Notes: generated from the sequence alone by a model not told the origin. 64,000 nucleotides of DNA from Octopus sinensis (GCF_006345805.1 NC_043018.1:20088001-20152000); one strand, 5' to 3'. Positions 1 through 64,000 are shown, counted from the first letter of the stretch. Numbers and translations are program-made.

Positions 1-25577: not shown

Positions 25578-25622
25578 AGTGGCAGCAGTGGTAATAGTAA
25601 TGGCAGCGGCGGCAGCAGCAGC

Positions 25623-25699
<77 letters not shown>

Positions 25700-25992
25700 A
25701 TGTAGTAGTAGTAGTAGTAGTAGTAGTAGTAATAGCAGTGTAGTAGTAGTAGTTGTGGTGGTGGTGGTGGTAGTAGTAGTAGTAGCAGAGTGTAGTAGTA
25801 TTGGTAGTAGTAGTAGTAGTTGTAGTAGCTGCAGTAGTTGTAGTAGTAGCTGCAGTAGTTGTAGTAGTAGCAGTAGTAGTTGCAGAGTGCAGCAGCAGTA
25901 GTAGTAGTAGGCGCACAAGTAGCAGCAGCAGTAGCAGCAGTAGTAGTAGTGCTAGTAGTAGCAGTAGTAGTAGTAGTGCTAGTAGTAGCACC
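25578..25992. repeat. (TAG/CAG)n microsatellite
   Basis: Directly visible. Confidence 0.95.
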
Positions 25993-26044
25993 AGTTGTTG
26001 TTGTGGTTGTCATAGCAACATTACCCTCACAGGTGTATCTTTTC

Positions 26045-26445
26045 CTTCTGCGCTTTTGCTTGCTTCAGTCATCAGACTGCGACCATGCTGGGGCACCACC
26101 ATGAAGGGTGTTAGGGAAACAAACCAACCCCAGTACCTTTTTTTCCCCCCACCCTGGTACTAGCCCTTTTAACTGAACTAGTAAGTTACAGGGACGTAAA
26201 CAAACCAACACTGGTTATCAAGTGGTGGTGGTGGTGGTGGTGGTGGTGGAAGACAAACACAAACATAAACACACACATACATGAAGGGCTTCTTTCAGTT
26301 TCCATTTCCCAAATCCACTCCCAAGGTTTTGGTCGACCCAAAGATATAGAAGGAAACACTTGCCAGAGATGCTATACAGTGGGACTGAACCTGGAGCCTT
26401 GTGGTTGGTAAGCAAAGTTCTTACCACAGCCACCACATCTGCATC
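26045..26445 (-). mobile_element. SINE-B copy, diverged
   Basis: Reverse-complement homology to the family. Confidence 0.75.
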
Positions 26446-26474
26446 TGTGTGTAGCGTTTTTTTGGTTTCTTATA

Positions 26475-26554
<80 letters not shown>

Positions 26555-26559
26555 TTATT

Positions 26560-26680
26560 TATGGGTTTTTCTTCTTCTTTCAAATTTGCTTCCATTTCTT
26601 GCCGAGTGTCTTCCCGACTCCTTGGGCAAAGAAACTCATAGTATACATTGGTAGGCCATTAAACTAAACTCACTAGTTCA
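26560..26680 (-). mobile_element. Probable R4/Dong-like 3' UTR fragment inside (ATT)n
   Basis: Unique ~120 bp flanked on both sides by (ATT)n; minus strand cccaaggagtcgggaagacactcgg...aaataaaataataat. Family assignment is by recalled resemblance only. Confidence 0.4.
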
Positions 26681-26681
26681 T

Positions 26682-26769
<88 letters not shown>

Positions 26770-26773
26770 TTTA

Positions 26774-26825
<52 letters not shown>

Positions 26826-26832
26826 TAAAAAA

Positions 26833-27079
26833 GGCTGGCAGAAATGTTAGCATGCCAAACGAAATTCTTATTAAAATTCTTATTAAAGTTATTATTTTAA
26901 ATTCTTAGCGGTTTTTCATCTGCCGCTCCATCCTGAGTTCAAATTCCGCCAGAGTCGACTTTGCCTTTCATCCTTTCGCAGTCAATATATTTAGTACCAG
27001 TTATGCACTGGGGTCGATGTAATCAACTAAATCCTTTCCCCCCAAATATGAGGTCTTGTGCTTCCAACAGAAAGAATTA

Positions 27080-27080
<1 letters not shown>
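26833..27080 (+). mobile_element. SINE-A copy (tail variant 2)
   Basis: Head, B box, central domain and (ATT)n tail. Confidence 0.75.
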
Positions 27081-27123
<43 letters not shown>

Positions 27124-27938
27124 GTTATAATTGTCATTATTATTCTTTCACAAAGACACCTTAAGTAATGCGGAATCCGATTCTACTGGAGGTCGCTTAT
27201 CTGAAAGATTCGTACGTACTAATGACGCATTTTAAAGTACTAATTGGTATACTATTACTACTGTTGCCTTCTGGTTAGATGCAAACTGACTTGATAAATG
27301 GAAATCACACGGATTACGTTCGGCTATGGCAAAAGTCTAGCGCACATTAAACCTTCAAACGACAATATAGATACTATCGAGATGGTGGCATCAAACCATT
27401 GTGAAAGACTTGAAATGAAATACAACCAGATTCTAACTAAGCTGAGGTTTTGTTTTTTTTGTTAGTATTCATGTGCTTTTTTTCTTTGGTCTTTTTATAT
27501 TTTATCCATTTTTTTCTGTTTTTCTTTTCTTTTATCTAATTTTTTTTTTTTTTTTTACCTCTTTTCGGTATTGTTAAGTAATGTTCTTCAATGGTGTCGT
27601 TATTTAGTCTAACAGAAGAGGAGAATGATTGCTATTGGTAACTTGATGCCACGGTATTCACATGAAAGGGTCGGCGGCAGTAAGGGAGGCGACGGGTTTT
27701 TTTCTTCCTTTTTCCTTCATGTTTTTTTTTTTTTATGATTGTATTGATTCTGTAGCAAGTGGTGGTGGTTGTGGTGGTGGTGGTGGTGGTGGTGGTGGTG
27801 GAATAGACTTCGATGAGAGCTCATTTTTGAAAGAGATATTTAAATAGAGTCGTCTGTGCCACCAACGTTATCACTGAATACATGAAGATACCCATCATAC
27901 AGATCTCCATTGAAGCAGTAATTATATAGCATTATTTG

Positions 27939-27984
<46 letters not shown>

Positions 27985-28289
27985 TGATGATAAAAATAAT
28001 AATAATAAATAATAATAATAATAATGATAATAATAATAATAATAATGATAACAATAATAACGATTAAAATAATAATGATTAAAATAATAATAATAATGAT
28101 AATAATATTTAGACATTTTTAAAATGTATTTGTTGTATATTGTTTAGTTAACTCTTTAACTGTCATGTCTATGTGCTTCAAATACTTTGTCTATGTGTAT
28201 ACATATGTATATACATGTGTATATGTGTGTGTGTATATATATATATGTATATATGTATATATATGTGTGTGTGTTTATATATATATATA

Positions 28290-28336
<47 letters not shown>

Positions 28337-29871
28337 ATATGTGTATGTTTATATATATATATATTTATAGGCACAGACATGGTTGTGTGTTTAAGTTGGT
28401 TAAATTTCTGTTAGATATAAACAAATTATCTTGCTAGTTAGCTTAAAGCATCTAATTTAGTTGTATGAAAGTCAGAAGGCTGCTTTGGTGTTATTGGTAT
28501 CACATCTGCTTAGGTTACGGAAGATGCAGAGTTCAAATCATTCAGGTACTTTGCTATCTTTTTTGCTGTTGCAAAGGGGTTTTTGAACCCCATCTATTAC
28601 AAGCTTTTATCTATAGCTGAATTCATTTCAAAGATAATTTGTTTGCTATGACATATTTTAAATCTTCAATATTTTTTTTTTTTTCTGAAATATCTAACAG
28701 CAAAAAGCCTATGAAATATCAATATAAATAAAGGGATGAAAGGATGCAGCTTTATGTTTTGCGGATGCAGAGACTTGCATCTGCATTTGCCAAAAGAACA
28801 AAAATCCGGTCTGTATTTTTTTTGAAGAATTGAAAAAAGGGATATTCGTTTTGGTTTTCCATTCTTCTTCTCTTTGAACTTAACCCCAGAGCACCTGAGA
28901 TCATTTTAAACCCATTTGTTACCATGTTTCTAATGAAATGCACTGCCTTTGTTTCATCTGATTTCGAAAATAATTAAGAATTTGGCTAAATAACTTTAAG
29001 CTGGTTTCGGAACATAAATTAACATGGAATTTTAACATGGAAGATTTTAATTTAGATCACTTTTAAACAGGAAGTGTGTATGATAGAACCGAAGGGTGAT
29101 ATCAGACGAGTCGTGTCTTTGACTTGCATAACCCTCCCCTCCCACTCATCTACTTTCCATTTTCAGAAATTCCCAAAATAGTATTGAGTTCTTTGAGAAT
29201 TCTTTTTGTGTCTTAGCACCATCTGTTCCATTTTGGCAATCATCTCCATTATATCCAGGTCATCGATCTAATTTGTCTTCATCATCTCTGAAGTCCACTT
29301 CATGCTAGTCAATTAAAATTCTTTGACCATTCCTTTGTCTATTCCCAAAGTCGAGGGATATCTGTTATGGTCCGGTTAACTTCATGCTGTAATTTTCCTG
29401 TCTTCATAAAGTTTTATCTGAAATTCATTTGCAAAGCAGTCCTGTTTTGTCAACATTTACGACTTGTTCACCACCATAAACATTATATTCAGTAACGATT
29501 TTTGATTCATCAAAATATCAAGGCATCTACCTCTTGCCATATTATCGGCACTTGCACTCCCTCTCACAACCCAAGCATTATGAATTATATATATATCACC
29601 ACCACCACCACCACCACCACCATCATCATCATCACTTAACATTGGCTTTTCCGTATCTGCATGGGTCAGACAGAATTTGCTGAGGTTCTCACCTGTTTCA
29701 AAGATTTGTAGTATTTCCTCCATGCCCAAATATTATTTTTTATGGAAGACTGGAGAAAAACTATACCACCTGGATAACAGTGGTGCTCCTTTACAACCCT
29801 TACATGAGGTGAACATTTTGGGTACACACAAACACACACCCTCATATATATATATATGTGATCTCTTGAGC

Positions 29872-30070
29872 ACCACCAGCAAAAATATTTTTTCCTCTGT
29901 CTTCCCTTCTTGGGATCTTTCCTTCTCCTTGTTTCCGACGAAGAGCTCCGCTCGAAACGTTAAACCCTCCTTCCCTTCTTTCCTGAGCGTCAAATAATAC
30001 TTTAATTGTTCCACGTCCTCGCGTTGCTGTTTTTCTCTTTTTTTCTGTGTTTTCTTGTTGGATTAACTAT
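29872..30070 (+). mobile_element. E2 hammerhead-bearing short element
   Basis: guuu CCGACGA a GAGC-ucc-GCUC GAAAC GUU aaac at 29931-29965; ends ggattaac(TA)n. Confidence 0.75.
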
Positions 30071-30092
30071 ATATATATATATATATATGTAC

Positions 30093-30245
30093 GAATTTTT
30101 TGCGTAATGAGATGAAAAAAACCAAGGCTGTATAGATATTAGAGCATTTATAGATAGAATGTCTTACAGCTGTTTCTAGAATATTAATTAATAATAATAT
30201 CCCTATACAACCTTGGTTTTTTTTATCTCACTACGCAAAAAATTC
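30093..30245. repeat. Fold-back element with ~43 bp inverted arms
   Basis: gaattttttgcgtaatgagatgaaaaaaaccaaggctgtatag versus ctatacaaccttggttttttttatctcactacgcaaaaaattc; flanked by TA runs. Confidence 0.85.
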
Positions 30246-30387
30246 ATATATACACACGCTGACATAAAACCAACGTTGAGCCCTTTATTTGCAATATTAC
30301 CGAATCTGGGACTTAACTATGGTCTGTCTATAGCACTTATTCAGCATTACCTGACACTTTTGGGTCTCACTGATACCATTATCTTAT

Positions 30388-30776
30388 GGATGGAAGCACT
30401 CCGTCGGTTACGACGACGAGGGTTCTGGTTGATCTGACCAACGGAACAGCCTGCTTGTGAAATTAACGTGTAAGTGGCTGAGCACTCCACAGACACGTGT
30501 ACCCTTAACGTAGTTCTCGGGGATATTCAGCGTGACACAGAAAGTGACAAGGCCGGCCCTTTGAAATACAGGTACGACAGAAACAGGAAGTAAGAGTGAG
30601 AGAAAGTTGTGGTGAAAGAGTACAGCAGGGATCACCACCATCCCTGCCAGAGCCTCGCGGAGCTTTTTAGGTGTTTTCGCTCAATAAACACTCACAACGC
30701 CCGGTCTGGGAATCGAAACCGCGATCCTATGACCGCGAGTCCGCTGCCCTAACCACTGAGCCATTGCGCCTCCACT
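30388..30776 (-). mobile_element. SINE-D copy with TSD
   Basis: Minus-strand tRNA-like head gtggaggcgcaatggctcagtggttagggcagcggactcgcggtc...ggtttcgattccc; TSD cattatcttat at 30377 and 30777. Confidence 0.92.
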
Positions 30777-30797
30777 CATTATCTTATACATATATAT

Positions 30798-30889
<92 letters not shown>

Positions 30890-30896
30890 CATATAT

Positions 30897-30963
<67 letters not shown>

Positions 30964-31579
30964 AGTTTCTTCCTGTTTCTATCTACAAAATCCTCTCTCA
31001 GAGATCATCTTGGCCCAGGGCTATAGTAGAAAACACTTGCCCAAGGTGCTGCTCTGTGGGACTGAACACAAAGCCACAACGCTGGAAAGCAAGTTCTGAA
31101 ACCACTCAGCCATGCCTACCTCTAAAACACACACACACACATTTCAGATAATTCTATTTTTTATTCAGTTTATTCCAATTTGAAAAGCAGGGAACTAACA
31201 AATAAATGTTAAAAGTCAATGCATATTCTACACAAAAGACATTGTGTTCCAGGGTATCAATACCGAAAATAAGGTGTGTACAATATACATTAATAAACAC
31301 CGTATACACCCATGTATCATGTATTAATATTCATTTATTGCTAACAAAGAAATGCCAAAAGCCATTGCACATTGTGCACAAGAAATATTGTTTTGCAGGG
31401 TTTCAGTACCCCACCCAAAAAAACAGTGTGTATATCATACATGGATACACATTATACATTCATATTTACAGTATATAAGGCTGTGAGTTGGCAGAATTGT
31501 CAGTACACTGGCAGAATGCCTTCTGGTATTTCCTTCATCTGGGTTCAAATCCCGCTGAGGTTGACTTTGCCATTCACTT

Positions 31580-31960
31580 TTTTCCTTGTTTTCAGTCATT
31601 TGACTGTGGCCATGCTGGAGCACTGTCTTTAGTAGAATAAATCAACCCCAGGACTTATTCTTTGTAAGCCTAGTACTTATTCTATCATTCTCTTTTTACT
31701 GAACCGCTAAGTTATGGGGATGTAAACACACCAACATCTGTTGTCAAGCAATGGTGGAAGGACAAACACATACACACACATATATATATATAAATATATG
31801 ATGGGCTTCTCTCAGTTTCCGTCTAATCCACTCACAAGGCTTTGGTTGGCCAGAGGCTATAGTAGAGGACACTTGCCCATGGTGCCATGCAGTGGGACTG
31901 AAACCAGAACCCTGTAGTTGGGAAGCGAGCTTCTTACCACACAGTCATGCCTACACCTAT
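31580..31960 (-). mobile_element. SINE-B copy, joined to a plus-strand SINE-A head fragment at ~31480-31575
   Basis: Family homology. Confidence 0.82.
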
Positions 31961-32169
31961 CTCTTCATGTTCTTCAAAAAATCCCAAAAGGTTGGACAGT
32001 GGGGTTGATCTAATCAACTTAACCCTTGACAACCGATGTTGGTGTGTTTACGTCCCCGTTAATTTATTATGAATTTGCTTCTGTGCAGGGTGTCAAAATA
32101 AATTCGACAGTTTGCATAAAAGGCAAACGAAGACTGGTGGTGTAGAAAACAAACAGATGTATTAGTATA

Positions 32170-33422
32170 ACACTCAGGAATAGAAACAGTCTTTTACGTT
32201 TCGAGCCTATGCTCTTCTACAGAAAGGGACACAGAAAAAACAAGGAGAGAAAGAAGGAAATAAAAAAATATGTGTGTAGTGGCTACTCTCCAACGTCACT
32301 GACTGCTCAAAAATACATCGAGCTGTTCTTAAAAAAGCGGGGCTCAAATCATCAAGCGTATCCCAAACATCCTGTATATATGAAGGGTCTGTTTTAAGCC
32401 AATCACACACATTTAATAAGACCGAGCAAAATATTGAATGTTCTATTTTAAAGACACCCTAGCCACCATCTGTTTTCCTCCTACACTCAGGAATAGAAAA
32501 AGTCTTTTACGTTTCGAGCCTACGCTCTTCTTCAGAAAGGGACACAGAAAAAACAAGGAGAGAAAGAAGGAGAGAAAAAAATATGTGTGTAGTGGCTACT
32601 CTCCAACGTCACTGACTGCTCAAAAATACATCGAGCTGTTCTTAAAAAAGCGGGGCTCAAATCATCAAGCGTATCCCAAACATCCTGTATATATGAAGTG
32701 TCTGTTTTAAGCCAATCACACACATTTAATAAGACCGAGCAAAATATGAATGTTCTATTTTAAAGACACCCTAGCCACCATCTGTTTTCCTCCTACACTC
32801 AGGAATAGAAAAAGTCTTTTACGTTTCGAGCCTACGCTCTTCTTCAGAAAGGGACACAGAAAAAACAAGGAGAGAAAGAAGGAGAGAAAAAAATATGTGT
32901 GTAGTGGCTACTCTCCAACGTCACTGACTGCTCAAAAATACATCGAGCTGTTCTTAAAAAAGCGGGGCTCAAATCATCAAGCGTATCCCAAACATCCTGT
33001 ATATATGAAGTGTCTGTTTTAAGCCAATCACACACACATTTAATAAAACAGAGCAAAATATTGAATGTTCTATTTTAAAGACACCCTAGCCACCATCTGT
33101 TTTCCTCCTACACACAGGAATAGAAAAAGTCTTTTACATTTCGAGCCTACGCTCTTCTTCAGAAAGAGACACAGAAAAAAAACAAGGAAAGAAAAATATG
33201 TGTGTAGTGGCTGCTCTCCAACGTCACTGACTGCTCATAAATACATCGAGCTGCTCTTAAAAAAGCAGGGCATAAAATCATCAAGCATATCCCAAACATC
33301 CTGTATATGTGTGTATGTAATAGCATCTGGTATATACGAAGGGTCTGTTTTAATAAGAGAGAGCAAAATATTGAATGTTCTATTTTAAAGACACCCTAGC
33401 CACCATCTGCTTTCCTCCTACA
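32170..33422 (-). repeat. Tandem array, 4 x ~313 bp, one minimal hammerhead per unit
   Basis: Unit starts at 32170, 32483, 32795 and 33110. Minus-strand motif cuuu CUGAAGA a GAGC-guag-GCUC GAAAC GUA aaag at 32502-32543 and 32814-32855; variants at 32189-32230 (CUGUAGA) and 33129-33170 (GAAAU). Confidence 0.9.
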
Positions 33423-33664
33423 TTTCTTTTATCCTCGGGATTTAGATAAATCAATACACTATCCTTTGTGTTGTTTGCTTATCTCCTGTTTTTTTGTTTT
33501 TTTTTTCTTGTCCTTGTATTCGCTGAACCTAATGACTTCCTCGACTGCTCCATGTTTGCTCTCAACAAGCTGTTCTTTCATTTTCATGAGGTGGCCTCTT
33601 TCGAAATCTCCTTCAACATTCTTCATGTTACATGTTTGTGCGGGTATAATCACACATGCACGCA

Positions 33665-34094
33665 CACCTATTTTTCCGTATTTCCTCTCTAAACTCTAGA
33701 ACAACCCTTCAATGCCCAAATCTTTGCCCAAAATGGCAAAATCACAAGATATAAAAAAACAACAACAATAATTATCGTTTAGAAAGAAAGTATACAAGAC
33801 AGGGATGTTGTTGTTGTTGTTTGTGGTGGTGATGGTGGTAGTGGTGGTGGCGGCGGCAGTTGTGTTAATGGTGGTGATGGTATTGGTGGAAATGAGAGAG
33901 CCCTATGGTAATTATTCTGGCTCTTTCCATTCTGAGTTCAAATCTTGCTGAGGTCACCTTTGCCCTCCTCCACCCCCACAACATTAGTCCTTCCAGAGTT
34001 GATGTAAAATGAAGTACCAGTAATGTAGTCAGGTCAATTTAATCACCAAATCATCTCCCCACCCATCGTCCAAATTTCAGTTCTTGTGCATCTG
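33665..34094 (+). repeat. Left arm of a ~430 bp inverted duplication
   Basis: Reverse complement of 36549-36982 with few substitutions. Confidence 0.93.
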
Positions 34095-34100
34095 GTTTCC

Positions 34101-34396
34101 CATGCACACACATACACACACACACACACACACACAAATACACATGCACACACATATACACACACACACACATACACACACACACACACACACACAATAC
34201 ACATGCACACACATACACACACACACACACACACACAAATACACATGCACACACATATACACACACATACACACACACACACACAAATACACATGCACAC
34301 ACATACACACACACACACACACACAAATACACATGCACACACATATACACACACATACACACACACACACACAAATACACATGCACACACACACAT
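34101..34396. repeat. (CA)n-based minisatellite
   Basis: Unit approximately caaatacacatgcacacacatacacacac. Confidence 0.93.
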
Positions 34397-34744
34397 GTAT
34401 ATAGCTGGTGCAGCTATGGCTGCATGGTTAAGGGGTTTGCTGCCAAACCATCTGATTTGGGGTTCAGTCCCACAGCACTGTAATCTCTACTATAGTTCTG
34501 GGTCAAGCAAAGCCTTCTGCATAGATTTGTTTGGTAGAAAGAAACTGAAAGAAGCTTGTGTGTATGGTATGTATGTATATATATATACACACATGTTTGA
34601 TAACTTAACTAAATTCGTTTAACACTGTACTTTACATACATCTGCCTGGATTTATTAACCCGTTTTACTTCTCTCTCTCTCTCTCTCTCTCTCTCTGCAC
34701 ATATATAATATATATACACACACACACACACACACATACATACA

Positions 34745-34781
<37 letters not shown>

Positions 34782-34809
34782 CTAATATATATAATGTGTG
34801 TATGTATGC

Positions 34810-34975
34810 ACTGTGTTTTTTTTCTCTCTGTGTATCTTTCTGTTGAAGAGCGTAGGCTCGAAACGTTAAAGACTTGTTTTATTTATATTTCCTGAGCGCC
34901 ATACTAATACAATTGTTTGTTTGTTTTCCACCTGCCTTCGTCTTTTGTCTATTTTCATAAAGCTTCCCGTTATAT
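34810..34975 (+). mobile_element. E1 hammerhead-bearing short element
   Basis: ucuuu CUGUUGA a GAGC-guag-GCUC GAAAC GUU aaaga at 34835-34872; ends in (TA)n. Confidence 0.75.
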
Positions 34976-35003
34976 ATATATCAACCATGTATGTATGTAT
35001 CTA

Positions 35004-35042
<39 letters not shown>

Positions 35043-35048
<6 letters not shown>

Positions 35049-35240
35049 AAATCCGTTCTGTCTGTCTCTGTGTGTTCCTTCTAGGATCTCGGGCATCCTC
35101 CATCCGATTGTGCTCAAATTTGATATGTAGATACAGACGGTATCAGGGCGTGTATAAGTTTTGAAAAAATTACAAAAATCGATTTCAGGTGAGAACGCGA
35201 TCAATAAAGCCGTGGGAACAAGCATTTGTAAAATCGTTTT
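35043..35240 (+). mobile_element. Possible non-autonomous Helitron-like 5' portion
   Basis: tatataaaat followed by a tgtctgtc microsatellite and ccgattgtgctcaaattt, a layout typical of short Helitron derivatives; no 3' end identified. Confidence 0.4.
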
Positions 35241-35432
35241 TCTTGGAATAGAAAAAAAGTCTATCTTTATTTCTTCTTTTGCTGGTGTCTCAAATTTAGG
35301 TTAAATCAGCATTTCTTAAAGGAGAGGCCTATGGGATGGTTGGACAAGTTGTTTTGAGAAAATTTCATTTAAATGTTTGACACCTCAGCACTATCCATTG
35401 GACAGGGGGCGTTTTGCTCATATATATATATA

Positions 35433-35471
<39 letters not shown>

Positions 35472-36548
35472 AATGTATGTGTGTGTATGTATGTATCTCT
35501 TGGGCTTGACATTAATGTTCATCCAATGGTGAGGCTTGAGTTGTGGTGAATGTGGAGTTTCCCCCTAATTACCGAGGGCCAATCTGACCCAAACCGGTAA
35601 TACCTGTCACAGTCTGTTCTATGAGTTAAATTGATTTCCCAGGGATAGAGGACGCTACCTTTACTTTTAACAAAGCTGTGGGAAGGCAGCTCTAGAAGGA
35701 AGATACGCTGACATTAAACTTGCAGTCAAAGCAGTAACAGCCATCTTAGAATGCTTCTTGCTGGAATGTATTATGGTGACCAAGAGAGTGGCAAAAGTAT
35801 TGTACAAGATTTTATCACTTAAACCCAATGACATGGAGACGTCTCACTATCATTTCATTTCTTGATCCGTTTTGTAATTTATAAAGTCCTATGGTGATGG
35901 ATGCATGGCCAGTCATTCATTTGTAGGGATGAATGGAAATCAGAACAATCTGACAAGCTGAGAAAAACATCATATTTGTCTGTGTTGGGTTATGTGTATC
36001 TGAGTGTATGTTTATATTTGTGCTTCTTCAAAAATTATTGGCCTACAAGTGGTGATGTTTTTGTCATTACCTCTGCTGCCAAAATACAGGTGCTTATCCC
36101 CACCTTTGAAATAATAAGGACACAGAAAATGTGTCATGGCCAACAGGAAACAGTGTTTCCTAGGGCTAAATAGCAGTAGCATTCTTCCCTTTCATGGGAC
36201 TGCCACATTAAGTTGGCAACATACCATCACTTTATTGATGGCTTTCTGCTTTCAAAAATGTGTGGAATAAAAGATCCCTTACTTGGAAAACTGGTAAGTG
36301 TTAGTGACAGGGGAGGCATCCACCTGTAAAACAGTGACTCAATAATGTATTCTTTTAACCCCAGGACATAAAATTGAACAGAAAGTGGATAAAAAATGGA
36401 CAAAAAAATGAATGAAGTTTAAAATAAACTTAAAATTATGTATACAAAAGTGAAACCAGAACACATCAAAGATAATTAAAGAATTCGCAGAGTGAATTCC
36501 AAGGTGGGAATTAGAAACATGGACATTTTAAGTTGGAATTGTTTCTGA

Positions 36549-36982
36549 CAGATGCACAAGAACTGAAATTTGGACGATGAGTGGGGAGATGATTTGGTGA
36601 TTAAATTGACCTGACTGCGTTACTGGTACTTCATTTTACATCAGCTCTGGAAGGACTAATGTGGTGGGGGTGGAGGAGGGCAAAGGTGACCTCAGCAAGA
36701 TATGAACTCAGAATGGAAAGAGCCGGAATAATTATCACAAGGCTCTCTCATTTCCACCAATACCATCACCACCATTAACACAACTGCCGCCACCACCACC
36801 ACTACCACCATCACCACTACAAACAACAACAACAACAACATCCCTGTTTTGTATACTTTCTTTCTAAACGATAATTATTGTTTTTGTTTTTTTTATATCT
36901 TGTGATTTTGCTATTTTGGGCAAAGATTAATGCATTGAAGGGTTGTTCTAGAGTTTAGAGAGGAAATACGGAAAAATAGGTG
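36549..36982 (-). repeat. Right arm of the ~430 bp inverted duplication
   Basis: See 33665-34094. Confidence 0.93.
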
Positions 36983-37006
36983 AAAGTTTTGTGTAGTAGC
37001 AGCAGC

Positions 37007-37049
<43 letters not shown>

Positions 37050-37164
37050 TTGGTAGTTGTGGTGGGAATGAAGGTTGTGGGGATTGTTATTTGAAAAGGA
37101 TATATATGTGTATATATATATATGTATATATATATGTGTGTGTGTGTGTGTATGTGTGTGTGTG

Positions 37165-37180
37165 CATGTGTGTGTATATC

Positions 37181-37236
<56 letters not shown>

Positions 37237-37252
37237 GATATACACACACATG
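37165..37252. repeat. Perfect palindrome centred on (TA)n
   Basis: catgtgtgtgtatatcatcttt (TA)n aaagatgatatacacacacatg. Confidence 0.9.
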
Positions 37253-37324
37253 TTTGTACAGCATATACAAACATGAATATATATAATTTACATATGCCTA
37301 TCTATCTATATGATATATGTATAT

Positions 37325-37390
<66 letters not shown>

Positions 37391-37436
37391 TATATATAAT
37401 GTATTATTTATATGTATTAAATATAGATGTATCATA

Positions 37437-37521
<85 letters not shown>

Positions 37522-37839
37522 ACCCATGCACACACATTTATATATATACAAAGTTGGTCTGCAGCCCTGCAAAAAGAAATTTCACTTCTGTTTGAGCAAA
37601 TATTTAATACAAACATACAATACGATATAATAGATGAGGTTAGGGAATCATAGAAGCAGCAAGCATTACCTAAAGGAGTTTAGGGCTTGCAAGGATGGAG
37701 GAGCATTGAGGAAGGAAAGAAAGAAAGAAACGGAAGGAAGGAAGGAAGGAAAGAAGAAAGAAAATCCTAAAGACCAAGGTTACCCTTGCCACATTGACGA
37801 TATTGTACTGCTGTTCATCTTTAAAATATTTCTCTCTCT

Positions 37840-37856
37840 TTCTATCTACCTGTCTG

Positions 37857-37912
<56 letters not shown>

Positions 37913-38006
37913 CCTACCTACCTACCTACCTACCTACCTACCTACATACATACATACTTACCTACCTACCTATCTATCTATCTCTCTATCTATCTATCTA
38001 TCTATC

Positions 38007-38075
<69 letters not shown>

Positions 38076-38170
38076 TTGTCTGTCTATTTTTTTTCTCTCC
38101 CCAAAAAGGAAAGCTCTACTTTGTAATTTGTCCCCTCTGTGTTCAGCCCTGTGTGGCTAATAAAGAAACA

Positions 38171-38219
<49 letters not shown>

Positions 38220-38220
38220 G
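37840..38220. repeat. (TATC/TACC)n satellite with a retroelement 3' end inserted at 38076-38170 (+)
   Basis: Insert aaagctctactttgtaatttgtcccctctgtgttcagccctgtgtggctaataaagaaac is homologous to 14908-15046. Confidence 0.9.
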
Positions 38221-38253
38221 TCTTCATATCTATCTCTCCCTCCACCTCTCTCA

Positions 38254-38293
<40 letters not shown>

Positions 38294-39057
38294 CTTTCCC
38301 TTTCTTTCTCCTCTGATATTCACTTCACTATCACTGCTACCAACACCATCTGTCTTTCCTACTTTCTCTCTTATTATAAGATTTGTGAAACACACAAGGC
38401 AGGTCTGCCAAAGAGGGATAAGAACTGCTAGATATCTCTAAAGAGGAAACTGCAAATGCCAAGGAGAACGATGGCAGGGGTGGGGGTCTGCGACTTCCCT
38501 TCATTTTTTTTCCCCACAGAATCTCTTTGCAAAAGACAACTTTACAATGTCCTCCACCCACAATTCCTTTGGGTGTTTTTTACATTTCCCCCTTTTCTTT
38601 TTTTTTTTACCATTGTTGAATCATACACTAATGTCTTTAAAACAACAAAGCATTTATGATTTTCTTGCTGGGTTGGGTGCTGCGGGTACCCTTAATAACA
38701 ATGGTGAGGGTGTTGTTGGATGGGTGGGGTAAAAGGTATATTCATGTTTAAGCTGTTAATCTTGCCACCACAACCCCACCACCACCTCACCGCCACCCCA
38801 CTACCACCCCACCACTTCCTGCCTTGTTTTGAAAGTTACTTGCTGTTGTTTAGTCCCATGTGGGACCTTCTCATCAACATATGTTCACAGCTGTTCCATA
38901 CAAAAAAACGCACTACTTTTGTCTTTTTGTATGTTCAGAACTACATGGCAACATTAAGCTTATGAGGTGTTGTTAGTAAAGCTGTGTGGTTCACTTTGCA
39001 ACCACATGGATTCAGGTTCAGTCCCACTGCGTGGCACCTAGGCAGTGCCTTGAGTGC

Positions 39058-39097
<40 letters not shown>

Positions 39098-39098
<1 letters not shown>

Positions 39099-39329
39099 GG
39101 CGGGGAGCTGGCAGAAACATTAGCGTGCCGGGTGAAATGCATAGCCGTATTTCATCTGTTGTTACGTTCCGAGTTCAAAGTCCGCCGAGGTCGACTTTGC
39201 CTTTCATCCTTTCGGGATCGATAAATTAAGTACCAGTTATGCACTGAGGTCGATGTAATCGACTTAATCCGTTTGTCTGTCCTTGTTTGTCCCCTCTGTG
39301 TTTAGCTCCTTGTGGGTAGTAAAGAAATA
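39098..39329 (+). mobile_element. SINE-A copy, full length
   Basis: Matches the family consensus. Confidence 0.9.
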
Positions 39330-39346
39330 TATATATATATATATTC

Positions 39347-39510
39347 ATCATCATCCTCATCATCATTTAACGTCCGTTTTCCATGCTAGCATGGGTTGGA
39401 TGGTTCGACCAGGGTCTGGGAAGCCAGGAGGCTGCACCAGGCTCCAGTCTGATCTGGCAGTGTTTCTACAGCTGGATGCCCTTCCTAACGCCAACCACTC
39501 CGTGAGCGTA
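39347..39510 (-). mobile_element. SINE-C 3' fragment
   Basis: Family homology. Confidence 0.82.
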
Positions 39511-39767
39511 GTTGTATGTATGTTTACAGTATATCTACCCCAACCACTTGGTTCCAGGTTCAGTCCCACTATATGGCATCTTGGGCAACTGTCTTCTACT
39601 ATAGCCCTAGGTCATCCAAAGCTTTGTAATTGATTTAGTTGGCAGAAACTGAAAGGAACCCATCACACACACATACACACACACACAGAGGCACACACAC
39701 TCAAACAAATACCACAAGGTATCTGGTTTAATGTTTCTTACAGTTCCACAAATCTACCACTCCAGAT

Positions 39768-41920
39768 AGGTACCTTGTTTTATTGACTCCAGAAGGAAGA
39801 AGAACGGCAGTGTTGACTTCAATGGGATTTGAACTCAGACTGTCAATGGTCAGAGCAAATATTCTGAGGCTATATAATTTTGGTCACTGCTAATTCCAGC
39901 CTGTCAAGCAACCTGATAAAGACTCCCTTGCTTCCTCTTCTGCCATCAAACTGCCGTCCTCAGAATAATACAATTTGCAATCAGATTGGTACCTCATTCT
40001 ATTGACTCCAGAGGGAAGAAGAATGACTGTGTTGACCTCAGCAAGATTTGAACTCAGACTGCCAAGGGTCAGAGCAGATATTCTGAGGCTATGTAATTTC
40101 GGTCGCTGCTAATTCTAGCTGTCAAGCAACCTGATAAAGACTCCCTTGCTCCTCTTCTGCCATCAACTGCCGTCCTCAGAATAATACAATTTGCAATCAG
40201 ATTGGTACCTCATTCTATTGACTCCAGAGGGAAGAAGAATGACTGTGTTGACCTCAGCAAGATTTGAACTCAGACTGCCAAGGGTCAGAGCAGATATTCT
40301 GAGGCTATGTAATTTCGGTCGCTGCTAATTCTAGCCTGTCAAGCAACCTCATAAAGACTCCCTTGCTTCCTCTTCTGCCATCAAACTGCCGTCCTCAGAA
40401 TAATACAATTTGCAATCAGATTGGTACCTCATTCTATTGACTCCAGAGGGAAGAAGAATGACTGTGTTGACCTCAGCAAGATTTGAACTCAGACTGCCAA
40501 CGGTCAGAGCAGATATTCTGAGGCTATGTAATTTCGGTCGCTGCTAATTCTAGCCTGTCAAGCAACCTGATAAAGACCCCCTTGTTTCCTCTTCTGCCGT
40601 CAAACTGCCGTCCTCAGAATAATACAATTTGCAATCAGATTGGTACTTCATTCTATTGACTCCAGAGGGAAGAAGAATGACTGTGTTGGACCTCAGCAAG
40701 ATTGAACTCAGACTGCCAACGGTCAGAGCAGATATTCTGAGGCTATGTAATTTCGGTCGCTGCTAATTCTAGCCTGTCAAGCAACCTGATAAAGACTCCC
40801 TTGCTTCCTCTTCTGCCATCAAACTGCCGTCCTCAGAATAATACAATTTGCAATCAGATTGGTACCTCATTCTATTGACTCCAGAGGGAAGAAGAATGAC
40901 TGTGTTGACCTCAGCAAGATTTGAACTCAGACTGCCAACGGTCAGAGCAGATATTCTGAGGCTATGTAATTTCGGTCGCTGCTAATTCTAGCCTGTCAAG
41001 CAACCTCATAAAGACTCCCTTGCTTCCTCTTCTGCCATCAAACTGCCGTCCTCAGAATAATACAATTTGCAATCAGATTGGTACCTCATTCTATTGACTC
41101 CAGAGGGAAGAAGAATGACTGTGTTGACCTCAGCAAGATTTGAACTCAGACTGCCAACGGTCAGAGCAGATATTCTGAGGCTATGTAATTTCGGTCGCTG
41201 CTAATTCTAGCCTGTCAGCAACCTCATAAAGACTCCCTTGCTCCTCTTCTGCCATCAAACTGCCGTCCTCAGAATAATACCATTTGCAATCAGATTGGTA
41301 CCTCATTCTATTGACTCCAGAGGGAAGAAGAATGACTGTGTTGACCTCAGCAAGATTGAACTCAGACTGCCAAGGGTCAGAGCCGATATTCTGAGGCTAT
41401 GTAATTTCGGTCGCTGCTAATTCTAGCCTGTCAAGCAACCTCATAAAGACTCCCTTGCTTCCTCTTCTGCCATCAAACTGCCGTCCTCAGAATAATACAA
41501 TTTGCAATCAGATGGTACCTCATTTTATTGACTCCAGAGGGAGAAGAATGACTGTGTTGACCTCAGCAGATTTGAACTCAGACTGCCACGGTCAGAGCGA
41601 TATTCTGAGGCTATGTAATTTCGGTCGCTGCTAATTCTAGCCTGTCAAGCAACCTCATAAAGACTCCCTTGCTTCCTCTTCTGCCATCAAACTGCCGTCC
41701 TCAGAATAATACAATTTGCAATCAGATTGGTACCTCATTCTATTGACTCCAGAGGGAAGAAGAATGACTGTGTTGACCTCAGCAAGATTTGAACTCAGAC
41801 TGCCAAGGGTCAGAGCAGATATTCTGAGGCTATGTAATTTCGGTCGCTGCTAATTCTAGCCTGTCAAGCAACCTCATAAAGACCCCCTTGTTTCCTCTTC
41901 TGCCGTCAAACTGCCGTCCT
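39768..41920. repeat. Tandem array of ~10 x 219 bp, SINE-derived
   Basis: tattgactcc recurs at 39781, 40000, 40216, 40435, 40654, 40873, 41092, 41309, 41526 and 41741; the unit contains a degenerate minus-strand SINE-A segment (ggtacctcattctattgactccagaggg...ttgacctcagcaagatttgaactcaga). Confidence 0.95.
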
Positions 41921-42723
41921 CCTCTTCGTCTTTCAGTTGTCTTCTTGTAATGATTCACCTTAGAAATAATACAATTTGCAGCCACGCAACCATCATGGTT
42001 GGCATCATTGCTGTTGTTGTTGTTGTTGTTGTCGTTGTGGTGTGATTGAAATCTCCAGTAGACAAGCTTAGTTATTCATTAACTTATTTCATTTGTGTGG
42101 TGGTAGTAGTAGTAGTAGTGGTGGTGGTGGTGGTGGTAGTCATTACCATCGTCATCGTCGCTGTGGTGGTAGGGGTAAGTCAAGAGAACTCTTCCTAATC
42201 CTGGTCATCTCTTTCCTTTATTTTTCCCTGGCTGTATCTCTTCTCCGATCTAGCGAACGATTTCTGTGTCTAGCTTCGACGGAACTTTCCTGCATCTTGA
42301 TAGTCAAAACATATTGCTGCAAACGCATCTAAGTCTCATCATGACGACGATGACGAAAATGACGTTGACGATGATGATGATGATGAAGACGATGATTTAT
42401 CAACATTATCATTACCATCGTCTCTGCCATCGTTACAATCACCGACACTGACACACCGTCATCATTGTTGTCACCTTCATCACTGCCACTGTCAGCAGCA
42501 TGAACACCACCAACCGCATTATCATCATCGTCATCATCATCATCATTTTTCTCATCATCACCACTATGAGTGTTGTCCCCATCCCCCCCATCATCATTAT
42601 TATTCCTATAATTACTACCACCACCAATACCATCATCATCATCATCGTCAATAATAATTAAAAAGATATCTATCATATTCTGATTTACTTTACAGTTCTT
42701 CTCAAAAGTATATTACATTTTAG

Positions 42724-42744
42724 ATCATCATCATCATCATCATC

Positions 42745-42776
<32 letters not shown>

Positions 42777-42910
42777 CATTATTATTATTATTAGTAGTAG
42801 TAGTATTATTATTATTATTATCATCATTATTATTATCATTATTATTATCATTATTATTATCATTATTATTATTATTATCATTATTATTATTATTATCATC
42901 ATTATTATTA

Positions 42911-42944
<34 letters not shown>

Positions 42945-42967
42945 CATCATTATCCTTAATATTATTA

Positions 42968-42998
<31 letters not shown>

Positions 42999-43295
42999 CA
43001 TCATCATCCTTAATATTATTATCATTATTATTATTATTATTATTATTATCATCATCATCATTCATTATCCTTAATATTATTATCGTTGTTATTATTATTA
43101 TCATTATTATCATTATTATTATTATTATTATTATTATCATTATTATTATCATTATTATCATTATTATTATTATTATTATTATTGTTATTATTATTATCAT
43201 TATCATCATTATCCTTAATATTATTGTTATTATTATTATTATTATTATTGTTATTATTATTATCATTATTATCCTTAATATTATTATCGTTATTA
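42724..43295. repeat. (ATT/ATC)n compound microsatellite with recurring tccttaat spacer
   Basis: Directly visible. Confidence 0.95.
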
Positions 43296-44223
43296 GCATC
43301 AGTGTGACAAGTGATATCTTCATTAAAAACCTCGTTATTAGATTTTCGGCTGATTTATGTGACTCATGCCTTTTTACCAAAGGCATGAGCATCACACCAT
43401 CTCGTTTCTCTCCACTGTAGGTATACGGGTGGCGGGTGGTGATGGTGATGGTGGTGGTGGTGGTGGTGGTGGTGGTGGTTGTGTTTAAGCCATTCGTCAT
43501 CGTCAGTGCTGGCGCCGCCATTCACCACCGTCGTTATCACCGTCATCAGCACCATCGTCATCATCACTATCACCGCCACCACTACCACCACTTTCATCAT
43601 CATCATCATCATCATCATCATCGTTTTCCTGTTCTTCATCATCTTTGTTTCCCTTCTACTCCCTTTATCATTGTTAATATCATCATCATCATCATCATCA
43701 TCATTCTAATTTGTTTTCTTGTTTCATTCGTTATCTATAAAAGAATATTACTCTTGAGAAAAATCACACCCTGTCACATCAGCACCCAGAATCACCAGCA
43801 GCTGCATCATCATTATCATCATCATCATAGATATCATCATCATCATCATCGTTATCCTGATTATAATCATCATAGATTCATCATCATCATTTTCCTGATT
43901 ACAACAATCATCATCATTGACATCATTATCATCATCTTCATCATTGTCATCTTTCTTATTACTTTCCAGCAGTCATAGTTTTGATGCATTCTTTCGCTGC
44001 ACAGCACCGTGCAGTTTTTTTTACGCACTTTTTTTGTTGCACATTCAGTGACATCTTTACTGTTTGGCTAAAAATACCTTATGTAATATTTCCTAACTAC
44101 TTTCTGGTGTTACATTCTCTACGCTCCATGTATTTGTAAAATCCCAAAGTTTTGACTACGTATTTCTCTGCATGTTGCCCTTTATTATCATTTCCAAGGC
44201 CCCTGTTATTTGAGGAGTTATCA

Positions 44224-44362
44224 TTGGGTTGTCCAGAAAGTTTGTGCCGATTTATAGTAGCTTACCTTTCGAATTATTTTAGAACATGGTTGAGTCCATA
44301 AAATAGGATTTGACTACACCTCCATTTAGAGCACAGTTAAAGCTATCTTTTCGTGGAAGAAG
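44224..44362. mobile_element. mariner-like terminal fragment
   Basis: Begins ttgggttgtccagaaagtttgtgccgattt, resembling mariner TIRs; truncated by a SINE-B fragment. Resemblance only. Confidence 0.4.
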
Positions 44363-44397
44363 GTAGGGGGACAAACAGACACACACACATAAATACT

Positions 44398-44443
<46 letters not shown>

Positions 44444-44710
44444 TATGGCGGGCTTCTTTCAGTTTCCATCTACCAACTCCACTCACAAGACTTTGGTCGG
44501 CCCATGGCTATAGTAAGAGACATTTGCCTGAAGTGCTGCATAGCCGGGGCTGAACCCCAAATCATGTGGTTGGGAAGCAAGCTTCTTACCACACAACCAC
44601 AGACACACACATATATGTATATATGTTCATACATATATGTATATGTGTGCATGTTTGCATGGACAAGTGCCAGTCTTCCTCAAAAAACCCTATCCAGTCC
44701 TTCATATATA

Positions 44711-44942
44711 TATTTCTTTATTGCCCACAAGGGGCTAAACATAGAGGGGACAAACAAGGACAGAGGAACGGATTAAGTCGATTACATTGACCCCAGTGTG
44801 TAACTGGTACTTAATTTATCGACCCCCGAAAGGATGAAAGGCAAAGTCGACCTCGGCGGAATTTGAACTCACAACGTAACGGCAGACGAAATACGGCTAC
44901 GCATTTCGCCCGGCGTGCTAACGTTTCTGCCAGCTCGCCGCC
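44711..44942 (-). mobile_element. SINE-A copy, full length, little diverged
   Basis: Matches the consensus; flanking direct repeat gtccttcatatata at 44697 and 44966. Confidence 0.92.
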
Positions 44943-45467
44943 TTATTATATATACATATATATACGTCCTTCATATATACACATGTAAGATGCATGATCA
45001 ACCTACGAACAACAGAAACCTTACACACACACTCAAACACACACACAAATGCATGCCCACATACGTACACACACACATATTTATTTAATAAGGTTCTTTC
45101 TGTGGCTGCTACATTTTTTTTTTGTTTGTTTGTTTGTCTTTTACGGCAGTTTTGTGTATTTCTTTGTAAATAATTGAGATTACGAAGGGAGCAGGGTAAA
45201 TGTTATGAAGCTCTGCCCAGTTTATCTTTTTTTTTTGTTGTTATCGTTTGTCGAAACAGAACCAAAACTCAAGAGATACGATTCTACATCATTAATGCCT
45301 CTGTTCCTATATTTTATTAAAATATTCGAAATGAAATTATATTCTACAATAAATTGAGATGCCAGCAATTTTTATTTATTTTCTACGTTTGTTTATTTTT
45401 TGTTTTTTTATTTTATTGTTCTTTTGTATCAAGTTTTGTAGTTGTTCTTCACAAAAGAAAATGGATG

Positions 45468-45538
<71 letters not shown>

Positions 45539-45702
45539 TGTGTGTGTGTATATTGTTTGTGTTTTGTTGTTGTTGTTGTTGCTGTTGTTGTTGAGAGTTT
45601 GCTATTTGATAGGAAACTAGTCAATATATTTGTGTATTAAAATAATGTATAGTCTTTAATAATCTGGAATTGATTTTTATCTGGCGGAAAAGAGAAGTTT
45701 AC

Positions 45703-46280
45703 ACTATTATCATCACCATCATCATTGCCATCGTCATCGTCATGATTATGATCATCACCATCATCATCATCATCATCATCATTATCATCATCATTATCAT
45801 CATCAACATCAGCATTTTCATCATCGCCATCAACATTATCATCATCATCATCGTTGTCTTTGCCATCATTATCATTACTATCTCCATCATCATCGCCATG
45901 ACCACCGCCACTATTATCATCACTATCATCACCACTGCTGCCACCACCACCACCACCACAATCACTGCTGCCATCACCACCACTGCCATCGCCACAAGCA
46001 CTACTATCACTACCAGCATCACCCACACCACCACACCTGCCATTACCACTGCCACCACTCCCATTACCACCGCTGCCACCACCACCACCACAATCACTGC
46101 TGCCATCACCACCATCACCATCACTGCCACCGCCACAAGCACTACTATCACTACCAACATCACCCACACCACCACACCTGCCATTACCACTGCCTCCACC
46201 ACCACCACTCCCATCACTACCACCCACCCTATCATCATTAACACCATTATAACCACCACCACCACCACCACCACCACCAA
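45703..46280. repeat. (CAT/CAC)n low-complexity tract with internal ~130 bp duplication
   Basis: gccacaagcactactatcactacca.catcacccacaccaccacacctgccattacc occurs twice. Confidence 0.9.
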
Positions 46281-46844
46281 CCACAAACCTGATGATTGAA
46301 ATTGTTATTCAGTTCAATGTCTTTTGTACACATAGAGTCTAAAGGGAAAATTTTTTCTCCAAGATAAAACCCTGTAGCAAATGTCTTTTATAGATCTTAC
46401 TCTACAGGAACACATTAGAAATAAATATACACATCTTTATTTCAATCCTCACTGCTTCATATGCTTATACCAAAATACTTCCATGCCTCAGCACATGCTA
46501 ACAAATGTTTTATTTGCCGTTTTCTCTATGGGGACAGAAGTTTTTACCTTGCTCCAAATGATTAAAGCAGTGTATATCACTGAAGAGGTGAAATCACACA
46601 GAAACACCGTGTTTGATAATCTGCCAACATCATTTGGAGATGGTCTCGATACATTTTTACTCAAAAAAATCTTGAGGGAGAAATTTTTCTCTAACACTAA
46701 ATCCCACAGTGAATGCCTTTCACATTCTGGTGCACTGGAACTTATTAAGAATCACTTTTAAGTTGTCTACAGATATGTTCTATAGAATATAGAGTCAACC
46801 CTGAAAGTTATGATGTTTTGTATATGAATATGTTTATGTAAACA

Positions 46845-47240
46845 ACTAGCAGAGGTACCCGGCGTTGCCCAGGAATGAAATTGTTCCTTATATATTGGAA
46901 GAAAAAAATCAAAATATTTTGTATAGAAATTTGTTGTTCTAAATGCAATTTATTGAGATACATGATAAAATCAATTTGCTGTCATAGTGCAGGGGTCTCT
47001 AGTGCCCTTACTCTGGCTACCTGCACTTGTCTTTGCTTCACTGTTGAATACTAATCATCTACATCTGCCCCGTCTCCTCTTGTAGAGAGTGAGAACATTT
47101 TTCTTGGAAACTTTTTTTGACAATTAAAATGGGGATTAAATGTAAAAAGGATGAGTGAAAGTTACGTGAATATCTTCACAAGACTGATTAAAATAAATGG
47201 CAATTGAAGAACGTCACACACACACACACACAAACAAGGA
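46845..47240 (-). mobile_element. Non-autonomous Helitron-like element (3' end clear)
   Basis: Minus strand ends cctgggcaacgccggg hairpin + tacctctg CTAG|T; 5' boundary uncertain. Confidence 0.6.
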
Positions 47241-47469
47241 CGGAAAAACAGAGCCGAAATTGCGAGGATGATCTGATACTTGACTGAGGATAGAAAGCTT
47301 CGAATGACCCATCTTGCTTTCCTTGTTTCTTTTGTCTTATGGCATACATTTGTCTTGCCTGTCTTCAGGACCCAACACCGGAGGTGTTAGTGTTTAGCCC
47401 CTGGTCAGGCCTGATTGAGTATGCCTCCTGCAATGACTATCCTGCCATTGTGTAATCCTAGACTACTGT

Positions 47470-47800
47470 TATTCTTTTATTCTTTTATTTGTTTCAGTCA
47501 TTTGACTGTGGCCATGCGGGAGCACCACCTTTAGTCAAACCGCTAAGTTACAAGGACATAAACATACCAACATTGGTTGTCAAGTGATGTTGGGGTGACA
47601 AACACAACCACACAAACATATGTATGTATGTGTATATATATATTTGACAGGCTTCTTTCAGTTTCTGGCTACCAAATCCACTGACAAGGCTTTGGTCAGC
47701 CTGAGGCTATGGTAGAAAACATTTGCTCATGGTGCCATGCAGTGGGACTGAACCCAGAACAATGTGGTTGGTAAGCAAGCTACTTACCACATAGCCACAT
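47470..47800 (-). mobile_element. SINE-B copy with internal deletion
   Basis: Family homology. Confidence 0.8.
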
Positions 47801-48919
47801 ATCCTCATTTTTTTTTTTTTTTGAAGATGGTTAGATTGTTTTAATGGTTAAGTCAGAGCACAGAGGCACACATGTTAGCCTGCGATAGCAATGGAATTAG
47901 TTTCAAAATTGGTAAAATTAAGACAACTTTAGAAATTAAATTTGTAGAAATCAGGCCATTGCACCAGATGGCTGGACGTGATTGGGGAAGATCCCTTGGA
48001 GGGTGCAGAGGGCCTGGTATGGCACCACCGCTAATGGAGAGCACTGGTCGACCTGGTCAGCTCAATGCATGATAGCATCTCTGGGACAACTAACCTGGGA
48101 TGATCCCAACCGCATCAAGCGAGAGCATGTAGCCAAAGCCAAAAGTCGATATAGATCAGTTTTCCATCATCATCATCATCATCATTTGATGTGTATTTTC
48201 CCATACTGATGTGGTTTGCACAGTTGGATAGGATCCTTTGAGTTCAAGGAGTTTACACGCTCCACTGTCTTCTTAGGTATGGTTTCTACAGCTGGATGCA
48301 CTTCCTGACACCAGAAAGTCATTAGCTCTAGATTCCATCCTTACCGATATTCCAGATGGTTGTGTATTTAGGATAGAAATGGCTTTTCTTGTTATTCCTC
48401 TCTTTGGTAATCGTTCCAAATTTTCGAGGAATTTTGTGTCTTGGTTTTTTTTTCTCTCCCCCCACCCCCCACCCATTTTCTCTCACCTTCACTTGATGGA
48501 AGAACTAATTATGTAATTATGCTTACCTTGCACTAACATCTACCTTGCATCTTTAAACAACGAAAGCAAAAGCAAAAAGCAAATAACCACAAACGAAAAT
48601 ATAAACACAAAGGTTAAATCTTCAGATAAATTCTTTCACAAAATAATATTCTTCGTCCGAATTTCCACATGGCAGCAGATCTAATATCGCTATAAATTTC
48701 ATTACGCAAAAATCATTCATTATGTTTGCAGTTTGGTAGTTTTATTCATAAAAGAACATTCTGGGAGTTTCGGTTTTTTTTCCTCTCTTTTGGCTTCAGA
48801 GTTATTATCACATTTTCATATGTTCACTTAGCTTATTCCAGCTTCAAGTAGATTGCTTCTATTATTGTCTAAACCTTCTACCTTTCACCTTTCTCCCTCT
48901 CTCTTTATTTCTATCTCTG

Positions 48920-48958
<39 letters not shown>

Positions 48959-49342
48959 CTCTGCTAACCTTCCTGATTTTTGCTGCTGACTTTTCTTCCT
49001 TCTCTTTATTTACCTGTTCATGTGGTTCATTCTCCTCTCTGCAACTTGCAGCTGTTTGCATTGAAGATCAACTCTTTGGAATATCACGTCTTTGGTGCTT
49101 TCCTCTTCTGCTAATATCACGTAAGTGCTGCATTCTTAGTGCCAGGTCGAAAATTTTGCTGAAGCTATTGTTGTTCTAAGAAAACCTGCTGAAACTTTAG
49201 CTGTTGTTCTTAGGTTTTTGTTTTGTGTTCTATTAAATTGGCAGAACATATCTGTACGGCAGGCATTTACACTGCACCTAATATACAATTACTATTTGTT
49301 ATTACATATATACATTATTTTTATAGCTGTGTACATATATAT

Positions 49343-49730
49343 GGTGGAAGCACTCCGTCGGTTACGACGACGAGGGTTCCGGTTGATCCGAATCAACGGA
49401 ACAGCCTGCTCATGAAATTAACGTGTAAGTGGCTGAGCACTCCACAGACACGTGTACCCTTAACGTAGTTCTCGGGGATATTCAGCGTGACACAGAGAGT
49501 GACAAGGCTGGCCCTTTGAAATACAGGTACAACAGAAACAGGAAGTAAGAGTGAGAGAAAGTTGTGGTGAAAGAGTACAGCAGGGATCACTAGCACACCC
49601 TGCCGGAGCCTCGTGAAGCTTTAGGTGTTTTTCGCTCAATAAACACTCACAACGCCCGGTCTGGGAATCGAAACCGCGATCCTACGACCGCGAGTCCGCT
49701 GCCCTAACCACTGGGCCATTGCGCCTCCAC
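49343..49730 (-). mobile_element. SINE-D copy with TSD
   Basis: TSD tgtacatatatat at 49330 and 49731. Confidence 0.92.
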
Positions 49731-49805
<75 letters not shown>

Positions 49806-49837
49806 GGAATTTACAAAAAACAAAAAACGAAGGTAGG

Positions 49838-50400
49838 TATCATCATCATCGTTTAACATCCATTTTCCATGCTGGCATGGGTTGGACAGTTCGACTGCAG
49901 TCTAGGAAGCCAGGAGGCTGCACTACACCCCAATCTGATCAGGCATTGTTTCTACAGTTGGATACCCTTCCTAATGCCAACCACTCTTAGTGTGTAGTAG
50001 GTGCTTTTTATGTGCCACTGGCACAGGGGCCAGAGAAGCTGGCATCGACCATGATCGGATGGTGCTTTTTATGTACCACCGGCACAGAAGCCAGTCAAAG
50101 CGGCACTGGCATTGGCTACGTTCCGATGGTGCTTTTCACATGCTACCAACATAGGGCTCACAACTACAATTTCCATTTGATTTGATTTTGGTTTCGATAT
50201 TGCTGTTGATGTTGATGTACTTGACTCAATAGGTCTCCACAAACACAGTATGTCACTCTACGACCCAAGGTACTTTTGAGTGGGCTGGTTATGCAACACT
50301 GGTGTAGGTTACAGCTGTGAACTCACTTTATTTGCCAGGGGCTTCTCAGTTACAGCATACCTCCAGAGGTCTCGGTCTTTTGTCATTGCCTCTGTGAAGC
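49838..50400 (-). mobile_element. SINE-C copy with extended 5' region
   Basis: Family homology; the extension is shared with 17720-17990 and 54870-54960. Confidence 0.75.
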
Positions 50401-50430
50401 AATATATTTATAGAATATAGCAATATATTT

Positions 50431-50785
50431 CATCATCATCATCATTATCATCATCATCGTTTAACGTCTGTTCTCCATGGGTTGGACGGTTCGACCGGGG
50501 ATCTGGGAAGCCAGAAGGCTGCACCAGGCTCTAGTCTTATCTGGCAATGTTTCTACAGCTGGATGTCCTTCCTAACGCCAACCACTCCGTGAGTGTAGTG
50601 GGTGCTTTTTACGTGCCACCTGCACAGGTGCCAGGCGAGGCTGGCAACGGCCACGGTCGGACTGGTGTATTTTATGTGCCACCGGCACGGGGGCCAGGCG
50701 AGGCGGCGCTGGCATCGGCCACGAGTCGGATAGTGCTTTTTACGTACCACCAGACCAGGGATCCTGGCTGGTTTAATCCTTAATT
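50431..50785 (-). mobile_element. SINE-C copy with 15 bp TSD
   Basis: tatagcaatatattt at 50416-50430 and 50786-50800. Confidence 0.88.
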
Positions 50786-51289
50786 TATAGCAATATATTT
50801 ATGGAATTTGTTCAGGCGGATTTTTCTACAGTTGGATGCCCTTCTTGTTACTAACCCTCACTTGTTTCCAAGCAGCAGAATATTTCCCCATGGCCAGACA
50901 TGTTTTCACTGAATACTGGAAACGGAAGACACTGTTTCCATGAGGAGATCCTCCTCATTTACAACTCTCACATGATGTCAAGGCAAAAAAAAAACAGTAA
51001 CACGTGCAAATGCACCCAATTCGTGTTCTAAATTTTATCGTGACTTTAGATTACAACGAATGACATTGCATTGTATGAGCTTATCTAAAGGAAGCAAGTG
51101 CTCATTGAGTGAGATTGTTAGTCTCTAGACGTTTTTTGCTTGTTTGGTAATGTTATCACTTTCAGTTGTCTTCATATCACAGTTAAAAATAGCCTGGCTG
51201 CCATATATTTTCTCATATCCTTTTAGTGACTTTGAATTGTGCCTTTTCTTTTTGATTCACTTTTCCTTTTTTGTTACATATTTTAATCC

Positions 51290-51743
51290 TTAACCCTCTA
51301 GCATTCAGGTTACTCCTTTCAGAGTAAATGAAATGAGTAGAATACTTGGCCCGGATATGATTGGTCTAACTCTTAGCATTCAGATTACTCTGTCGAATGT
51401 AATGTCTTTTTTATTGATATTGCCTTGAATTAATCATGGATTATCTCATAGCTTTGCGATTTCAATGATGTCGTTGTATACTTATAGTATGACATTGTTG
51501 GGTAGGTATGAGAGGCTGGATCTGGCAGGTTTGAACATAAAACAAGTAGAATATTTGAGCTGGATCAACCCTTTAGCATTCAGTGTTTTGAATAAGTCAT
51601 GCATTATCTCATAGCTTTTGATATTTCAGTTATGTGATTGTATATTTTTAGAATGACATTGTAGAATAGGTGTGAAAGGCTGGATCTGGCTGGATAGAAC
51701 ATGAAATGAGTAGAATATTTAGCCCAGATATGGTTGGTTTAAC
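51290..51743. mobile_element. Cluster of 2-3 head-to-tail piggyBac-type MITE (family 2) fragments
   Basis: aaccct.tagcattcag starts at ~51292, ~51368 and ~51567. Confidence 0.7.
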
Positions 51744-52424
51744 CTATAATAGAAGGAAGGTTTTTTATGATACTTTAGGGGTATCTTCTTCCATTATGAT
51801 ACTTTAGGGGTATCTTCTTCCATGTTGAATCAAGGAACTGAATCAACTAAAAAAAGTGGTCCCTAATATATTTTAGCTCATGACAAGCCCTTGGTAACTT
51901 TCGTTTTTAGCTTATGATAAGCCCTTGGTAACTTTCGTTTTGCTGTAGGTTCACCCTAGACATTGTTAGTGAAAGAAGTATTTCAGGTTTATGATAAAAG
52001 GGGGGAAAATAAAACACAATAGTTGAAACAGGTAGATCACTTTTGAAACATTCAAAACCTTTAATAAAAATATAAAATTTGAAAAGAACTATCAAATAAT
52101 AACAACATTTTAAATATTAATTGCTTGAAATTAGTTTTATCATCATGAAATTTATTTCTATGAATATTTAAAATTTCATAATATCTAATGGAAACAATTT
52201 TTGAACAAAAATTTATAATGATAAATAAACATAAAAAAACCTCAATTCTTTTCAAAGGTTTTTCTCCCATTAAAGTAATGATCTCCATTAAAATATCAGA
52301 GTCTGTTAATTGTATATTTATTCTCAATTATTCTATTTCAAAAAGCAAAAATATTTTGTAGGTTCAGTAAAACAACTGTTTATAAATGTACGTTAGGTTT
52401 TTTTTGTAATTTTTTTGTTTGGTT

Positions 52425-52785
52425 GTCTGGTAAGAAGTTTGTTTCTTAACCATGTGGTTCTGGGTTCAGTCCTACTGCATGGCACCTTGAGTAACTGTCT
52501 TCTACTTTAGCCTCAAGCCAACTGAAGCCTTGTGAGTGGATCTGGTAAATGGAAACTGGAAGAAGCCTGTCGTGTGTGTGTGTGGCTTTGTGTCTGTTTA
52601 TCTCCAACCACCAATTGACAACTAGTGTCAGTATGTCTATGGCACTATAACTTAGCAGTTTGGCAAAAGAGACCAATGGAATATGTACCAGATTTCAAAA
52701 AAATAATTTATTTGAATAAAAATTCTTCAAGGTGTTGCCCCAGCATGGCCACAGTTTAATGACTGAAACACGTAAAAGATAAGAC
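52425..52785 (+). mobile_element. SINE-B copy, diverged
   Basis: Family homology. Confidence 0.75.
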
Positions 52786-53185
52786 ACACATAACTAAAAA
52801 AACTTCTTTGAGAAATTTAATAACTCCTAAAACCACATGGCTGAATGGTTAGAGTGTTGGACTTATGAACATAAGATTGTGGTTTCAATTCCTGCACCAG
52901 GCAGTGTGTTGTATTCTTGAGCAAAATACTTCATTTCATGTTGCTCCAGTTGGCTCAACGGGCAAAAGTGTGTAAACCTACAGTGGACCAGCATCCCATC
53001 CAGGTGTGGGATATATACGCCATGGAAACTAGTAAACTGTGATTAAACTGGTCCTATATGACTTGGGAAGGATCTTTACCTTTATATCTTTTTTTTATCC
53101 TAAAAAATTATCACTTTTTTAGCACAAAAGTAAAATCCTTTTACAAAATATATCATATTACCTTTTTACCGTATTTATTTAAATG

Positions 53186-53553
53186 GAAGCACTCCATCGG
53201 TTCCGATGATGAGAGTTCCGGTTGATCCGATCAACGGAACAGCCTGCTCGTGAAATTAACGTGTAAGTGGCTGAGCACTCCACAGACACGTGTACCCTTA
53301 ACGTAGTTCTCGGGGATATTCAGCATGACACAGAGAGTGACAAAGCCGGCCCTTTGAAATACAGGTACAACAGAAACAGGAAGTAAGAGTGAGAGAGAGT
53401 TGTGGTGAAAGAGTACAGCAGGGATCACCACCATCCCCTGCCGGAGCCTCGTGGAGCTTTTAGGTGTTTTCGCTCAATAAACACTCACAACGCCCGGTCT
53501 GGGAATCGAAACCGCGAGTCCGTGCCCTAACCACTGGGCCATTGCGCCTCCAC
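53186..53553 (-). mobile_element. SINE-D copy with TSD
   Basis: TSD atttatttaaatg at 53173 and 53554. Confidence 0.92.
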
Positions 53554-53679
53554 ATTTATTTAAATGAGATCGTTGTGGCTGATGTAGTTTAACAAGTTTT
53601 TCGGTACAATTGTTGTTAGAGACAAATGCAAAAACTTCTAGGTGATACCAAGCTTTTGAATTGTAGGAAAGACACTCGC

Positions 53680-54073
53680 TTAAAACCTGTCACAACAAGT
53701 TAAGTAAGTACAGAAGGCAATGAAATATAATTTTACTTCCTGCCAAGGCAATGGGAATTCCAGAACAATTTCGTTACTTCTCCATAAGTTATTAAATTCA
53801 TGATTAAATTCAGCTTGTGCAATTTGATTACTCTGCAAATCAATAAGGCTTTCTTGTAGTCTGATATCAACATCAGCTGTATTTATCACAAAGGGGTCTG
53901 CCATGCAAACTTGGAATGATCATTTCAAAGAGGTCTTTGACCCTAATTTCCATATCATTGTGCAATTTCTTCAAGTGCTCAATGTGTACTAAAAATATCA
54001 TCTTCTTGCATTTCCTCCTAAAGGGCCTAATGTTAATCCTGAACAGATTAAGCGTTTTGAAGGAAACCTCCAA
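53680..54073 (-). pseudogene. hAT (Buster/Charlie-like) transposase C-terminal fragment, frameshifted
   Basis: HIEHLKKLHNDMEIRVKDLFEMIIPS / DPFVINTADVDIRLQESLIDLQSN...LWRSNEIVLEFPLPWQEVKLYFIAF resembles the W..NPF...LQEELIEL...FW...YP.L...L.F dimerisation region of hAT transposases. Confidence 0.75.
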
Positions 54074-54869
54074 GGGCTTCTTTGGAAATTAAAAGATTTG
54101 TATTTTTACCTTGTAGCTGTTTGTTCAGAAAATTTAGTTTATAAAATATATCTGAAAGTTAGAATATGTCGCATTTGGCAACTAAGATTTCTTCTCCAAG
54201 GTGCTTATTATTCGGAAACGTTACAGCACTATCCCAAAGTGCTACAAACCAACACTGGAAATTACCCTAAAAAACTGTCATGGAATGCGTATCCTTCTAG
54301 GCTGTAGTATAATAGTTAATTCATACAAGATTTACCAATGCTATCTTGATCCTTTATTCATCATTCATAAATTATCATCAAAGTGTTGAATGGATTCTGT
54401 TTTATTTGTCAATCATGATGGAATTTAAACTATTCTCACATTGACTCTGAAAATTTCATATTGGAGCTTCCAGCGTGAATAACAAGCAGTACAGTGTGTT
54501 TCCAAATTTCTGGCAGAAAGAATTGTATCATGGTGCTGTTTTACTCACAGATGGTGCCCAACTGACCCTACTATACTGTGTAGTCGACAAAATCAAAAAC
54601 AAACAATGCACAAGCGCGAAATTAAAATTATAAAATGGGGGCAATTGACCCATCGTATCTTTTATATACAAGAATTATAGAATTTGGTAATTTTGTATAG
54701 TAATGTATACCTAATACCTTTTACTATGGTCACCTGATCATAATTTGTCTTCTGTATACCTATCTATCTATTTACACACTCACATGTATACACGCATGCA
54801 TGTCACAATGGAGTTGTGGTGCGATTTTAAAACATTACATTCTCCATTATATTCACTTATATTTTGATG

Positions 54870-55259
54870 CTTGCGAAGACCTGCTGAGACAAGTGAAATC
54901 GAAATCGAAATCGAAATTGATCAAAAATCAATGGAAATTGCAGTTGTGATACCAGTGCCAGTGGCACGTACAAGAACCATCCGATCGTGGCCGTTGCCAG
55001 CGCCGCCTCGATTGGCCTCCATGCCGGTGGCACGTAAAAAGCACCAATCTGATCGTGGCCGTTGCCAGCCTCACCTGGCACATAAAAAGCACCCACTACA
55101 CTCACGGAGTGGTTGGCGTTGGGAAGGGCATCCAGCTGTAGAAACACTGCCAGATCAGAAGGGCCTGGTGCAGCCTCCTTCGCTTCCCAGACCCCAGTTG
55201 AACCGTCCAACCCATGCTAGCATGGAAAGCGGACATTAAACGATGATGATGATGATGAT
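54870..55259 (+). mobile_element. SINE-C copy
   Basis: Family homology, (GAT)n tail. Confidence 0.85.
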
Positions 55260-55271
55260 TATTATGTATCA

Positions 55272-55475
55272 TTTACTCTTTTACTTTTTTCAGTCATTTG
55301 ACTGTGGCCATGCTGGAGCACCGCCTTTAGTCGAGCAAATCGACCCCGGGACTTATTCTTTGTAAGCCCAGTACTTATTCTATCGGTCTCTTTTGCCGAA
55401 CCGCTAAGTGACGGGGACATAAACACACCAGCATCGGTTGTCAAGCAATGCTAGGGGGACAAACACAGACACACA

Positions 55476-55506
<31 letters not shown>

Positions 55507-55679
55507 CATATATACGACAGGCTTCTTTCAGTTTCCGTCTACCAAATCCACTCACAAGGCATTGGTCGGCCCGGGGCTATAGCAGAAGACACTTGCCCAA
55601 GATGCCATGCAGTGGGACTGAACCCGGAACCATGTGGTTGGTTAGCAAGCTACTTACCACACAGCCACTCCTGCGCCTA
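55272..55679 (-). mobile_element. SINE-B copy, full length
   Basis: Highly similar to 19718-20131. Confidence 0.9.
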
Positions 55680-55982
55680 TTACATATCAAAGTGTTCCAT
55701 TTTTTTTTTATGTCATTGACCTTTACCGTTAATAACCGATTCTTGTGTGAATCTGTTTCTGTGGAACAAAGCAAGGCAAAACTATTGAGTTCTAGGTAGA
55801 CACCATTACTCTGTCACAATGTAATTACTTCAGTTTACACAGAATATCTCTGATTAAACCATTATTAGTTGATTGATATCAATATACAACAATATTGATA
55901 GAATTAATATTGGAGAAAATTACATAATGAACAAGGAAATCTTCAATAGTTTTGTTAATCTGTTATTACTCTTCATTATCGA

Positions 55983-56260
55983 GTGTGAGGGCACGTAGCC
56001 TAGTGGTTAGGGTGCTGCACTCGCAATTGTGAGATCGTGGTTTCAAGTCCTGGACCGGCTGGTGCATTGTGTTCTTGAGCAAAACATTTCATCTCCTGTT
56101 GATCTGTGATCACTTTGACACCTGACATGTGGTGCACTGTGTACCTGTTCAGGTAATGTTGATAGAGGGAGGGAGGGAGGGAGGGAGTGAGTACAGCATG
56201 TGCATTTGACCCCCGTGAACAGATCATTTGTGTAGGTCATTCAGCGAAACCTGAAAACTG
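55983..56260 (+). mobile_element. SINE-F copy
   Basis: tagcctagtggttagg A box, ggtttcaagtcc B box, gtgttcttgagcaaaac segment; relatives at 52836-52960 and 58775-58900. Confidence 0.75.
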
Positions 56261-56340
56261 ATACATCATCCTTGACATGAGATTCCATCATCATCATCTT
56301 CATCATTATATGTGTGTGTATGTATGAATGTATATATATA

Positions 56341-56371
<31 letters not shown>

Positions 56372-56408
56372 GTATGTGTATGTATATATATATTGTGTGT
56401 GTGTGTGT

Positions 56409-56909
56409 ATATATATATATAAAAACGGCAAAATGTCTGTGTCTGTGTGTCCTTTATACAAATCCACAGTCTTTCACATAAAAGGCTCACATTTTCTATG
56501 GGCTTTCAAAACTGTCTGAGGGTGGCCATGAAGATCTTTTCATTTCCCCAGTCACCCCTGAAAGCCATTTAAAAAATTGATAAACTGACCCCTAATGCTC
56601 ATAAGTTATTTTGCGGGCAAATTCAAGTTTTTCGCTTTCTTCTGCCTCCTTTTTTGTCCGACTAATGGCATGTGCACAGTCCTGCTAATATCCCATGATT
56701 ATGCCATTCCAGGTGTGAAAACCAAAGTCCAGAGAATATCAATTTCTCTCATAAAAAAACTCCAAACTAGTTCAGAAACAACAAAACTGGCCTGGGCTGA
56801 AATGTGATAAGAAACTTAGCTTTAGATTTAGGGAGAAGTTTTTACTGTGACACGGCAACCAACAACAAGCACTAGCACTAGACCTGGCAATGCTGGGTTA
56901 TAGTGCTAG
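56409..56909 (+). mobile_element. Non-autonomous Helitron-like element
   Basis: 5' tatataaaaacgg + tgtctg microsatellite; 3' hairpin acctggcaatgctgggt followed by gtgCTAG|T. Confidence 0.7.
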
Positions 56910-57131
56910 TGTATATATATATAGATCGCGGGCATGGCTGTGTGGTTAGGGAGCTTGCTTCCTAGCTACATGGTTTCGGGTTCAGTCCCAATGCGTGGCA
57001 CTTTGGGTAGGTGTCTTCCACTATAGCCCGAGTCGACTGAAGCTTTGTGATTGAATTCAGTAGGCGGGAGCTACTGCCGTGTGTGTATGTGCGCATATAG
57101 CTGCTCAGTGGCTCTCTGAAAGAGAGAGATG

Positions 57132-57271
57132 GTATTGTTTAAAGAATAAAAAGTTTTGAATGGTACAACAATGTACTATAATACAAACAGTGGGCTAGGT
57201 GTATAGCCCTTTGTTTGTATTGTTGTGCATTGTTGAACCATTCAAAACTTTTTATTCTTTACAAACAATAC
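57132..57271. repeat. ~140 bp near-perfect hairpin
   Basis: Arms gtattgtttaaagaataaaaagttttgaatggt...gggcta and tagccc...accattcaaaactttttattctttacaaacaatac with a ~6 nt loop. Confidence 0.9.
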
Positions 57272-57434
57272 ACAATGCTTCAAGTGAACTACAGTACTCC
57301 CCGCGCAAGCTATGCTGATTTGATGGAGGGAGTGACCTAATGTGTGGCACAGACATTTGACCACTAGAAATAGATCATTTGTGCAGGTCCTTCAGAAAAA
57401 TCTGGACACTCATATATCAGCAATAGAAGATCAC

Positions 57435-57636
57435 TTAACCCTTTAGTGTTCTGATTATTCTATCAAACATAATGCTTATTGATTCACATTGATTTGAATT
57501 AATCATGCATTATCTCATATCTTCAAGATCTTGATGGTATAATTAGCTAATGTAGAATAGCATTGTAGGGTAGGTGTGAGAGCCTGGATCTGGTCAGTTT
57601 GAACATAAAACAGATTAAATATTTTGGCCAGGGTTA
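57435..57636. mobile_element. piggyBac-type MITE (family 2)
   Basis: TTAA|ccctttag ... aggg|TTAA. Confidence 0.72.
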
Positions 57637-57755
57637 ATAATCTATCAGAATGATCCTTTCCTCTTTTCAAGCCAAATCTAATTGAAGAATCTTTCTCCAT
57701 GGCATTTCACTAGTCTTACACCTCTGAGTTTATAGTCCTTCTTATATAAATATAT

Positions 57756-57981
57756 GTTTCTTTATTACCCACAAGGGGCTAAACACAGAGAGGACAAACA
57801 AGGGCAGACAAACGGATTAAGTCGATTATATCAACTCCAGTGCGTAACTGGTACTTATTTAATCGACCCCTGAAAGGATGAAAGGCAAAGTCGACCGTGG
57901 CAGAATTTGATCTCAGAACGTAATGGCAGATGAAATACTGCTAAGCATTTCGCCCGGTGTGCTAATGTTTCTGCCAGCCTC
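57756..57981 (-). mobile_element. SINE-A copy with 16 bp TSD
   Basis: tcttatataaatatat at 57740 and 57982. Confidence 0.9.
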
Positions 57982-58182
57982 TCTTATATAAATATATATG
58001 AACCCATGTAGTCATGTCCTATCCATCTTTTAGTGCTTCAAACTGTTCCATATCGGTTGCCTGGCAGCAGGGAAACCAGCCCCACTCAGTAATCATGATA
58101 TGATCTAACCCTTTCTGTTATAAGCACTATACTGAATGGCTTTGGTAGATGGAAACTAAAGGAAACTCATTGTGTGTATGTA

Positions 58183-58238
<56 letters not shown>

Positions 58239-59134
58239 TTATGTGTGTGTGTGTCTTTGTGTTTGTCCCCCTCACCACCATCTTTTCACAATTGATGTTG
58301 GTGTATTTATGTCCCTGTAACTTAGCAGTTCACCAAAAGAGACCAATAGAATAAGTACCAGGCTTACAACGAATAAGTCCTGGAGTTGATTTCTTCGATT
58401 AAAAATCCCCATAAGGCAGTGCTCCAGCATGGCCACGGTCTAATGATGAGAACAGGTAAAAAAAAAAAAAGGTAAGAGATATATCAATATGTAATTAAGT
58501 AGACTTGAGCAGAGAAAACTGTTTAATGGAACAAAAAGCTTGAATGGCATTGGTGGTTTTGGTCCTCCTTGGTTCGGTCTGCACCAGTTTCTTATTTGTG
58601 TCTTATTCTTATTTCAAAGAGATAGCATCTTATCCTTTTTTTTTTTTGGATTTTTTTTAATGATATTTGCCAAAAGCTGGCCTAATCTATGTGTCGAAAA
58701 ACTAACGACAATTTTTAAATGAGGCCATGCTGTCGTTAAGAACTGATGAGATGAGTTTGGTGTATCATTAGTAGCATGAGACCTAGTGGTTAATATGTTT
58801 GGATTACGATTACAAAGTTGTGGGTTCAATTCCTGGACAAGACGGCACATTGTGTTCTTAAACAAGGCCATTGTTTCACATTGCTCCAGCATACTCAACT
58901 GAAAATGACTATCAGCTTAGTATTCATGTGTCTCTCTCTCTCTCTCTCTTTCATCCTCCATTTTATGTACTGCAGGGCCAAGGGTCAGAGCATTAAGAAG
59001 GTACCTATGCTCACAACTTCATAGGGACTTAAAGCAATAAGCACCAAATTGTGGTACAAGCTATTTGGTCATACTTGCTTGTGAGTAACAGCTACACTGG
59101 ATATTTCTCGTTACTTTATCATTAGTTAGTTAAT

Positions 59135-59310
59135 TTTTTGGCTCAAAAAGCAAAAAAGCAAGGCCATGTAGGGGGACATGGAGTTATGTACAGGGTGGTG
59201 TTCAGGTAAAGAGTTCAGGCCACTTGTGGTCAAGGGAGACTTTGAACCGAGTGGTCATCGGCATCTTCACCATCTCGTCCGGCAGCTTATTCCACGGATC
59301 CGCAACACAG
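59135..59310 (-). mobile_element. CR1/L2-group LINE 3' end
   Basis: Minus strand VADPWNKLPDEMVKMPMTTRFKVSLDHKWPELF matches the WNxLPxxVV...FKxxLD C-terminus of CR1-type ORF2. Confidence 0.75.
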
Positions 59311-60009
59311 ATCCTTCATTAATACATACGAAACAAATAATTAAGCAATGGCAATACCCATTCTTTATAATCTGTGAAAAATTCTAATGTCATCCATTAT
59401 AGATTACGACAATCAGGAGGCAGAGAATATTTGTGGAGGTAACACTAAATCCATTATTAACTACAGGATATGTTGATTAATATTGCATTTCCTAAATAAT
59501 GACTTTGTCTAATGTCGTTTAAACACCATCGATCTATAGAGATTGTCTCTTTGTCAATATGTCTGTTTATGAGATAGAACTGAATCTATTGCAACTAATT
59601 CCAGAGTTTATTGTCTCACATCTATATTCTGACTTTCTCCACCAAACTGATAAGTGTCTCCAATATTTCGCTGAAATTGCTAATTATTCTGGCATTACCA
59701 TTTCGGTCTTGTTTTATTTTTATTTATTTATTTATTTTTGGGGGAGAGATGAATTTAGAATTGGTCCCTTAATGACATCAGAATTTCCTTCTAACTGGCA
59801 TTTAGGGTAACAGTCAGTGCATTAATCATTATTACAACAGTAATTTCTCAGTATGACCTCCATTTCGATGCCTGAATGGAATAAACCTCTCTTTTACATT
59901 CATAGGAAAAGTGTGAACTTCTCAACCTCTCAGGACCCCTATCCTTAAAAATTCTCAGGGTCCATTTCTCTTGTAGAAATGATTTCTTCCTTCAATATAT
60001 TAGCTCTGT

Positions 60010-60226
60010 AGGGCGGCGAGCTAGCAGAAACGCTAGCACGCTGGGTGAAATGCTTAGCGGTATTTCGTCTGTCTTTACGTTCTGAGTTCAAATTCCACCA
60101 AGGTCGACTTTGCCTTTCATCTTTCTTGGGTTGATAAATTAAGTACCAGCTGCATACTGGGTCAATGTGATCAACTGACCCCACTCACCAAAAATTTCGA
60201 GACTTGTGCCTAGAGTAGAAAAGAAA
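60010..60226 (+). mobile_element. SINE-A copy (tail variant 2) with TSD
   Basis: atattagctct at 59997 and 60227. Confidence 0.9.
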
Positions 60227-60799
60227 ATATTAGCTCTCTATTATAGAGTGTACTGGATGCTTTTTATGTGGCACCATCACCAGTGCTTTTTACATGACAC
60301 CAGCACATTATATGTGTGTGTGCATGTTTGTGTGTGTATGTGTGTGTTACTCTCATTGCCTTGACTTCGTATGATAGGGGAAAACAAATGTCACCATCAC
60401 ACAAGCAGTGACCTTCATTACCAATATTCCATGGAAACATGTCCGGCCATGGAGAAATGTTGCCTGACCTGCAACCAGGTGATGGTTGGCAACAGTAAGG
60501 GCGCCCAGCTGTTGAGAATTTGCGTCATCATATTCCATCAAACTTATGCAAGCAATGTCCTTCATTTCCAATCTTCCATGAAAACATGTCCAACCATGGA
60601 GAAATATTAGCTTGCTTGGAAACAGGTGAGGGTTGGTGACAGGGAGGGCATGCAGCTGTAAAAAAATCTGCTTCGACAAGTACTGTCTAACCCATGCAAG
60701 CATGGAAAAGTGGACGTTAAATCGTGGTGATGGTGGAATAAAACTTTTTTTTTGTGTTTGCCTCAATCGTACAGAAACACATATAGAGATATATACACA

Positions 60800-60856
60800 C
60801 TTGCAAAATCACACACATACAGACACACACAAACACATGCATAAACATGTGTGTGC

Positions 60857-60888
<32 letters not shown>

Positions 60889-61345
60889 ACACGCACACAC
60901 ACACACACACACACACACCACATATATATCTGTTGTCTTCAACTCAGTGAAACCTTCCCACATACACACACACAGACAAATACACACACACACACACATA
61001 CACACACAGATTCATAAACACACACACACAGGCAAATACACTCACACACACACATACACACACAGACTCATAAACACACACACACACACAGAGAAACATA
61101 CGCATGCAAATACACACACACACATACACACCCACACACATACACACAAACACGCACAGACTCATAAACACACACACAGAGAAACATACGCATGCAAATA
61201 CACACACACACATACACACCCACACACATACACACAACCACGCACAGACTCATAAACACACACATATACACAAACACACACCGCACACATGCAAACACAC
61301 ATGCACACACAAACACACACACGCACACCCCACAACACCCACCCC
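60800..61345. repeat. (CA)n-rich tract with ~80 bp internal repeats
   Basis: cagactcataaacacacac...gagaaacatacgcatgcaaat repeated. Confidence 0.9.
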
Positions 61346-61511
61346 AGTGCCATTGGATTTCAACAATGGACATATATATATATATATATATATAGCAATT
61401 AAGGACAACTACTTAATAAGGAAAACTTAACAAGAAATTGTCAGGTAGATAGCGTGAAAACCTCATAAGAGAAAAAATTTCGAAAATAATTATTTCTTAT
61501 TGAACATATTA

Positions 61512-61807
61512 ATTTATATATAGAGGGCATTATACATACATGCCAGATGGCATTATACATACATGCCACACGCTAAGAGGGACAATTAGTCATTTCTACC
61601 AAAAATATTACTAATCCCACCGAATGCAATTTTTCAAAGTAATCACTGTGATACAGGTCTATATTTTTTAAATGTCTTACTTTGAAAAATTGCATTCGGT
61701 GGGATTAGTAATATTTTTGGTAGAAATGACTAATTGTCCCTCTTAGCATGTGGCATGTATGTATAATGCCATCTGGCATGTATGTATAATGCCCTCTATA
61801 TATAAAT
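61512..61807. repeat. Inverted repeat, 131 bp arms, 34 bp spacer
   Basis: 61512-61642 is the reverse complement of 61677-61807 with one mismatch seen. Confidence 0.95.
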
Positions 61808-62108
61808 ATATATATATATATATCATAATACTGTACAACATATACATATCACTAGTTTTACGTTGATAGGAATCAACATGCTAAAGTGTATGAAACTCGA
61901 TATTGTTCTTGTGGTGGTTGTCGTCGTCGTCGTCGTTGTGGTTAACACAAGTCAGCAAGTGGAGAAACGGTCTGCGAGGAATCTCAACTTCTTTGTCTGA
62001 TGCGGAAAAAAAAAAAACCCCAGCAATGACAACAACAACAACAACAGCAACAAACAAACAACATTCTTCTCATCAAATTTGACTGGAACTGCTTCTGCCC
62101 CCCCCCCT

Positions 62109-62145
<37 letters not shown>

Positions 62146-62276
62146 ACCGTTTCCTAAACACAAAGGAACACTCATCAATATTTTTGCATATTTACCAACA
62201 GCTTCAAGAAAGATCATTTCCATAATACAGCATGGAACTCACCGTCAGTTCTCCCGTGCCACATCTCCTCCTCAGC

Positions 62277-62810
62277 GTCATCGTCATCGTCATCATCGCC
62301 ACCACCACCACCACCGCTGCCGCCATCATCATCACCTTCATCATCAGCAGCACTATCATCATCATCATCATCACCACCACTGCCATCATCATCACCCTCA
62401 TCATCAGCACCGTCATCATCATCATCACCACCGCTGCCGCCATCATCATCACCCTCATCAGCACTGTCATCATCATCATCATCACCACCACTGCTACCAT
62501 CATCATCATCACCTTCATTGTCAGCAGCACTGTCATCATCATCATCATCATCATCACCACCACTGCCATCATCATCGCCCTCATCATCAGCAGCACTGTC
62601 ATCATCATCATCATCATCTTTTCCGCCACCACCTCCTCCTCCTCCCCTCCTCTTCCTCCTTTGTATCCTCTTCTTTCTCCTCCTATTTGCCTTCTCTCGT
62701 TCTTTTCCTCCTTCACCCCTCTCCTCTTCCCCTCCCATCTCGTTTTTCCTTCCTTTTGTTTTTCTCCTCCCCTCCTTCCTCTTCTTCTTCTTCTTTTTCT
62801 TCCCTTTGTT
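62277..62810. repeat. (CAT/CAC)n higher-order repeat followed by a polypyrimidine tract
   Basis: Directly visible. Confidence 0.92.
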
Positions 62811-63139
62811 TCTTTGCAACAAACCATGACAAACTACAAAGAACTCCAAACAATGTTCTTTGCATCTTAAGAAGTTGCTGTGTACATGCAAACAAACACA
62901 CAAAACACACACACACACACACACACTGTACATGCTGCACATACACACACATAGCTCATAAGCAGAACGAGCCACCAAGACAGTATTTATGGCTGTAGTT
63001 TAGCTCACTCCTCCAATCTCTTCACTTATGTGTTTAACGACTTGCTATAACATGCAAGCCACAAAAACACACCCCTGAACACCACCACAACGCATAAATC
63101 TTAAACTTTTGGCCTCTCTATCTATCTCTCTCTCTCTAC

Positions 63140-63171
<32 letters not shown>

Positions 63172-63286
63172 TATGTGTGTGTGTGTGTGTGTCTGTATAC
63201 ATATATACTTATATACACACGCATATATATACATAAACTTACTTGGAAATGGATGTGTGGTGTTCAATTAAATAATAATATAAATA

Positions 63287-63317
<31 letters not shown>

Positions 63318-63319
63318 AT

Positions 63320-63525
63320 ATATAAAGTTAATCCAAACATGAAAACACAAGAGAAAACACCACAACGAGAGGATGTGGAACAAATATAGTGTTATTGGAC
63401 GCTCAGGAAGGAAAGGAAGAAGGAGGATTTAACGTTTCGAGCAGAGCTCTTCATCAGAAACATAGGAAAAGGAAAGATCCAGAGAAGGGAAAACGGAGGG
63501 GAAAAAATCGCCAATGGTACACATG
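63320..63525 (-). mobile_element. E2 hammerhead-bearing short element
   Basis: Reverse-complement homologue of 15372-15570; ends ggattaac..(TA)n. Confidence 0.78.
63427..63461 (-). ncRNA. Minimal hammerhead ribozyme with canonical core
   Basis: guuu CUGAUGA a GAGC-ucu-GCUC GAAAC GUU aaau; loopless palindromic stem III (ACGU). Confidence 0.72.
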
Positions 63526-63540
63526 CGGTCTGTAAATATA

Positions 63541-63734
63541 ATATGTGACAGTTATTTGGTAGCCATGATAAAACTCCAAGTTTCGGATGTCTGGGCGGAA
63601 ACACACGCTGCCATTTCTTCAGTTATCCGGCCATCGCAAGGAAAAAAAAAAACTGAAGAGATGGTGGCGTGGGTTTCCGCCCTGACATCTGAAACTCAGA
63701 GTTTTATCATGGCTACCAAATAATTGTCACATAT
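63541..63734. repeat. Fold-back element, ~84 bp arms, each with a hammerhead-like motif
   Basis: 63541-63624 versus 63651-63734. Plus strand: CUGAAGA GAUG..GGCG..CGCC..CAUC u GAAA CUCAGA GUU uuauc. Minus copy has stem I gauaa/uuauc. Confidence 0.8.
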
Positions 63735-63829
63735 CATGTTTATAGATATATTCCTCTATTTATGTAATATCGAGGTCTCTTTCATTCTTTTGTTGTCCTA
63801 CCATTTCAACAATATATATATGTATGTAT

Positions 63830-63873
<44 letters not shown>

Positions 63874-64000
63874 GTATTTGCATATACAGGTAGAGGACGT
63901 CACCGACTGTAAACAACACGAAATACGCAAACTGAATCAGAAACCATTTGGTTAGGAAGCAAACTTCTGACCACACAGTCACACTTGTGCCTACTATATA

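What the first reader, a model, noticed from the sequence alone, without database searches (positions are those of the whole stretch)
32110..33422. Tandem 4 x ~313 bp array with one hammerhead per unit: retrozyme-like locus
Seen: the array begins inside an E1 element and each unit has one minus-strand hammerhead with loopless ACGU stem III. Established: such minimal motifs need a partner to form a dimeric hammerhead, and animal non-LTR retrozymes are tandem units of this size. Inference: a minus-strand transcript could self-process into ~313 nt monomers and circularise. The unit also captured flanking DNA with Tc1-like terminal motifs (catcctgtata, gacaccctag), so it may be an incidental local duplication that created a new ribozyme array.
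Basis: partly seen in the sequence, partly recalled or inferred. Interest (0 to 1): 0.75.

Follow-up and report, generated by a model that had tools for sequence, protein, structure and literature searches.

The report
Duplicated Penelope-element tail with hammerhead-like motif
The four ~313-bp repeats are a local duplication of the cut-off tail of a Penelope-like jumping gene plus neighbouring unique DNA; the tail's hammerhead-like motif has a non-standard core in nearly all of its thousands of genomic copies, and it reads as a textbook core here only through a single-base change, so this is likely an ordinary duplication and not a ribozyme-driven circular-RNA element.

Summary
The tandem array is real: window 32170-33422, 4.0 copies of 312 bp.

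- **Hammerheads.** Only 2 of 4 units (32508-32535 and 32820-32847, minus strand) carry a sequence-canonical minimal hammerhead. Unit 1 reads CUGUAGA and unit 4 reads GAAAUGUA. Rfam reports no hammerhead, even at E<=10.
- **What E1 is.** E1 is the conserved ~270-nt 3' module of a very abundant Penelope-like element (PLE). An intact copy has a 1009-aa reverse transcriptase plus GIY-YIG ORF, 96%-identical terminal repeats and a (TA)n end.
- **The family core.** The PLE motif has U, not A, at core position 6. The counts are 3795 against 39 exact 28-mers in one subfamily and 3165 against 1 in another. All 22 motifs found beside PLE ORFs have U. The canonical A is therefore a point variant.
- **The unit.** It consists of 116 nt of PLE tail plus 196 nt found nowhere else in the genome. 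E1 and the flank run on unbroken at the array's two ends. This fits an in-situ DNA duplication, not a retrozyme family.
- **Expression.** No evidence could be obtained.

Verdict: an ordinary segmental duplication of a known kind of element. The conserved U6 core is a minor curiosity.

The parts
32106..32285 (-). 5'-truncated 3' tail ('E1') of a Penelope-like element. Its sense strand is the window's minus strand. Its 3' end lies at ~32106 and its truncation point at 32285.
   Evidence: Aligns at 86-94% with 26 dispersed copies. The family shows a 5'-truncation profile and leads into an RT plus GIY-YIG ORF.
32170..33422 (.). Tandem array, 4.0 x 312 bp. Each unit is 116 nt of the PLE tail plus 196 nt of locus-specific DNA.
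   Evidence: TRF, unit identities, and the genome search showing full-length matches only here.
32191..32226 (-). Unit 1 hammerhead-like motif with the family's non-canonical core: CUGUAGA, U at position 6, loop AUAG.
32504..32539 (-). Unit 2 sequence-canonical minimal hammerhead: CUGAAGA-A-GAGC GUAG GCUC-GAAACGUA. The predicted cleavage is between 32508 and 32507.
   Evidence: Helices I and II are the local minimum-energy fold.
32816..32851 (-). Unit 3 sequence-canonical minimal hammerhead, identical to that of unit 2. The predicted cleavage is between 32820 and 32819.
33131..33166 (-). Unit 4 motif with A at position 6 but GAAAUGUA, so the stem III tetrad is AUGU rather than the palindrome ACGU.
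32286..32481 (.). Captured locus-specific DNA of unit 1. It is repeated at 32599-32793, 32911-33108 and 33212-33422.
   Evidence: Only the 4 array copies plus 2 weak partial matches exist in the genome. There is no significant similarity to the PLE tail.
34811..34972 (+). Another truncated PLE tail, of the CUGUUGA subfamily, ending in (TA)n. Its motif CUGUUGAAGAGCGUAGGCUCGAAACGUU lies at 34840-34866.
10720..10912 (+). A third, decayed PLE tail between (TA)n tracts. Its motif at 10788-10814 has 3 mismatches.

Best explanation
The array is an in-situ DNA-level tandem duplication of a segment made of the 5' two-thirds of a truncated Penelope-like-element (PLE) tail plus 196 nt of adjacent unique DNA, and it most likely has no ribozyme function.

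Shown directly:
- The unit is unique to this locus.
- The PLE tail and the flank run on uninterrupted at the left and right ends of the array.
- The repeat junction (..CCTCCTAC|ACTCAGG..) shares a 3-nt ACA microhomology with both parental sequences.
- Unit 4 is much older than units 1-3 (12-13% against 0.6-2.6% mismatches).
- The hammerhead-like motif belongs to the conserved ~270-nt 3' module of an abundant PLE. It sits ~137 nt from the 3' end of both terminal repeats of intact copies.
- The motif has the layout described for PLE 'minimal hammerheads': no helix III loop, a 4-5-bp helix I and an unpaired base before helix II.
- Its master sequence reads CUGU(A/U)GA, so it has U where all active hammerheads have A6.

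Inferred:
- The A at position 6 in units 2-4 is a neutral point change, one of about 1% of such copies. It happens to restore the textbook core.
- The duplication arose by slippage or unequal exchange.
- The family motif is a catalytically impaired relative of the PLE minimal hammerhead.
For: Array and uniqueness:
- Array geometry.
- With the whole unit as query, only the 4 array copies match over its full length. The other 44 listed matches cover unit positions ~1-120 only (40 of 1417 candidates were scored).
- The 189-nt unique part has 6 candidates, all scored: 4 in the array and 2 partial at 75-76%.
- The window's E1 aligns with the family without a break across 32169/32170.

PLE identity of E1:
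- Among 29 copies, shared homology decays stepwise upstream: 27, 23, 14, 12, 6, 4, then 2 copies.
- Two long copies share ~1.9 kb ending at E1. Their frames carry RT-like (..RYIDD..) and GIY-YIG-like (..IYCISC..C..YI.QTGRRL..R..EH..) strings; these motif names are my recollection.
- The endonuclease-part search gave 17725 candidates. 150 were scored, all at E<=4e-103.
- L109 has direct repeats 1091-1868 and 5595-6377 at 96%, the motif in both repeats, and a (TA)n end.
- The nearest Atlas clusters combine RVT_1, GIY-YIG and HTH_animal.

Position 6:
- Exact 28-mers with U number 3795, with A 39, with C 54 and with G 7.
- In the second subfamily, U numbers 3165 and A numbers 1.
- Of 29 distinct PLE copies examined, 22 motif instances were found and all 22 have U.
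- A6 copies occur on both indel backgrounds: 22 of 30 lack the 10-nt block, against 7 of 9 in an unbiased U6 sample.
- Of the 30 A6 loci fetched, 26 are solitary.

Papers:
- PLE minimal-hammerhead features and their low, dimer-only activity: PMC4209133, sections 5 and 11 and passages.
- (TA)n insertion bias and tandem or inverted insertions of PLEs: PMC8557442, passages.
- Mutations in the CUGA U-turn give low activity: PMC9901934, passages.

Folding:
- The 312-nt monomer has z = +1.24, and 90 of 100 shuffles fold at least as well.
- The best two-unit structure containing the double hammerhead is -69.6 kcal/mol, against -85.1 unconstrained.
Against: - Units 2 and 3 do carry a complete canonical core 312 nt apart in direct orientation, with a palindromic ACGU. 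That is exactly the arrangement required for a dimeric minimal hammerhead.
- Helices I and II are the minimum-energy fold of the local 50-nt domain.
- Animal non-LTR retrozymes are reported to derive from PLE terminal repeats (bioRxiv 10.64898/2026.07.22.740005, abstract and section 14). A PLE tail in tandem is therefore the right raw material.
- Between the two PLE subfamilies, the ~38-nt motif block differs only at N7 and H17, the two core positions a hammerhead leaves free. This hints at hammerhead-like constraint on the masters despite U6.
- A6 (39 copies) is commoner than G6 (7 copies) among the variants.
- Nearest-neighbour energies ignore tertiary contacts and co-transcriptional folding.
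- Cleavage and transcription were not tested.
Confidence: 0.8

Rival explanations
1. Nascent retrozyme. A minus-strand transcript of the array would pair the ACGU tetrads of units 3 and 2 into a double hammerhead and cut after GUA in both. That would release a 312-nt RNA with a 5'-OH and a 2',3'-cyclic phosphate, which a tRNA ligase would circularise.
For: - There are two identical canonical cores 312 nt apart on one strand.
- Helices I and II are the local minimum-energy fold.
- The layout matches PLE minimal hammerheads, which showed some dimer-dependent cleavage in vitro (PMC4209133, passages).
- Unit size and low G+C fit animal non-LTR retrozymes (PMC7229834, passages).
- Retrozymes are reported to derive from PLE terminal repeats.
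Against: - The unit is found at one locus only.
- The canonical A is a ~1% point variant of a U6 family.
- Only 2 of 4 units are canonical.
- Rfam gives no hammerhead match at E<=10.
- The monomer is not more structured than shuffles.
- The double hammerhead is ~15 kcal/mol above the minimum.
- Published minimal hammerheads cleave poorly even as dimers.
- No promoter or transcript is known for the minus strand.
Confidence: 0.07
2. The array was made by reverse transcription, not by DNA duplication. This would be either rolling-circle copying of a circular RNA or the tandem insertions that PLEs themselves produce.
For: - PLEs commonly insert as partial tandems (PMC8557442, passages).
- Other loci show PLE tails in tandem: L017 has three tails ~430 bp apart and L028 has partial tails 107 bp apart.
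Against: - The repeated unit lacks the PLE 3' end (32106-32169), which occurs once, outside the array.
- The unit instead contains 196 nt of non-PLE DNA that exists nowhere else.
- E1 and the right flank are continuous with the first and last units. An inserted multimer would not leave that pattern.
- Unit 4 is far older than units 1-3, which implies stepwise growth in place.
- A second locus, C19 with 619 bp x 2.0 at 99%, likewise duplicates a tail together with a SINE and unique DNA.
Confidence: 0.05
3. The PLE module is not of hammerhead descent at all. It would be a conserved 3' RNA element, for example a stem-loop that the element's reverse transcriptase recognises, and would resemble a hammerhead only by chance.
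For: - U6 is universal in the masters.
- The whole ~270-nt module, not only the motif, is conserved between subfamilies whose remaining 3' UTRs cannot be aligned.
- One PLE clade, the Naiads, is reported to thrive without canonical hammerheads (PMC8557442, passages).
- My rough information estimate, which is not a tool result, is that a one-mismatch minimal hammerhead turns up about once per few hundred kb.
Against: - The motif sits in the terminal repeats where PLE hammerheads are described.
- It shares four further features of published PLE minimal hammerheads: a bulged base before helix II, a 4-5-bp helix I, no helix III loop, and the GAAA and NUH elements.
- Subfamily differences fall at N7 and H17 only.
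Confidence: 0.2

Closest known systems
Minimal hammerheads (min-HHR) in the terminal repeats (pLTRs) of metazoan Penelope-like elements (Cervera & de la Pena 2014, PMC4209133)
   Same: - The motif lies in both pLTRs of an RT plus GIY-YIG element.
- It has no helix III loop, a 4-5-bp helix I and an unpaired base at the 5' end of helix II.
- It carries the GAAA box and a GUH cleavage triplet.
- It is spread in thousands of copies, mostly solitary, as truncated tails.
   Different: - The family core reads CUGU(A/U)GA, with U at position 6.
- Helix II is 4 bp, not 7-8 bp.
- The only core variant that I saw reported in that paper is the U3-A8 covariation (section 5).
Animal non-LTR retrozymes (Cervera & de la Pena 2020, PMC7229834; Li, Clavereau & Pollet 2026 preprint)
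   Same: The array has head-to-tail repeats of ~300 bp, low G+C, one type-I-like hammerhead motif per unit, and sequence kinship with a PLE terminal repeat.
   Different: - Retrozymes are multi-copy families, whereas this unit is unique to one locus.
- Two-thirds of the unit is captured non-repeat DNA.
- Only 2 of 4 motifs are canonical.
- No loop-loop contacts are evident.
- The predicted RNA is not unusually structured.
- No expression is shown.
Canonical type-I hammerhead repeats of this same genome (Rfam RF00163 hits, e.g. G000:C16:25146363 and 25146794)
   Same: They are short AT-rich repeats, and one of them is a 431-bp x 2.0 tandem.
   Different: - They score 34-48 bits on the Rfam model, above the 34-bit cut-off.
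- They have a 2-bp helix III capped by the palindromic loop AUGU and a 6-bp helix I.
- The window's motifs get no Rfam match.
Ordinary microhomology-mediated segmental tandem duplication
   Same: - The unit boundaries fall in unrelated sequences sharing 3 nt.
- The flanks are continuous with the terminal units.
- The units have graded ages.
- A second, similar duplication lies on C19.
   Different: Nothing, apart from the accident that the duplicated piece holds a hammerhead-like motif.

Membership tests
Hammerhead ribozyme (type I / minimal) | Core box C3 U4 G5 A6 N7 G8 A9 | tested here: inconclusive
   The box is met in units 2, 3 and 4 (CUGAAGA). It is not met in unit 1 (CUGUAGA). It is also not met in the parent family: 3795 U against 39 A, then 3165 U against 1 A, and 22 of 22 motifs beside PLE ORFs have U.
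Hammerhead ribozyme (type I / minimal) | G12 A13 A14 box, A15.1-U16.1 pair and NUH cleavage triplet | tested here: met
   Units 1-3 read GAAACGUA|A. Unit 4 reads GAAAUGUA|A.
Hammerhead ribozyme (type I / minimal) | Helices I and II flanking the core | tested here: met
   Helix II is GAGC/GCUC with loop GUAG, after one bulged A. Helix I is CUUU/AAAG, 4 bp. Both form the minimum-energy fold of the 50-nt domain at -7.4 kcal/mol.
Hammerhead ribozyme (type I / minimal) | Helix III, within the molecule or through a dimer | tested here: inconclusive
   There is no loop, so only a 4-bp ACGU/ACGU helix between two copies is possible. The double hammerhead scores -13.9 against -21.2 kcal/mol for two 50-mers, and -69.6 against -85.1 in the two-unit transcript.
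Hammerhead ribozyme (type I / minimal) | Match to the curated covariance models (Rfam Hammerhead_1 and relatives) | tested here: not met
   No match at gathering score in the window, and no hammerhead family among the 5 matches at E<=10. Rfam models require a helix III hairpin, so this does not exclude a minimal form.
Hammerhead ribozyme (type I / minimal) | Self-cleavage | not testable with these tools
   This needs in-vitro transcription of dimeric constructs.
Non-LTR retrozyme | Tandem units of ~150-450 bp, each with a type I hammerhead | tested here: inconclusive
   The array has 4 units of 312-315 bp, but only 2 carry a fully canonical motif.
Non-LTR retrozyme | A mobile family: the whole unit recurs at many loci | tested here: not met
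   Full-length matches occur only at this locus. The 189-nt non-PLE part has only the 4 array copies plus 2 weak partial hits.
Non-LTR retrozyme | Expressed as linear and circular monomer RNA | not testable with these tools
   No run on record as RNA holds the stretch. Contigs of four runs of unknown kind cover mainly the dispersed-repeat parts.
Penelope-like element (for the 'E1' repeat) | Single ORF with a reverse transcriptase followed by a C-terminal GIY-YIG endonuclease | tested here: met
   L109 has a 1009-aa ORF. RVT_1 scores 32.0 bits (cut-off 29.6) at residues 392-581. GIY-YIG scores 16.9 bits (below the 22.6 cut-off) at residues 812-845. The nearest Atlas clusters carry RVT_1, GIY-YIG and HTH_animal. 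L110 has a 975-aa ORF.
Penelope-like element (for the 'E1' repeat) | Pseudo-LTRs from partial tandem insertion, variable 5' truncation, microsatellite target | tested here: met
   Direct repeats are 96% alike in L109 and 92% in L110. (TA)n lies at the 3' ends. Inverted and tandem tails appear in L005, L017, L028 and L029.
Penelope-like element (for the 'E1' repeat) | Hammerhead motif in the pLTR | tested here: inconclusive
   A motif with the minimal-hammerhead layout lies in both pLTRs, but it has U at position 6.

The most novel reading that the evidence does not exclude
An apparently still-competent Penelope-like lineage keeps, in about 7000 or more tails, a hammerhead-shaped module whose U-turn reads CUGU instead of CUGA. 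The lineage has an intact 1009-aa ORF and 96%-identical terminal repeats. Its subfamilies differ only at the two positions a hammerhead leaves free. Either this is a new working core variant, or it is a ribozyme-derived module re-used for another task. In this array a single U-to-A change has rebuilt two textbook cores 312 nt apart. That makes the array a natural experiment in how a retrozyme could be born from a PLE tail.
Probability: 0.1. Interest if true: 0.65.

Novelty: new member of a known kind. Interest (0 to 1): 0.28.

Why it matters
As found, it matters little. It is one more truncated Penelope-like-element tail, caught in an ordinary local duplication.

Two points may interest specialists.
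- A very abundant PLE lineage conserves a minimal-hammerhead look-alike with U at the normally essential position 6. This bears on whether PLEs need an active ribozyme at all.
- The array, and a second locus on C19, show how DNA-level duplication plus a point change can place two canonical minimal hammerheads in tandem. That is the starting material that retrozyme models require.

A simple cleavage assay of A6 against U6 dimers would settle both points.

Tried and rejected
- **RNA evidence.** The look-up of sequencing runs listed no holder on record as RNA.
- **Laying four runs of guessed kind (X1, X2, X4, X6).** This gave heavy cover only on the dispersed-repeat parts. One low-depth contig (<=2.8) each in X1 and X2 lay over part of the unique stretch. 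There was no joint at the predicted cleavage sites. This says nothing either way.
- **Laying the two DNA holders and two further runs (X19, X20, X15, X10).** The aim was to see whether the repeat junction exists in other individuals or species. The request was sent seven times and never answered because the machine was busy.
- **The idea that the 196-nt part is an inverted, decayed PLE tail**, prompted by inverted pairs I2-I4. Rejected: local alignment scores of 19-24 lie within the shuffle range (means 17-20, maxima 25-30).
- **The idea that A6 copies form an amplified subfamily.** Rejected: the apparent excess of a 10-nt deletion came from a biased comparison set. An unbiased U6 sample shows the same deletion in 7 of 9 copies, against 22 of 30 for A6 copies.
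- **Long open frames in the window.** Ten were scanned and none has a Pfam family. tblastn with the PLE ORF found nothing in the window at E<=1e-3.
- **Fold of the genome's own canonical 431-nt repeat.** It gave z = -4.46, but a (TA)n tract pairing with itself drives that value, so I do not use it as a contrast.
- **Earlier notes of this scan.** There are none for this genome or this sequence.
- **Papers.** Searches found no paper on hammerheads in PLEs of this animal group beyond a count of Rfam hits in one genome paper.

Full report
**Observation**

Tandem Repeats Finder reports one array at window 32170-33422, with period 312, 4.0 copies, 93% matches and 3% indels. The units are 32170-32481, 32482-32793, 32794-33108 and 33109-33422. 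Units 1-3 are 97.4-99.4% identical. Unit 4 is 86.6-88.0% identical to them, with 28-29 gap columns.

On the minus strand each unit holds a motif of the form CUUU-CUGxAGA-A-GAGC-GUAG-GCUC-GAAAyGUA-AAAG.
- The strict pattern CUGANGA..GAAACGUA is met in units 2 and 3 only (32508-32535 and 32820-32847). None of 100 shuffles gave a match.
- Unit 1 has U at core position 6 (CUGUAGA).
- Unit 4 has GAAAUGUA.
- Rfam gives no match at gathering score in the window. Among the 5 matches at E<=10 in 31500-34000, none is a hammerhead.

The array is therefore confirmed, but 'one hammerhead per unit' holds for two units of four.

**What the unit is made of**

I searched the 2.72-Gb genome with the whole unit.
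- Only the four array copies match over its full length.
- The other 44 listed matches cover unit positions ~1-120 alone (40 of 1417 candidates were scored).
- The remaining 189 nt, searched alone, gave 6 candidates, all scored. Four are the array copies and two are partial matches of 75-76% over at most 92 nt.

The 196 nt show no significant similarity to the repeat on either strand. No terminal inverted repeat bounds them. I found nothing to support 'Tc1-like terminal motifs'.

**What E1 is**

Twenty-six dispersed copies align with window ~32106/32127-32285. On the window's plus strand their left end is fixed and abuts (TA)n, while their right end varies. The element's sense strand is therefore the window's minus strand, the same strand as the motif.

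Among 29 copies chosen by the 5' part of a longer copy, shared homology decays stepwise upstream. The counts are 27 copies at 0, then 23, 14, 12, 6, 4 and 2 at about -100, -200, -300, -500, -900 and -1300 nt. This is the profile of 5'-truncated retroelements.

Two long copies share ~1.9 kb ending at E1. Their frames contain RT-like and GIY-YIG-like strings (those motif names are my recollection). A search with the endonuclease part found 17725 candidates. The 150 that were scored all had E<=4e-103, and some lie in open frames of up to 1009 aa.

Copy L109 (G000:C10:29230500-29238500) looks intact.
- It is flanked by direct repeats 1091-1868 and 5595-6377 that are 96% alike.
- The downstream repeat ends in (TA)n.
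- L110 has the same build, with a 975-aa ORF and repeats 92% alike.
- The nearest Atlas clusters combine RVT_1, GIY-YIG and HTH_animal.

This is the architecture of endonuclease-bearing Penelope-like elements. Their pseudo-LTRs, tandem or inverted insertions and (TA)n bias are described in PMC8557442 (passages).

The 3' UTRs of the two subfamilies can be aligned only over their last ~270 nt, which is E1. E1 is thus the conserved 3' module of this PLE. The window's copy is a tail truncated at 32285. There is no PLE ORF in the window.

**The motif in its family**

In L109 and L110 the motif lies in both terminal repeats, ~137 nt from their 3' end. That is where PLE 'minimal hammerheads' are described. 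Their published layout matches: no helix III or loop 3, a 4-5-bp helix I, an unpaired base at the 5' end of helix II, and low cleavage seen only in dimers or trimers (PMC4209133, sections 5 and 11 and passages).

The family core, however, is CUGU(A/U)GA.
- Exact 28-mers with U at position 6 number 3795. Those with A number 39, two of which are units 2 and 3. Those with C number 54 and with G 7.
- In the second subfamily the counts are 3165 with U and 1 with A.
- Beside PLE ORFs, all 10 distinct motifs in 13 distinct places and all 12 motifs found in 16 further places have U. The other four places gave no motif by my pattern.
- The two other tails in the window (34840-34866 and 10788-10814) also have U.

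Mutations in the CUGA U-turn give low activity in a comprehensive mutational scan (PMC9901934, passages). That A6 is invariant in natural hammerheads is my recollection.

The A6 copies are not a subfamily.
- 26 of the 30 fetched loci are solitary.
- A6 occurs on both backgrounds of a 10-nt indel, in the same proportion as an unbiased U6 sample: 22 of 30 against 7 of 9 lack the block.

The canonical look of units 2-4 therefore comes from a single-base change of the kind carried by about 1% of copies.

**How the array arose**

The repeated segment starts inside the tail at 32170 and ends in unique DNA at 33422. The tail's own 3' end (32106-32169) occurs once, outside the array. The window's E1 aligns with the family without a break across 32169/32170. 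Unit 4 runs on into the downstream sequence.

The repeat junction ..CCTCCTAC|ACTCAGG.. shares ACA with both parents (read). Unit 4 is much more diverged than units 1-3. This is the signature of stepwise in-situ DNA duplication, not of an inserted reverse-transcribed multimer.

A second locus (G000:C19, 619 bp x 2.0, 99%) likewise duplicates an A6 tail together with (TA)n, a SINE and unique DNA.

**Would it work as a ribozyme array?**

In favour:
- Units 3 and 2 provide two identical canonical cores in direct orientation, each with a palindromic ACGU.
- Helices I and II are the minimum-energy fold of the local 50-nt domain.

Against:
- The domain-swapped double hammerhead scores -13.9 kcal/mol, against a minimum of -21.2 for two 50-mers.
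- In the 366-nt transcript spanning units 3 and 2, the best structure containing the double hammerhead is -69.6, against -85.1 unconstrained.
- The predicted 312-nt monomer is not more structured than shuffles. Its z-score is +1.24, and 90 of 100 shuffles fold at least as well.

These are nearest-neighbour estimates and ignore tertiary contacts. Expression could not be judged.

**Context**

The genome does hold Rfam-grade type I hammerheads. Seven matches pass the cut-off among 74 scored candidates. One is a 431-bp x 2.0 tandem, and the core pattern of that small family occurs 19 times. Those have a 2-bp helix III with a palindromic loop and a 6-bp helix I, unlike the window's motifs.

Earlier notes of this scan on other genomes reached similar 'truncated PLE tail' verdicts for retrozyme-like finds. 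I treat them as leads only.

**Verdict**

It is best explained as an ordinary local duplication of a truncated PLE tail plus flank.

Its two canonical motifs are accidental point variants of a family whose conserved core is non-canonical. The one feature that may deserve a bench test is that conserved U6 core in an apparently competent PLE lineage. Subfamily differences are confined to N7 and H17. The rebuilt A6 pair in this array offers a natural control.

Noticed in passing
L109 (G000:C10:29230500-29238500), L110 (G000:C11:52031000-52039000): These are apparently intact Penelope-like elements. They have ORFs of 1009 and 975 aa, terminal repeats 96% and 92% alike, and a CT-rich, CA-repeat-rich 3' UTR. 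The endonuclease-part search gave 17725 candidates, so this may be one of the most abundant repeats of the genome.
   Followed up: partly
G000:C16:25146363-25146839 (L116/L117); also L111, L114, L115: This is a small family of Rfam-grade type I hammerheads (34-48 bits) in a ~230-nt repeat. One locus is a 431-bp x 2.0 tandem at 98%, and two loci hold inverted pairs. The core pattern occurs 19 times. These are better retrozyme candidates than the window's array.
   Followed up: partly
G000:C19:45218897-45221924 (L051), locus 1005-2260: This is a second local duplication, 619 bp x 2.0 at 99%. Each unit holds a PLE tail with the canonical A6 core, (TA)n, a SINE and unique DNA.
   Followed up: partly
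window 31800-31960 and 32025-32059: These are copies or fragments of a very abundant short interspersed repeat, present in many of the fetched loci. It was the most deeply covered part in the laid runs.
   Followed up: no
window 792-3871, 42662-43521, 62030-62998 and others: Long stretches are open in several overlapping frames on both strands. None of the ten scanned has a Pfam family. They look like low-complexity CT/GA-rich DNA, possibly PLE 3' UTR-like sequence.
   Followed up: partly
against 75/76: The U-to-A variant at core position 6 is about 30 times more frequent in the CUGUAGA subfamily (39 against 3795) than in the CUGUUGA subfamily (1 against 3165). Within the first subfamily, A (39) outnumbers G (7). 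A difference in subfamily age or mutation bias is the likely cause, but neither was tested.
   Followed up: no
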